From: an uncultured Chloroflexia bacterium
GTDB taxonomy: Bacteria; Chloroflexota; Limnocylindria; Limnocylindrales; CSP1-4
Direction of reading: 5' to 3'
DNA: 64,000 nt
NCBI GenBank assembly: GCA_963776385.1
Contig: CAVZME010000011.1
Location: 285,307-349,306 of the forward strand
Position numbers and translations under genes: made by a program. The notes under the pieces were generated by a model. The model was not told where the DNA came from. It worked only from the letters and a program-made list of their open reading frames with translations, and ran no database searches. This document shows positions 1 to 64,000 of this stretch, one piece after another (the first letter of the stretch is position 1; each line of letters opens with the position of its first letter).

Positions 1-1
1 G

Positions 2-745
2 CCGTTCGGCACGTGGGATTCGACCGACTTCGTCCTGGTCGTGCTGGCAGCCGCGATCGTGGCGCTGGTGGCCGCGGTCATGGGCACGACCTCCCGGGAC
101 CCCGAGCCGCTCGCATTCCTCGAGGCCGCCGCCGCGATGGTCCTTGCGGTCCTCGGCGTCTGGAATCTCATCGAGATCCTGTTCGACCTCGACCAGGACG
201 ACCGTGGCGGGATCATCGGCATCCTGTTCACGATCGCATTGGCGGTCGCCAGCGTGATCGTGCTCGTCGGGGCGATCCGGCGCCTCGGTGGCGTCCGGGT
301 CCTGGGCGTGACCGAAGACCGAGGGGTCGCCGTCGCCAGCGGCGGGCTGATCCTCGTCCTCGTCGGCTGGGCGTTGAACCTGTCGGTCGGCTACTGGACG
401 ATGGCCCAGGCATCGTTGAGCCTGGCCGTTCTGACCGTCGCGACGGCCGTGATCCTCGCCAGCCGGCGGATCGAGTCACCGGTCCCGGTCGCCTGGGCCG
501 GGGTCGTCCTAGCCGTGTTCGGAGCGATCCTTGCGCTCGGCCAGTGGGGCGACCTCATCGAGCTCGGCCGCAAGGAGGTGCAGTTCGGGCTGATCGACTA
601 CCTGGCGTTCCTCGTGTACATCGTCGGTCTGGTCATGATCATCGCGGGTGGCGTGATGTCCGCACTCGAACAGAGACCGATCCACCTCGCGATGGACAAG
701 GCCGAGACCGTCGAACCGGCCGATCGGGTCGGTCCGGTCGAGTAG
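2..745 (+). CDS. Multi-pass membrane protein of unknown function (5' partial)
   Basis: Frame is open from the window start, with about 7 hydrophobic segments and an apparent internal duplication. Confidence 0.75.
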   Translation, partial: PFGTWDSTDFVLVVLAAAIVALVAAVMGTTSRDPEPLAFLEAAAAMVLAVLGVWNLIEILFDLDQDDRGGIIGILFTIALAVASVIVLVGAIRRLGGVRVLGVTEDRGVAVASGGLILVLVGWALNLSVGYWTMAQASLSLAVLTVATAVILASRRIESPVPVAWAGVVLAVFGAILALGQWGDLIELGRKEVQFGLIDYLAFLVYIVGLVMIIAGGVMSALEQRPIHLAMDKAETVEPADRVGPVE

Positions 746-750
746 CCGCG

Positions 751-1875
751 TCAGGCCGAGGCGAACGCGAGCGCCCGTTCGCGCATCGGCGTCCCCGAGC
801 CACCGTACCGCTCGGCGACGATCTCGGCCAGGATCGCCAGCGCGGTCTCGGCCGGGGCGCGCCCGCCAAGGTCCAGCCCGACGGGCCCGCGCAGTCGCGC
901 CAGGTCCGCCGCACTCACGCCCGCCTCGAGCAGCCGGGCGCGCCGGTCCGCCTGGGTCTTCTTCGAGCCGACGGCACCGACATAGCGACAGCCGCGACGC
1001 AGCGCCTCGACGATGGCCGGCTCGTCGAACTTGACGTCATGGGACAGCACCGCGACCGCATCGTTCGGCCCGAGCCCGATCTCCTCGGCGACCTCGTCGG
1101 GCCAGCCGATGACGAGTCGATCGACGTCGGGGAAGCGCTCCGGCGTCGCGAACGCCGCACGACCGTCGACGACGACGGTCTCGAAGCCGAGCTCGCGGGC
1201 GAGCCGCACGAGGGAGCGGGCGACTTCGACGCCACCGACGACGACCAGCCGCGGGCGGACCGGGAAGACCTCGATGAACAGTGAGCGCCCGCCGAGTTCG
1301 ACGGTCCGGGAGAGCCCACGCTTGAGGGCCGTCTGGGCCTCGGCCACCAGTTCGGCGTCCAGCTCCGGGCTGCCCAGGGAGCCGGTCAGGGATCCATCGT
1401 CGGAGACGACCAGCTCGGCCGCGGGCGGTGCGCCGTCGCCCGGCTGATGCTGCCCGAACTCCGCCGGCGGCGAATCCGCCGGGAGTGGCGTGACGACCGC
1501 GGACCCATGTCCACCGGCGCCCACCGACCCGCGTGCCGCCTCGATCACGACGGCCGGCGCGACGGGCTCCACGAGCACGTCGATCGTGCCGCCGCAGGCA
1601 AGGCCGACGTCCCAGGCTTCCTCGTCGCTGATGCCGTAGCGGATGACACGGGCGTGGCCGGTCGCACGTGCTCGGTCGATCTCCTCGGCCGCGGCGCCCT
1701 CGACGCAGCCGCCACTGACCGAGCCGGCGATGCGGCCGTCGGTCGCGTACAGGAGCACGGCACCTTCGGGTCGCGGCGCGGACCCGAAGGTCCGAACGAC
1801 GACGGCGCGGCCGACCGCATCGCCGGCCGTGCCGTCCTCCCCCCATGTCGCGAGCGTGTCGAGCAATTCCTTCAT
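751..1875 (-). CDS. xdhC: XdhC/CoxI (CoxF) family molybdenum cofactor insertion chaperone
   Basis: GSAPR..GA, GSVSGGCVE, GLACGG, YVGAVGS and GPVGLDLGG..PAETALAILAEI motifs. Confidence 0.95.
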   Translation of the reverse strand: MKELLDTLATWGEDGTAGDAVGRAVVVRTFGSAPRPEGAVLLYATDGRIAGSVSGGCVEGAAAEEIDRARATGHARVIRYGISDEEAWDVGLACGGTIDVLVEPVAPAVVIEAARGSVGAGGHGSAVVTPLPADSPPAEFGQHQPGDGAPPAAELVVSDDGSLTGSLGSPELDAELVAEAQTALKRGLSRTVELGGRSLFIEVFPVRPRLVVVGGVEVARSLVRLARELGFETVVVDGRAAFATPERFPDVDRLVIGWPDEVAEEIGLGPNDAVAVLSHDVKFDEPAIVEALRRGCRYVGAVGSKKTQADRRARLLEAGVSAADLARLRGPVGLDLGGRAPAETALAILAEIVAERYGGSGTPMRERALAFASA

Positions 1876-3263
1876 CGCAGTGGCCTCGGAGCGGATGGGT
1901 CGATGGTCTCACCACCGACGACGGAGGGTGGTCCGGCGACGACGGGACCCGCCGATCCGGGGAGTGCCGCGTGTGCGGCGGCCTCGCTCCCACGTCGCGT
2001 GTCGCCGGCCCGGACGCCACCCAGGATCTCGCCGAGTCGCTCGAGCGACGCGACGGTGCCGGCCGGCAGGAAGTCGTCGATGTACGGATACGCCGCGCGC
2101 ATGCCGCCGGCGAGCGGCTGGTAGCCGGGCGTGCCGGCCAGCGGGTTGAGCCAGACCAGCCGGTGGCAGTTCCGCCGGAGTCGGGCCGTCTCGGATGCGA
2201 CGAGCGCCGGGTCGCCGCGGTCCCAGCCATCCGACACGACGATCACGACGCCCGAGGTCCGGAGTGAGCGCCGCGCCCACTTCTGGTTGAACGTCCGGAA
2301 CGATTCGCCGATCCGCGTCCCACCGGCCCAGTCGTTGACCGAATCGGCCACGCGGGCGAGCGCCCGGTCGCGGTCGCGGTCGCGCAGCAGCCGGGTGACG
2401 CGGGTCAGGCGCGTCCCGAACACGAACGATTCGGTTCGAACTTCCGACGCCGCCGACAACGCCTGGACGAAGCGCAGCAAGAGCCGCGAGTGGCGCTCCA
2501 TCGACCCCGAGATGTCGCACAGGACGACGAGCGACCGTGGTTCGCGGATCTGTCGCCGCCAGACCCACGAGACGAGCTGGCCGCCGGTGCCCAGGTTCTG
2601 TCGGAACATCGCGCGCGGCGCCAGCCGCCGGCCATGCGAATGGAGCTCGTAGCGGCGCGTCCGGCGGCGTTCCAGGCGCGGGACCAGCAGGTCCACCAGC
2701 CGTTCGGCTTCGCGCAGCTCGGCGGGGGTCATCCGGTCGAATTCGCGATGGCGCAGCACCTCGCCCTGCGAGTAGGCGTCGGGCGAGATGATCACGCCCT
2801 CGATCGGGGCGTCCTCATCCTCGTCGGTGCCTTCCTCGGATGGGATCGGGACGCCGCGCTCGTCCGGCGCCATCTCGGTGCGGTCCTGGCCGGCCTCCGG
2901 CGGCGCGGCGCCGGGCGCCTCCTCCTCGAGCAGGGCGTCGTCCTCGGTCTTGGGCAGGGTCGAGGGCATGAACTCGTCCGAGAAGCGCGATCTGCGCTGC
3001 CGCCACCAGCGATCGAACGCCGCGTCGTAGACGGCCCGATCGTCCCGCCGCCGGACGAAGACGGCCGCCCCGGCGGCGCGGACCTGCTCGCGATCGGCGA
3101 TGTCGACGAGCGTCAGGGCACGCGCGAAATCCACGGCTGCACCCAGGTCGATCGAGAGATGGGCCGCCCGGAGCGACCGTCCGAACCCGACCGCCTCACC
3201 CAGCAGTCGTCGCCCATCGACCTCGGGGCCGTACGGAGCGCGGACGATGGCGGGATCGGTCAC
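1872..3263 (-). CDS. coxE: CoxE-like VWA domain protein
   Basis: LCDISGSM MIDAS motif, WAGGTRIG, SDGWD, LVWLNPL; GTG start at 3263. Confidence 0.93.
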   Translation of the reverse strand: MTDPAIVRAPYGPEVDGRRLLGEAVGFGRSLRAAHLSIDLGAAVDFARALTLVDIADREQVRAAGAAVFVRRRDDRAVYDAAFDRWWRQRRSRFSDEFMPSTLPKTEDDALLEEEAPGAAPPEAGQDRTEMAPDERGVPIPSEEGTDEDEDAPIEGVIISPDAYSQGEVLRHREFDRMTPAELREAERLVDLLVPRLERRRTRRYELHSHGRRLAPRAMFRQNLGTGGQLVSWVWRRQIREPRSLVVLCDISGSMERHSRLLLRFVQALSAASEVRTESFVFGTRLTRVTRLLRDRDRDRALARVADSVNDWAGGTRIGESFRTFNQKWARRSLRTSGVVIVVSDGWDRGDPALVASETARLRRNCHRLVWLNPLAGTPGYQPLAGGMRAAYPYIDDFLPAGTVASLERLGEILGGVRAGDTRRGSEAAAHAALPGSAGPVVAGPPSVVGGETIDPSAPRPLR

Positions 3264-3282
3264 GGATCTGTCCTCGGGCCGG

Positions 3283-4201
3283 TCAGCCGGCGGCGCCGGC
3301 CTCGGCGAGATAGCGGCGCGTCCCGTCGCCGCGGACCTGGCGGATGTCCTCCTCGTACTTGAGGACGACGCCGAGCGTCTCGTCGACGAGATCGGGGGCG
3401 AGTTCACGCGCGCCGAGCGACAGCAATGCCGCCGCCCAGTCGAGCGTCTCGGCGATGCCCGGCACCTTGGTCAGGTCCGCCTCGCGCAGGCGATGGACGA
3501 ACGCGACGACCTCGCGCGCCAGCCGCTCGGGCGCGGCCGGGACGCGGGCGAGGACGATCTCGTATTCCTTCTGCGCGGTCGGGTAGTCGATCCAGTGGTA
3601 CAGGCAGCGACGCTTGAGCGCGTCGTGGACCTCGCGCGTCCGGTTCGAGGTCAGGATGACCCGCGGCGGCGTCTCGGCCTTGATCGTGCCGATCTCCGGG
3701 ACCGTGACCTGGAAGTCGGACAGGATCTCGAGCAGGTAGGCCTCGAACTCCTCGTCCGCCCGGTCGATCTCGTCGATGAGCAGGACCGGCGCGACGCCGT
3801 CGGTCGACTTCGAGCGCCTGGAGGAGCGGCCGGCGGATGAGGAAATCGGCCCCGAAGATGTCGTGTGCGGTCGCGTGCTCGGCCTCACCGCGCGCCTCGA
3901 GCAGCCGGATCTCGAGCATCTGGCGCGGGTAGTTCCACTCGTAGACGGCGGTGTTGACGTCGAGGCCCTCGTAGCACTGGAGCCGGATCAGCTTCGTGCC
4001 GAGCGACGTCGCGAGGACCTTGGCCAGCTCGGTCTTGCCGACACCGGCCTCACCTTCGAGGAGCAGCGGACGCCCGAGCTCCAGGGCGAGGAAGACCGCG
4101 GTCGCGAGCGAGCGGTCGGCGATGTAGTCGCGCGACCGGAAGTCGTCCTGGATCGCCTCGATGGAGCGGGTGCCGGCGGGTCGCGTGTCGCGGTCGGTCA
4201 T
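3283..4201 (-). CDS. coxD: CoxD/MoxR-type AAA+ ATPase (frameshift near 3810)
   Basis: GEAGVGKT Walker A and RLQCYEGLD in one frame; LLIDEIDRADEEFEA and HDALKRRC in the next. Confidence 0.93.
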
Positions 4202-4300
4202 CGACGGAATCTACACGCCCAGCCGTTCTTCGGGGCTGAAGTCAGGCTGGCACACTGGCGCCGTATCCGGGAGCCGACCGGGCGACCGAATCAGAGCCCG

Positions 4301-5345
4301 CTACCCGTCCGGAGCGTCGAGCTCGCGCGCGTAGGCCGGGAACCGGAAACGCTGGCTGCGGGTCAGGATGCCGCCATGGCCGAGCTTTGCGACCGTCCGC
4401 TCCGTGGGACCCTCGCCCGACAGGAGGCGCGGCAGGAGCAGGTCGGCCGCGGTCGCCTTCGAGTAGGCGCCACAGGTCGGCAGGCCCAGGATCGCCGTGC
4501 TGCCGATCCGGGCGAGCCAGAGCATCGAGCCCGGGTGGGCCGGGACGCCGCGCCGGACGACGCGGCCGCCGAGCGCTGCGATCGCCACGAAACAGGCGTC
4601 GAGCGGGTCCGTGCTGGCGGCGCCCGCGGTCAGGATGAGGTCGACCGGATCGGGTCGACGGACGAAGCGCGGCCATGGCGGCCTCGACGACGTCCGCATC
4701 GTCCTCGACATACTCGATACCGACGATCTCCGAGCCGAGGCCTTCGATCTTGGCGTGGACGCTGGCCTCGAAGCGCTCGCGGGCGATGCCGCGGACCGAT
4801 TCCTTGACGATGACCCCGACCCGGCGCCGCAGGAACGGCGCGACCCAGACGAGCGGGTGGCTCCCGAAGCCGGCCAACCGTGCCCCGGCGTCCACGGTCG
4901 CCGCGTCGACCAGGTGGGGCGCGATCTTGACGCTCGCGACGAGGTCGCCCTGTGCCACGACCTGGCCGTCGAACGCCGTGAAGACCTCGAGCGGGTCGAT
5001 CCGATTGAGGCGTTCCAGGTCGGCGACGCGGACGTTCAGCACCCCGTCGGCCTCGGCGTGGAGGTCGACCCGGCTCTGGGCGGGCGCGCTGATCGTGAGG
5101 CCCGGGCCGGCCACGGCGGTCGCCAGGCGGATCGCGGCATCGTCCTCGTGGAGCTCGCCCGGTTCGGGGACGAGGACGCTCACCGGCTCGTCGGGGTCCG
5201 CGGCGGCGAGCGCTGTCAGGTCGGCCGCGGTGAGCCGCCGGCCCTTCGACCAGCGCTCGCCGGACACCGTGAGGTCGCGTGCGAGGACGGCCCCGGCGAA
5301 ACGCGCGGGCACGCGCCGCCCCGGGGTGACGCGATGGACCTGCAC
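4301..5345 (-). CDS. Molybdopterin-binding (MoeA/CinA-like) protein (frameshift near 4670)
   Basis: LHEDDAA..LA, SRVDLHA..DG, GVPAHPGSMLW, ILGLPTC; sits in the cox operon. Confidence 0.85.
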
Positions 5346-5376
5346 GCGTGGTGGCTGGAGATCGGTCCCGGCGGAC

Positions 5377-6219
5377 CTAGCGCCCCAGCGCGGCCTCGAT
5401 CGCGCGACGTGTGTAGACGACAGCCATGTGGGTCCGATAGTCGCGGTCGGCGTGGATGTCGCCGTTGACGGTCTGGCCGTCGGACGCGTGCTCCGCCGCC
5501 GCGGCCACGGCCGCTGGTGACCCGTCGCTCCCGAGCAGCGCCGCCTCGACGGCCTTCGCCCGGTACGGGTGCTCCCCCACCCCGGTCAACGCGACGCGGG
5601 CATGGGTGATGGAGCCACCGGACGATGCGATGACAGCCGCGACACCGACGATCGAGTAGCCGGACGCCGGCTGGGCAAGCTTCTTGTAGGCGCCCTGGGC
5701 ACCCGCCGGGATCGGACCGCGCCGGATCGCGACGAGCAGTTCGTCGGGTTCCGTCCTGGTCTGGAACGCGCCCTCGAAGAAGCCATCGAGGGGCACGACC
5801 CGCTCGCCGCGGACCGATCGCAGGACCGCGCTGTAGTCGAGGGCGAGCGCGATCGCCGGCAGATCGGAGGCCGGGTCGCAATGAGCGATCGAGCCGCCGA
5901 CCGTGCCCCGGTTCCGGACCTGGACGTCGCCGATGCTCTCGACGCCGGCGGCGACCCACGACAACTTGGTGCCGGCGATGATGTCGGCGTACGTGGTCAG
6001 CGCACCGACCTCGTAGCCGCCATCGGGAAGCTCGCGCATGCCGCGGAGCTCGGTCAGGCGGCCGATGTCGACGAGCGTGTCGGCGCTCGCCAGCCGCATC
6101 TTGAGGAGCGGCAGGATGCTCTGGCCGCCGGCGATGATCTTGGCGTCCCCGCCCGAGATCGCCTTCAGGGCGTCGTCGACCGAGGCCGGCCGCTGGTACT
6201 CGAATGCTGCCGGGATCAC
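5377..6219 (-). CDS. coxM: Molybdenum hydroxylase FAD-binding medium subunit
   Basis: [30 protein letters not shown]; GTGA overlap with the coxL stop. Confidence 0.95.
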
Positions 6220-8618
6220 GCCTGGCCTCCCTTCGCGGACTGCATCGCCCGCCACACGGTCTGCGGCGTGTACGGCATGTCGAGGTGTCTGATGCCGAGC
6301 GGCCCGAGCGCATCGATCACGGCGTTGGCGACCGCGGCCGTGCTCGCGATGGCGCCGGCCTCGCCGACGCCCTTGACCCCGATCGGGTTGACCGGTGACG
6401 GCGTCACGGTCTCATCGAGCTCGAGATTCGGGAAGAACGATGCGCGCGGCATCGTGTAGTCGAGCATCGAGCCCGTCAGCAGTTGTCCCTCGTCGCTGTA
6501 GATCGCGCCTTCCCAAAGGGCCTGCCCGACGCCCTGGGCGATGCCGCCGTGGAGCTGGCCGTCGACGATCATCGGATTGATCTTCTTGCCGACGTCATCG
6601 ACCGCGACGTACCGGACGAGCTCGACGTGTCCGGTGTCCTCGTCGATCTCGACGATCGCGATGTGGGTCCCGAACGGCCAGGTGCAGTTCGGCGTGTCGT
6701 AGTAGGCCGTCTCGTCGAGATACGGCTCCATCCCTTCCGGCGGATCGAAGGCGAGATCGAGCGCGAAGGCGATCTCCTGGATGGTCTTGACCCGGTCCGG
6801 ACTGCCCTTGACGAAGTAGTTCGCGCCATCGATCTCGATGTCGTCGACCGACGCTTCGAGCATGTGCGCCGCGAACTTGCGCGCCTTCTCGCGGATCTTG
6901 GCCGACGCCTTGATCGCCGCGGTCATCCCCACGGACGACGTGCGACTGCCGTATGAGCCGTAGCCGAACGGGGTCCCCTGGGTGTCCGAGTGCTGGACGA
7001 CGATGTCCTCCATCGGGATGCCCAGCTCGTGCGACACGACCTGTGAGTATGTCGTCTCGTGGCCCTGGCCCTGGGGCTGGGTGCCCATCGTGACGACGGT
7101 CTTGCCGGTCAGGTGCATCTTGATGTTGGACGACTCCCACATCGCGGCACCCCAGCCCTCGCCGACCGCGCCGATCCACTTCGAAGGAGCGACGCCGCAG
7201 ACCTCGATGTACGTGGACAGGCCAACGCCGAGCAGCTTGCCCCGCGCTTTCGCGTCCGCCTTCGTCTTCGCCATGTCGGCGTAGCCCGCGATCGCGAGCG
7301 CCTTGTCCATGGCCGGCTCGTAGTTCCCGGAGTCGATGTAGATCTTCGCCCCGCCCGAGGCGGTCCCGAGCCCGGATGGGTTCTCGTACGGGAACTGGTC
7401 CGGGGCGATGAAGTTCTTGCGTCGGAGCTCGGCTCGGTCCATCCCGATCTCTGCCGCGAACAGGTCCATCGCCCGCTCGATGACGTAGGTCGCCTCAGGC
7501 CGGCCGGCACCGCGGTACGCGTCCACGAACACGGTATTGGTGTAGACGCCGGTCACCTCGGCGTAGACGTTCGGGATCTTGTAGCAGCCCGACAGGACGC
7601 GGGCGTAGAGGGTCGTCGGGATGCCTGGGCCGATGGTCGACAGGCGGCCACCGAGGTTGGCCAGGGTCTTGACCCGCAGCCCGGTGATCTCGCCGTCGCG
7701 GTTGCCCGCGATCTCGAGGTGGGTGATGTGGTCACGGCCGTGGATGGTGCTCTGGTAGTTTTCGCGCCGGCTTTCGATCCACTTGACCGGCCGGCCACCG
7801 AGCGCCTTGCTCGCGAACAGGACCAGGGCGTAATCGGGGTAGCAGAAGATCTTGGTCCCGAAGGCGCCGCCGACATCCGGGCTGATGCACCGGATCTTGT
7901 GCTCCGGGACGCCCATCACGAAGGCGGCAAGCAGGAGGCGCTGGATGTGCGGCGTCTGGCTCGACATCCAGATCGTGTACTCGTCGGTCCCCGGGTTGTA
8001 CCAGCCGATGTTGCCGCGGACCTCCATCGGGTTCGGGATCAGGCGCTGGTTGACGATCCGCTGGCGGACGACGACCTCGGCGTCATCGACCGCGGCGTCC
8101 GTGCCCGCCTTGTCGCCGACCGACCACTCGAACACGATGTTGTTCGGGGCGTTCTCGTGAAGCTGCGGCGCGCCCGGCTCGATGGCCTTGTCGGCCTCGA
8201 CGACGGCGGGCAGGGGCTCCCAGTCGACGACGATCGCATCGAGGGCGTCGAACGCCTGGGCCTCCGTGTCAGCGACGACCGCGGCGACACCCTCGCCCGT
8301 CCACTTGACGCTGTCGGTGGCGAGGGTCCGCGGGGTGCTGACGTTGTTCTGGATCCCGGCGCTGCCACCGGCCGGCCAGGCCATCGGCATCGGGTTGTAC
8401 GGGATGTCCGCGCCGACGTAGACGGCTGCGACGCCGGGCATGGCCTTCGCAGCGGAGATGTCGATCGAACGGATGTTGGCGTGGGCATACGGGCTGCGCA
8501 GGATGGCCATGTGGGCCATCGAGGCGAGCTTGATGTCGTCGACGTAGTTGCCGGCACCGGTGATGAAGCGCGGGTCTTCGACCCGCTTGATGCGCTCGCC
8601 CAGGACGTCGGTGGCCAT
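6216..8618 (-). CDS. coxL: Molybdenum hydroxylase large subunit, CoxL form II type
   Basis: [16 protein letters not shown] active-site loop, [27 protein letters not shown]. Confidence 0.93.
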
Positions 8619-8634
8619 TTCGTACCTCCTCGGC

Positions 8635-9129
8635 CTACGCGCTCGCCGCCGCGCCGGACCGCATGGTCTCGGCAGCGTGGCGGATCGCGGCGACGATGTT
8701 CTGGTAGCCGGTGCAGCGGCAGAAGTTGCCTTCGATGGCATGGCGGATCTCGTCGTCGGTCGGGTCCGGGTTACGCTCGAGAAGGTCGACCGCGGTCATG
8801 ATCATGCCCGGCGTGCAGAAGCCACACTGCAGGCCGTGCTTCTCCCAGAACGCGTTCTGCATCGGGTGGAGCTCGGCGCCGTCGGCCAGCCCTTCGATGG
8901 TCAGGATGTCGGCGCCGTCGGCCTGGACGGCGAGCATCGTGCAGGACTTGATGGCCCGGCCATCGACGTGGACGGTGCAGGCACCACATTGGCTCGTATC
9001 GCAGCCGACGTGGGTACCGGTCAGGTCGAGATCCTCACGAAGAGCCTGGACGAGGAGCCGTCTCGGCTCGACATCGAGCTCGTGAGGCGTCCCATTGACG
9101 ACGAACGCGATGTGTTCGCTCACGGACAT
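8635..9129 (-). CDS. coxS: Molybdenum hydroxylase 2Fe-2S small subunit
   Basis: [29 protein letters not shown]. Confidence 0.96.
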
Positions 9130-9260
9130 GATCCTCCTGCGGCGCGCGTCGGTTTGGATCGACCAGTCTGTCGCTGTCTTTGAAGCCCTCCGGACCGCGC
9201 CGCCAGCCGGTGTCAGGTGGTGGAGCGGTCGAGCGATGGTGGCACCGACGCGCTACGGAA

Positions 9261-10137
9261 TCAAGTCGGATCCTGCCCTCGACGCGGCGGACGCGACGAT
9301 CCCGGCTCGACGCGGCCGAGGGCGGCGGGACGGCTGCTGACGGCGCGCGGATCGAGGGCCGTCGAGCCGTGCATCCGGCGGCAGTCCGATGATCCGCAGG
9401 GCGTCACCCAGCCGCGCCATCTTCGCCAGTGCGACGGTCCACGGCAGGTGGGCGAGCGACGCGGCGGTGGCCAGCCCGACCCGGGCCGGGCCGCGACCTT
9501 CGGTCGATGCGGCGTAGCCGGCGGCCCAGAGCAGGGTCTCGGGGCCGTCGGCCGAGTCAGCGGCGACCGGCAGGGCGCCGCAGATGATCCCTCGGTCGCC
9601 GGGCGTCGCGACGACGAGCTTCCAGTTGTCCGGTCCGGCGATGAGGTCCACGGCGAGGCTGTCGTAGGGCGCAGCGAGGATGGTCTCGATGCCGGCGGCG
9701 TGGGCATCGCCCCCGGTGATCGCGAGCGAGAGGTGCGTGCCGGCAACGCCGTCGAGCAACCGGAGGTGGGATTCGCGGAAACGCGCGCGTTCCGCGGCGT
9801 CCTCGCCGATCCCGGTCGCGGCCGGTTCGTGGATCTCGATCAGCGGGCAGCCCGCAGCGGCGAGGGCCCGGAGGGTGACGTTCAGGCGGTCGATGCCGTC
9901 ATGGTCCAGGTCCGTGGAAAATGGCCCGGCCACGACCTGCTTGACGGACCGGTCCGTCAGGCGGGCCGTCGCGAGCCACGCGTCGACGGGATCCTGATCG
10001 GCGAGCAGCCCGCCATCGGTGATCGGGTCGAGGCCGGTGTCCTCCTGGGCACGCACGACCGCCTCGAGCAGTGCCCCTATGGGTGCGTCATCGGGCAGCG
10101 GTGGTCGCGGCAGAGCCCCGAGCAGCGTGGCGAACAT
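9261..10137 (-). CDS. MetE-like (cobalamin-independent methionine synthase fold) single-barrel protein lacking Zn ligands (frameshift near 9365)
   Basis: TLLGALPRP...VRAQEDTGLDPITDG N-terminus, AGCPLIEIHEP, ASLAHLP...AKM C-terminus. Confidence 0.7.
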
Positions 10138-10383
10138 CAGACTCCTGATCTCGTCAGACCCAGGCAAGTTTGCGGCCGCGTCGGCCGACTCGGTGCAACT
10201 GTCATGCATCCGATGCATCGGACCACCGCCTGGACCCCAGAAACGGAGAATGCCGCCGACGTTGCATGCAGCCCACGCAAGCCTCCCACGTGGTTGGCGA
10301 GTGTGACACACGCGATTCGCCGTCGGGTCCCCATCCGCGGTTGCTAGGATGGCGGCCATGTCCCGACCCGGTCCGGCACGAAC

Positions 10384-12147
10384 ATGACTGACGAGGCCGG
10401 CCCGACCCCCGCGCCGGACCACGGGGACCGAGCTGCCGCGATGGCCCTGGTCGCCCACTACGTCCCCATCCTCCGCTGGCTGCCGGCCTATGACCGGGCC
10501 GATCTCCGATTCGACCTCATCGCGGGCCTCGTCTCGTGGGGCGTCATGGTCCCGGTCGCGATGGCCTATGCCGGCCTCGCGGGCGTCCCGCCCGAGCTCG
10601 GTCTCGTCACCGCGTTCACCGCCCTGGCCGCCTATGCCATCTTCGGGACGTCGCGGCATCTCAAGGTCACGACCAGCTCATCGATCGCGATCATGTCGGC
10701 GTCGGTCGTGGGAGCGATCGCCGCCTCGCAGGTGCCCGGCAATTACGTCGTCCTGAGCGCGGGCCTGGCACTCGCGGTCGGCCTCATCCTGGTGGTGGCC
10801 GGCGCGATGCGTCTCGGGTTCCTGTCGCAATTCCTCGCCGCGTCCGTCGTCACCGGGTTCGTCATCGGCCTGGCGTTCGTGATCACGGTCGGCCAGATCC
10901 CTGCCCTCCTCGGGATCCCGCCGGTGAGCGGCACGATCATCGAGAAACTCGTCGAGATCGTCCAGGAACTCGACCTCGTCGATGTCGCCACGGCGATCCT
11001 GGGCATCGGCACCCTGATCGGCATCGTCGTCCTCAAGCGGGTCGCCCCACGTGTCCCGGGTCCGCTGATCGCCCTCATCGTCGGGATCATCGCCTCGACC
11101 GTCCTCGACCTGTCGGCCCAGGGCGTGGCCGTCGTCGGCGACGTCGCGACCGGGATCCCGCTGCCGAGCATCCCCCGGATCCCCATCGGCGACATCATCT
11201 TCCTGGTCACGGGCGCCTTCGGCATCGTGTTCCTGGCCCTTGCCGAGTCGATCGGAGCCGCCCGGTCGTTCGGGGCCCGGCACGGCTACGACATCGATCC
11301 GGACCAGGAACTCATCGCCCTCGGCGCGTCGAATGTCGCCAGCGGGCTGTTCGGCGGCTTCGCGGTCGATGCCAGCTTCAGCCAGTCCGCGACCGGCGAG
11401 GCGGCCGGCAACCGGACCCAGGCATCGACGCTCTTCACGGCGGGCCTGATCCTGGCGACCTCGATCGTCCTCGCTCCCCTCTTCGCCAACCTGCCCCTGT
11501 CGGTTCTGGCGGCTATCGTCATCACGTCCGTGCTGAACCTGGTCAACATCTCCGAGCTGCGTCGTTACTACGCGTGGCGCAGGACGGACTTCCTGCTGGC
11601 GATGACGGCACTCGGTGGCGTCGTCTTCACGACGGCGCTGACCGGCATGGCGATCGCCGTCGCCCTGTCGCTCCTGGCGATCCTGTACCAGGCCAGCCGA
11701 CCGTACCTGGCGGTCCTCGGGCGGATCCCGGGCGACCCACCGGTCTTCGCCGACGCCGAGCGTCACGAATCGGCACGACCGGTCGAGGGCTTTCTCATCC
11801 TCCGCCCCAACGTCCCGCTGACCTTCGTCAACGCCGACGTCGCGAAGGACCAGGTCATGGAGCACATCGCGGGTGCCCCCGAACCGCCGCGCGCCCTCAT
11901 CCTCGACATCGGAGCGACCGCCGACCTGGACGTCGCCACCATCGACATGCTGACCGCCCTCGTCGTCGAGCTGCGCAGCCTGGCCATCGAGCTGCGTCTC
12001 AGCCAGGTCCGTGGGACCGTCCGGGACCGGATGCGTCGGTCCGGGCTCATGACCACGGTCGGCGAGGGCAACATCTATCTGTCGGACGAAGCTGCGGCGG
12101 CCGCGCCGCTCGCCGAACGGCCGGCACCGACCGAGGGCGACGCCTGA
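10384..12147 (+). CDS. sulP: SulP/SLC26 anion permease with C-terminal STAS domain
   Basis: DLIAG..VPVAMAYA.LAGVPP..GL, DQELIALG.SN, LTFVNAD, DLDVAT. Confidence 0.96.
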   Translation: MTDEAGPTPAPDHGDRAAAMALVAHYVPILRWLPAYDRADLRFDLIAGLVSWGVMVPVAMAYAGLAGVPPELGLVTAFTALAAYAIFGTSRHLKVTTSSSIAIMSASVVGAIAASQVPGNYVVLSAGLALAVGLILVVAGAMRLGFLSQFLAASVVTGFVIGLAFVITVGQIPALLGIPPVSGTIIEKLVEIVQELDLVDVATAILGIGTLIGIVVLKRVAPRVPGPLIALIVGIIASTVLDLSAQGVAVVGDVATGIPLPSIPRIPIGDIIFLVTGAFGIVFLALAESIGAARSFGARHGYDIDPDQELIALGASNVASGLFGGFAVDASFSQSATGEAAGNRTQASTLFTAGLILATSIVLAPLFANLPLSVLAAIVITSVLNLVNISELRRYYAWRRTDFLLAMTALGGVVFTTALTGMAIAVALSLLAILYQASRPYLAVLGRIPGDPPVFADAERHESARPVEGFLILRPNVPLTFVNADVAKDQVMEHIAGAPEPPRALILDIGATADLDVATIDMLTALVVELRSLAIELRLSQVRGTVRDRMRRSGLMTTVGEGNIYLSDEAAAAAPLAERPAPTEGDA

Positions 12148-12168
12148 TCGCGAACCGCACGCTCCCTG

Positions 12169-12195
12169 CCATCCGGATGGGCTCGCCGGCCGAAT
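12169..12195 (+). promoter_or_regulatory. SigK-type ECF promoter
   Basis: Exact CCATCC-N15-CCGAAT (the consensus described for mycobacterial SigK) about 100 bp upstream of the sigK-like gene. Confidence 0.8.
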
Positions 12196-12295
12196 GGCGG
12201 TCGTGGAGACCCTCGTGCCCTGGCATGCCGGACCTTCGGGCACGCCCGGGTATCATCGAACCGCGCTGCAGCCCAACATCGGCGGACGCACCGCC

Positions 12296-12985
12296 GTGAC
12301 CGAGCGGCCGAAGGCGGAGGCGATCGGTCTGCCCGACACCGAGGATCCAGCGACGCGCGCCCAGCTCGACCGGGATGTCCGGCGGGTCGAGGAGGCGGCA
12401 TTGCTCGCGCGCATCGTCGATCGCGACGAGGCGGCCGTGGAGGACCTGTACGCCCGATACAGCGGGCCCCTGTACTCCCTCGCCTACCGCGTCACGGGCG
12501 CGGACCGGTTCGCGCAGGACGTCGTCCAGGAGGTGTTCATCGCCCTCTGGAAGGACGCGGCGCGGTTCGATCCGAGCCGCGGATCGGTCGGGCCGTGGCT
12601 GTTCAGCCTGGCGCGCCACAAGGCCATCGACCTCGTCCGGCGCGAGGCCAACGTGCGCAAGCGGACTGCTGATGTCGACCTGGAGTTCGAGGTCGCCGCC
12701 GAGGACGTGGACCGCGAGGCGTGGCAGAACCTGCGTCGCGACCGCGTCCGCGAGGCCGTCGCCGGCCTCAGTGAGACGCAGCGCACCGCGCTCGAACTCG
12801 CATTCTTCTCCGGCCTGACGCACGTGGAAGTGGCCGAGCGGCTGGGCATCCCGCTCGGGACCGCGAAGACCCGCATCCGGACCGCGCTCCTGAAGCTGCG
12901 CGATGCCCTTGGCTCGGAACTGTCCGAGGACGAGGACACCGCGGATGGATCGACCAGATGGACCACGGAAGCCTCCGACTCCTAG
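12296..12985 (+). CDS. sigK: ECF sigma factor, SigK-like
   Basis: AQDVVQEVFIALWKDAARFDPSRGS..WL...ARHKAID; LAFFSGLTH.EVA..LGIPLGTAKTRIR. Confidence 0.9.
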   Translation: MTERPKAEAIGLPDTEDPATRAQLDRDVRRVEEAALLARIVDRDEAAVEDLYARYSGPLYSLAYRVTGADRFAQDVVQEVFIALWKDAARFDPSRGSVGPWLFSLARHKAIDLVRREANVRKRTADVDLEFEVAAEDVDREAWQNLRRDRVREAVAGLSETQRTALELAFFSGLTHVEVAERLGIPLGTAKTRIRTALLKLRDALGSELSEDEDTADGSTRWTTEASDS

Positions 12986-13719
12986 GCGCCGGGGCCGCCC
13001 TCGACGACCTCGACCCCGCCGAACGGCACGCATACGAGGCGCACCTGCCCGGCTGTCGATCGTGCCGCCGTCTCGCGCGCGAGCTTGATGCGACGCTCGC
13101 CGAACTCGCGTTCGCCGTGCCCGGGATGGCCCCTCCGGCCACTCTGCGGGCGTCGGTGATGGGTGCGCTGCGATCGACCGACGAGCGAGCGGCTCGTCTG
13201 GTCCCGGTCATGTCGGCCGTGCCGCTCGAGCCCCGGCGCACGAGGATGCCGGTCCTCCTCGGGCTCGCTGCCGTGCTTGCCATCGTCGTGGTCGGCGCCG
13301 GCGCGTGGGCCGTCAGGATCGGTGGCGATCTCGATGCGGCCACGGCTCGGGCGGACGTGCAGGCGGCCGCACTCGGCGTCATCGCCGACCCTGCCCACCA
13401 TACTGCCACGCTCCACGCCGAGTCGGCCGCTCCCGCCGCCACCGCGGTCGTCGTCTGGCGGCCCGGCACGACCGACGCTTTCGTCATGGCCGACCACCTG
13501 CCCCCGACCGAGGACGGCATGGTCTACCAGCTCTGGCACGCAGACGCCGCGGGGGTCCACCCGCTGGGGACGTTCCGCTACGACGGGCGGGAGCCGTTCC
13601 TCGCGCCCTTCGGCGTCGACCTGTCCGGCAGCGCAGCGGCCATGATCACCCTCGAACCGGAGGGCAGCACCACCGGTGAGCCGGGCACCCAGGTCGTCTT
13701 CGGCGATCTCGCGAGTTGA
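12958..13719 (+). CDS. rskA: Anti-sigma factor, RskA family
   Basis: HLPGCRSC zinc anti-sigma motif, one TM helix, LPP..VYQLW and ITLEPEG RskA C-terminal motifs. Confidence 0.9.
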   Translation: MDHGSLRLLGAGAALDDLDPAERHAYEAHLPGCRSCRRLARELDATLAELAFAVPGMAPPATLRASVMGALRSTDERAARLVPVMSAVPLEPRRTRMPVLLGLAAVLAIVVVGAGAWAVRIGGDLDAATARADVQAAALGVIADPAHHTATLHAESAAPAATAVVVWRPGTTDAFVMADHLPPTEDGMVYQLWHADAAGVHPLGTFRYDGREPFLAPFGVDLSGSAAAMITLEPEGSTTGEPGTQVVFGDLAS

Positions 13720-14927
13720 GTGACGGCACCCTCCCGCTGATTCGTCCCGACCGCGAGCCCGGCCACGACCACGACACCGACGACGGCGATGCCCAGCGCC
13801 ATCACGTAGGCCGGCGCGCTGGCGCGACCGACGGCGGCCCGCGACTCACCCGGGCGATGCCACAGCGATGACATGGTGGGGACGCCGGTCGGTGGGATGA
13901 GCGCGCCCAGCCAGAGGCCCGCGGCAAGCCCGGCGAGGTGCGCCGCGTTGTCGATCGAGCCGCCAGATGCGAACCCGAACACGATGTTGATGAGCACGAG
14001 GAACATCAGCTGGCTGACCACGCCGCGGCTCTGCCGGTCGACCGGGTGGTGGATCCGACCGGCGGCCAGCAGGATGCCGAACAGTCCGAAGATCGCTCCC
14101 GACGCCCCGACCGACGGCACGTCGCCGCCGAACACGAAGCTGCCCGTCGACCCTGCCGCGGCGCAGGCGAGGTAGAACACGAGGAAGCGCCACGGTCCGT
14201 ACCACCGCTCGACGATCGTCCCCGCCAGGTACAGCGCGTACATGTTGAAGATGAGGTGCAGGGGATCCTGCGGTGAGTGGAGCAGGGTGACGGTCCAGAG
14301 GCGCCAGATCTCACCCGCCGCGAGGGCGGGCTTGTCGAGCTGCAGCCAGTCGTAGAGGAACGCCCCATCGCTCGACAGCATCGCCGTCAGCGAGACGATG
14401 GTGGTCAGCGCGATGAGGATCAGGGTGACCGTGACCCGCGGGCCGTCGCCCCGACCCTTGGCGAAATACCGGCCCGCAGCCCGGGTGTCGCCGGTCTCCT
14501 TGGTCAGCCAGCCGAGACGATTGGCGATCTCGGCCTTGTCCTCGAGCGGGGCGCGCTTGTCGGCTTCGCGATAGGCGGTGATCGCCCCGGACAGGTCGCC
14601 GTCGCGGACGCGGGCGGCCGCCACGTTGCGCCACGCCGTGTACGTCGAAGGGTTCTCGGGCAGCTGGAGGACCGCTTCCCAGCTCGCGACTGCGGCAGCC
14701 TCGTCGTTCAACCGGTAGTGGGCCTCGCCCAGACCCAGCAGTGCTGCCGCCGTGATCGCCGCATCGTCGAAGCCGACGACCCGCGAGAAATGCTGGCCCG
14801 CCTCGGCGAAATCGCCGGAGGCGAGGAGGTCGGTGCCGCGCTGGAGCAGGGCAAGCGCTTTCTCGCGCGTGAGTCGGCCGGTCTCCGAACGATCGGGCGG
14901 GGGTGCCGGCGTCGGAGAGTCGTTCAT
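13578..14927 (-). CDS. Rhomboid intramembrane serine protease with N-terminal TPR repeats
   Basis: WRLWT..LLH, HLIFNM, GASG catalytic Ser, AHLAG catalytic His; TPR-like helices at the N-terminus; 3' end uncertain because it overlaps rskA. Confidence 0.9.
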   Translation of the reverse strand: MNDSPTPAPPPDRSETGRLTREKALALLQRGTDLLASGDFAEAGQHFSRVVGFDDAAITAAALLGLGEAHYRLNDEAAAVASWEAVLQLPENPSTYTAWRNVAAARVRDGDLSGAITAYREADKRAPLEDKAEIANRLGWLTKETGDTRAAGRYFAKGRGDGPRVTVTLILIALTTIVSLTAMLSSDGAFLYDWLQLDKPALAAGEIWRLWTVTLLHSPQDPLHLIFNMYALYLAGTIVERWYGPWRFLVFYLACAAAGSTGSFVFGGDVPSVGASGAIFGLFGILLAAGRIHHPVDRQSRGVVSQLMFLVLINIVFGFASGGSIDNAAHLAGLAAGLWLGALIPPTGVPTMSSLWHRPGESRAAVGRASAPAYVMALGIAVVGVVVVAGLAVGTNQREGAVTQLARSPKTTWVPGSPVVLPSGSRVIMAAALPDRSTPKGARNGSRPS

Positions 14928-14953
14928 CGTCCGGACGATACTAGACTGCCTTC

Positions 14954-15661
14954 ATGTGCGGACGGTTCACCCAGCAGCGGCCGGCTTCGGAGCTGGCCGA
15001 GATCTTCGGCGCAGAACCACTGATCGACGACCCGGGCGGTCACTACAACGTCGCCCCGACCGACGAAGCCGCGGTCGTGGTCCAGCGCGAGGAGCGTCGT
15101 GCCATCACGGCCTACCGCTGGGGGCTCATCCCGCATTGGGCCAAGGACGCCAAGGTCGGATCGCGGATGTTCAACGCGCGGGCCGAGACCATCACCAGCA
15201 GTCCCGCATTCCGCGACGCGTTCGCCCGCAAACGGTGCCTCGTCCCGGTCGATTCGTTCTACGAGTGGAAGCGCGAGGGCAAGATCCGTCAGCCCTTCCG
15301 GGTCGTCCGCCGCGATGGCATGCCCCTCGCGCTCGCGGGCCTGTGGGCAGGCTGGCGCGACCCGGAGACGGACATCGTCCGGCGGACGTTCACGATCATC
15401 ACCACCACGCCGAACGATGCCCTGATCGACCTTCACGACCGGATGCCTGTGGTGATCTCCGAGGACGCCTGGGAACGCTGGCTCGATCCATCACCGCCCG
15501 ACCCGTCCGAGCTCATGGGATTGCTGGCGCCGAATGATGCAGTCGACCTCGAGGTCTATGCGGTGGAGCGGTTCGTCAATGACGTCCGACGCGATGGGCC
15601 GGAGCTGATACAGCCGCTGATGCCGGTGCCGGCCGATCCGGTCCTGTTCGACGGCCACTGA
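14954..15661 (+). CDS. yedK: SOS response-associated peptidase (SRAP/YedK/HMCES), abasic-site protection
   Basis: MCGRF N-terminus, YNVAPT, WGLIP, FNARAET, FYEW, HDRMP. Confidence 0.96.
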   Translation: MCGRFTQQRPASELAEIFGAEPLIDDPGGHYNVAPTDEAAVVVQREERRAITAYRWGLIPHWAKDAKVGSRMFNARAETITSSPAFRDAFARKRCLVPVDSFYEWKREGKIRQPFRVVRRDGMPLALAGLWAGWRDPETDIVRRTFTIITTTPNDALIDLHDRMPVVISEDAWERWLDPSPPDPSELMGLLAPNDAVDLEVYAVERFVNDVRRDGPELIQPLMPVPADPVLFDGH

Positions 15662-15673
15662 GCCGGATCTGCC

Positions 15674-16340
15674 TCAGTCGTCCGTCACGCCCGTCCAGCC
15701 GTCGGAGCCGATGGACGCCTGGAATGCCTCCTCCGGCTCGATCCCATCATCGAGCGCCGCGGCGAATGAACCGACGAGGTCGGTGAAGGCGCCGTCGGGA
15801 TCGTCGACAGGCGCCTCGAACACGATGACGTCGGCTGGCAGGTCGTCCGGGACCGGGGAGCCGGCCGAGATGACGAGGACCATCCGCGCCTCGGCCCAGC
15901 GTGCCGCGTCGGACACGACCGTGATGACATCGGCGCGTGCCGGCTCGGCGACGACCACGACCCCGAATTCGGTCAGGTAGCGCAGGCCGAGATCGACATC
16001 GGCGGCATCGATCGCCGGGCCGTCGGTCAGCGATGGCCGGTCGCGGCTCGGGATCGAGCGCCACGGCCGCTGGGTCGGCCGGCGCCTCGTCCTCTTCGGC
16101 GGCCACCGGTTCGAGCGGTGTCGCTCGAGCAGATTCGCGGAGCAAGGCGACATGACCGACAGCGCCGCGAGCCAGGTCGAGGACCACACCGTCGGCGGTG
16201 GTGTCGTCGCCGGTCTTCCCGACGAGCTGGACGGTCCCGCCCGCCCGGGCCGCGGCCAGGGCCACACGCGATGACATCCCTGCCGCCGAGATGGTGCCAT
16301 CCGTGAGGCGACCGATGGGAGAGCCGATGACGACGATCAC
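15674..16340 (-). CDS. Degenerate PfkB/ribokinase-like protein (frameshift near 16035)
   Basis: VALAAARAGG.VQLVGKTGDD matches the PfkB N-terminal signature; no GAGD motif. Confidence 0.6.
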
Positions 16341-16373
16341 CGTCGAAGGGTACGCGCCGGCGGTCTCGGCGTA

Positions 16374-17147
16374 TCAGCCTGGACCACTCCCGCCGCCATC
16401 GTCGCTGCCACCGCCGCCACTCCCGCTGTTGTCCGTGCCCGTCGGCTGGGGCGTGTCGGCTGGCTGAGGCGTGTGGTCGTCGTCGGGTGTCTCGGTCGGT
16501 CGGGGTGTCCTGGCCGGTCTCGGTGTCTCCGTCGGTCTGGCGGTCCCGCCGGGCTGCGCGGTCTCGGTCGGATCGGCCGCGTCACCGGTTTCGGCCGACT
16601 CGCTGGGCTCGGCGGACTCGCTGGGCTCGGCGGACTCGCTCGGTTCGGCCGACTGGCTCGGTTCGAGCGACGTCGGGCTGACGACAGGAGCGGACGGCGC
16701 GGTCGGGTTCGAGCTCTGTTCGGGGGCGGTCGTCGGCCCATTCGGTCCGATGAGCGCGCCCACGGTGAGCGCCGTGACCCCGGTCATCGCGCCAGCCGCG
16801 AGGATGACCAGCAGCACGAACGCGAGAGCCTGCATCCGCACCGCCATCGGCCGGCCGCCCGTCGTGGCCACGCCCCACGATTCGCGCACGGCGACGAAGA
16901 AGGCTCCGACCCGACCGCCCCGGACGGCTGCGGCCGGCTTGACGACGAGTCGCGGCGCGGGCTCGGCTGCGATCGCAGCCATGACCCGGTCCTCGAATCC
17001 TTCGGTCGGGCGGATGCCGACGTCGGCGCCGAGCGCCTCGAGCTCGCGGGCGGCCGCCAGGGCGTCGGCGAGCTCCGCCTGGCTCGGTTCCGGTTCGCCG
17101 GGCACGCGCAGCTCAGCGGGGTCGAAGCCGCGGTACGGCCCGGTCAC
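16374..17147 (-). CDS. Putative membrane anti-sigma factor with P/S/T/E/D-rich extracytoplasmic tail (module 1)
   Basis: Overlaps the ECF stop codon; F.DRVMAAIA..P.P motif, TM helix, AEPSES repeats, DDH/G-rich end. Confidence 0.75.
   Translation of the reverse strand: MTGPYRGFDPAELRVPGEPEPSQAELADALAAARELEALGADVGIRPTEGFEDRVMAAIAAEPAPRLVVKPAAAVRGGRVGAFFVAVRESWGVATTGGRPMAVRMQALAFVLLVILAAGAMTGVTALTVGALIGPNGPTTAPEQSSNPTAPSAPVVSPTSLEPSQSAEPSESAEPSESAEPSESAETGDAADPTETAQPGGTARPTETPRPARTPRPTETPDDDHTPQPADTPQPTGTDNSGSGGGGSDDGGGSGPG
16591..16665 (-). repeat. 18-bp tandem repeat (about 4 copies) encoding AEPSES
   Basis: cggcggactcgctgggct units on the + strand. Confidence 0.85.
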
Positions 17148-17836
17148 GCGTCACTCCCACGGTCGACGGTCTCGCGCAAGCGCAGCAGACCGCGACGCAG
17201 GTGGGTCTTCACCGTGCCGAGTGGCCGCTCCGTCTGCCGGGCGATCTCCTCGAGCGACAGGCCGCCGAAGAACCGCAGGGAGACGACTTCGCGATATGGC
17301 TCGGGAAGTGCGGCGACCGCGCTGCGCAGGTCAGCCGCTCGCTCCGAACGGAGGGCGATCGTCGCAGGGTCGGATCGAGCGCCGGTCGACATGTCGCCCA
17401 TGACCGCTTCGTCGGCCGTCCCTGGATGGGTCTTTTCCGTCGCCGCGGTCGCGTCGATCCAGGTCACCGACCGTCGCTGGCCGACGCGCCGCAAGGCGAT
17501 CCGGATCGCGATCCGCGTCAGCCATGCGCCGAACGGGCCGTCGCCGCGCCAGCTCGCGAGCGAGCGATAGGCGGTCACGAACGCCTCCTGGCTCACGTCC
17601 TCTGCCTCGTGCAGGTCGCCGAGGATGCGGTGGCTGGCACGCACGACGGATGCGGATTCGCGCTCGACGAGTTGGCGGAATGCGTCCCGGTCGCCGCCGA
17701 GCACGGCGTCCACGATCGAGCGGTCGCTGTGGTCATCGTCGGGTCCGGTGGCGGAAGATGGTCGAAGGATCGCCTGACTCCGTGACGCTGGTGACGGTTC
17801 GGGATCCGGCACGCCGGATCCGCTCGTCCCCATCAT
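17144..17836 (-). CDS. ECF sigma factor (module 1)
   Basis: GDRDAFRQLVERE, EAEDVSQEAF, WRGDGPFGAWL, LPEPYREVVSLRFF..LSLEEIA...LGTVKTHL; start uncertain. Confidence 0.93.
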   Translation of the reverse strand: MMGTSGSGVPDPEPSPASRSQAILRPSSATGPDDDHSDRSIVDAVLGGDRDAFRQLVERESASVVRASHRILGDLHEAEDVSQEAFVTAYRSLASWRGDGPFGAWLTRIAIRIALRRVGQRRSVTWIDATAATEKTHPGTADEAVMGDMSTGARSDPATIALRSERAADLRSAVAALPEPYREVVSLRFFGGLSLEEIARQTERPLGTVKTHLRRGLLRLRETVDRGSDA

Positions 17837-17907
17837 GCGCGAGGGCGAACGGATCCATCGGCTGTCGGGCCGTCCGCCCACCTGGACGGGCGTCGCCGGA
17901 TCGGACG

Positions 17908-18403
17908 TCAGTCGTCGCCGCCGCCGCCATGTCCGCTGTCGCCGCCACCATCGGGGCCGCTGTCGTCGCTGCCGTCGTGGCCGCTCGAGCCGCTGTTGTC
18001 GTCCGTCGTGTCCGTAGCGTCATCACCGTTGTTGTCGGTCGCTTCGGCACCGTCGTTGCCGTCCGACGCGCTGTCATGGCCGCTGGTCCCGCCGTGGTCG
18101 TCGGTCGCATCCGGGGCGTCGTTGCCGTTGTCGTCGGTCGCGTCGGGTGCATCGACGCTGTTGTCGTCGGTCGGGATCGCGAGCTCGAGGACGGAGTCCT
18201 CGGTGGGCTCGGCGGGTCTCGGTGGGCTCGGCGGTCTCGGTGGGCTCCGCGGTCTCGGTGGGCTCGGCGGCCTGCTGGCTCTGATCGCGATCGCTGCGAC
18301 CCGACCCCATCAGGCCATCCGCGGCGAAAGCGGCACCAGCCACGAGGAACAGGGTCATCGCGGCGACGGCCGACCCGCGTACCACCTTGACATCGTTGCG
18401 CAT
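17908..18403 (-). CDS. Secreted Asp/His/Gly-rich low-complexity protein (module 1; frameshift near 18215)
   Basis: Signal peptide ending AAFA-A, AEPTET repeats, then DATDDN/DDHGG/GHDG acidic tail to TGA at 17908. Confidence 0.75.
18200..18270 (-). repeat. 18-bp tandem repeat (about 4 copies) encoding AEPTET
   Basis: gtctcggtgggctcggcg units on the + strand. Confidence 0.85.
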
Positions 18404-18440
18404 CTCGTTCGTCTCCCCTGGGCCCGGTCGACGACCGGCT

Positions 18441-18476
18441 GTACTCCCTTGAGACGACGGGCGCGGAAAAGGTTTC
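18441..18476 (-). promoter_or_regulatory. Putative ECF promoter of module 1
   Basis: Minus strand reads GAAACCTT-N16-TCAA-GG-GAGTAC, conserved with identical spacing at 48732-48767. Confidence 0.75.
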
Positions 18477-20005
18477 AGCCGGGGTCGGTGACCTCGTCGG
18501 CGTCGCCATCGAGGCCGGCGACGTCCGGATCCTCGGCACCGGCCGTCGGGCCGGCCTGGCCCTCGTCATCGATCGGCCCGGGGAGCCCCGATTCGTCGGT
18601 CGGGGCCGATTCGACGGGCGCGTCGTCGCGCTCGATCACGATCCGGCCCAGGCCGGCCGCCTCGAGGTCCGCCCCGAATGCATCGACGTCGCCGACCAGG
18701 ACGATCGCGGCGTCATCCACGTGGAGATGCGCCTGGGCAGCGGCGGCGACCGCATCGACGTCGACCGCTTCGATGTTCGCGCGATAGCTGACCAGTTCCT
18801 CGACACCGAGTCCATGGACGGCGAGGCTGCCGAGCGCACCTACGACCGCGCCCGCGGTCTCGAACCGGAGGGGGAAGACGCCGATGAGGAAGTCGCGCGC
18901 CGCCACGAGCTCGGACTGCTCGACGCGCGCATCGCGCATCCGTTCGAGCTCGGCAAGCATGTCGACGAGGGCCGGCACGGTGACCTCGGTGTTGACCGCG
19001 GCGCGCGACGAGAACGGGCCCGCCCCGCGGCGCATGTCGAAGCCGGCACCAGCGCCGTACGTGTAGCCCTTCTCCTCGCGGAGCTTCATGTTCAGTCGCG
19101 AATTGAAGAGCCCGCCGAGGATCGCACTCATCACGGACACCGCGTGGAAGTCGGGGATGCGACGCGGCAGGCCGCGATGTCCGACGCGGATCTCCGTCTG
19201 GACCGAGCCCGGCCGATGGACGACGCGGACGACGCGACCCGTCGTCGCGCCACTATCGACGACCGCACTGACTCCACCCGATCCCCCGGTCCACGACCCG
19301 AACAGCCGCTCGGCTGCCTCGGCGACGTCGAAACCGCCCAGATCGCCACCCACGACGAGCGTGGTCCGGCCGGGTCGTCGCGATCGTTCGTAGGTCTCGC
19401 GCAGATCGGCCGCGGTCGAGGCCCTCGACCGTCTCACGGATCCCGCCGGATGGACGGTGGTACGGCGAGGCGTCGGCGTAGATCGTCCCGATGAATGCCT
19501 CCTCGACACGTCGGCGCGGGTCGGCCTGGGCCTGGAGGATGTCGTTGAGTCGTTCATCGCGGATGCGTTCGACCTCGGAGACCGGGAAACTCGGCTCGAG
19601 GAAGACCTCGGCGACAAGATCGAGCGCGGCGCCGAGGCGGGCAGCAGGCACGTCGACCGAGACCGACAGGGCGTCCCACCCGGCGTCCGCATGGAGCGAT
19701 GCGCCGAGTCGTTCGCCCGCTTCGACCAGTTCGATGGCGTCACGGCGTGCGGTGCCCTCGGTCAGCGCCCGGCCGGCCAGCACCGTCGCGCCGGCCTTGT
19801 CGGCGGGCTCCTCGGCGGCGCCGCCGGTCACGATCAACGAGGCGGAGACGAGCGGGCGCCCCGGCAGGTCCACGACGACGATCGACAGGCCGTTCGCGAG
19901 GGCGTGGGTCGTGACGGCCGGGAATTCATACGGACGCGGGCTGCCGGGCTGTGGCCGCTCTGACACGACCGGGCCGTCGCGACGGGGGTCCACGGTCGTG
20001 CTCAC
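18475..20005 (-). CDS. M16B peptidase, non-catalytic subunit (frameshift near 19415)
   Basis: LANGL.IVVV, LGGLFNSRLNMKLREEKGYTY (R/Y motif); no HxxEH. Confidence 0.92.
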
Positions 20006-21309
20006 GCCGCAACCTCGCCATCCGCCGTCGCGCCTTCGGGAAGATAGGTCAGGACGAGCCGATTGTCCGGCCGGAAGACCGTGGCCGCGACATCGCGGAT
20101 GGCCTCCGGGGTCACCGCCAGGTAGCGCGGCAGCATCCGGTTGATGAGTCCCGGATCGTCGAACAGCGTCGTGTACATCGACAGGCGGTCGGCACGCTCC
20201 TCGACACGCTGGAGGGCACCGAGCTCGTCGGATTCGGTCAGCGCCTTGGCGCGGGCGAGCTCGTCGTCGCTCACGAGGTCGGTCGCGAGCCGGTCGAGCT
20301 CCTCGTGGAGGACGGCCTCGACACGCTCGACCGCGACCCCGGGCCGGACGGTGGCCCAGCCGGCGGTGACGGACGCTCCCCCGGTGAACCCGAGAGTGAA
20401 GATCGCGACATCCTGGGCGATCCGCTCGTCGCGGACGAGGCGCCGGTTGAGCCGGCTGCCCTTGCCGCCCGACAGGATCTGGCCGGCCAGGTCGAGGGCA
20501 TCGAGGCGGGTGTCGCCGAAGACCGGTGCCCGGAAGCCGACGTGGACACGCGGCAGCGGCACCTTGTCGTGGACGATCTCGCGCCGCTCCCCGCCCAGGG
20601 TCGCCGGCAGCGACAGGTCGCCCAGGCGCGGGATGTCCGGGTTCGGCGGGATGGCCCCGAAGTAGAGTTCGGCCGCCCGAAGGACGTCGTCGGTGTCGAC
20701 CGCGCCCACCACCGACAGGACGGCGTTGTTCGGTGCGTAGTAGGTCCGGAAGAACGCGCTGACATCCTCGACCGACGCGGCATTGAGGTCGTCCATCGAG
20801 CCGATCGTCGAGTGGTGGTACGGGTGTTCCGGCGGGAACAGGTGACCCTGGAGCTTCTCCTGGAACGAGCCATACGGCCGGTTGTCGTACGACCAGCGCT
20901 TCTCGTTCTTGACGACTTCGCGCTGGTTGTCGAGGTTCTCCTGGCTGAGCGCATCGAGCAGCGTCGCCATCCGATCTGCCTCGAGCCAGAGGGCGAGCTC
21001 CACCTGATGGGCCGGCATGGTCTCGAAATAGTTCGTCCGGTCAAGCCAGGTCGAGCCGTTCATCGTCCCGCCGGCTGCCTGGACGAGAGCGATGTGCTCG
21101 GCCTTGGCGACATGACGCGAGCCCTGGAACATGACGTGCTCGAAGAGGTGGGCGAAGCCGGTCTTGCCGGGGACCTCGTGCTTGGAGCCCACGTCATACC
21201 AGAGGTTGACGGCGACCACCGGGGCGAGATGGTCCTCGGCCACGATGATGCGGAGTCCGTTGTCGAGGCGACGGTCGCTGAAGGCGACTTCAGGGACGGT
21301 GATGGGCAC
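20002..21309 (-). CDS. M16B peptidase, catalytic subunit
   Basis: GFAHLFEHVMF (HxxEH), NGST..DRTNY, LEADRM, VVKNEKR. Confidence 0.96.
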   Translation of the reverse strand: MPITVPEVAFSDRRLDNGLRIIVAEDHLAPVVAVNLWYDVGSKHEVPGKTGFAHLFEHVMFQGSRHVAKAEHIALVQAAGGTMNGSTWLDRTNYFETMPAHQVELALWLEADRMATLLDALSQENLDNQREVVKNEKRWSYDNRPYGSFQEKLQGHLFPPEHPYHHSTIGSMDDLNAASVEDVSAFFRTYYAPNNAVLSVVGAVDTDDVLRAAELYFGAIPPNPDIPRLGDLSLPATLGGERREIVHDKVPLPRVHVGFRAPVFGDTRLDALDLAGQILSGGKGSRLNRRLVRDERIAQDVAIFTLGFTGGASVTAGWATVRPGVAVERVEAVLHEELDRLATDLVSDDELARAKALTESDELGALQRVEERADRLSMYTTLFDDPGLINRMLPRYLAVTPEAIRDVAATVFRPDNRLVLTYLPEGATADGEVAA

Positions 21310-21339
21310 GAATCACCTCAGGCGTGGGCGGGGGCGGTG

Positions 21340-21744
21340 TCAGATCGGTAGCAGGATGAAGGCCAACGTGATGACGAGGGCGATGACGCCACAGTACGCC
21401 ACCAGCCAACGCGCTGCCGCGCGGTCGGCGGCCAGGTCGGCGGCGTCGGTGACCGATTCGGTGGCGTCCGACCCCGTCACGCTGCGGATCCCGGCATAGG
21501 CGAACCCGGCACAGAACTTCCGGCGCGCCTGCTCGAGGCTGATGATCGCGCCCCACAGCGGAAGGATGACGAGCCCACGGGCCGCTGGTGGGGCGTCGAC
21601 GGCGATGAGCGCCACCCCGAGGACGATCGCGCTGATGACGCCGGCGATCCCGAACGCGCGACGCTTGGCGATCTCGCGCGGTCCGATGTTGCAGGCGCCG
21701 GGCCGATACCCACCGCCGACAGGCTCCATGTACTCGATCTGCAC
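21340..21744 (-). CDS. Small conserved membrane protein (CNIG...FC motif)
   Basis: Y.PGACNIGPREI.KRR, three TM segments, QARRKFC. Confidence 0.75.
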   Translation of the reverse strand: MQIEYMEPVGGGYRPGACNIGPREIAKRRAFGIAGVISAIVLGVALIAVDAPPAARGLVILPLWGAIISLEQARRKFCAGFAYAGIRSVTGSDATESVTDAADLAADRAAARWLVAYCGVIALVITLAFILLPI

Positions 21745-21776
21745 GTCGACCCCGGTTCATTTGTAGACTCGAGACC

Positions 21777-22427
21777 ATGATGCTGCACAACCGGATTCGG
21801 CGCCTTGCAACGGGTTTCGCGCTTGTGACGCTGCCCCTGCTCCTGGTGCCTGGCGCGGTGCTCGGCCACGCCGAGCTCGAGACCGCGACGCCGGCCGACA
21901 AGTCGACCGTCACCGAGCCTGTCGTGGAGGTTTCCGGCATCTACAGCGAATCCATGACAGCGGACGGCAGCAGCCTCGTGGTCAAGGACGCGAGTGGGAC
22001 CGAGGTCGCGAAGGGCACGGTCGACCCCGAGGACGACACGCGGATGGTCGCGACGCCTGCGACGCCGCTCGGCAATGGCGCGTACCTCGTCGAGTCGACG
22101 TCCCTGTCGACCGATGGCGATATCGAGCACGCGACCTGGACGTTCACCGTGGCGATCGTCGCCACCTCGTCACCGACCCCCGCCGTGACCGCGACCCCGA
22201 GCGCGACGGTCGTCCCGAGCGCGACGGTCGTCCCGAGCACGGCCCCGACGGCCGTGCCGGCGACCGCGGTGCCGTCCATCGTGCCGACCCCGGCGCCCTC
22301 GGGCGATGGCTCCGCGTCGGGGAGCAGCAGTGACGTCCTCCTGCCGATCATCGTCGCGCTCGTCGTCCTGGGCGCCGGTGCCGCGTACCTCCTGACCCGA
22401 CGCAACCGCCCGACCGACCCCGCGTGA
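21777..22427 (+). CDS. copC: CopC-family copper-binding protein with Pro/Thr linker and C-terminal membrane anchor
   Basis: Signal peptide then HAEL..ATPA, G.Y.V....S.DG.....W.FTV, PSATVV repeats, TM helix followed by RR. Confidence 0.82.
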   Translation: MMLHNRIRRLATGFALVTLPLLLVPGAVLGHAELETATPADKSTVTEPVVEVSGIYSESMTADGSSLVVKDASGTEVAKGTVDPEDDTRMVATPATPLGNGAYLVESTSLSTDGDIEHATWTFTVAIVATSSPTPAVTATPSATVVPSATVVPSTAPTAVPATAVPSIVPTPAPSGDGSASGSSSDVLLPIIVALVVLGAGAAYLLTRRNRPTDPA

Positions 22428-23860
22428 TCCGACGCATCGCCGGTGCCCTCGGCGCGGCCGCGGCGCTCGCCTTCGCGCTGCCGGCGGCCGCCTCGGCCCA
22501 CACGGTCAACGCGACCTACGCCAGCCGATTGCCGTTGGCGGTCTACGTCGTCGGCGCGGCGGTCACGGTCGGGCTCTCGTTCCTGTTCGTCATCGTCCGT
22601 GACGTCCGGGCCGCCCCGCCCGACCTGACGGCCGACGGCCATCTGCCGCCGGCCGCGCTGCGCATCGGCCTGCGCGTGATCGGGCTCCTCGGCTGGGCCT
22701 GGATCATCGCCCAGGGCATCGCCGGTGGGTCGAGCGACGGGGACGTCGCGACGCTCTTCCTGTGGGTCTACGGCTGGGTCGGTCTGGCGATCGTGTGCGC
22801 GATCGTCGGACCCGTCTGGCAATTCCTCGACCCGTTCTCGACCATCCACGACATCGGTGCGGCGATCCTTCGCGCGCTGCACGTCCAGGGCTGGGCGGTC
22901 GCGGACTATCCGGGAAGGCTCGGTCGCTGGCCGGCGACCATCGGTTTCGGCTTCTTCGTGTGGCTCGAGCTCGTCGTCCAGGCCGGCCCGTCAACGCTCT
23001 TCATCGTGCTCGTCGGGTACACCGCGCTCACGGTCGCGATGATGGCCCAGTTCGGGCGGGACGAGTGGCGCTCCCAAGGCGAGACCTTCACGGTCTGGTT
23101 CCGGACCCTCGGTCGGCTTGCGCATTGGCGCCTCGTCGATGAGGACGGCCGGGTCCACACCCGGTCATTCGGGAGCGGCCTCCTCGAACCGGGTTGGTCG
23201 GCCGCGGACGTGACCCTCGTCGCGCTCGGCGTCTCCTCGATCATCTTCGACGGCCTGTCACAGACGAAGCCGTTCTTCGACCTGTTCGGGGCACCTGATC
23301 TCATCGAGCGGACGCTGTTGCTCTTCGGCTTCCTCGGTATCGTCGTCCTGCTCGCCTTCGCGGTAGCACGGACCGTCGGGCTCGGGGCCATCGGGGCCGG
23401 CCTGCTGCCGATCGCCCTCGGTTACCTCGTCGCGCACTACCTGACCTATCTGCTCATCGATGGTCAGCGGATCCTCATCGCGGTCTCGGATCCCTTCAAC
23501 AAGGGCTGGAACCTCTTCGGGACGGCGTTCCATGAGCCGTCCGGGGCATGGCTGCCGCCGGGCCTCGTGTGGACCGTCCAGCTTGCCGCGGTCGTGGGCG
23601 GGCACATGCTCGGGGCGTGGGGCGGGCACGTCGTGGCCGCCGCGGACGCCCCGCCCGGCATCAGCGCCGGCGCCCTTCGTCGACGTCAGATCCCGCTCGC
23701 GGTCGTGATGATCGGACTGACCACCCTCACCCTGTGGTCGCTGGGCCAGGCGATCATCGTGACGCCGCCAGCGGCCACCACGATCGATCTCGTCGGCAGT
23801 CCTCCCGCCGTTCAGGCTCAGGTCGTCGCCGTGGCGAAGGTCTTCGACACGATCCCCTGA
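22424..23860 (+). CDS. Polytopic membrane protein (family often labelled 'fenitrothion hydrolase'/FedB-like), coupled to copC
   Basis: AH...RLPL.VY..GAA..V.LSF, W...DPF.T, FDG, PIALGY.VAHY, SDPF..GW.LFGTA, GH..G. Confidence 0.75.
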   Translation: MIRRIAGALGAAAALAFALPAAASAHTVNATYASRLPLAVYVVGAAVTVGLSFLFVIVRDVRAAPPDLTADGHLPPAALRIGLRVIGLLGWAWIIAQGIAGGSSDGDVATLFLWVYGWVGLAIVCAIVGPVWQFLDPFSTIHDIGAAILRALHVQGWAVADYPGRLGRWPATIGFGFFVWLELVVQAGPSTLFIVLVGYTALTVAMMAQFGRDEWRSQGETFTVWFRTLGRLAHWRLVDEDGRVHTRSFGSGLLEPGWSAADVTLVALGVSSIIFDGLSQTKPFFDLFGAPDLIERTLLLFGFLGIVVLLAFAVARTVGLGAIGAGLLPIALGYLVAHYLTYLLIDGQRILIAVSDPFNKGWNLFGTAFHEPSGAWLPPGLVWTVQLAAVVGGHMLGAWGGHVVAAADAPPGISAGALRRRQIPLAVVMIGLTTLTLWSLGQAIIVTPPAATTIDLVGSPPAVQAQVVAVAKVFDTIP

Positions 23861-24123
23861 TCGAGGGGGCGCACGTCGGTGGAAGCGTGGTGTCTGCCCG
23901 GGCCCGGTAAGCCTGCTCGGCCCGTGAACACCCGCCTCACTCCTGTGGATAAGTGCCTTTCACTCGAGCCGACCGACACGCATACTCGACTCGACCGCGA
24001 GGGAGGCCGGAGCAAAAGCTCCATCGGCGCGACGTCAAGGCGCGGTCGCCGATCGTCGTGCTGGCCAATGGCGAGACCGACCCCCGCGGCACGGCACCGC
24101 CCTGTGCCCGCGGGAGGTTTGCG

Positions 24124-26663
24124 ATGCAAGGCAAGACCCTCGTCTTTCGGCGCAACCCAGGAAGGCGTCGAGCAGCGTACGTCGTGCCGCTCGTGGCCAC
24201 TCTGATGCTCTCGCTCGCGGGCCCGGTGCAAGCCACCATCACTCCGTCATCCAACGCCCTGACGATCGCGCAGGCGATCGCATCATCGTCACTGACGGTC
24301 AACGGAGCATCGTTCGTGGCCCAGCCGCCGAGCGGAACGCCTAATGGAGTCTCGACGTCGACGCTGGCTGGATTCCCAGTCGATGGCTCGGATTACGGCG
24401 TCCTAACGTCAGGCAATGTCAGCAGCGTCGATCAGCCGGGAACATTGGCTGACACGGACGACGGGGGCGGTAATGTCCGGGGCGACACGGACCTCGACGT
24501 CTCGATCCTGAAGATCGATGTGACGATTCCTGCCGGGGCAAACTGTCTCTCGTTCAATTTCAGGTTCCTGTCGGAGGAGTATCCGGTCTTCGTCGGCACG
24601 TCATACAACGACGCCTTCATCGCCGAGCTTGACACGTCTGATTGGACGACCTCGGGCTCCGCGATCACCGCACCCCATAACTTCGCATTCGACACCTCCA
24701 ACGACGTCGTCAGCATCAACTCGACAGGCCTGGGTGGGATGAGCCCTGCGGCCGGAGCGGGCACGGCATTCGACGGGACGGCCGGCCCGGGGCCGGACAC
24801 GAATGGCGCCGCGACGACACTCCTCGGGGCCGCCACGCCAGTGACAGCCGGGGCGCATTCGATCTATCTGTCGCTCTTCGATCAGGGCGACAACGCGCTC
24901 GACTCGGCCGTGTTCCTCGACAACCTGCGGACAGGGTCCGTGGCAAACCCGGCGACCGACTGCAAGCCCGGGGCGGCCGAGGCGGCCCACCTGACGCTGA
25001 CCAAGTCGGTCGTCAACACGGGCGGCGGGACGGCCCTCGCGACGGACTGGACGCTGAGCGCGACCGGCCCGACGACGATCTCGGGCCACACCGGTGACGC
25101 CGTCGATCACGAACGCCGCGGTCGGCGCCGGCACGTACACGCTCGCCGAGACGGGCGGTCCGACCGGCTACAGCGCGGGCACCTGGTCGTGCACCGGCGG
25201 CACGCTCACCGGGAGCAGCCTCGTCCTGGCCGCCGACGCGACCGCGAGCTGCTCGATCACGAACACGTTCATCCCACCGAACCCGGCCCACCTGACGCTG
25301 ACCAAGTCGGTCGTCAACACGGGCGGCGGGACGGCCCTCGCGACGGACTGGACGCTGAGCGCGACCGGCCCGACGACGATCTCGGGCCACACCGGTGACG
25401 CCTCGATCACGAACGCCGCGGTCGGCGCCGGCACGTACACGCTCGCCGAGACGGGCGGTCCGACCGGCTACAGCGCGGGCACCTGGTCGTGCACCGGCGG
25501 CACGCTCACCGGGAGCAGCCTCGTCCTGGCCGCCGACGCGACCGCGAGCTGCTCGATCACGAACACGTTCATCCCACCGAACCCGGCCCACCTGACGCTG
25601 ACCAAGTCGGTCGTCAACACGGGCGGCGGGACGGCCCTCGCGACGGACTGGACGCTGAGCGCGACCGGCCCGACGACGATCTCGGGCCACACCGGTGACG
25701 CCGTCGATCACGAACGCCGCGGTCGGCGCCGGCGCGTACACGCTCGCCGAGACGGGCGGTCCGACCGGCTACAGCGCGGGCACCTGGTCGTGCACCGGCG
25801 GCACGCTCACCGGGAGCAGCCTCGTCCTGGCCGCCGACGCGACCGCGAGCTGCTCGATCACGAACACGTTCATCCCACCGAACCCGGCCCACCTGACGCT
25901 GACCAAGTCGGTCGTCAACACGGGCGGCGGGACGGCCCTCGCGACGGACTGGACGCTGAGCGCGACCGGCCCGACGACGATCTCGGGCCACACCGGTGAC
26001 GCGTCGATCACGAACGCCGCGGTCGGCGCCGGCGCGTACACGCTCGCCGAGTCGGGCGGTCCGACCGGCTACAGCGCGGGCACCTGGTCGTGCACCGGCG
26101 GCACGCTCACCGGGAGCAGCCTCGTCCTGGCCGCCGACGCGACCGCGAGCTGCTCGATCACGAACACGTTCATCGTGACGGTCACGCCCGTCGGGCTGAT
26201 CGCCCCGACCGATACGACCTGCCAGCAATACGTCGCTGGAACGGCCGCGACGCTGCCACACGTCAATTACCGCGTCTCCGGCGGGACGATCCGGCAGAGC
26301 ATCAATCCCGGGGTCTTCTTCTACTTCAGCACGGTGGAAGTGAACGCCGGCGACCTCGTCACGACATCCCAGTCCACCACGAGCTCGAGCACCAAGTTGT
26401 TCCTGCTCAACCAGGGGCACGCGTTCATCTTCGACGCGAACTGCAAGAAGATCGGGAACATGGCATCGACCCAGGGCGGGGCGACCGGGTCGTTCACCTT
26501 CGCGGCCGCCGGCACGTACATCCTTCAGCTGCAGTACCAGACCAAGTCGCTCGCCGGGACGGCGGCTCCGAGTCCGATCAACCCGACCTATACGTTCGAT
26601 ACCGAGATCAACGGGACCGAGGTCGTCCCCGACACCACGTCGATCAGCCTCAAGCTGTTCTAG
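24124..26663 (+). CDS. Secreted surface protein: choice-of-anchor L-like domain plus four prealbumin/pilin-like Ig repeats (two frameshifts)
   Basis: Signal peptide, FLSEEYP.FVG..YNDAF, D.GD..LDSAVF; repeats LTLTKSVVN...GTYTLAE...WSC...SCSITNT. Confidence 0.85.
24984..26174 (+). repeat. Four near-identical 300-bp tandem repeats
   Basis: Units start at 24984, 25285, 25585 and 25886 and differ at only a few positions. Confidence 0.97.
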
Positions 26664-26702
26664 CCGTTGATCGGCTCGCCGCCGACCGCCGAACGGATCA
26701 CG

Positions 26703-26727
26703 AGAGCCGGTCCACCGGGCCGGCTCT
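26703..26727. terminator. Hairpin between convergent genes
   Basis: agagccgg-N9-ccggctct; no U-tract. Confidence 0.45.
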
Positions 26728-26821
26728 ACCGCCGTCCGCAGACGACCAAGCATCTCGGATCCCATCGATCCCTGATCGGCCACGTCGACGACCCGTCTTT
26801 CGGGCCCAGCGAGCGGGAACG

Positions 26822-29800
26822 TCAGACCGGGCTGGCGAGCATCCTCTTCGTCGGCACCCAAGACTCGAGTGACCGCACTTCGCCGAGCCGAGCCGCGATC
26901 GACGGTTCGAGCGCCTCGGCTGCCGCGACGGCAGTCTCCATGGCGGTCAGGCACAGGATCCCCTCCTGCGTCGCTGCGAGCCGGATCTCGGCAGCGTCAC
27001 GGACCGCCCCTGACCTCGGGGTGGGCGTGTTGACGACCAGCCGCACGTCACCCGAGGCGATGAGGTCGAGGATCGCGACCTCGCCTTCTGCTTCCGAGGC
27101 TGCCTCGCCGAGCTTGGCGACGGGCCGCGCCTCGTAGCCGGCCACGGCGAGAGCGCGCCGCGTGCCCGGCGTCGCGGCCAGTCGGTAGCCCGCAGCGGCG
27201 AGGGCGCCGGCCAGACGCGGCAAGCGTCTCCTTGTCGCGGTCGGCGATCGACAGGAGCGCGAGCGCTCCCTCGGCGCCCGGCCGCGGTGGCACGAGGGCG
27301 GCCCCCAGGAGCGCCTTCGCCAAGGCGACGCGCGGGTCGGTGGCGATGCCGATGACCTCGCCCGTCGACTGCATCCCGGGACCGACCGACGGATCCACGC
27401 CGCGCAGCTTGGCCGTCGAGAAGGCTGGGGCCTTGACCGCGACGAAGGCCGGCGGCGCGAGATGTCCACCGTCCCAGCCGAGCTCCGGGAGCGTGGCGCC
27501 AAGCGAGATCCGGACGGCCAGCTCGACCATCGGGACGCCGGTGACCTTCGACATGAACGGGACCGTCCGCGAGGCGCGCGGGTTGACCTCGATGAGATAG
27601 ACACCGTCGTCGCGGACGATGAACTGGGCGTTGACCAATCCGCGGGCACCCAGCGCCAGGACGATCCGCTCCATCGTGGCCACGATCAGGGCCTGGTCGC
27701 CGTCCGAGACGGTCTGCGGCGGGAACATGCCGACCGAGTCGCCCGAATGGACGCCCGCTCGCTCGACGTGCTCGAGCAGCCCCGGGATGAGCACCCGCTC
27801 GCCGTCCGAGACCGCGTCGATGTCGACCTCGACGCCTTCGAGGTAGCGGTCGATCCGGACCGGTCGGTCGGGGTCGACGACGGTCGCGGCGGCCAGCTGG
27901 CGGGCCAGGTCCGAGGGCGAGTAGCAGAAGTCGATGGCGAGCCCGCCGATGACGAACGACGGCCGGACGATGACCGGGTAGCCGATCCGCTCGGCGAGCG
28001 TGAGTGCCTCCTCGACCGAATGGGCCATCCCGCCCTCGGGCTGCGGGATGCCGAGCCGGTCGAGCAGGGCCGAGAAGCGGGTGCGTTCCTCCGCCTGGTC
28101 GATCGCCTCGAGACTGGAACCGAGGAGCGGCACACCGCCGGCGGCCAGCGGCGCGGCGAGGTTGAGCGGCGTCTGGCCACCATACGCGACCACCGCCGGC
28201 AGGAGGTCGCCGTCGTCGAGCGACTCCGCATCGATGACGTTACGCACGCTTTCCGGGTCGAGCGGTTCGAAGTACAGCCGGGTCGACGCGTCGAAGTCGG
28301 TCGAGACGGTCTCCGGGTTCGAGTTGATCATGACGGCGCTCCAGCCCGAGCGGCGGAGCGTGTCGGCGGCCTGGACCGCGCAGTAGTCGAACTCGATGCC
28401 CTGCCCGATCCGGACCGGCCCGGAGCCGATGACGAGGGCGGCGGGCCGCTGTACGGGCGGCGCTTCCGGCGCGGATCCGGCAGCCGCGTATGTCGAGTAG
28501 AAGTACGGGGTCTCGGCCGCGAACTCGGCGGCGCAGGTATCGACCATGGCGTAACCCGGCCGCAGGCCCAGTGTCATCCGGGCCGCCCGGATCTGGTCGG
28601 CAGAAGTGCCGGCCAGACCGGCCAGTTCGCGATCGCCGAAACCGGCGCGCTTGGCCGTGGCGAGGAGTGTCGCCGCCGCCGGGTCAGTCGGGATCCGCGA
28701 TCCGCTCGCCCGCCGCACTGACCTCCGCCTCGAGCGCGACGTTCCGACCCATCTCGGCGAGGAACCACGGTGAGATCCCTGTCGCTTCGCCGACGACAGC
28801 CTCGGGCACGCCGCGCCGGAGCAGACCGAGGAGGCGCCAGAGCCGGCTGTCCGATGGCGCGAGGAACTGCCGCAGGACGATCGGCGCGGCCGTGCGCTGG
28901 GCGTGGCGCGTGGATTCGCAGGCCTGGCCGGCTTCGTCGACCCACTGGATCGGTTCGTCCTGGTCGGGATCGCCGGCATACACGCCGGCCAGGTAGTCGA
29001 ACGTCGGCGTCCAGGATGCGTCCTCGGCGAGTGGCCCCACGCCCGCCTGCTCGAGTCCACGGAGCGCCTTGTTGAGCGCCGACCCGAACGTCCGGTCGAT
29101 GGCCATGACTTCGCCGGTCGCCTTCATCTGGCTGCCCAGGCTGCGGTCGGCACCGGGGAACTTGTCGAACGGGAAGCGCGGCAACTTGACGACGACATAG
29201 TCCAGCGCGGGTTCGAACGCGGCGACGGTCGTGCCTGTCACGACATTCGGGATCTCGGCCAGCCGCCGGCCCACGGCGATCTGGGCCGCGACCCGCGCGA
29301 TCGGGTAACCGGTGGCCTTCGACGCCAGCGCCGACGACCGCGACACGCGCGGATTGACCTCGATGACCGCGTACTCGGTCGAGTCGGGCGACAGCGCGAA
29401 CTGGACGTTGCAGCCACCCTCGACCCCGAGCGCCCGGATGATCGCCAGGGCAGCACTCCGCAAGCGCTGGTGGACGGCATCGGTGAGAGTCTGGACGGGC
29501 GCCACGACGATCGAGTCGCCGGTGTGGACGCCCAGCGGATCGACGTTCTCCATCGAGCACACCGCGATGCACGTGTCATCGGCGTCGCGCATCACCTCGT
29601 ATTCGATCTCCTGCCAGCCGACCAGGCACTTCTCGACCATGACCTGGCCGATCGGGCTCGCGCGCAGGCCGGCTCGGACGCGCTCGCGGTAGGCCGGTTC
29701 CGTCTCGACGATCCCGCCGCCCGTGCCGCCGAGCGTGAAGGCCGGTCGGACGATGGCCGGCAAGCCGATCTCGGCCAGCGCGATCTCGATGTCGGCCGGC

Positions 29801-30255
29801 TGCTCGACGATCCACGATGGCGCGTATGGCTGCTCGATCCGGTCGAGCAGGTCGCGGAACGCCTCGCGGTCCTCGGCCATCCGGATCGCCTCGAGCGGGG
29901 TGCCCAGGAGCCGGATCGGGTGACGGTCGAAGACGCCCGCCTCGGCCATCGCGGTCGTCAGGTTGAGCGCCGTCTGGCCGCCCAACCCGGCCAGCAGGCC
30001 CTCGGGCTTCTCCTTGGCGATGACGGCCTCGACCGCCTCGACCGTCAGCGGCTCGAGGTAGATGACGTCGGCCACCGAGGGGTCGGTCATGATCGTCGCC
30101 GGGTTCGAGTTGATCAGGATCGTCCGGACACCCTCCGCTCGCAGGGCGCGACAGGCCTGCGTCCCGGCGTAATCGAATTCGGCCGCCTGGCCGATGACGA
30201 CCGGACCGGAGCCGAGGATCAGGACCGAGGCGGGCTTCGGACCGGGAGGCGTCAC
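26822..30255 (-). CDS. carB: Carbamoyl-phosphate synthase large subunit (frameshifts near 28690 and 27222)
   Basis: [64 protein letters not shown]-terminal MGS domain. Confidence 0.97.
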
Positions 30256-30450
30256 GGGGTCACCGCCGTGCCCTGCCAACCCAGTTGCTGCCAGATACGA
30301 CGGTGGCTCGTGGTCTGCGAGGAATCTGGGCTGCAGCCTGCATCCGACCAGGCGTTCAGCGGCCGGATCCGTGCTCGCCCGAGGAATGCCGGGGCGATCT
30401 CGTCCCCATGAACGCGCATAACGAAGGGGTCGTCTCTGGCAGGGACAGGG

Positions 30451-31621
30451 TCATCGGCGACGGGCTTCGGCGCTGGAGGCGGCCGCGACGAAGCGGTCGA
30501 ACACGGCCAGCGCATCCAGCGGCCCGGGTGCGCCCTCGGGGTGGTATTGGACGGTCTCGATCGGCTTCTCGCGGTGGCGCAACCCTTCGACCGATCGGTC
30601 GTTGAGGTTGACCTGGCTGACGCGGAACCCGGATGCCTCGGGGAGCGACAGGCCGACCACCTGGACCTCGTGGTTCTGCGCGGTCACCTGGACGACGCCA
30701 AGCTCGACATCCTCGACCGGATGATTCGCGCCGTGGTGGCCGAAGCGGAGACGCGTCGTCTCGGCGCCGGCCGCTCGACCGACGATCTGATGACCGAGGC
30801 AGATGCCGAGCAGCGGCCGGCCGTCGGCGATGACCGCGCGCGCGAGCTGCGACCTGCGACTCGAGACGCGCCGGGTCGCCGGGCCCGGGCGACAGGATGA
30901 TCCCGTCGATGTCGGCCGCGAGGACATCCTCCGCCGTCGCCGCATGGGGAAAGACCCGGACGCTCGCACCGCGATGCCGCATCGCTCGCACGATGTTGGT
31001 CTTGAGGCCCAGGTCCACGATCCCGACCCGCGGCCCGTCGACGCCCGTCGCCGGGTAGTCGGTCACGGCCGGCGGCGAGACCATGCCGACGAAGTCCTGG
31101 TCCTCCCAACGCGCCACCGCACGCGCAGCCGCGACCGCTTCGTCGCGATCGGTCTGGCCGGGCGCGGTCACGATCCCGCGGAGGCAGCCGTTCGCACGGA
31201 GGTGGCGGGCCAGGGCCCGGGTGTCCACGCCCGCGATGGCCGGGATCCCGTCGTCGCGAAGCAGGGCCGCGAGCTGGCGGGCGTCATCGAGGACGGCGGC
31301 GGTCGCGTTGGCCACCACGAGCGCCCGGAGCCACGGATGGATGGACTGGTCGTCGTCGGCGAGGCGCCCGTAGTTGCCGATCAGGGGATAGGTCATGACG
31401 ACGACCTGGCCGGCGTACGAGGGGTCGGTGCAGACCTCCTGGTAGCCCGTCTGGCTCGTGTTGACGACGAGGTCGCCGCCGGAGGCGACCGGGGCACCGA
31501 ACGCGACGCCCGGGAAGACCGTCCCGTCCTCCAGCGCCAGCAACGCGGGACCCAGGTCGCCGATCCGTGGATCGACGACGGCGCTCGTCCGGGGTGCCGG
31601 CGGCACGGGTCGCGCGATCAC
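30451..31621 (-). CDS. carA: Carbamoyl-phosphate synthase small subunit (frameshift near 30850)
   Basis: LEDGT.F.G, TGYQE..TDPSYAGQ, SPGPGDP, GICLGHQ, FGHHGANHP, QYHPE. Confidence 0.97.
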
Positions 31622-31632
31622 GCGGCCTCGGA

Positions 31633-31750
31633 TACAACGAACCCACCGGCCTCGCGGGCTCGGTGGGCGGACGCGTGCGCAGACATCGATGCCTCCTCGC
31701 CGGCCTCACGGGACCGGTACGCCAGCCTCACAGGACCGGCCATGAAAGGA
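31633..31750 (-). promoter_or_regulatory. PyrR-type pyrimidine attenuator with tandem binding loops and terminator
   Basis: Minus strand reads CCTTTC..GCCGGTCCTGTGAGGCTGGC-GT-ACCGGTCCCGTGAGGCCGGC-GAGGAGG, then hairpin CCCACCG...CGGTGGG-TTCGTTGT. Confidence 0.85.
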
Positions 31751-31775
31751 CGGGCTCAGGGTAGCATCCCGGGCC

Positions 31776-32657
31776 ATGGACCCGCTGCGCCGTCGCATCC
31801 GCCTGGCCGATGGTCGCGACCTCGATGCGATCGTCGGTGGCGCCGATTCCGACCGGGGCTTCCTGATGATCAATGGGACTCCCGCCGGTGTCTTGGCCCA
31901 GGCATCCGATGTCGCGGTGGTGGCCGCTCACGGGCTGCGCTATGTCTCATTCGGGCGTCCTGGCTATGGCGACTCGACGCGAGTGCCGGGCCGGTCCGTG
32001 GCGGACATCACGCCCGATGTCAGGGAGCTCGCCGGCCTGCTCGGGCTGAGGCAGCTCCACGTCGTCGGCTGGTCGGGCGGCGGGCCACATGCGCTCGCGT
32101 GTGCTGCATTGCTGCCTGACCTCGTGGTCGGGGCCGCGACGATCGCCGGCGTCGCTCCGTTCGACGCCGAGGGCCTCGACTGGCTGGACGGGATGGGTCT
32201 CGAGAACCACGAGGAATTCGCTGCCACGGCGGCCGGGCCTGAAGCACTCGAGGCGCATCTGGAGCCATTGGCGGCCGAACTCGCGTTCACGACGGGCGAG
32301 GACGTCGCGGCCTGGTTCGGCGACCTGGTCAACGAGGTCGACCGGGCGGCGTTGACCGGCGCGTTCGCAGAGTTCATCGCGGCCAGCACCCGAGACAGCG
32401 TCAGGACCGGCATCTGGGGCTGGCTCGACGACGACCTCGCGTTCATCCGCGATTGGGGGTTCGCCCTCGACTCGATCCATGTGCCGGTCGCGATCTGGCA
32501 GGGCTCCGAGGACCGGATGGTGCCGTTCGCGCACGGCCGATGGCTGGTGGATCACGTCCCGGGCGCGACGGCCCGCCTGCTCGACGGCGAGGGCCACCTC
32601 TCGCTCGTGGTGACCTCGTTCGACCGGATCGTGGCGGAACTGGTCGGAAGCGATTGA
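31776..32657 (+). CDS. Alpha/beta hydrolase
   Basis: RPGYGDS, GWSGG nucleophile elbow, WQG.EDRMVP, GHLS. Confidence 0.93.
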   Translation: MDPLRRRIRLADGRDLDAIVGGADSDRGFLMINGTPAGVLAQASDVAVVAAHGLRYVSFGRPGYGDSTRVPGRSVADITPDVRELAGLLGLRQLHVVGWSGGGPHALACAALLPDLVVGAATIAGVAPFDAEGLDWLDGMGLENHEEFAATAAGPEALEAHLEPLAAELAFTTGEDVAAWFGDLVNEVDRAALTGAFAEFIAASTRDSVRTGIWGWLDDDLAFIRDWGFALDSIHVPVAIWQGSEDRMVPFAHGRWLVDHVPGATARLLDGEGHLSLVVTSFDRIVAELVGSD

Positions 32658-32659
32658 CC

Positions 32660-33622
32660 TCAGGCGGACACGGCGGTGCGGGCGAAGGTCTCGAGCAGCA
32701 GCGCCACGAACCGGCGCTCATCCGCGTCGAGCGCGATGTGGACGTTCGGGTCGCCATCGCCGCGGTGGTTCGTATCGACCACGGTCTCACCGACCGTGAG
32801 CTCGCCGGACGTCTCGACGTCCACGTGGAGGAACGTGGTCGTGATGACGGCGGGATCGACGATCGAGGCCACGGCCAGTGCGTCGTGGACGGGCGCGGCG
32901 TTGGGGCGCTTCATCGGCTGGGTGCGGTCGTAGCCTGCGATCCGGCGTTCCGTGAACAGTGCGGCGGCCTCGCCGGCGGGCGTGCCGAGCGCACGGAGCG
33001 CGGCACAGTCGTCGAGCGAGACGAGCGCCTGGTGCGTCGCATCGAGTGGCACGAGGGTGATCTTCCGAACCCCGCTGCGCAGGACGACCCGCGCGGCTTC
33101 CGGGTCGGCCCACACATTGAATTCCGCGCGCGGCGTGACGTTTCCGTAGCGATCGGCGCCGCCCATGATGACCAGCTCCGGGATGAGGTCGCGGAGACGC
33201 GGCTCGGCCAGGAAGGCGGTCGCGATGTTGGACATCGGCCCGACCGGGACGAGGATGATCGGCTCGGTGGCGGCCCGGTAGGTCTCGATCAGGAACTCCA
33301 CGGCACCGGTGGCCTGCTTCGAGGAGGTCGAGGGCGGGATGTCGAGGTAGCCGCCGTGGACGGCGAAGGTGCTCTTGATGTCGGGCCGGGGCTTCGGGAA
33401 CTCATCGCGCTCGATCGGACGGGTCACGCCCTCGTAGACCGGCACCGGGATCCCGATGTGGTCGAAGACGCGGAGGGAGTTCTCCGTGCAGTACTCGACC
33501 GGGACGTTGCCGTTGACCGTGGTCGCGCCGATCAGCTCGAGGTCCGGGTGGAGCGCCGCGAACATGAGCGCGACGGCGTCGTCGGTCCCGGTGTCCACGT
33601 CGAGGATCACTTTGGTGAGCAT
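32660..33622 (-). CDS. Inosine/uridine-preferring nucleoside hydrolase
   Basis: DVDTGTDDA, GP.SNIA, AEFN.WADPEAA, VHDALAV. Confidence 0.96.
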   Translation of the reverse strand: MLTKVILDVDTGTDDAVALMFAALHPDLELIGATTVNGNVPVEYCTENSLRVFDHIGIPVPVYEGVTRPIERDEFPKPRPDIKSTFAVHGGYLDIPPSTSSKQATGAVEFLIETYRAATEPIILVPVGPMSNIATAFLAEPRLRDLIPELVIMGGADRYGNVTPRAEFNVWADPEAARVVLRSGVRKITLVPLDATHQALVSLDDCAALRALGTPAGEAAALFTERRIAGYDRTQPMKRPNAAPVHDALAVASIVDPAVITTTFLHVDVETSGELTVGETVVDTNHRGDGDPNVHIALDADERRFVALLLETFARTAVSA

Positions 33623-33676
33623 GGCCGCAGTCTATCGACGCTCAGCCCGCCGAGATTCTTCGGGTATCATGCGTCC

Positions 33677-33751
33677 GGGCCCGTAGCTCAGCGGCAGAGC
33701 AGGAGACTCTTAATCTCTCGGTCGTGGGTTCAAGTCCCACCGGGCTCACCA
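33677..33751 (+). tRNA. tRNA-Lys (anticodon CTT)
   Basis: Cloverleaf: GGGCCCG/CGGGCTC acceptor, GCTC/GAGC D-arm, GGAGA-CT-CTT-AA-TCTCT, GTGGG-TTCAAGT-CCCAC, encoded CCA. Confidence 0.97.
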
Positions 33752-33781
33752 ACATGCCACCTGCCTGATTCGGCATGCCCG

Positions 33782-35125
33782 TCAGGTCGTTGCGGACCCC
33801 CGACGCGCGGCCCGGGCCGCCTGCCGCCCGGCGATCGCCGCCAGGATGTACGGCTGGACGATCAGCACGGCAGCGACCGCCAGGACGATCAGCGCTGTCA
33901 GCTCGGCGTTCGCCTGGAGCATCACCACGGTCAGCAGGATGACCATGAATGGCGCTTTGAACAGGACGACCAGGAAGCCGGCCATCACGCCTCCGATGAG
34001 CACGTCCGAGCGCACGCCAGGCAGCAGCAGGCTGAGCGCAAGGGCCGCGCAGACCGAGGCGAAGATCGCCGGGAACGTCGGCCCACCGAGGAAGCCGCTC
34101 TTGAATGCGACAGCCAGCAGCGCCAGCTTGACGATCGCCATCGCGACGAGCTGGAGCGGGCCATAGGCGTCCGGGTTCGCGACGACCGTCTGGATCTGAG
34201 TCTCGCCCGAGAACAACAGGATCGGCGCGATCACGCCGACGATGCTGAAGACGATCCCGGCGGCCAGCGCGCGCTCGACCTCGCGGCCTTCGAACCGCCC
34301 GAAGAGGGCACTCGCCCCGCGGAACAGCCCGCCAGCGATCAACGCCAGCACCAGGCCGAGCAGGCCGCACAGCACGACCAGGACGATGTCGACGGCCGCC
34401 ATCGGCTGCGTCTCGGTGAGGTGGAGATAGTTCTCGAGCCCCGAGAAGCCGAAGGCGAAGAAGATCAGGTATCCGATCGAGCCACCGATGAGGTTGGCTG
34501 GCAGCGTCCGGGTCCGGACCTGGGGATCCGGGATCAATTCGTTCCCGAGTACGCCCGTGAACAAGGGGTTGGCGATGAGCCCGTTGTAGGCCGCGGCGAC
34601 CGTCGAGAAGACGACCTGCCCGCGGTGCTCGACAGGGATCCCGATCTTCTCGTTGTACATGGCAGCGAGCCTCATCGCGATCCCGCCGATCCCGCCTTCG
34701 GGCCCCAGGACCGCGCCGGAGAACAACGACACGAGCGGCATGACGATGGCGATCGGCAGGCGTCGCCAATCGATCCTCGACACGTCGCCACCGAGGCTGT
34801 CGAGCATCGACCCGTCGAGGTTCGTCGGGGCGTGCCGGTACTTCACGAGCAGGCCGACGACGAGTGAGAACGGCAGGCAGATGACCGGGAACATCCAGCG
34901 GTTCTCGACGACGAAGTCGTTCTCCCAGAGGAGCCGGTTGACAGTCTCGAAGAACTCCAGCCAGAGCAGGACCGCGACCGCGCCGATGACGGCAACGACG
35001 ACGACGTGGACGTACGGATGGACCGGCTGGGCCAGCGTGACCGAGGGCTCCTCATCAGGGCGCGACGTCCCGGAGCCCGTCGTCGAGCGAAGCGTTTCGG
35101 CGGTATCGCTGCCCGTGCTGTCCAT
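33782..35125 (-). CDS. ClC-family chloride channel protein (YfeO-like)
   Basis: GAVLGPEGG and SGFLGGPTFP motifs, many TM helices. Confidence 0.88.
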   Translation of the reverse strand: MDSTGSDTAETLRSTTGSGTSRPDEEPSVTLAQPVHPYVHVVVVAVIGAVAVLLWLEFFETVNRLLWENDFVVENRWMFPVICLPFSLVVGLLVKYRHAPTNLDGSMLDSLGGDVSRIDWRRLPIAIVMPLVSLFSGAVLGPEGGIGGIAMRLAAMYNEKIGIPVEHRGQVVFSTVAAAYNGLIANPLFTGVLGNELIPDPQVRTRTLPANLIGGSIGYLIFFAFGFSGLENYLHLTETQPMAAVDIVLVVLCGLLGLVLALIAGGLFRGASALFGRFEGREVERALAAGIVFSIVGVIAPILLFSGETQIQTVVANPDAYGPLQLVAMAIVKLALLAVAFKSGFLGGPTFPAIFASVCAALALSLLLPGVRSDVLIGGVMAGFLVVLFKAPFMVILLTVVMLQANAELTALIVLAVAAVLIVQPYILAAIAGRQAARAARRGSATT

Positions 35126-35297
35126 TTCGCCTCATGATGAAAGGGTCTGTCGACCGGCGAATGATGAACCAGCGGGGGCCTGTTCCGTGCAGCCACCGCA
35201 ACAGCACTCAGCGAGAGCCGCGCGGTGCTGTCGCCGGGATCGCTGCGGGCCTATCCTTCAGTCTCACACGCCCGGGGGCGCTTGGGAGCTCGCTACC

Positions 35298-35525
35298 GTG
35301 GATGAAGCGGCGCATATCGACGAGATCGCCGAGGCCGGCGCGCAGTGGGAAGCCGCCGTCCGATCGTACGTCCGGACGTGGGGGCGGCCGGCCGAGGATG
35401 GCATCGTCACCGCCGAGGAGTGGCGCGCCTCCGAGCTGGAGCGCTCGGCACGGTCCGCATACGAGGCGGCCCGCGACGAATACCGCCAGCATCTGCGCGG
35501 CGATCCGCACCCGGGCAGCGACTGA
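35298..35525 (+). CDS. Small helical hypothetical protein (75 aa)
   Basis: GGGAG upstream of GTG, coding-like codon usage. Confidence 0.55.
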   Translation: MDEAAHIDEIAEAGAQWEAAVRSYVRTWGRPAEDGIVTAEEWRASELERSARSAYEAARDEYRQHLRGDPHPGSD

Positions 35526-35558
35526 GCATCAGCGGTGCGGCTGCGCCGGGCGCGCCGG

Positions 35559-35891
35559 TCAGTGACCTTCGGCGAGTCGCTTCGGGGCGGTCAGCCGCCA
35601 CGCCTCGACGATCAGCGTCCGCAGCAGGTCGTCATCGATCCGTCGAAGGTCGGCCGTGACCCAGCCATAGCGCCCGACGTAGGCCGACGACCGGAATGTG
35701 TCGGGATCGCGGTCGATGAGCTCGGCCTGCGTCGCCGGCGTCGCCTTGATCGAGACCGACTCACTCCCCTCGCCGCCGATGGCGAAGATCTTCTTGCGCA
35801 CCCGGAAGGTGACATCGACCTCCCAGGTCACGATCTCCTCCGCCTCCGGCAGGGCCATCGCGATCGCCCGAACGTCGTCGAAGGTGGCCAC
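35559..35891 (-). CDS. MmcQ/YjbR family protein
   Basis: VRAIAMALPE.EE...W..TFRVRKKIFA, AYVGRYGWV, EAWRLTAPKRL. Confidence 0.9.
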   Translation of the reverse strand: MATFDDVRAIAMALPEAEEIVTWEVDVTFRVRKKIFAIGGEGSESVSIKATPATQAELIDRDPDTFRSSAYVGRYGWVTADLRRIDDDLLRTLIVEAWRLTAPKRLAEGH

Positions 35892-35911
35892 GGCGTTCGG
35901 GGCAGTGTCTG

Positions 35912-37420
35912 TCAGCTCGGCTGGTTGTCGATCTGGGCACGCTGGAGTCGGCCCGAGAAGTCGACGTAGATCGACTTCCATTCGGTGTAGGTGTCGAGGG
36001 CGATGTGGCCGGCTTCGCGGTGGCCGTTGCCGGTCTCCTTCCAGCCGCCGAACGGCAGATGGACCTCGGCCCCGGTCGTGCCCGCGTTGACGTACACGAT
36101 GCCGGTCTCGAAGTCGCGCATCGCGCGGAAGGCCATGTTGACGTCGCGGGTGAAGATGCTCGAGGACAGGCCGTAGCGCGTCTGGTTGAGGGCCAGCATC
36201 GCGGCGCCGTAGTCGTCCACCGTGATCACCGACAGGACCGGGCCGAAGATCTCCTCCTGGCCGATCCGGTCCATCGGACCGACCCTGGCGAAGATCGTCG
36301 GCTCGAAGAAGTGGCCGTTGCCGAGACCACCGCCGCTCGCCCGGCCCCCGCCGAGGACGAGGTCGCCCTCAGCTCGCCCGATATCGACGTACGAGGCGAC
36401 CTTGTCGGCCGCACCCGCGTTGATGAGCGGGCCGACATCGACCGCCGGGTCGAGCCCGGACCCGAGGACGAGCTTGCGGGCACGCGCCTCCAGGCGTTCG
36501 AGAAGCGGGCCGACGACCGCCTGCTCCACGATCACTCGTGACGCCGCCGTACAGCGCTGGCCGGTCGTGCCGAAGGCGGACCACAGGATGCCGTCCGTCG
36601 CGAGATCGAGATCAGCGTCGGCGAGCACGACCACGCCGTTCTTGCCACCGAGCTCGAGCGAGACGCGCTTGAGGCGGCGTCCGGCGCGCGCGGCGATATG
36701 CTTGCCGGTCACGGATGAGCCGGTGAACGAGATGACCGACACGTCCGGGCTGTCGACGATCGCGTCGCCGACCTCACCGCCCGCCCCAGTCACCAGGTTG
36801 ACGACGCCCGGCGGGAAGCCGGCCTCGGCCATCAGCTCCACCAGCAACGTCGCGCAGTGCGGCGTGTCGGACGACGGCTTGAACACGACCGTGTTGCCGG
36901 TCACCAGCGCCGGCATCGTCTTCCAGCACGGGATGGCCATCGGGAAGTTCCAGGGCGTGATGATCCCGGCCACCCCGAGCGGCTGACGGATGCTCATCGC
37001 CCACTTGTCGGGGAGCTCGGACGGGACCGTGTCACCCGCCATCCGGCGACCCTCGCCTGCCATCAAGTAGGCGATGTCGATGCCTTCCTGAACGTCACCT
37101 CGGGCCTCCGCGATGACCTTGCCCATCTCGCGGGTCATCGCCCGGGCGAGCCGCTCCTTGTGCTGGGCCATCAGCGCGCCGAACGCATACAGGATCTCGC
37201 CCCGCTTGGGCGCCGGGGTGCGGCGCCACATCGGCCCGGCCGACTCGGCCGCCTTGATGGCCATCGCGACGTCGGCCCTGGTGCCCTGCTGGAAGCGTCC
37301 GACGATGTCGTTGGTGTCGGCGGGATTGCGGCTCTCGAACGTCATTCCCGACGTGGAATCGCACCATTCCCCGGCGATGAAGTTGCGGAACGTGGGGGTC
37401 TCGACGGCGGTCTCGGTCAT
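35912..37420 (-). CDS. Aldehyde dehydrogenase family protein
   Basis: ITPWNFP, FTGS, LELGGKN, GQRCTA, EEIFGP, PFGG.K.TG. Confidence 0.96.
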   Translation of the reverse strand: MTETAVETPTFRNFIAGEWCDSTSGMTFESRNPADTNDIVGRFQQGTRADVAMAIKAAESAGPMWRRTPAPKRGEILYAFGALMAQHKERLARAMTREMGKVIAEARGDVQEGIDIAYLMAGEGRRMAGDTVPSELPDKWAMSIRQPLGVAGIITPWNFPMAIPCWKTMPALVTGNTVVFKPSSDTPHCATLLVELMAEAGFPPGVVNLVTGAGGEVGDAIVDSPDVSVISFTGSSVTGKHIAARAGRRLKRVSLELGGKNGVVVLADADLDLATDGILWSAFGTTGQRCTAASRVIVEQAVVGPLLERLEARARKLVLGSGLDPAVDVGPLINAGAADKVASYVDIGRAEGDLVLGGGRASGGGLGNGHFFEPTIFARVGPMDRIGQEEIFGPVLSVITVDDYGAAMLALNQTRYGLSSSIFTRDVNMAFRAMRDFETGIVYVNAGTTGAEVHLPFGGWKETGNGHREAGHIALDTYTEWKSIYVDFSGRLQRAQIDNQPS

Positions 37421-37469
37421 GCCCCGGAGTGTACGCCCCGGGTCATCGCGAGACCGCCGCGAGTCGCGC

Positions 37470-38726
37470 TCATCCGGCCGCGAGCCGTTGCCATTCGACC
37501 CAGTCGGGGAACGCCGCCGACCACGTCGCCGGCTCCCGGCGCCGCCCGCCGGATCGAGGATCCACGGCTGGTCCGAGTCCCATTCGGTTGCCAGGATCGA
37601 CAGTCCCATCGGGCGACCAGTCGAACTGGATGCCATTCGAGAAGGCGGGGCCGGTCAGCGTGATGGCGGGCGTGGGATCGTCGGCTCGAGCCACGCCGAC
37701 CCGGTGGGCCGCCGGACGTCGTCCAGACCATGAGCGCGAGCCGGGTGCCGTCAGGCGAGAACCGCGGGAAGCCGATGTCCTGACCGTCTCGGGCCTGATG
37801 ACGGTGTCGGGTCCGTCGACCGTCAGGATGTGGGTCTCGCGGGCGGCCCGAGAGCTGTACGCGACCCGGCGACCGTCGGGCGACCAGGTGTGCCAGAGAT
37901 AGTCGAACGTCGCACCGTCGAAGGCCGACAACGCTCGCGAGCCGGTCCCGTCGGCCTTCACCAGGAGCAGGCCGGCCATGCCGTCGCGGATGCCTCGCAC
38001 GAGGATCTCGTCGCCCGACGGCGGGCGCCAGTGGATCTCGTCTGCGATCGGGACGTCAAGATCGATGCCATGGGCCTCGGAACCGTCGGTCCGGGCGATC
38101 CAGAGCTTGCCCGCCGAGTGGAAGGCCAGTCTCTGTCCGTCCGGCGACCAGGCCAGCAGTCCGGTCTCACCGACGCCGGGAGCGCCTCATCGGTCAGCCG
38201 GATCAGGTTGCGCCCGTCCGGTCGACGGCGAACACGCGCGTCGCTGGCGCTCTCGCGTCCGGATGAACGCGATCCGCGTGCCGTCGCGGGAGTACACCGG
38301 GTAACGATCCGCTCTCCGGGCCGCCGACGATCGTCGTCGACGCGCCCGTGACCGGATCGACCGTCGCGATGTCGCCGGTCGGGGTCACGATCGCGACTTG
38401 TCCGTTGGCCGCCAGGCCGAACGGCGGTGGGACCGGGTGTCTCGAGCCCACGACGAGGAGCCCGATCACCGAGACGAGGATGAGCACCAGGAGCAACGCC
38501 GCGTACGCCGCGGCGCGCGGGAATCGCACCCGCTCCATCGTGAGCTGCATCGGAAGCCACCTTTCGCGCAGCAGCCAGGCAGGCCGTGGACGCGTCGACC
38601 GTCGCTGGGCGATGGTCCGCTCGAGCAGCTCGGGCGGTTCGGTGACGCGTGCCTCGGTCTCGAACCAGGCCGCCATAGGCGGTCGAACTCCGGCGTCGCG
38701 GGGGTCATGTCGTCGCGCGCCGTCAT
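37470..38726 (-). CDS. Membrane-anchored TolB-like (PD40) beta-propeller protein, probable anti-sigma (multiple frameshifts)
   Basis: AWFE.EA...P..L...T.PRPAW N-terminus, TM helix, repeated W/FSPDG motifs spread over several frames. Confidence 0.7.
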
Positions 38727-39281
38727 GTCGGCCGTCCTTGGGTCATCAGGTCGGAGCGGGCATCCGCGTCGAGCGCTGCGCGCATGGCTGCGATCGCCCG
38801 ATGGAGTCGGGAGCGGACCGTGCCTGGCGGGATGCCCAGGATCTCGGCCGATCTCGTCGAGGGTCAGGCCGAGGTAGTAATGCAGGACGAGGATCGCCCG
38901 CTGGTCGGTGTCGAGCCGGCGGAACCCGCGCTCGAGCTGATCGCGGTCGGCAAGATCCAGGCTCGCGTCGGGTTCCGAGGCCTCGCGGTCACCGAAGCGT
39001 GGATCTCGATGCTGCCGTCGCCGTTTCGAACGCCCTGCTTCGCGATAGCAGGATCGGACGAGCAGGCGGTGGAGCCAGGCGTCGAAGCGGTCGGGGTCGC
39101 GGAGACCGGCGATGTTGACCCAGGCGGCGACGAGCGCCTCCTGGGTCGCATCCTGGGCCTTCTCCTCGTCGCGGAGGATCAGCCGGGCGACGACGTAGAG
39201 TCGGTGGATCGAGATGCGTGCCAACTCATCGAACGCATCCCCATCCCGCGCCATCGCCCGTTCCACGAGATCCCGCTGCAT
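38723..39281 (-). CDS. ECF sigma factor (frameshifted)
   Basis: GDGDAFDEL, AQDATQEAL..AW...LRDPDRFDAWL, RAILVLHYYLGL..EI..LGIPPGTVRSRLHR. Confidence 0.92.
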
Positions 39282-39324
39282 CGGGCCTCCGGTCGGTGCA
39301 CGACCTCCGTGGTCGTGTCGCTAC

Positions 39325-40300
39325 CTATGAGCGGCGGGCAGGGCCTGACGGTTCCCAATTCGCCGAGTCACGCGATCCAGAGGCGTTCCGGATGGCCCAC
39401 GGCTCGAGGATCGCGTAGGCCGCGTTCATGTTCGGCGTCGGAACGCCGTGCTCGCGACCCGAGCCGGACGGTCGCGCCTTGAAGCGCGTCGATCTCCATC
39501 CGATGGCCGGCGACCAGATCGGTCTGGAGCGACGCCTTCGAGTCATCGGCCTGGGACATGACGAGGCCGAACTGGCGATCGACCAGGCCGTCGTCGAGAT
39601 CGACGCCCGATGCGCGACCGACCGCCCACACCTCGGTCATCAGGTCTCGGAGCATGGCGGTGGCCGCCGGTGAGCGCCGGATATCGCCGAGCGGCAGTTG
39701 CGTGGCCGCCGAGACCGCGGACAGCGCGGCCAGCAGCACGTACTTCTCCCATTTCGCGACCTGGATATCCGGCGTTCGTCGTCGCGCCGACGCCGCCTGC
39801 CTCGGCGGCCGCGATGATGCGCCTTCACGCGGCCGACGGGTCGCCGCCGGTCCACTCCCCGAAGACGATGCTGCGCGGGCCGCTGGCAACAACGACTCCG
39901 GGCACCCGGATCGCCGCGAAGATGTAGGCGGCACCACCGAGGACGTGATGCCAGCCGATGGCGTCGGCGATCTTCGGCTCGTTGTCGATGCCGTTCTGGA
40001 GCGAGACGACGGCCGTGTCCGGGCCGAGCAGCGGCCGGAGCGCCGGTGCCGCGGTCTCCGTGTCGTATGACTTGACGCAGAAGAGGACGACGTCGACCGG
40101 GCCGATCTCGGCCGGATCGTCCGTGGCGTGGAGGTCCTGGTGGACCGTCCCATCGGCAGTCTCGATCGTCAGGCCGTCGCGGCGCAGCGCATCGAGATGG
40201 GAGCCACGGGCGATCAGGTGGACGTCGGCGCCGCCGCGGGCGAAGCCCGCGATCCGTAGTACGCCCCGATACCACCTGCTCCGAAGACAGCGACCCTCAT
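39325..40300 (-). CDS. panE: 2-dehydropantoate 2-reductase (multiple frameshifts)
   Basis: MRVAVFGAGGIG, LFCVKSYD, SLQNG, KWEK, SLQTDL..G..MEID. Confidence 0.88.
39327..39355 (-). promoter_or_regulatory. Putative ECF promoter upstream of the third sigma gene
   Basis: Minus strand reads GGAACC-N15-CCGCTCAT, similar to the module 2 promoter GGAACC-N14-CCGCTCAA. Confidence 0.55.
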
Positions 40301-40312
40301 CGCGACGCTCCG

Positions 40313-41551
40313 TCAGACGCGTTCGATGGCCATCGCGACCGAGCCGCCGCCGCCGAGACAGAGTGTCGCCAGGCCGAACCTGCCGTCGCGGCGGATCAAC
40401 TCGTGGGTGAGCGTCGCCATGATCCGCGCCCCGCTCGCGCCGATGGGATGGCCCAGCGCGATCGCGCCGCCGTTGACGTTGACCTTGTCCCAATCGAAGC
40501 CGAGGGCGCGGCCGTCGGCGATGGTCTGGGCGGCGAATGCCTCGTTGATCTCGATGAGGTCGAAGGCCTCGATGGGCAGCTCGATCCGGTCGAGCAGGCG
40601 GCGAACGCCCTCGATCGGGGCGAGGAACAGCCATTTCGGTTCGACCTCGGCTTGCGCATAGCCGACGATGCGCGCGAGCGGCGTCAGGCCCAGTCGTTCG
40701 ACCGCTCGCTCGCTGGCAACGACGGTCGCGGCGGCGCCGTCGGTGATGCCCGGCGCGTTTCCGGCGGTGACCGTGCCCACCGTGGCGGCCCCTCGGTCCT
40801 CGCCGTCGGGTAGCGCGAACGCCGGCCTCAGGCGGCCGAGCGCCTCCAGCGTCGAATCGCGTCGAGGTCCTTCGTCGACCGAGACGACCGTCTCGCGGCC
40901 CTTCGCGTCGCGGACGGTCACCGGCGCCATCTCGGCGTCGAACCGACCGGCATCGATGGCGGCGATCGCCTTCTGATGCGACGCCAGCGCGAAGGCATCC
41001 TGGTCCGCGCGGCTGACGCTGTCGCTGATCGCCACGCGTTCGGCGTGGGTGCCCATGTGGCAATCCTCGATGGCGCACCACAGGCCGTCGTGGACGGTGG
41101 CGTCGATCAGCTCGCCGTTGCCGAGCCGATAGCCGAATCGGGCGCCCGGCAGGAGGTACGGCGCCTGGTTCATCAATTCCATGCCGCCCGCGACCGCCAG
41201 CTCGGCGTCGCCTGCCCGGATCTCGGCGGCGGCCAGCATGATCGCCTTGAGCCCCGAGCCGCAGACCCGGTTGATGGTCGTGGCGGACGTGCCGGTGGGC
41301 AGCCCGGCTCGCAGCGCCGCCTGCCGCGCCGGCGCCTGGCCCGCGCCGGCCTGCAGGACCTGCCCCATCAGGACTTCGTCGATCCTGGCGGCGGGGTCGA
41401 GACCAGCGCGCTCGACAGCCGCCCGGATGGCGACGCCGCCGAGCTCCACTGCCGGAACCCCGCTCAGCGCCCCGCCGAACTTCCCGATCGGTGTTCGTGC
41501 CGCGCTGACGACATAGGCGTGGCCACTCGGGCCGGTGATCGCTTCGGTCAT
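40313..41551 (-). CDS. atoB: Acetyl-CoA C-acetyltransferase (thiolase)
   Basis: RTPIGKFGG, NRVCGSG, NEAFAAQ, GHPIGASG, CLGGG. Confidence 0.96.
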   Translation of the reverse strand: MTEAITGPSGHAYVVSAARTPIGKFGGALSGVPAVELGGVAIRAAVERAGLDPAARIDEVLMGQVLQAGAGQAPARQAALRAGLPTGTSATTINRVCGSGLKAIMLAAAEIRAGDAELAVAGGMELMNQAPYLLPGARFGYRLGNGELIDATVHDGLWCAIEDCHMGTHAERVAISDSVSRADQDAFALASHQKAIAAIDAGRFDAEMAPVTVRDAKGRETVVSVDEGPRRDSTLEALGRLRPAFALPDGEDRGAATVGTVTAGNAPGITDGAAATVVASERAVERLGLTPLARIVGYAQAEVEPKWLFLAPIEGVRRLLDRIELPIEAFDLIEINEAFAAQTIADGRALGFDWDKVNVNGGAIALGHPIGASGARIMATLTHELIRRDGRFGLATLCLGGGGSVAMAIERV

Positions 41552-41588
41552 GGACCGAATCTACACCGGTGCCGGGTGTGGCCTGGCC

Positions 41589-44425
41589 CTATTCGAAGTA
41601 GCCGGACAGGTCGAGGATCAGGTGCGTCACCTTCCCCGTCGTGCCGACGAACACGAGGTACATCTTCCCCGCCCCGTCAAGCGGCGCGACCAGGCCGTTG
41701 GCCCGGTTGTCGCCGACTTTGAAGTTCAGCGTCGAAGTCGCCGGGACCGGTGGCGGCGGATCGGGCGACAGAGCGATGAACCCGCCCGCGGTCTGGCCGG
41801 TGACGGTCAGGTTGCCGGTCACCGCGGTGGCGTCGAGCGGCACACCCCAGTGGCCGTCGACGGTCAGCTGGCGCGCGGTATTGGCGGCGAACGTGCCGTG
41901 GAGTCCCGACAGCACCGCGGTCGAACGGGTGTCCATGATCCGGCTCGGGTTCAGCGGCACGAAGCGCAGTCCGGCGGTGCCCGGCTCGAAGTACCCAGTG
42001 ACGTCGAGGATGACATGCGTGGTCGCGCCGATCGTGCCGGTCTTGTACACGATCGAGAGCGCCCCCGACCCGTCGAGCGGGGCGTAGACCCCGTTGGCCC
42101 GGTTATCGCCGAGTGGGAAGTTGAGGGTCGAGGTCGACGGTGTCGAGGTCGGGTCCCTGGTCACCGCGAGGAAGCCAGGCGCCGACTGCCCGGTCACGGT
42201 CAGGTTGCCCGTGATGGCGATCGCCGTGCCCGGGATCCCGCTGACCACCCCGGCGAGCGGGAGGGTCCGCGCCGTGCCGTTCTCGAACGCGCCGGCCAGC
42301 CCGGTCCCGATCCGGGTATCGAGCACCCGCAGCGGGGTCACCGGGCTGAACGTCGCGCCGCTGTCGTCTGCGAGGAAGTAGCCGGTAACGTCGAAGATCA
42401 GGTGGGTCTTCTTGCCGGCCGCCCCTTTGTAGACGGCCGACAGGCTGCCCGTCGACGACAGCGGCACGCTCAGGTTGTTGGCCCGGTTGTCACCAAGTGG
42501 GAAGTTGATGGTCGATGACGGTGGCGTGTTGGTGGCGGTCGGCGTGACGGCGACGAAGCCGGCCGCCTCCTGCTGGGTGACGGTCACGTTGCCGGTCACC
42601 GCCACCGCGTTGGCCGGGATGCCACCGACCCCGGCGACCTGCCAGGTCTTCGCGGTATTGGTCACGAACTTGCCGGTCGTGACCCCGACGCTGACGCGCG
42701 AATCCAGGACGCGCACCGGGGCGACCGGGACGTACGTCGTGCCGGCGGGTCGCAGATGGTGTGATCGTAGTCGCCCACGCTGGCTCCGTGCCCGAACACT
42801 GATTGCCATGCCAGACTGCTGGCTGGGCACGTGCGGATCCTGGGCCACGCCGACGTAGTCGCCCCAGCGGTTGCCGGTGTAGACGCCGGTGCCGGCCTTG
42901 AGCAGCTCCTTGGCACTGAGTGATCCCAGCGTGTCCCCGAGCGCGCTGATGAGCAGTGTACGACGACGGAAACTCGGAGACTGTCGTCGAAGATCGCGTC
43001 CAGCCGACATGGAGGGCGCCGTTGCCGGACAGCCCGATGCCGCCCATGTAGCTGTCCTTCCCGTTCTCGGCGATGAGGAAGTCCTGCTTGAGCGTCGGTG
43101 CGGCGGACGCGCCAGCCGATGTATCCAGCTCGGTGACCCGGACGCATACCCGGTTCGTCGAATCACCGGTCGGCGTGCATGGATAGTTCGAGACAAAGGC
43201 GAACCGATTGTTCTGCCAAATCGCATCCGTTGGCCGCAGGTCGATGGCTGTCGTGACCGTGTCGGGGCCAGGTTGCTGTGGGTCCGGAGGGTCGCGGAAC
43301 TGGTCCACGACGCCGAGGGTTGTCAGGGAATCCACCCGCTCATACGCCACGGTTCCGCCTACAGCCGAGCCGACGACCGTGATGTACTCCACGTCATGGC
43401 CGACGAGCGTGTCGTATTCGCTGACCATGAAGAGTCGGCTGCTGGTTGCTGGCACCTGAACTGCGAATCGCGGGGTAAAGATGTTGAGCGTGTCGCCGTA
43501 CGCGGAGACGCCCCCACCATTGGTGAGATCGGACCAGTCCATAACAGAGAGGTGGCCACCGAGAAACGTCGCGTTATCGACGCACGTCGCCCCAGCGGCC
43601 ATCAGGAACATGTTGCTCGCAAACGCGACCTTGTCGGTCGACGTCCCTGGAGCGGGGAAGTCGGGCAGCTGATCTTTGTAGGGGAAGAAGTGGACCTCCC
43701 AGTCGCCGGTCGGATCGGCCGTCTTCGAGATCGCGAAGTCGACGTACCCATTTCCGAAGTTAGCGCCCGTTGAGGTATCGCAATCCAAGCTCACCTCGGT
43801 CGCCAGCCAACGGCCATGGAGACTGTCGTAGATGATGCGGCCGTCGGAATCGAACGTATCGACCGCCGTCGGCAGGAGGAGAGAAGTCCGGCAGCGGCAC
43901 GTCGATGGCATGACCGCCCTGCCGATCGGTGATCCGCATTTGGAGATTGACGACCTGGACCACGTGGTCGGGTCCGACCGCGACCCAGGGATCGGGCGGT
44001 TCCACGTTGGTCGATGGCCCGGTCGTGCGCGTGAGCCCGTCGAAGCCCGTCTGCTTGGCCGGACCCTCGGCATTCAGGGTTGCCTGGGTCGGCAGAGGCG
44101 CGACGACCGTTTCCGAACCCGGGGCCGCGGGTGCCGGGCTCTTGGTTTGGGACCCTCGGCCGAGGTTCGGCAGCTTGCCGACTGGGCGCGCTGGTCGGCG
44201 CCTTCCGTGAAAGCGCACGTGCGTCCACCGAGCCACGCTGACCAACCGACTCTTTCGTGCGGCTTGTGCCCAGCGATGGACGGAGACGTTGCAGCGTTCT
44301 GCGAAGCGCTCGGATCGGATGAGGGTTGCCCACCTATTCGGCGAGGCGAGGACGCTCCCGGAGCTGCCTACCACGGCCAGGGTGGCGACCAGGACCGCAC
44401 AACGGATCGACAGGCGGTGACTCAT
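41589..44425 (-). CDS. Large secreted surface protein with three C-terminal cell-surface repeats (multiple frameshifts)
   Basis: Signal peptide, PPDP..AVGPDHVVQVVN, D...YD..HGRW, RWGDY; three repeats P..P.R..DTR...AVTGN.TV...ST.NF..GDNRAN...TH.I.DV.GYF. Confidence 0.8.
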
Positions 44426-44596
44426 CGTGCTTCCTCCAGTGGCCTGTCGATCGCTGGCCTACCGAAATAGATTCAGGCAGGCTCCGACGAAGGACGGCGC
44501 AACGGTAGCGCACGGCCACCCGCCACGCAATTCCGGACCGGGCCTGGCGCCGGCGGCGTCCGCTCGGGACCGAACGCGCACGCGGTCGGCGCCATG

Positions 44597-45760
44597 TCAT
44601 GCCAGGTTCCGCAACACCTCGTCGGCCACGATCAGTCGATGGATCTGGTTCGTGCCCTCGTAGATCTGCGCGCCCTTGGCGTCGCGCATGAGTCGCTCCA
44701 CCCCGGTCTCCCGCGAGTAGCCGCTCGCCCCGAAGAGCTGGACGGCATCTGTCGCGACGCGCATCGCCGCATCCGAGGCGGTCCACTTCGCGATCGACGA
44801 GACCTCCGCGAGCGGTTCGCCGCGGTCCTTCGCCGCTGCTGCGGCCCGCGTCACGGCACGGGCCGCGGCGACCTCGCGGGCCATCTCCGCGAGCATGAAC
44901 CGGATGCCCTGCTGCTCGACCAGCGGAGCGCCGAACGCCTTGCGCTGCTGGAGGTAACGGGCCGCCGCTTCCAGGCCCGACCGGGCGATCCCGACGCAGG
45001 CCGCGGCGATCGAGATCCGGCCCTCGCCGAGTGCTGACAAGGCGATCCGGTAACCCTCCCCCTCCCCGCCGAGCCGGTTCGCCACCGGGACCTCGCAGCC
45101 CTCGAACAGCAGTTCCGACGCCGGACACGCCCTGATCCCCATCTTGCGCTCGTGTGCCCCGAAACCGAACCCAGGCGTCCCCTTCTCGACGAGGAACGCC
45201 GTGATCGCCTTCGGCGCCGGCCGTCTGGTCGAGCGTCGCGAAGACCAGGTAGCGGTCCGCCTCGGGAGCGTTGGAGATCCAGCTCTTCGTGCCGGTGAGG
45301 CGGTACGCACTGGGCGCATCGGCAGGTCCGATGCGTTCGGCCCGCGTCCGGATGGCGGCCGCATCGCTGCCGGCGTGCGGTTCGGTCAGCGCGAAGGCGC
45401 CAAGCGCCTCACCGGCGAGCATCGCCGGCAGCCAGCGCGCGTGCTGGTCGGGCGTCCCCCAGGTCACGACCGGGTACTGCGACAGGATGTGGACGGACAG
45501 CGAGACGGCCATCGCCATGTCGGCCGCACCGAGTTCCTCCATGACCAGCGACCAGCCGAGGTACGAGAACCCGGCACCACCGACCGAATTCGGGCAGCGG
45601 TGCGGCCGTCAGCCCGAGCTCGCCCATCTTCGTGAACAGCGACGCGGTCGTAGCGCTCCGCCTCGTCGCGTTCGATCGCGGTCGGGGCGAGCTCGCGGGT
45701 CGCGAATTCGCGCGCGGTCGCCTGGAGGAGTCGCTCCTCCTCGGTCGAGCCCCCGCTCAT
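44597..45760 (-). CDS. Acyl-CoA dehydrogenase, short/branched-chain type (frameshifts)
   Basis: FALTEPHAGSD, GTKSWISN, KMGIRA, GRISIAA, RDAK..QIYEGTNQI. Confidence 0.95.
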
Positions 45761-46648
45761 CGGGTCCCCGCCGGACGCTCAGGCCGGGGATACGTGTAGA
45801 AGCCCTGGCCGGTCTTCTGGCCGAGATGGCCCGCGTTGACGAGCTCGGTCAGCACCTTCGGCGGCCGGAAATGATCGCCCGCCAGACCGTCGTCCAGGAC
45901 GCGCATGATCCCGAGACAGACATCGAGCCCGATGAAGTCGGCGAGCTCGAGCGGACCCATCGGGTGGTTGAGCCCGACGCGCGCCCCCGCATCGATGTCC
46001 TCGGCCGTCCCGACGCCCTCGTCGAGGGCGCGCATCGCCTCGCCCAGGAAGGGCATCAGGATCCGGTTGACGATGAACCCGGGGCGATCGCTCGAGACGA
46101 TGACCTGCTTGCCTAGGTCGGCAGCGAGCGCCCGGATCGCGTCGACGGTCGCGTCGCTCGTGTCGCGGCCGCGGATCAACTCGACGAGCGGCATGACCGG
46201 GACGGGACTGAAGAAGTGCATCCCGGCGAACCGCTCGCGACGCTCGCGGGCAACGGCCTCGGCGAGACGATGGATGGCGATCGACGAGGTGTTGGACGCG
46301 AAGATCGCATGCGCCGGGGCGATCACATCGAGGTCGCGCCAGAGCGCCGACTTGACCGCGATGTCCTCGAAGACCGCTTCGATGACGAGATCGGCGTCGG
46401 ACGCGCGGCCGAGGTCGGTCGGTCGGTTCGATGCGGCCGAGTGTCGCGTCGCGGTCCGCATCGGTGAGACGGCCCTTGGCGACCGACCGCTCCAGGTTGG
46501 CTGCGATCCGCTCGCGTCCGGCCTCGGCGCGTGCAAGCTCCGGTTCGTACAGGACGACCGGCAGCCCGATGGCCGCGTGGACCTGGGCGATGCCGTGGCC
46601 CATCAGCCCGGCGCCCGCCACGAAGACCCGTTCGATGGAACCCGCCAT
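45757..46648 (-). CDS. hbd: 3-hydroxybutyryl-CoA dehydrogenase (frameshift near 46420)
   Basis: GAGLMGHGIA, IEAVFE, ASNTSS, GMHFFSP, PGFIVNR, HPMGP. Confidence 0.95.
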
Positions 46649-46710
46649 GGCGACGATGGTACGCGCCGGCCGGGACCTCGTGCGGGGAGGGCGATCAGGA
46701 TCGTCTGGCG

Positions 46711-47457
46711 CTAGCCGCCCGAGTCGGAACCGTCGTCTCGAGAGTCGTCGCTGCTGCTGCCGCCGTCCTCGCCGTCTCCACTCGTTCCGTGGTCGTCCGG
46801 TTCCGGCGTCTCCGACGCATGGTCGTCGGTGGTCGCGTGGCCACCGTCATCGACTCCGTCGGCTGGGTCGTCGCCACCGGACGCGTGGTCGTCCCCGCTG
46901 TCCGATCCGTCCCCGTCGTGGCTGTCGGTCGCCTGATCGCGCCCATCGTCGGCCGATCCCGCGGTCGGGTGCGCCGCGGGCGCGATCCCCTTGCCCCCGC
47001 TCGGGCGATCCGTCGGGCGGACGATGGCGGGAGCCGGGCTCGGGTCAGGCGTCGGCGGCGGGGCCGACTGCATACCTGGTCCCACGGACGGCGTGCTGGG
47101 AAGCGCCGCGGGCGCATCGATCACGCGGGACTGCTCCATCCAGGGTGGGACGACGACCGAGACCGCGGCGGCTGCCGCGAGTGTGGCGGTCCCGAAGACG
47201 AAGGCCACCGCCATGACCAGGGCGAACGACCTCGCCCGGACGCGCGGCGCGATCGGCCATGTCCGCACCGTCCCGAGGTGCCACGCGACGATCAGCGCGC
47301 TGGCGGCAGTCCGCAAGGAGCGGAGGCGGATGGCTTCGAGGAACGTCCGGGTCGGCGAGGGCTGCGGTGCGTGGGCGATCGCCTGCATGACGTGGTCCGC
47401 GAACCGGTCCTGGACGGTCCCGTCGACCTCGCCATCATGCGGCTGCCAGGGCCTCAC
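46711..47457 (-). CDS. Putative membrane anti-sigma factor with acidic DDH-rich tail (module 2)
   Basis: Overlaps the ECF stop; FADHVMQAIA..P.P motif homologous to 16374-17147; TM helix; DDH repeats. Confidence 0.75.
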   Translation of the reverse strand: MRPWQPHDGEVDGTVQDRFADHVMQAIAHAPQPSPTRTFLEAIRLRSLRTAASALIVAWHLGTVRTWPIAPRVRARSFALVMAVAFVFGTATLAAAAAVSVVVPPWMEQSRVIDAPAALPSTPSVGPGMQSAPPPTPDPSPAPAIVRPTDRPSGGKGIAPAAHPTAGSADDGRDQATDSHDGDGSDSGDDHASGGDDPADGVDDGGHATTDDHASETPEPDDHGTSGDGEDGGSSSDDSRDDGSDSGG

Positions 47458-48020
47458 AGGACCGACCTCGGTTCGAGCCTGTCGCGCAACCGAGCCATGC
47501 CACGCGACAGGCGGGACTTGACGGTGCCGATCGGATGGCTGGTGAGACGGGCGATCTCTTCGAGTGAGAGGTCGCCGTAGAACCGAAGGACGACGACATC
47601 GCGCTGGGCTGCCGGCAACGTCGCGATGGCGTCAGCGATCGCTGCCCGGTCTTCGACGCCGAGTGCCTGGGCTTCGGGATCCATGTCCGCGTCTGGTCGT
47701 GCTCGCCGTGGATCCAGGATCTGATCGTCGAGGGTCACGATGTTCGGCCGCGCTGCGACGCGGGCGATCGCCACTCGAACGGCGATCCGCCGCAACCACG
47801 CACCGAACGGCCCATCGCCACGGTAACTGGCGAGTGCCTGGAACGCCTGGACGAACGTGTCCTGCGCAGCGTCCTGGGCCTCGGTCGGATCCCGAAGGAT
47901 CCGGCTGCATGCCGCGATCACCGAGACGGACTCGCGCTCGACGAACACGCGGAAGGCCTCACGATCTCCGCCCAGGATGGCGTCGATGATCTGCCGATCG
48001 TTCGCTACCGCATCGATCAC
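47454..48020 (-). CDS. ECF sigma factor (module 2), paralog of 17144-17836
   Basis: GGDREAFRVFVERES, ASYRGDGPFGAWL, LRFY.DLSLEEIA...IGTVKSRL. Confidence 0.94.
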   Translation of the reverse strand: MIDAVANDRQIIDAILGGDREAFRVFVERESVSVIAACSRILRDPTEAQDAAQDTFVQAFQALASYRGDGPFGAWLRRIAVRVAIARVAARPNIVTLDDQILDPRRARPDADMDPEAQALGVEDRAAIADAIATLPAAQRDVVVLRFYGDLSLEEIARLTSHPIGTVKSRLSRGMARLRDRLEPRSVL

Positions 48021-48172
48021 GGTCGTTCCGGTGGGGCTTGGGGGTGGGTGACCATCGCCCTCCCATCTTCATCGGCGCCGTCTGCATGGTCATCCCTGTC
48101 GTCGGTCAGGACGCGGCCTCCGATGGTCCTGGGACCTCGGTGGCCGGTCCTGATCGCAGTCGGTGACGACCG

Positions 48173-48689
48173 TCAGTCGTCGCTTCCGTCATCGCCGCCG
48201 TCGTCGTGCTCGTCGCCGCCGTCCTGGTGCTCGCCGTCGTGCGAGTCATCGTGCTCGCCGTCCTTGGCCTCGTCGTTGTTCTCATCGGCGTCGTCGTTGT
48301 CGTTGTCCTCTGCCTGGTTACCGGCATCGGACGACACGATATGGGTGGCTGGCTTTGCCTTGTGGGCCTTGGCGGGCTTCGGGGCCTCCGGCGCGACCTG
48401 ATCGTCGTTCTCGCCCTGATCGCCGGCCTCATCCTGATCGCCCGTCAGAGCGTCATCCTCGGCCTTGCCGGCGAGGTCGTCCTCGTCGCCCTGCTGGTCG
48501 TCCACCGCGGCGTCCGGCGGCTGCGGCATCATCCAACCCGCTGTCAACGACGGCGTTCACGGTCGACGGCGACAGCGCCGCGTACGGAGCATTGAACACG
48601 GCGTCATGGGCGAACGAGGCCCCGACGACGAGGATGAGTGCGACACTCGCGATCGCGAGGCTCCGCGTGAATCGATGGGTCCTGGACAT
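48173..48689 (-). CDS. Secreted Asp/Glu/His-rich low-complexity protein (module 2; frameshift near 48520)
   Basis: Signal peptide ending ASFA-H, acidic tail ending DGEHDDSHDGEHQDGGDEHDDGGDDGSDD. Confidence 0.75.
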
Positions 48690-48731
48690 CCGCTGACACC
48701 CCTGTTCCTGTCGGACCTGGCTGGCCCGCTC

Positions 48732-48767
48732 GTACTCGTTTGAGCGGGTTCGGCAGCGGAAGGTTCC
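48732..48767 (-). promoter_or_regulatory. Putative ECF promoter of module 2
   Basis: Minus strand reads GGAACCTT-N16-TCAA-AC-GAGTAC, same spacing as 18441-18476. Confidence 0.75.
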
Positions 48768-48850
48768 GGCCGCAGCCCCGGCGATGGTCCCGACCTCGAC
48801 GAACGATGGTCCTGGGCGGTACCCGCCTGCCCGGATGCGAGCGCCTGCGC

Positions 48851-49841
48851 TCAGTCGCCGCCCGTGCGAAGGGAAGCGAGCAGCAGGTCGGCCGCCGCGT
48901 ACGGGTCCAGCCGGTGTTCCGCGACATCCGTCGAGCACGGCGGTCGTCGAAGCGGCCCGACCGGGTGCGTGGAGCCGCGCCCGCAGGCGGTCCGCGACGA
49001 TCGCCCAGACCTGCGCCTCCGCGCGCGCCTGGCGGGCCGCGGCTGATACACCGTCGCGACCGGCGACGCGATGTCGGTCGAGCGCCGCGAGCAGCTCCGG
49101 CACCCCGGCACCGGTCGCTGCCGTCGTGATGAGCACCTCCGGGCGCTTCGGGCGTGGCCGATCATCGCCCGCCGCGCGCGGCGCCGAGGCAACGAGCATG
49201 GCCCGCAACTGGGCCGCCGTCCGCTGCGCCCCGGGCTTGTCACCCTTGTTGACCACGACGAGATCGGCGACCTCGAGCAGGCCGGCCTTGATCGCCTGGA
49301 CCTCGTCGCCCATCTCGGGCGCCTCGAGGACGACCGTCGTATCGGCCGCGGCCGCCACTTCGACCTCGCTCTGGCCGGTCCCGACGGTCTCGATGAGGAT
49401 CAGGTCGAATCCGGCCGCGTCCAGCACGGCTGCCGCGGCCGTCGATGTCGAGGCCAGCCCTCCGGCATGCCCGCGCGATGCCATCGAGCGGATGAACACG
49501 TCGTCGTCACCCGCGTAGGCCTGCATCCGGACACGGTCGCCGAGCAATGCCCCGCCGGTGATCGGGCTCGACGGGTCGACGGCGATGACCGCGACCGGGC
49601 GGCCGATCGCCCGCACCTCGGCGATGAGCGCCGCGACGAGGGTCGACTTGCCGGATCCCGGGGGCCCGGTGATGCCGACGATGTGGGCTCGTCCGGCGGC
49701 AGGATAGAGGCGACGCAGAGCCGCTTCCGCGACCGGGGTCCGGTTCTCGACCGCGGTCAGCAGTCGAGCCAGCGCCAGCCGATCGCCCGCCACCGCCGCG
49801 TCGCAGAGCGTGGACGCCCGGCCGGCGGCATCAGCCTCCAC
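48851..49841 (-). CDS. meaB: MeaB/ArgK GTPase chaperone of B12-dependent acyl-CoA mutase (frameshift near 48930)
   Basis: GITGPPGSGKST, AVDPSSP.TGGALLGDRVRM, ETVG.GQSE, KAGLLE.AD..VVNK. Confidence 0.96.
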
Positions 49842-49843
49842 GG

Positions 49844-50248
49844 TCAGTCGCGCGGTCGTGCGTTCGCCCGCAGGTAGTCGGCGACCTGGACGATCGTCGT
49901 GCCCGGCCCGAAGATCTCCGCGACCCCGGCCTCGCGCAGCGCCGCGACGTCGTCGTCCGGGATGATCCCGCCGACGGTCACCAGGACATCACCCATGCCG
50001 CGCTCGCTGAGCAAGCGCGTCACCCGCGGGACGAGCGTCATGTGCGCCCCGGACAGGATCGACAGCCCGACGACGTCGACGTCTTCCTGCAGCGCCGCGG
50101 TAGCGATCATCTCGGGCGTCTGACGGAGACCCGTGTAGACGACCTCGAAACCTTCGTCGCGCAGGCCACGGGCGAGCACTTTCGCCCCGCGATCGTGGCC
50201 GTCGAGCCCGGGCTTGGCGATGAGGACCTTGATCGGCCGGTCGGTCAT
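49844..50248 (-). CDS. Acyl-CoA (methylmalonyl/isobutyryl-CoA) mutase cobalamin-binding small subunit
   Basis: [28 protein letters not shown]. Confidence 0.96.
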
Positions 50249-50310
50249 GCGGGCATCATAGCCAGCGCTCGAGGTTCGAGACTGTTTGACCGGTCGCGGA
50301 TGATGCAGGT

Positions 50311-50727
50311 ATGGATGGCCCGATCTCCCCGCTGGCGAAGAAGCTCAAGCTCGGCCCCGGCCTCAAGGCGGCCGTCATCGGAGCGCCAGCCGGCTACCTG
50401 GAGCGCCTCGATCCGCCTGCGGATGTCGCGATCGCCACGACCCTCGAGGGACCGCTCGACTGGATCCAGGTCTTCGTCCGGACGTCGGCCGACCTCGCTG
50501 CCGTGGTCGGACCCTTGACGGCCGCGCTCGCACCGACCGGTCGCGCCTGGATCTCGTACCCGAAGGGTTCGTCGAAGATGCAGACGGACCTCACCCGCGA
50601 CAAGGGCTGGAGCCCGCTCGACGGCGGCCGGCTGATGTGGCTCTCGCTCGTGTCGGTCGATGACACGTGGTCAGCCTTCGGTCTGCGGCCGTACAGGCAA
50701 GGCGAGGCGCGCCAGACGTTCCGCTGA
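50311..50727 (+). CDS. Conserved hypothetical protein (DUF3052-like)
   Basis: [30 protein letters not shown]. Confidence 0.85.
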
Positions 50728-50775
50728 CGCGCCTCGGGTGTGTCTGGGGCGCCTGGTCGGCGCCCGGTCTGGCGC

Positions 50776-51594
50776 TTACGACGCCGCCCGGCCGAATGTG
50801 CGAGCGGCGACCCAGACCGCGACGACGGCGAGGATGCTGGTCAGGCCCACCCCGATCGCGATCTCCGGGTTGCCCCAGTCGCTGTTGAACAGCGCCCGAG
50901 CGGCGTCGACGGCATGCGTCAGCGGGTTGATGTCGCTCAGCGTCTGGAGCCACTGCGGCGCCAGTGCCATCGGCAGGAGGATCCCGGACAGCAGCAGCAG
51001 CGGCATCACGATGCCCTGGACGAGAGGCGCGAAGGCGTCCTCGCTCTTGAGCTTGAGAGCGGCGGCGTACGACAGCGGGGCCACGACGAGGCCGACGAGC
51101 GCGAGCAGCCCGAGCGTCACCGCGATACCTGCGGGATCGATGGTGAGCCCGAACGGGATGGCGAGCGCGATCATGATCAGTGCCTGGACGAGCAGGATGG
51201 TCACGTCGCGCAGCGAGCGGCCGAGGAGCATGGCGGTCCGGCTCATCGGCGTCACGCGCATCCGCTCGACGACGCCGTAGCGAAGCTCGGCGATCAGCCC
51301 GAAGCCACCGAACGCCGTCCCGAACAGGGCGACCTGGATGAGCAGCCCGGGGACGAACCAGTTGTAGGCGTTGACGCCGGCACCGGCCTGCGTCACGGCC
51401 CCCTCCAGGAGCGGCCCGAAGAGGACGAGGTACAGGACGGGGTACATGATCCCGAACACGATCCAGACGGGCTGGCGGATGGTGAGCACGAGCGAGCGCC
51501 GGTAGATGAGCCAGGTGTCGCGGATGGTGCGCATGCGAGGTGGTTTCCTTTCGAAGGTCGTGGTCGTTGGCGTGGCGACGGTCCCGGCGGTCAT
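50776..51594 (-). CDS. ABC-2 transporter permease (DrrB-like)
   Basis: Six TM segments, G..ER..VTP.SR...LLGR, LSG.LLP...AP.W, NPLT. Confidence 0.93.
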   Translation of the reverse strand: MTAGTVATPTTTTFERKPPRMRTIRDTWLIYRRSLVLTIRQPVWIVFGIMYPVLYLVLFGPLLEGAVTQAGAGVNAYNWFVPGLLIQVALFGTAFGGFGLIAELRYGVVERMRVTPMSRTAMLLGRSLRDVTILLVQALIMIALAIPFGLTIDPAGIAVTLGLLALVGLVVAPLSYAAALKLKSEDAFAPLVQGIVMPLLLLSGILLPMALAPQWLQTLSDINPLTHAVDAARALFNSDWGNPEIAIGVGLTSILAVVAVWVAARTFGRAAS

Positions 51595-52569
51595 GCCGCC
51601 TCCTCCCGCAGCGAGCGGCCGGTCTGGCGCAGGAAGACGTCGTCGAGGCTGGGGCGATGGAGGGCGATCGAGGCTGCCTCGAGTCCGGCGCCGTCGAGGA
51701 GGCGGAGCAGGAGCGGGACAGCGGTCTCGCCACGGTCGACGTACAGCCGGACGACGCCGTCCTCGGCGGTCGCCTCGCGGACGAACGACTGCTGGCGCAC
51801 GGTCTCGAGGACGCGCTCGGTGGAGCCGTTGACGCCGAGCGTGACGACGTCGCCGGCGACCTGGCGCTTGAGCTCGTCGGCCGTGCCCTCGGCCACGATC
51901 CGGCCGTGGTCGATGATCGCGAGGCGATCGGCGAGTGCGTCCGCCTCCTCGAGGTAGTGGGTCGTCAGGAAGACGGTCGTGCCGTGCTCGCGCAGTCCAC
52001 GGATCTCGTCCCACATCCGGGCCCGCGCCTGCGGGTCGAGACCGGTGGTGGGCTCGTCGAGGAAGAGGACCGCCGGCCGGTGGACGATGCCCAGGCCGAC
52101 GTCGAGCCGGCGGCGCATGCCGCCCGAGTACGTGCCGGTCGCCCGGTCCGCGGCCGCTCCCAGGTCGAGCGCGTCCAGGACCTCCGCCGCGCGGGTCTTG
52201 GCGGCCGCGGCCGATCAAGCCGTAGAGCCGGCCCTGGATGACGAGCTCGCCACGACCGGTCTCGGCCGGATCCGTCGAGCCGCCTTGCGGGACGTAGCCG
52301 ATCCGCTCGCGGACCCGATCCGGCTCGCGCCGCAGGTCCGCGCCGGCGACCGTCGCCTCCCCCGCCGTCGGCGTCAGGAGCGTCGAGAGCATCCGCAGGG
52401 TCGTGGTCTTGCCCGCTCCGTTCGGGCCGAGGAAGCCGAAGATCTCTGCCGTGCCGACCGTGAGGTCGACGCCGCGGACCGCCTCCACCGTCGATTTGCG
52501 TGAACGGAACGTTCTCGCGAGGTCGTGGGTCTCGATCATCGGCCCGCTGGTGGGACGTCCGGCTGCCAT
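51591..52569 (-). CDS. ABC transporter ATP-binding protein (DrrA-like; frameshift near 52215)
   Basis: GPNGAGKTT, YSGGM, FLDEPTTGLD, TTHYLEEA, SLDDVFL..TG. Confidence 0.95.
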
Positions 52570-52630
52570 GTCTGTCTCCTCGTGTCGTATGCTCTGCCGA
52601 CGAAGCACTTGCGCCGTTCAGCATCTTCGC

Positions 52631-52657
52631 GCATTATCTGCACCGGGCAGATAGTGC
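52631..52657. promoter_or_regulatory. Inverted-repeat operator between the divergent drrAB-like and marR genes
   Basis: GCATTATCTGC-N5-GCAGATAGTGC (10/11 match). Confidence 0.65.
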
Positions 52658-52682
52658 CCCAAGACGAGGAGCTGTGTCAACC

Positions 52683-53765
52683 ATGAACCGCGACGCCATC
52701 GATTCCGTCATCCGGTCACTCCGGCGAGTGAACCTCCAGGGCTCGTTCTTCGGGCAGACCGTGGCGATCCGCTTCGGGCTGTCCGAGTCCGACGTCGAAG
52801 CGCTCGAGGTCCTCCTCGATCAGGGGACCGCAACGGCCGGCCGCCTGTCCGAGCTGATGGGCCTCACGACCGGCGCGGTCACGCGGGTCATCGATCGACT
52901 CGAGCAGGCGGGCTACGTCCGGCGCATCTCCGACGCGGCCGACCGTCGGCGGGTCATCGTCGAGCTCGTGCCCGAGAAGATGATCGCCATCCAGGAGGCG
53001 ATGGCCGGTTACGACGAGAAGAGCGCCTCCGAGCTCGGGCGCTATTCCGAGGCCGAGCTCGCCGTCATCAACGACTTCCTGGCGAGGATGGCCGCGGTCA
53101 CGCGCGAGGAGGCGAACGCCATGCGCGACTCGCAGGATCGTGAGGCAGGAGCGCGGTCGGAACACGCCGCGCCTGTCGGCGGGCTGGAGCGCGCGCGCCT
53201 CCTGTTCCGCTCGGGCGCCAACGAGCTCCTGATCCGCGGCGCCGAGGAGGTCGACGACCTCTACCGCGCCAAGTTCGACGGGCCCGTGCCGCAGGTCCGG
53301 CTGCGCGATGGCGTCGTCACGATCCAGTACAAGGGCCGCTTCCAGTGGGATTGGCGCGACCGACGCGCCGACGTCTCGCTCAATACGGGCATCGCGTGGG
53401 ACATCGAGATCATCGGCGGGGCGAACAAGCTGCAAGGCAAGCTGGCGTCGACCGATGTGCGCTCGTTCGAGCTCACCGGCGGGGTCGATCAGGTCCGGCT
53501 CACGCTGGGCCGACCGACCGGAGAGGTGCCGATCCGCTTCATCGGCGGATCCAACCACGTCCGGATCGAGCGCCCGACCGGCGCACATGTGCAGCTCAAG
53601 CTGTCGGGTGGCGCGGCCGGCGTCGAGTTCGATCGCCAGAAGCTCGGCGCGACCGGCGGCCCGACGGTGCTCGAGACGACCGGGGCGTCGCAGGCCAGCG
53701 ACCGCTACGTGGTCGAGGTCCTTGGCGGCACGAACCGGATCACCATCGTCGAGGTCGACGGCTGA
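52683..53765 (+). CDS. MarR-family regulator fused to a C-terminal beta-repeat domain
   Basis: TAGRL...GLTTGAVT.VIDRLE..GYV.R..D..DRRRV, then about 190 aa of 'hxhxGGxN' beta repeats. Confidence 0.9.
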   Translation: MNRDAIDSVIRSLRRVNLQGSFFGQTVAIRFGLSESDVEALEVLLDQGTATAGRLSELMGLTTGAVTRVIDRLEQAGYVRRISDAADRRRVIVELVPEKMIAIQEAMAGYDEKSASELGRYSEAELAVINDFLARMAAVTREEANAMRDSQDREAGARSEHAAPVGGLERARLLFRSGANELLIRGAEEVDDLYRAKFDGPVPQVRLRDGVVTIQYKGRFQWDWRDRRADVSLNTGIAWDIEIIGGANKLQGKLASTDVRSFELTGGVDQVRLTLGRPTGEVPIRFIGGSNHVRIERPTGAHVQLKLSGGAAGVEFDRQKLGATGGPTVLETTGASQASDRYVVEVLGGTNRITIVEVDG

Positions 53766-53772
53766 TCACGGC

Positions 53773-54538
53773 TCAGCGCTGGTCACCGCCGGTCAGGGAG
53801 ATCGTCTCGCCGTTGACGTAGGTGTTCGCCCCGGACCCGAGCCACACCACGAGACGCGCCAGATCGTCCGGTGTCGCAAGGCGCCGGACGGGGATCGACT
53901 TCGCCATCTCGGCGGCCCGCTCGTCCGGGATCGAGGGGACGCCATCCTTCATCGTCAGGATCTGGGTCGGCGCCACCGCGTTGACGAGGATCCCGCTCGG
54001 CCCGAGCTCCTTGGCCAGCGAGGCGGACAGGGCGACGATGCCGGCCTTCGCCGCGGCGTAGTGGGTCGATCGGGACACCCCGACCAGTCCGGACCGCGCG
54101 GCGATGTTGACGATGCGACCCCAGCCCGACGCCTGCATCCCGGGCACGACCGCGCGACAGGCACGGAACGTGGCGCCGAGCATGTCGTCGACGACCGACG
54201 TCCATGAGTCGTCGCCGATCTCGGCGAACTTCTCCGACTTGAATGCCGACGTGGCCGTGACGAGCACGCCCACGGCCCCCAATTCGGCGGCGACGCGCTC
54301 GATCATCGCGCGCGACCTGGTCGGTCGACCTGAGATCCGCACTGACGGCGATCGCTCGGCCACCCGTCGCGACGATTTCGGCCGCCGCGGCTTCGGCGCG
54401 GGCAGCACTCCCCGTCCCCTCCCGGTGATGCAGCGCGACGAGGGCGCCCTCGGCCGCGAACGCGCGCCCGATCGTCGGACCAGCGCCGCCGCCGCCACCC
54501 GTGATGAGCACGACCCGACCGCTCAGGCCGAGATCCAT
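53773..54538 (-). CDS. SDR family oxidoreductase (frameshift near 54310)
   Basis: ITGGGGGAG, GRIVNI, YAAAK, VNAVAP, YVNGE. Confidence 0.93.
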
Positions 54539-54541
54539 TGC

Positions 54542-55240
54542 CTATGCCTCCGGGGCGTGCCGGGCGAGGTGGGCGAAGAACTCGGCGCGGGTCCGGTCGC
54601 GCGTCCGGAACAGGCCGAGCACCGACGAGGTCGTCATGATCGTGCCCGGCTTGCGCACCCCGCGCATGACCGCACACAGGTGGGTCGCCTCGAGTACGAC
54701 GCCGACGCCCTGCGGATCGAGCCGATCCTGGAGGAACTCCGCGATCTGCTGGGTCAGCCGTTCCTGGACCTGGAGCCGTCGGGCGTACATCTCGACGATG
54801 CGCGGGATCTTGGACAGCCCGATGACCTGGCCACGCGGGATGTAGGCGACCGCCGCGGTCCCGAAGAACGGCAGGAGATGGTGCTCGCACAGCGAGTAGA
54901 ACGGGATGTCCTTGACGACGACCATCTCGCTGTAGGCGATGTCGTAGATCGCACCGTTGATCAGCCGTTCCGGATCGACGTGGTAGCCGGCGGTCAGCTC
55001 GGTGTACATCCGGTGCACGCGGTCCGGCGTCCCGGCGAGGCCCTCGCGGTCGGGCTGCTCGCCGATCTCGAGCAGGATCTGGCGGACGGCCGCCTCGACC
55101 CGGCCATTGGCCTCGTGCCCATCCGTGGGGCCGGCGCCCTCGATCAGCGATGCCGGTCGCGTCGGCTCGTCGCCGATCTCGGTTTCGATCTCGTCGACGA
55201 TGCGCTGGACGTGGCTGGGCAGGTCTCGTGGGCTCGACAC
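54542..55240 (-). CDS. folE: GTP cyclohydrolase I
   Basis: [38 protein letters not shown]. Confidence 0.97.
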
Positions 55241-55296
55241 GCGGAGGGCTCCCTTGCAGGCCGCGATGGTACGTCGGCGGCGCCTACACTGCGCCC

Positions 55297-55806
55297 GTGG
55301 CCCACCCGAGAGTCGAGCAGTTGCGGTTCGCCCGCAGTGAATGGCAGCGGGGCCTCCTCGGCCTGTCCGAAGAGGACGCGGTGCGCCGCCTGTTGCCGAT
55401 GAACTCGATCTCGTGGATGGCCGGCCACCTGGCGTGGCACGAGCGACTCATCTGGCTGCAGAGAGCACAGGGACTGCGGGTGGAACCGGTCCTCGACCTC
55501 GTGGCGACCGGGAAGCCGGCATCCACGCCGTCGCTGGACGAGATGCAGGCTGCCTGGCGGCGCGTCGTGGACGCGGCGGATCTCTACCTTGACGGCCTCA
55601 CCACCGCCGACCTCGAGCAGGCGCCCGCGCACGACACCCGCGACATCGTCCCTGTCCTCGGCACCCAGCTCATGCTCATCACCTACCACTACTGGTCGCA
55701 CATCGGCGAGGCGTCGGCCATCCGCCAGATGCTCGGCCATACCGATCTCGCCGAGTGGGTCGGCGACCTCCACGGGACGGCCCCGTACCGGCGCGAGCCC
55801 GGCTGA
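55297..55806 (+). CDS. DinB family protein
   Basis: NSISW..GHLA..E and H...HIGE metal-ligand pattern. Confidence 0.88.
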
Positions 55807-55811
55807 CCGAC

Positions 55812-56459
55812 CTAGCCCGATCGTCCGCGACGCCGCAGGTAATCGAGCCAGAAGAGACGGGCCGCCACGGACCGGAATGGTCGCCACGCCTCGCCGATCG
55901 TGTCCATCTCGGCGGCGTCGGGCCGGTGGCCGAGGCCCTTGACCTCCGCCACCGATGCAGCGAGTGCGATGTCGCCGACCGGCCAGACATCGGGACGACC
56001 GAGGACCATCAGCAGGTAGATCGTCGAGGTCCACGGGCCGATCCCGGGCAGCGCCTGGAGGGCTGCGTGGACGGCGTCGTCATCGAGCCCCGCGAGGCCG
56101 TCGAGGTCGAGCGTCCCGACGTTGACCGCGGTTGCGAGCGCGCGTCCGTAGCGTGCCTTCTGGCGGCTGAACCCGATCGCGAGGAGCTCCTGGTCCGACA
56201 GGGCGAGGAAACGAGTCGCCGTGAGTGGATCGGCAGCCCGGCGCAATCGGTCGAAGGCGGCCTGCGCGGACGACAGCGAGACCTGCTGCTCGAGGATGAT
56301 GTGGAGGAGTGTCGGAAAGCCAGGCTCCCGCTCCCAGAGGGGCGGAGCCCCGAACCGCTCGACGATACCGGCGAGGTCCGCATCCCGTGCCGCCAGGTCG
56401 GCGACGGCGGCATCGAGACGTGCACGAGTGAGAGGCTGGCGAAGGTCGGTCCCGTCCAC
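55812..56459 (-). CDS. alkA: DNA-3-methyladenine glycosylase II (AlkA family)
   Basis: ILEQQVS, LPGIGPWT helix-hairpin-helix, DVWPVGD, WRPFRS. Confidence 0.93.
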   Translation of the reverse strand: MDGTDLRQPLTRARLDAAVADLAARDADLAGIVERFGAPPLWEREPGFPTLLHIILEQQVSLSSAQAAFDRLRRAADPLTATRFLALSDQELLAIGFSRQKARYGRALATAVNVGTLDLDGLAGLDDDAVHAALQALPGIGPWTSTIYLLMVLGRPDVWPVGDIALAASVAEVKGLGHRPDAAEMDTIGEAWRPFRSVAARLFWLDYLRRRGRSG

Positions 56460-57579
56460 CTACCCGGCGACCGCGCCGCGCTCGCCCGAACCCAGCCACG
56501 GGCATCGGATCGAACGTCCGTCCCTCGGCGCCGCGGAGCCACGCTCGGGCGTTCTCGCCGAGTGACGGCCGATGGTAACCGCCCTCCTGCAGGATCACCA
56601 GGCGTCGCCCGAGGGCGGCCGTGCGCCGCCCGATCTCGTGGTAGACATCGGTCGTCAGGGCGAACGTCCCGATCGGGTCGAGCCCGTACGTGTCGAACCC
56701 GAGCGAGACGACGATGATCGAACCGGGCGTCGCGGCGATCGCCTCGAGTGCCTGGTCGACGGCCCCGAGGTACTCGTCGTTCGTCGTCCCGGCCGGGAGC
56801 GGGATGTTCAGGTTCTCCCCTGCCCCGTCGCCCTCGCCCGTCTCGTCGGCCCGTCCCAGGAAGTACGGGTAATCGCTGTCGGGATCGGCGTGGATGGACA
56901 CATACCGGACGTCGCCGCGGCGCCAGAAGATCTGCTGGCTGCCGTTGCCGTGGTGATAGTCGACATCGAGGATCGCGACGGGCTCGCCGCTCGCCCGGAC
57001 GATGGCCTCGGCCGCGATCGCCGCGTTGTTGAAGAAGCAATAGCCGCCGTACATCGACCGCGCGGCGTGGTGGCCGGGTGGCCGGCACAGCCCGTAAGCG
57101 GACTGCGCCCCGGCCAGGACCAGGTCCGACGCGGTCAATGCGACATCGACGGCCGCACGGGCCGCCACGTACGTGCCAGCGACCAGTGGCGCCGCCGAGT
57201 CGAGGCCCCAGAAGCCCGCGCGGCCGCCGGCATGGACGGGCTCGCGGACGAACGCACCGACCGACTCGTCGGACATGCCTTCGAACATCGAACGATTCGG
57301 ATACGTGTCGGCGGACAGGAACGCTCGATCGATGCGCTGTCGCCGCACCTCGGACCAGGCGACCTCGAGGAACCGGACGAGCCCAGGATGGTGGACCGCG
57401 GTGATGGGCGCGGTGCCGTGTTCGGTCGGCTCCGTCAGCGTGAACCCGCCGTCCGCGGCGAGGGCTTCGCGGATCCTTTCGGCCCGCTCGGCGACCTCGT
57501 TCGCGGGGATGGGCACTCCCATGAACGTCTCGGCCGTGATGTCGTGCCCGAGGTGTGCCGGCGTGTAGACGACGTGCAT
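56460..57579 (-). CDS. Histone deacetylase-family acetylpolyamine amidohydrolase (frameshift near 3' end)
   Basis: CRPPGHHA, GGYCFFNN, DVDYHHGNG, SLGFD, QEGGY. Confidence 0.94.
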
Positions 57580-57592
57580 GGGCTGCTGGTCC

Positions 57593-58508
57593 CTAGCTCA
57601 CGGTCCCGCCGGCGACCGACAGGATCGCCGCACTGACCGCGTCGGGACGGTACCGCATCAGGTTGTGCCCGTCATGGCCGAACGACGCGGCCGAGATGCG
57701 GCCGAGACCGGCCGCCGCGCGTGCGTCGGACGCGGCGACCAGCGCACGCGCCCGCGAGCCGACCTCGTCGTCCGCCGCGGCAACGGCGACGACGGGCGCC
57801 CGGATGCTGGCCAATGTCGCGATGGGGTCGTACCGGAACATCGCCCGGACGCTCGACTCGACCGCATGCGGACGTGTCGCCGGGACGACCTTGCCGGCAT
57901 GGGTCTCGACCACGCACGCCCGGGCTGCCCGCACCTGGTCGGCGTCCCAGGTCGCGGGGTCGAACGCCGCCCGATCGTCCAGGAACGCGCCCATCGAGCG
58001 CATCACCTCCGGCGGTTCATCCAGGTTTCGAAGGAATTCCTCGACGTCCACGCCGGTCGCCTCCTCGATCGATTCCCAGCCGCCGTCGACGAGCACGAGG
58101 CCAGCACACCGATCGGCCATCGACGTGGCAGCCCAGGCCGCGACGATCGCCCCGAAACCGTGACCCGCCAGGACGACACGGTCGCCGGCCGCCGTGAGCA
58201 GCCCGGAGCCCTCGGCGACGGCAAGGACGTCGTCGGCCAGGGTGGCCGGATCGTATCCCTCGGTCGGGGCGTCCGACAGGCCATGGCCCCGCAGATCCAT
58301 CGCCACCACGTGGCGACCATGCCCGCACCCGGCGCGCCACCGGCGCCCACGACCAGGCGGTGTTCGAGAGGCCGTGGATCATCAACACGCCGGAGTCCGC
58401 GCCGCCCGGTCCGCCCCAGTCCAGGAAATGGATCCGGTCGCCCGGATCGACGACGACGACGAAGCCATCGGGCTCGGCGGTCGGATCCGGCGGCGGCACT
58501 GGCTCCAT
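57593..58508 (-). CDS. Alpha/beta hydrolase-fold protein with atypical GHGFG elbow (frameshift near 58315)
   Basis: IHGL...AWSW, DLRGHGLS, LAGHGFGA, LVLVDGG, GHNL. Confidence 0.85.
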
Positions 58509-58529
58509 CGCACCTAGGATACGGGCGCC

Positions 58530-58937
58530 ATGGTCAAACGCCGCCGCGGATCCCGGACGGGTCGCCCACGCTCGCGCCACCGGCCGTTCGAGGAACTGGT
58601 CGGCTGGGCCCTCGATGCCATCCCCGAGCCCTATGCGGCGGCCCTCGACGAGGTCGCGGTCGTCATCGCCGACGAGCCGACGGCCGACCAGCGCCGCGAG
58701 AACGAGATCGGCCCGGACGAGACGCTGTACGGGCTGTACGAGGGTGTCCCGCGCACGGAATGGGGCGCGGACTGGGCGGCCGTTCCCAACCGGATCACCC
58801 TGTTCCGCCTGCCCCTGGAGGAGGACTTCGCCGATCCGGACGACCTGGCCGACGAGGTGTGGCTGACCGTCATCCACGAACTGGCCCATCACCTCGGCAT
58901 CGACGACGACCGGCTGACCGAGCTCGGCATCGACTGA
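58530..58937 (+). CDS. Minimal zincin metallopeptidase (DUF1025/Zincin_1)
   Basis: LYGLYEGVP, PNRITLFR, HELAHHLG. Confidence 0.93.
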   Translation: MVKRRRGSRTGRPRSRHRPFEELVGWALDAIPEPYAAALDEVAVVIADEPTADQRRENEIGPDETLYGLYEGVPRTEWGADWAAVPNRITLFRLPLEEDFADPDDLADEVWLTVIHELAHHLGIDDDRLTELGID

Positions 58938-58953
58938 CACCACCGGCGGGAGA

Positions 58954-60090
58954 TCAGGCGTTGGCGCTGGCGGCGACGAGGAAGCCGACCAGCCCGAGGA
59001 TCGCGATGACGAATCCCGCCAGCATCGGGCGGGTAAGCCAGCGGAAACGTCGCTGTCCCGGCCGGTCGATGAGTGGGTCGTGGCCGCCGCCGGCGCGGAC
59101 ATGATCGAGCCCGAACGTCGCCCGGGTGAGCCCCACGAACATCACGATCTGGGGTGCCAGCGAGATGGCGAGGGCCGTGTAGACCAGCGTTCCGAACGCG
59201 AACACGCCGATGACGATGCCCACGACGACGAGGATCAGCCCGGCCGGGCCGGAGTCGGTGCCGAGGCCGAGGGCATCGAACACGCGGAGGGCCACGTCCA
59301 GACCAGCACTGAGCCCGAGCAGCACGAGCAGGAAGGCGACGGTCTCGAAGATGGCGACCACGACGGCCGCCATCTTGCGCGCGCGGAACACCCGGAAGGA
59401 CCGGCGGGTCGCCTCGAACGGGTCGACGTCGCCGAGGACGACGCCGGCGAGCACGTAGGCCAGGGGTGCCCCGACAAGGGCGGCCACGAGCACCGACGAC
59501 ACGAACGAGACGTCCGTCTGCGGACCCAGCACCGCCACGAAGATCGCGCCGACGATGGCCTGGGCGATGGTGACCGGGATCGACACGATGATCGAAGCCA
59601 CGATCACCCGCCAGAACACCATCCGTGAGCGTGCCAGACCGGCCCGGACGGTGACCGGACGGCCCGAGACATGACCGCCCAGGATCGAGGCGGCCATCGC
59701 CTGACTCTCGACGGCGGCGATCAGCAGGCCGACGCCCGCGACGATGGCGAGGAGGCCGGAAAAGCCGCCGAGTCCCCCACTCAGCAGCCTTGTCATCTCG
59801 GCTCGAGTGTGGTGGATCGAGACGACCTCGAGCGCGAAGCTGGCGACCGCGAGCGGCCCGACGGTCCCGAGGACGATCAGGCCGATGTAGAACGACGCGC
59901 GCCGCATGTCGTCGGACGTGCGGGTCAGGAGGTCGAAGCTCGCACCGAGCAGATGGCGGGTGGATTCGACCGGCGGCGTGAAGACCGGGATCGGTTCCGG
60001 GTCTGGTTCCGATATCTGGGCGGCTTGCTCGGGGACTGCGTCCCGTTCGGGCTCAGGGTCGGTGTCCGCGGGGCCGAGCCCCTCGGTCAT
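58954..60090 (-). CDS. Multi-pass membrane protein of unknown function
   Basis: About 7 TM segments; ATGA overlap with the upstream dehydratase gene. Confidence 0.8.
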   Translation of the reverse strand: MTEGLGPADTDPEPERDAVPEQAAQISEPDPEPIPVFTPPVESTRHLLGASFDLLTRTSDDMRRASFYIGLIVLGTVGPLAVASFALEVVSIHHTRAEMTRLLSGGLGGFSGLLAIVAGVGLLIAAVESQAMAASILGGHVSGRPVTVRAGLARSRMVFWRVIVASIIVSIPVTIAQAIVGAIFVAVLGPQTDVSFVSSVLVAALVGAPLAYVLAGVVLGDVDPFEATRRSFRVFRARKMAAVVVAIFETVAFLLVLLGLSAGLDVALRVFDALGLGTDSGPAGLILVVVGIVIGVFAFGTLVYTALAISLAPQIVMFVGLTRATFGLDHVRAGGGHDPLIDRPGQRRFRWLTRPMLAGFVIAILGLVGFLVAASANA

Positions 60091-61115
60091 GCGCCTGCTC
60101 CCGGCAGGGTCCCCGCGCCGGCGAGCAACTCTCCGAGACGGGAGACCTCCACGTTGCCACCGGAACCGACGACCGCGACGCGCTCGCCGTCGCGGATGGG
60201 GATCCGTCCAGCGAGGACGGCGGCGAGGGCGGCGGCGCCCGCCGGTTCGAGGACCTGCTTCATCCGCTCGACCGCGAAACGCATCCCGGCCAGGATCGTG
60301 GGCTCGTCGATGAGCACGATGTCGTCGAGATAGTGCTGGCACATCGCCAGGGTCCACGCCCCCGCGAACGGTGCCGCCAACCCGTCGGCGACGGTCTGCG
60401 GCTGGATCCGCACGACCTCGCCGGCCGCGAGGGCCAGGCTCATCGAGTTCGCCCGTTCCGGTTCGACGCCGTAGATACGGACGGACGGTCGCCGCTCCTT
60501 GATCGCGGCAGCGAGGCCCGAGATGAGGCCCCCGCCACCGACACCCGCCACCACGACGTCGACGTCCGGCAGGTCGTCGAGCAGCTCGAAGCCCACCGAC
60601 GCATGGCCTGCGATGACCGCCGGATCGTCGAACGGGTGCACGAACTCGAGTCCCTCGGCGTCCCGGATCCGCTCCAGCTCGGCCAACGTCTCGCCCACGT
60701 GCGTGCCGTGCAGCACGACCCGTGCCCCGTATCCGAGACAGGCGTCCACCTTGGTCCGGACCGCGCCGGCTGGCATCGTCACGACCAGCGGGACGCCGGC
60801 CGTCCGCGCTGCCCATGCGTAGGCCTGACCGGCGTTGCCCGCGGACAGCGTGATCGCACCGCGCGCCCGGACGCCGGCAGGCAACGTGATGATCCGATTC
60901 GACATCCCGCGAGCCTTGAACGAGCCGGTCTTCTGGAGATGCTCGGCCTTCACGTAGATCCGGCCATCGGCGACCCTCACACCGGTCGCCGCGGTCGTCC
61001 AGCCGGCGGCCGTCGCCGACGAGAGGAGCGGCGTCCGGTGGACGATGCCATCGATCCGCGCGCGGGCGGTCTCGAGTTCGGCCAGAGGCACCAGGTGGTC
61101 GGCGGCGTCGAACAT
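60087..61115 (-). CDS. PLP-dependent threonine/serine dehydratase family enzyme
   Basis: KAEHLQKTGSFKARG, SAGN, HPFD, VGGGGL, EPAGAA, SGGN. Confidence 0.94.
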   Translation of the reverse strand: MFDAADHLVPLAELETARARIDGIVHRTPLLSSATAAGWTTAATGVRVADGRIYVKAEHLQKTGSFKARGMSNRIITLPAGVRARGAITLSAGNAGQAYAWAARTAGVPLVVTMPAGAVRTKVDACLGYGARVVLHGTHVGETLAELERIRDAEGLEFVHPFDDPAVIAGHASVGFELLDDLPDVDVVVAGVGGGGLISGLAAAIKERRPSVRIYGVEPERANSMSLALAAGEVVRIQPQTVADGLAAPFAGAWTLAMCQHYLDDIVLIDEPTILAGMRFAVERMKQVLEPAGAAALAAVLAGRIPIRDGERVAVVGSGGNVEVSRLGELLAGAGTLPGAGA

Positions 61116-61155
61116 GGCGGCGAGTATGCCACCCGCCATCTTGCAGGTACGCTCC

Positions 61156-61184
61156 TTGCGTGTTTGCGCAAATGATGATACGGT
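61156..61184 (+). promoter_or_regulatory. Sigma70-like promoter containing a palindromic operator
   Basis: TTGCGT-N17-TACGGT, with palindrome TTTGCGCAAA (61163-61172) in the spacer. Confidence 0.55.
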
Positions 61185-61190
61185 CTAGAG

Positions 61191-61490
61191 GTGTTGGATC
61201 GCCTGCCAGTCTCCGCCGAGCCGGACCGCGAGCGCTATGCGTCGATCGGTCGGGCCCTCGCGGACCCCAAGCGACTGTGCGTCCTCGAATCGCTCGCGAT
61301 CGGAGAGCTGTCCGTGACGGACCTCAGTGAACGGGTCGGCTGCCAGGTCCCCAACATGAGCCAACACCTGGCGGTGCTGCGCAATGCCGGACTGGTCACC
61401 AGCCGGCGCGAGGGCAACACCATCCTGTATCGCCTCGCCGACCCGCGGGTCCTCGAGGCCTACCGACTCATCCAGGACATCGCGCGCTAG
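61191..61490 (+). CDS. ArsR/SmtB family transcriptional regulator
   Basis: ALADPKRL.VL, SQHLAVLR.AGLV...REG..I.Y.L. Confidence 0.94.
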   Translation: MLDRLPVSAEPDRERYASIGRALADPKRLCVLESLAIGELSVTDLSERVGCQVPNMSQHLAVLRNAGLVTSRREGNTILYRLADPRVLEAYRLIQDIAR

Positions 61491-61519
61491 AAGCGCACAA
61501 GAAAGGGAACGTTCCCCAC

Positions 61520-61864
61520 ATGGCGGAGATCAGGGTCGCGACAGACGCGAATTTCGAGGAGCTCGTCCTCAAGTCGGAGCGACCGGTCGTGGTCGACTTC
61601 TGGGCCGCCTGGTGCGGGCCATGCAAGATGGTCGCCCCCGAGATGGAGAAGCTCGCGGCCAAGTACGACGGCACGGTCGATGTCGTCAAGGTCGACGTGG
61701 ACGCGAACCCGGGCCTGTCCCAGGCGTTCAACATCCTGAGCATCCCGGTCATCGCGTTCTTCAAGCCGGGTGCGCAGCCGCAGGGTGTCGTCGGGTTCCG
61801 GCCGCTCGAGCAGCTCGAGCAGACGTTCAACCTGTCCGAATTCGCACCGGTCGTCGCCGACTGA
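61520..61864 (+). CDS. trxA: Thioredoxin
   Basis: DFWAAWCGPC, VDVD.NP, I.SIP. Confidence 0.96.
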   Translation: MAEIRVATDANFEELVLKSERPVVVDFWAAWCGPCKMVAPEMEKLAAKYDGTVDVVKVDVDANPGLSQAFNILSIPVIAFFKPGAQPQGVVGFRPLEQLEQTFNLSEFAPVVAD

Positions 61865-61885
61865 CGTCGGCCGCGCCCCGCAGCT

Positions 61886-61917
61886 CGACCCCGGTCACCG
61901 ACCGGGGTCGTTCGATT
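61886..61917 (+). terminator. Intrinsic terminator after trxA
   Basis: cgaccccggtc-acc-gaccggggtcg followed by ttcgatt. Confidence 0.75.
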
Positions 61918-61923
61918 CCTGGC

Positions 61924-62238
61924 TCAGTCACGCGGGCCGAGCCGGCGATGAGCCGACGCGAGCCAGGCGACCGCTCGGTCGGCAGCGTGATCATCGAGGA
62001 CCTCGGGCGCGAACGAGACCCAGCCTTCGCCACGTCCTGACAGCCGGACGTCGGGAGTCCGTGCCGCCGCCGCGGCGACGGCCGGGTCGAGCGCGAACTC
62101 CGCGACTGCGCCGCCCGGATCGACCGACGCGAACGAGCGCCCGGCACGGGACCACAGGACGGTCCCATCCGGCTCGAGGTCCGTGACGACACCGTCGAGC
62201 TGGCCCACGGCGTCGCCCAGCAGCTCGCGGAGCGTCAT
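61924..62238 (-). CDS. Hypothetical protein (possibly YjbR/TfoX-like fold)
   Basis: ATGA overlap with the upstream gene; G..FA...GWV...AVAWL..A pattern. Confidence 0.65.
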   Translation of the reverse strand: MTLRELLGDAVGQLDGVVTDLEPDGTVLWSRAGRSFASVDPGGAVAEFALDPAVAAAAARTPDVRLSGRGEGWVSFAPEVLDDHAADRAVAWLASAHRRLGPRD

Positions 62239-62726
62239 CGGCCGGCCGCTGACAGGATCGCTGCGAGGTCGTCGACGTGATCCTCGTAGTGCGTGGTCGT
62301 CTCACTGAGGAAGAAGCGCTGGTTGTCGGGATGCTTGAGCCAGCGACTCTCCGGCACGACCGTGAGGTAGCCGCGGAGCTGACCCGGCAGGGTGGCGAAT
62401 CGGGCTCGCAGGTCGTCCATCGACAGGGCGGCCCAGCGGGCATCGATCTCCGCGTTCACGACCACCTCGCCGCGCGTGGCCCAATCCTCATCCGCGCGCA
62501 CCTTGGCGGGGCTCGTTTCGTTCACGGCCAGCTCGGTGGCGACCGCGAGGGCTACTTCGTGCCCCGAGAGCAGATGCCCCATCAACTGGCGGCCCGACCA
62601 GCCGTGGGCGTCGGCGACTGGGACGCTGAGTCGCTCGTCGGTCAGGTCGGCGAGGGCCTCGAACGGCCGGAATGCGTCGCGCTCCTCGTCGAGGAATTCC
62701 AGGGCGTCGAGGTACATGCCGTGCAT
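62235..62726 (-). CDS. DinB/MDMPI-like four-helix protein
   Basis: GWS...LMGHL and HYEDH metal-ligand pattern. Confidence 0.8.
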   Translation of the reverse strand: MHGMYLDALEFLDEERDAFRPFEALADLTDERLSVPVADAHGWSGRQLMGHLLSGHEVALAVATELAVNETSPAKVRADEDWATRGEVVVNAEIDARWAALSMDDLRARFATLPGQLRGYLTVVPESRWLKHPDNQRFFLSETTTHYEDHVDDLAAILSAAGR

Positions 62727-62776
62727 GGTAGCCGCCCCGGCTCGAACCTCCCGGACCGCGATGGTAGAGTCCGACG

Positions 62777-63490
62777 GTGACCGACCCCTCGATCCCTCCG
62801 TCGCTGCCGCCGGTCGATCCTGCCGTCGCCGAGGCCGGACTCGCCCGAACGTACAGCCCGGAGCTGCTGGCCGGCCTGCTCGCCGACGGCGACGATGACC
62901 TCGCTGCCTGGACGATCCGATCCGCCCTCGCGGACGCGCCGCGGGCCGAGGTGTACGACGGGCTGATCGCCGACGCGATGCGCCTCGTCGGTCAGCGCTG
63001 GGAGACGGGGCAATGGACCGTCGCCGAGGAGCACCTCGCCAGCCAGACCCTCCTCCGCGCGCTGGAGCAGGTCCGTCCGACGCCCGGTCCGGCCGCTCGC
63101 ATCGGCCGCCTCGCCGTGCTGGCCGGGGCTGCCGGGGAGCGCCATGCGATCGGGCTCGTCCTGCTCGACCACCTTCTCGCGGAACACGGCTGGAGTGTCG
63201 CCAACCTCGGCGCGGACGTCCCGGCGGCGGATCTGGGTCGGTTCGTCGAACGCAACGAGGCCGTCGTCGTGGCCATCACGGCCTCACATTCCGATCGGCT
63301 CGAAGCCGTGGCAGCATCGATCGACGCGGTCCGTGCCGCCTCGGGCGGTGGGACGGGGCGACTCCCGGTCATGCTCGGCGGCCGGGTGGCGGCGACGCCC
63401 GGCATCGCGACGACGCTCGATGTCGATTGGGCCGGCAGCACCCTCGCCGGAGCGATCGCCTTCGCGGACGGGATCCCCGACTCGCCCTGA
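62777..63490 (+). CDS. Stand-alone CarH/AerR-type cobalamin-binding domain protein
   Basis: VGQRW-x9-EH cap motif, GERHAIG (ExHxxG), LGADVP, VMLGG. Confidence 0.88.
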   Translation: MTDPSIPPSLPPVDPAVAEAGLARTYSPELLAGLLADGDDDLAAWTIRSALADAPRAEVYDGLIADAMRLVGQRWETGQWTVAEEHLASQTLLRALEQVRPTPGPAARIGRLAVLAGAAGERHAIGLVLLDHLLAEHGWSVANLGADVPAADLGRFVERNEAVVVAITASHSDRLEAVAASIDAVRAASGGGTGRLPVMLGGRVAATPGIATTLDVDWAGSTLAGAIAFADGIPDSP

Positions 63491-63505
63491 CCCTCGCCGC
63501 GGGCC

Positions 63506-64000
63506 TTAGACGGCGACCGGCTCCCGATACTCCCCGAACACCTCGCGCAGGACCGCGCACTGCTCGCCCAGCGTCGCGTAGGCTGCGGCGCAGCGGATGA
63601 AATGGGGCATCAGGTTCGTCTCGCTCGATTCGGGCCGAGCCGCCGTCTCGCGCAGGCCGCGCAGCGCCGCCTCGACCTCCGCGGCATCGCGCTCGCGCCG
63701 GGTCCGCTCCAGGCGGGCCAGGTGGCGTTCCTCCGAACCCTCGGGCACGGCCAGCACCGGGACGCGCGTGACTTCGGCCGCATCCGCGTACGCGTTGATG
63801 CCGACGATGCGCCGTTCCCCGGCATCGAACTCGCGCTGGAACCGATAGGCCGCGTCGGCGACCTCGTGCTGGGGATACCCCTCGGTGATGGCCGCCACCA
63901 TCCCGCCGCGCCGGTCGATCTCGTCGAGATAGCGCCAGACCTGGCGCTCGGTCTCGTCGGTCAGTGCCTCGACGAACCACGACCCGCCGAGCGGATCGAC
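63506..64000 (-). CDS. Acyl-CoA (methylmalonyl-CoA-type) mutase catalytic large subunit (5' partial)
   Basis: VDPLGGSWFVEALT, GGMVAAI..GY.Q.E...AY, IVGIN, NLMP..I....YATLGE...LREVFGEY. Confidence 0.94.
   Translation of the reverse strand, partial: VDPLGGSWFVEALTDETERQVWRYLDEIDRRGGMVAAITEGYPQHEVADAAYRFQREFDAGERRIVGINAYADAAEVTRVPVLAVPEGSEERHLARLERTRRERDAAEVEAALRGLRETAARPESSETNLMPHFIRCAAAYATLGEQCAVLREVFGEYREPVAV

Follow-up and report, generated by a model that had tools for sequence, protein, structure and literature searches.

A duplicated ECF operon of uncultivated soil Limnocylindrales hints at self-mimic feedback

Why should a secreted acidic protein that resembles the outer tail of an anti-sigma factor be encoded at the head of an ECF operon? 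ECF sigma/anti-sigma pairs represent the third great mode of bacterial signalling and, to our knowledge, the signals sensed by most membrane anti-sigmas are not known. We analyzed a 64-kb stretch of DNA (the window) from a metagenome-assembled genome (G000) of the Limnocylindrales (Chloroflexota), an uncultivated lineage from soil. A first-pass annotation had described two copies of a module consisting of a promoter, a secreted low-complexity protein, an ECF sigma factor and a single-pass membrane protein, and the coordinates reproduced this order in both copies, all on the minus strand. The signal-peptide acidic repeat protein is hereafter called S (S1 in module 1 and S2 in module 2). The parts of the two modules are as follows.

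18451..18477, minus strand: module 1 promoter-like site, -35 TGAAACC (18477-18471), 15-nt spacer, GTCTC (18455-18451); read from the sequence
17908..18403, minus strand: S1 gene, secreted acidic repeat protein (predicted); from three-frame translations and the sequence
17144..17881, minus strand: ECF sigma factor 1; Pfam Sigma70_r2 and Sigma70_r4_2
16374..17147, minus strand: anti-sigma 1 (membrane protein, putative); from the ORF, AF2 model, complex model and family alignment A1
48741..48767, minus strand: module 2 promoter-like site, GGAACC (48767-48762), then CGCTCA (48746-48741); read from the sequence
48173..48689, minus strand: S2 gene, secreted acidic protein (predicted); from translations and the intact orthologues at L039, L041 and L042
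47454..48020, minus strand: ECF sigma factor 2; paralogue of sigma 1, Pfam r2 and r4_2
46711..47457, minus strand: anti-sigma 2 (putative); F.D.VM.AI helix, TM helix, HMMER cross-matches to copy 1

The sigma and anti-sigma genes share a GTGA start/stop overlap in both copies. Both sigmas matched Sigma70_r2 and Sigma70_r4_2 (3e-14 and 1.1e-15 for sigma 1) with no r3 or r1 match listed, as is expected of ECF (group 4) factors, and scored 87.1 and 89.4 bits against the sigma70-ECF model TIGR02937, the cut-off of which is 42.9. They had been regarded as paralogs, and their identity of 49% (E = 7e-55) bears this out; in the tree, the type 2 sigmas are sister to the type-1 clade. The ORF of sigma 1 starts at GTG 17881, with a Met conserved in relatives at 17833, and has about 45 low-complexity residues ahead of region 2, while sigma 2 has no N-terminal extension. 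The closest solved relative of sigma 1 by sequence was SigW of Bacillus subtilis (5wuq, 1.5e-32), and the search also matched the CnrH structure 4cxf (5.4e-11). Sigma 1 missed all of the NCBIfam equivalog cut-offs. Assignment to the SigW equivalog (NF007223 / TIGR02948) was rejected for both sigmas, with 105.4/112.3 bits versus 209 and 100.9/97.9 versus 243.1.

Searches of Pfam and NCBIfam returned no family for either membrane protein. The AF2 model of anti-sigma 1 (mean pLDDT 79.7) shows cytoplasmic helices at residues 23-42 and 51-61 (FEDRVMAAI), a juxtamembrane helix at 78-95 and a TM helix at 101-133, as well as a helix at 10-13. The outer tail (136-257) is predicted to be disordered and runs from three AEPSES units through a P/T-rich stretch and DDDH to a G/S/D end, so that the AEPSES repeats, DDH and D/G end first read there were recovered. 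Anti-sigma 2 has only about 16 residues before its F.D.VM.AI helix and TM helix, and its outer tail comprises a basic patch followed by a D/H/G-rich acidic end. The motif said to be shared by the two membrane proteins was retained in six columns of the family alignment that are invariant even when copy 2 is added (F51, M56, P65, W91, P100 and R104), but their overall likeness is weak: BLASTP of one against the other found nothing (E 15), and single-sequence HMMER cross-matches gave E-values of 0.003 and 9.1e-4. As had been noted, neither protein has an HxxxCxxC motif, and the N-domain alignment also contains no Cys. When Pfam was run on all 30 members of alignment A1, only scattered chance matches at E ≥ 0.04 were obtained, and none of the 30 matched an anti-sigma family, including zf-HC2 and RskA, at E ≤ 1. 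A PDB sequence search with the A1 profile gave TM-helix matches to ABC transporters only (E ≥ 0.024) and no anti-sigma. Foldseek of the AF2 model against the PDB found nothing at E ≤ 0.001, a search not expected to be informative because the model is a set of separate helices. In the ESM Atlas, the N-domain matched unnamed Chloroflexota/Actinomycetota clusters (best 0.87), and a zf-HC2 cluster appeared at rank 16 only with a score of 0.79, as a lead only.

It had been proposed that the membrane protein binds the sigma, and complex modeling supports this. The ipSAE scores of the predicted sigma/anti-sigma complex were 0.82, 0.82 and 0.83, versus 0.00 for the best of three controls; in calibration, 58 of 80 solved complexes and 2 of 110 mismatched pairs attained the ipSAE mark. 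The runs agreed in at least 75% of contacts with a partner pLDDT of at least 64, and in the model the FEDRVMAAI helix lies on sigma region 2 and the earlier helix on region 4. A complex model of this kind may also pass through likeness to solved sigma/anti-sigma complexes.

The module is conserved throughout the family. Apart from G000, the anti-sigma N-domain was found in 30 of 36 genomes of the genus and 127 of 200 of the family, tallies that take in the unpublished genome G164, and almost nowhere else in the phylum; it spans 39 of the 49 genera of the family, when the genus of G000 itself is counted. A sigma gene adjoins the N-domain gene in 29 of 30 loci. Among the 125 loci in which sigma, anti-sigma and an intact tail were accompanied by 500 nt or more of upstream sequence (a set in which some genomes were fetched twice), 115 had an acidic S segment and three more a frame-shifted S; outside the genus, 26 of the 27 loci with enough upstream sequence showed an S. 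The three-gene order is thus kept in relatives, as anticipated, with S upstream of sigma in nearly all of the loci inspected. In G003/L017, L020, L021 (= L119), L104 and L148, S was not seen though sigma and anti-sigma are kept, which points against S being necessary in every module. Pfam and NCBIfam gave no family for either S protein, and the ESM Atlas, queried with an intact S, returned only unnamed Chloroflexota/Actinomycetota clusters (score 0.93).

The promoter that had been placed ahead of S also proved to be a conserved ECF-type site in relatives. In module 1, the first three nucleotides of the -35 element are also the TGA stop codon of the preceding M16 peptidase gene. Of 153 fetched loci, 93 have a TGAAACC-N15-GTCTC-type motif of fixed spacing ahead of the operon (consensus CTGAAACCTTtt-N-GTCTCag); counting one instance per locus, the spacer is 15 in 90 of the 93 and 14 in the other three. 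The module 2 variant, GGAACCTT-N13/14-CCGCTCA, was also found upstream of the S2 orthologues in L039 and L042. At the sequence level, TGAAACC-N15-GTCTC has the AAC in the -35 and the CGT/GTC in the -10 that characterize autoregulatory ECF promoters. It also resembles the ECF promoters of B. subtilis, for which the part of PMC5758882 used here gives a -35 of tGAAACnTTTt and a -10 of CGTC, in its -35 TGAAAC with T-tract and its CGTC-like -10. A scan for sigma-70 promoters on the coding (minus) strand found none inside either operon, and the only terminator-like match on that strand inside either operon was a weak one at 47203-47218, within the anti-sigma 2 gene, with six pairs and a poor T tail. 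When the whole of G000 was scanned with the PWM, just two sites exceeded 18 bits, the module 1 site scoring 50.3. The pattern was present in 27 of 41 genomes of the genus at one or two sites each, and in 0 of 41 with a reversed control. Because the promoter (TGAAACCTT-N13-GTCTC) has just one or two sites per genome, S would be the main output of the response. The second site, where present, lies upstream of a membrane protein and ApbE operon in four genomes, which suggests an envelope redox or metal theme.

Next, we consider whether the S genes of the window are intact. S1 starts at ATG 18403, with a signal peptide that ends AFA/ADG and is followed by three AEPTET units; an extra C at 18214 then puts the remainder into the +1 frame, where it ends GGGGDD before the stop codon TGA (17910-17908). 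Of the four AEPTET units and D/H/G tail first ascribed to S1, three units stand in one frame with the signal peptide, and the fourth is AEPTED and lies with the D/H/G-rich tail in the +1 frame. S2 starts at ATG 48689 with the signal peptide MSRTHRFTRSLAIASVALILVVGASFA, changes to the +1 frame near 48505-48525, continues as an acidic D/E/H/G protein with the basic island KPAKAHKAK and stops at 48175-48173. The alignment consensus of S (MRxxxRLxRGLGxxxVxLFLxxGAAFAADx), judged by eye, has the basic n-region, 13-20 hydrophobic residues and A-x-A site of a Sec signal peptide. Such frame changes could be real, with the S genes being pseudogenes or phase-variable by slippage of the repeat array, so that the modules here run without S. 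A +1 shift does occur in both S genes, in one case at the edge of an 18-nt repeat array, and related strains differ in repeat number, with 18 nt inserted at 16632 and 19 nt deleted at 18199. The contigs compared at the S1 shift come from such strains (shares 0.23-0.32): X1, X2 and X3 carry one-base or 19-base deletions there, X7 gives no coverage of the site, and at 18215-18217 some of the contig depth agrees with the window and has no deletion. These contigs support an intact S frame in the relatives, without proving an error in the window assembly. However, S1 is intact in a single frame in the orthologues at L009, L010, L012, L016, L018 and L019, and the M16 peptidase, 3-hydroxyacyl-CoA dehydrogenase and MeaB genes of the window are broken likewise. 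Compared with the open frames of the related genome G010, the window has 20 frame-change places (eight in the reverse comparison), and the three shifts that were read closely are each one extra base beside a short G/C run, not a whole repeat unit. The assembly comprises 12 contigs (3.85 Mb, 78% completeness), and many of the related genomes are long-read bins. In view of the intact orthologues and of some 20 frame changes over 64 kb, we regard assembly indels as the most likely cause and consider real frame changes improbable. With about one frame change per 3 kb, broken genes in this assembly should not be read as biology.

The claim that S and the anti-sigma tail are the same kind of polypeptide was supported. 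The two share TAEPTE-type repeats and DDHGG motifs, and a six-frame translation of the whole 3.85-Mb assembly contained only six matches to AEP[ST]E[ST], three in S1 and three in the copy-1 tail; S2 and tail 2 are both acidic D/H/G polypeptides with a basic K/A/P island and without AEPTET repeats. A comparison by hhalign of S with the C-terminal part of the anti-sigma scored 93.6, versus 5.7-12.2 for six column shuffles; much of this score reflects repeat periodicity and is no proof of common descent, because a reversed-alignment control scored 57.4 (95.8%). The idea that the S signal peptide and the anti-sigma TM helix are homologous found no support and was dropped, the hhalign match beginning after both hydrophobic helices. 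It may be argued that composition alone produces the likeness: this high-GC lineage has many exported low-complexity linkers rich in P/T/E/D/G, any two of which would look alike. The acidic D/H/G regions of both S proteins and both tails are indeed alike, and other low-complexity ORFs of the genome match the tail weakly (E 0.005-0.5), to which the high score of the reversed alignment may be added. However, composition does not account for the confinement of AEP[ST]E[ST] to these two proteins, nor for specific 4-mers and 5-mers, which in each protein exceed composition shuffles 20- to 500-fold: DDHG was observed 71 times in S (0.8 expected) and 19 times in the tails (0.1 expected), and AEPTE 98 and 28 times (0.2 expected in each). 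Moreover, S shares more 4-mers and 5-mers with the tail of its own genome than with those of others (ratio 1.48-1.64, n = 92, reached by 0 of 5000 permutations; 1.78-2.71 in 14 thinned loci, reached by 1-2 of 5000), although the permutation counts overstate significance because related genomes are not independent. A cross-test between modules within genomes was weak: the own module won five of six comparisons at k = 3, and in G000 S1 is equally close to both tails. Given also a gene order conserved across at least 39 genera, we consider composition a most improbable explanation.

We tentatively propose, with a little less than even confidence, that each copy is an autoregulated ECF operon of this soil Limnocylindrales family in which S is a free copy of the sensor tail. 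The promoter, read by the module's own SigW/RpoE-like ECF sigma, would drive S, sigma and anti-sigma. S would be exported by Sec, cleaved, and remain intrinsically disordered and acidic. The translationally coupled, single-pass anti-sigma would hold the sigma with its two short cytoplasmic helices, exposing only its disordered tail outside. As S and the tail have their repeat units and acidic motifs in common, S would in effect be a free copy of the sensor ectodomain, and an agent that acts on the tail would also act on S. Candidate agents are a protease that starts regulated proteolysis and cations, either multivalent or of transition metals, that would bind to the Asp/His/Gly motifs. On induction, the envelope would be flooded with a competitor or buffer, protecting the cell and turning the signal down; this decoy or buffer function, with its negative feedback, is what we infer for S. 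A His-based metal site was rejected as the general mechanism because DHG occurs in just 16 of 63 tails and 17 of the 63 have no His, and the lack of a His-containing motif in 17 tails also counts against S being necessary.

S may instead be a plain effector of the regulon, such as a surface polyanion or cation-binding protein, with no regulatory role, its likeness to the tail having arisen by duplication of the outer part of the anti-sigma under the same extracellular constraints. The position of S as the first gene behind a promoter with so few sites favors this, as do the hinted envelope redox or metal theme of the second site, the presence of at least one His in every S with strong DDHG enrichment, and the few loci that keep the sigma/anti-sigma pair where S was not seen. 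However, it leaves unexplained the co-variation of S and tail across genomes and the matched pair of module 2, in which S2 and tail 2 both have a basic island followed by D/H/G acid. We therefore consider it doubtful, though quite conceivable. The effector and buffer readings are not mutually exclusive.

Returning to S as a free copy of the sensor tail, a bolder and, in our view, rather unlikely extension is a self-mimic ECF circuit. The sensor would be a disordered polypeptide only and the near-sole output its secreted free copy, both evolving in concert family-wide, and an old duplication would have given a second module, insulated by its promoter and having a matched pair of its own. Any agent that binds or consumes the polymer, for example a protease or cation, would then be the signal, which the cell would gauge from how the tethered and free copies compete for it. 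In the literature, we found no description of such sensing logic for sigma/anti-sigma systems, no secreted mimic of an anti-sigma ectodomain and no ECF modules in Limnocylindria, the ECF group supplements (PMC7826278) lying outside this search. The main text of that paper (Casas-Pastor 2021) has no mention of Chloroflexi, its group descriptions being placed in the supplements. As far as they were examined, none of the outcomes named in advance as counting against the module (a gene order not conserved in relatives, a membrane protein that does not bind the sigma, or an architecture that already defines a characterized ECF group) was encountered. A sensor cut down to a disordered tail, a regulon of one or two promoters and a sensor-like main product together make a compact and testable hypothesis of input and feedback. 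Two protein families also emerge from the analysis, an anti-sigma N-domain family without annotation and a family of predicted secreted proteins, each specific to an abundant class of soil Chloroflexota that is uncultivated. The two sigma/promoter pairs (TGAAACC...GTCTC and GGAACC...CGCTCA) appear to be insulated and might be used as orthogonal parts.

Comparison with known systems places the module among familiar elements. In the part of PMC7406223 drawn on here, the class I anti-sigma domain (ASDI) is described as a three-helix bundle on sigma region 4 with a fourth helix on region 2, and its Hx3Cx2C motif as not obligatory. Set against this description, our model has a similar dual interface: its helix on region 2 recalls ASDI helix 4, and the preceding helix, on region 4, recalls helix 1. 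However, the AF2 model has a long helix and a short one ahead of the juxtamembrane helix and not a three-helix bundle plus a fourth, copy 2 has only about 16 residues before its region-2 helix, and neither a zf-HC2/RskA match (30 members) nor Hx3Cx2C was found. In the sigma-W/RsiW system of B. subtilis, RsiW undergoes regulated proteolysis by PrsW and RasP. Our module is similar in that SigW is the closest solved sigma relative, the anti-sigma is single-pass and apparently co-transcribed, and the operon appears to be autoregulated, but its N-domain lacks a zinc motif and matches neither RsiW nor any PDB chain in sequence, its ectodomain is probably wholly disordered, and an extra secreted gene leads the operon.

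Among accessory proteins, PcoE and SilE are small, exported, disordered metal sponges of the periplasm that abound in metal-ligand residues and are induced by the very stress they bind, which by analogy is what S would be if it were a buffer; they are under two-component control, use Met/His chemistry and do not mimic their sensor, whereas S would be under ECF control and resembles its sensor, its metal binding being hypothetical. In CnrYXH of Cupriavidus, accessory envelope genes also precede the sigma, the anti-sigma is also small and helix-poor, and a metal cation is a possible signal in both systems. There, CnrX serves as a folded metal sensor in the periplasm and is distinct from CnrY, and we know of no likeness between sensor and accessory protein, whereas the accessory protein of our module resembles the sensor tail; no sequence relation was found. 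Finally, sigma-E/RseA/RseB of Escherichia coli and sigE-cseA of Streptomyces are likewise three-part ECF modules, in which an operon-encoded extracytoplasmic accessory protein modulates the signal at the outer side of the anti-sigma. RseB and CseA are folded, encoded downstream of the sigma and unrelated to the outer domain of their anti-sigma, whereas S is encoded first, is probably disordered and mirrors the tail.

Both modules in the window read in the order proposed by the first-pass annotation, namely promoter, secreted protein, ECF sigma and membrane protein, with every gene on the minus strand. Here S1 and S2 are the signal-peptide acidic repeat proteins, predicted to be secreted, that open modules 1 and 2; the single-pass membrane proteins are putative anti-sigma factors, called anti-sigma 1 and 2, each with a cytoplasmic N-domain and an outer tail predicted to be disordered.

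Features of the two modules (window positions, strand, feature, basis)
18451-18477, minus: promoter-like site of module 1 (sequence read)
18403 down to 17908, minus: S1, signal-peptide protein gene (frame translations)
17144-17881, minus: ECF sigma 1 ORF (Pfam Sigma70_r2 and Sigma70_r4_2)
16374-17147, minus: anti-sigma 1, 257 residues, GTG start, overlapping the sigma stop as GTGA
48741-48767, minus: promoter-like site of module 2 (sequence read)
48689 down to 48173, minus: S2, acidic protein gene (frame translations)
47454-48020, minus: ECF sigma 2 (Pfam Sigma70_r2 and Sigma70_r4_2)
46711-47457, minus: anti-sigma 2, with the GTGA overlap with sigma 2, as in module 1

The two sigmas are paralogs, as had been claimed (49% identity, E 7e-55), and the two membrane proteins find each other in reciprocal matches (E 0.003 and 9.1e-4), although their similarity is weak. 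Neither sigma reached an NCBIfam equivalog cut-off, and neither the membrane proteins nor the acidic proteins matched any family in Pfam or NCBIfam. Sigma 1 and its orthologues carry a low-complexity N-terminal extension of ~45 residues (17731-17881, minus strand) that is absent from sigma 2. Around the likely sigma start, the stretch RW[IL]GSPS..MMG shows simultaneous conservation of two reading frames in the window and its relatives, which may reflect a conserved RNA or DNA element between S and sigma. Directly upstream of module 1 lie two ORFs that resemble M16-family peptidases (18475-21309, minus strand), and the module 1 -35 element begins with the three bases of the last ORF's TGA stop; in many relatives the M16 C-terminus (GLGRIVIERD..., acidic end) likewise precedes S, so that the synteny is conserved. 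Downstream are an ORF like the SOS-response-associated peptidases (14954-15661, plus strand) and a sugar-kinase-like gene that a further frame change splits over two frames (15674-16340, minus strand). All of these neighbors were named from sequence reading.

S1 had been described as a single protein with four AEPTET repeats and a D/H/G tail. The repeats and the tail exist, but they do not form one open frame in the window: the signal peptide and three AEPTET units share a frame, and an extra C at 18214 shifts what follows, namely unit four and a D/H/G-rich tail that closes in GGGGDD, into the +1 frame. S2 shows a +1 shift near 48505-48525. We read both shifts as assembly indels, because orthologues of S1 (loci L009, L010, L012, L016, L018 and L019 among others) and of S2 (L039, L041 and L042) have intact single frames, because the nearby genes for the M16 peptidase, 3-hydroxyacyl-CoA dehydrogenase and MeaB are likewise broken, with an acyl-CoA dehydrogenase also affected, and because the window's assembly has 12 contigs and 78% completeness and many of the relatives are long-read bins. 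The frame comparison with the syntenic 60 kb of a relative (G010) supports the same reading. Against the relative's open frames, 20 distinct places of frame change were counted in the window, of which the one near 18410 is intergenic; in the reverse comparison, with the window's open frames as reference, the relative had 8 such places.

Places of frame change in the window (approximate positions)
First half: 3808, 4651, 9380, 16043, 18410, 19418, 27197, 28676, 30877, 31718
Second half: 45190, 45613, 46406, 52340, 54312, 55834, 57600, 58318, 61511, 63490

The pattern suggests indel errors in the assembly at a rate of about one in every 3 kb, and therefore gene calls in the window need care. Contigs from three read runs (X1, X2 and X3) lack either one base at 18215/18217 or 19 bases at 18199; these runs are from related strains, none of them demonstrably the same strain. 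One base is missing in 51.1 of 72.8 depth in X1 and in 2.59 and 2.42 of 14.4 in X2, and 19 bases are missing in 6.1 of 8.69 in X2 and in 5.3 of 5.3 in X3. The remaining depth has no deletion, and a further run, X7, has no coverage there. The 19-nt deletion, which falls in the S1 AEPTET array, equals one 18-nt unit plus the extra base, and X7 has an 18-nt insertion at 16632, in the AEPSES array of the anti-sigma tail. Repeat number varies among close strains in both the S1 and the anti-sigma genes.

The gene order is kept in relatives, where a search upstream of the sigma found that S precedes it in most loci. Sigma adjoins anti-sigma in 29 of 30 loci of the genus, and the 30th locus ends too early. 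An acidic S segment was present in 115 of 125 fetched loci, defined by a sigma, an anti-sigma with intact tail and at least 500 nt upstream, with some genomes fetched twice. Eight of the other 10 were inspected: three have a frame-shifted S (L084, L113 and L150), and five showed no S-like ORF between promoter and sigma (L020 of genome G017, L021 of G007, L119, L104 and L148, where L021 and L119 are one and the same place). At L017 (G003), the M16 gene leads directly to sigma and no S was seen. Most of these S-less loci (L017, L020, L021, L104 and L148) keep the promoter motif, and all keep sigma and anti-sigma; S may have been lost there, may be obscured by heavy frame errors or may have given way to another first gene. 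Among 28 loci from other genera, an ATG-started S was found in 17, one was too short and 10 had no pattern match; S was present, with a GTG start or a frame shift, in all nine of these 10 that were inspected (all but L059). The orthologues share a body plan, in which a signal peptide ending in A-F-A/A-D-G is followed by a short linker, then by 3 to 12 or more units of the TAEPTE type and last by an acidic D/H/G/S/N-rich end that closes in GGDD or similar, and this plan is kept while the mature sequences vary highly among loci.

The named records in which this locus was found are MAGs, and their labels read Chloroflexota, Candidatus Limnocylindrales or Limnocylindria. A survey of Limnocylindria describes CSP1-4 and Limnocylindraceae as two sister families, with genomes of about 2.4-3.2 Mb and 68% GC in the former and about 1.3 Mb in the latter (PMC13212565); the GC content of the window's genome is 70%, and its family appears to fit CSP1-4. 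Within the genus, the anti-sigma N-domain (residues 1-135) was detected in 30 of 36 other genomes; in the sister family with small genomes, it was detected in 0 of 24. A search with its family profile found it in 127 of 200 other genomes of the family, a tally that includes one unpublished genome (G164), and in 39 of 49 genera, counting the window's own. In a phylum-wide draw, it occurred in 12 of 18 genomes of the window's family and gave weak matches (E about 1e-6) in 2 of 16 genomes from another, third family in the class, with none in three genomes of the sister family or in the remaining 313 genomes from more than 70 families. ESM Atlas returned only unnamed clusters for the N-domain and S. 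Within the window's genome, the profile matches only the two membrane proteins, and two of its 58 sigma-70/ECF-like ORFs belong to the module subfamily (319.5 and 245.4 bits; next best 92.1). For a 3.85-Mb, 78%-complete assembly, 58 such ORFs is a large repertoire, and a 16-kb stretch of contig C8 (C8:395709-411664) holds seven of them.

We also built a maximum-likelihood tree from 45 sigma rows, including four other ECFs of the window's genome. Kin of both modules' sigmas (types 1 and 2) were set apart together from these four with support of 100/97. The four type-2 sigmas grouped weakly (83/76), outside a type-1 clade (88/91) that spans other genera, and when 60 other genomes of the genus were searched for type-2 anti-sigma orthologues (E < 1e-20), only 4 had one. 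Because of this position and this sparse distribution, it appears that either the duplication is old and has been retained patchily or type 2 has a fast rate of evolution.

The claim that S1 and tail 1 carry the same kind of polypeptide is supported within the genome: AEP[ST]E[ST] occurs six times in its six-frame translation, three times in S1 and three times in tail 1, and is confined to these two genes. Across 63 thinned loci, specific words far exceeded composition shuffles in both S and the tails.

Word counts in 63 thinned loci (observed / expected from shuffles)
AEPTE: S 98 / 0.2; tail 28 / 0.2
DDHG: S 71 / 0.8; tail 19 / 0.1
NSGPG: S 14 / 0.0; tail 8 / 0.0

A profile comparison of 36 S sequences with the 36 matching anti-sigma C-parts gave 98.4% and a score of 93.6, with the match running from just past the hydrophobic helix through the repeats. 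Six column shuffles scored 5.7-12.2, and the reversed alignment still scored 57.4. The likeness is therefore real, but most of it comes from the near-palindromic repeats, and it does not establish that S and the tail descend from a duplication. S also shares more words with the tail of its own genome than with those of other genomes, by 1.48 for 4-mers and 1.64 for 5-mers (n=92; reached by 0 of 5000 permutations, counts that are inflated by the relatedness of the genomes). Among 14 thinned loci, the ratios were 1.78 and 2.71, reached by 1 and 2 of 5000 permutations. Independent drift of the two genes alone would not favor this same-genome pairing. In module 2, a basic K/A/P island precedes the acidic end in both S2 and tail 2. 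When the modules of three genomes were tested crosswise, S favored its own module in 5 of 6 cases at k=3 and in 6 of 6 at k=4, with small margins; in the window's genome, S1 was equally close to tail 2 and tail 1.

Upstream of S, 93 of 153 loci carry the motif CTGAAACCTTtt-N-GTCTCag..Gtag; the spacer is 15 in 90 of them and 14 in 3. Module 2 and its orthologues at L039 and L042 carry the variant GGAACCTT-N13/14-CCGCTCA, and this difference suggests that the two modules may be insulated from each other. Among 41 genus genomes, 27 have one or two sites of the pattern GAAACCTT-N13-GTCTC, and 0 of 41 have a site of the reversed-pattern control. When the window's genome was scanned with a PWM built from 82 instances, only two sites exceeded 18 bits, the S1 promoter (50.3) and C8:800590 (32.5). 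We inspected 13 motif-holding loci that lie on contigs other than the anti-sigma's or are the genome's second site. The same polytopic membrane protein comes next in four genomes (G000, the window's own, and G015, G061 and G006), six sites precede S-like genes and the other three differ. This membrane protein is likely a second regulon member. In the window's genome (L191, C8:800590-804000, outside the window), the motif is followed by this protein, which has a weak cytochrome b561 match (0.003, below cut-off), a coiled-coil ORF and an ApbE-family gene (3.5e-27). The exact promoter pattern also stands before other genes in two genomes (L188, G062:C164, and L185, G019:C67), where one downstream gene encodes a signal-peptide protein judged by eye to be cupredoxin-like and the other is an ORF judged, likewise by eye, to be NuoF-like. 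A scan of the coding strand within both operons for sigma-70 promoters and terminators found none except one weak terminator-like match (47203-47218), inside the anti-sigma 2 gene. Given the few motif sites and this near-absence of internal signals, S would be both the leading gene and the main output of a regulon of very small size.

The AlphaFold2 model of anti-sigma 1 (mean pLDDT 79.7) has helices at 23-42, 51-61 and 78-95 and a transmembrane helix at 101-133. The predicted complex of sigma 1 (51-245) with anti-sigma 1 (1-102) scored 0.82, 0.82 and 0.83, against 0.00 for the best of three controls; 58 of 80 solved complexes attain the same mark, as do 2 of 110 mismatched pairs, and the pass may reflect likeness to solved complexes rather than this pair's own binding, because such sigma/anti-sigma complexes are solved. 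The runs share at least 75% of contacts, with a partner pLDDT of at least 64. The tightest modelled contacts place the conserved FEDRVMAAI helix (51-59) on sigma region 2, and an earlier helix touches region 4. Anti-sigma 2 has only about 16 residues ahead of its region-2 helix.

Taken together, the module appears to follow the usual scheme of an ECF sigma/anti-sigma pair except in two respects: its predicted anti-sigma domain is helix-poor and specific to the lineage, and its first gene encodes a putative secreted look-alike of the disordered tail. In the most economical mechanism, S would compete with or buffer the agent that acts on the tail, and induction of S would feed back negatively on the signal. 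As the nearest alternative, S would serve purely as an effector, which shares its origin and environment with the tail; the two readings are compatible rather than mutually exclusive. As for the signal, cations or metals are suggested by the Asp/His/Gly motifs and by the regulon's possible redox or flavin operon. His is missing from 17 of 63 tails, and a protease-based input is equally possible. Among the papers searched, no description of a secreted mimic of a sensor tail was found.

The anti-sigma N-domain has no sequence match to known anti-sigma families, and the family alignment bears out the reported lack of a zinc motif in the membrane proteins. The three-helix bundle of class I anti-sigma domains is missing from the modelled N-domain of anti-sigma 1, as is the zinc motif, which is not obligatory in that class. 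The dual interface on sigma described for class I (PMC7406223), with contacts to regions 2 and 4, resembles that in our complex model. By sequence, the best solved relative of the sigma is SigW, and the module 1 motif upstream of S matches the pattern described for B. subtilis ECF promoters, tGAAACnTTTt with a CGTC-type -10 element (PMC5758882).
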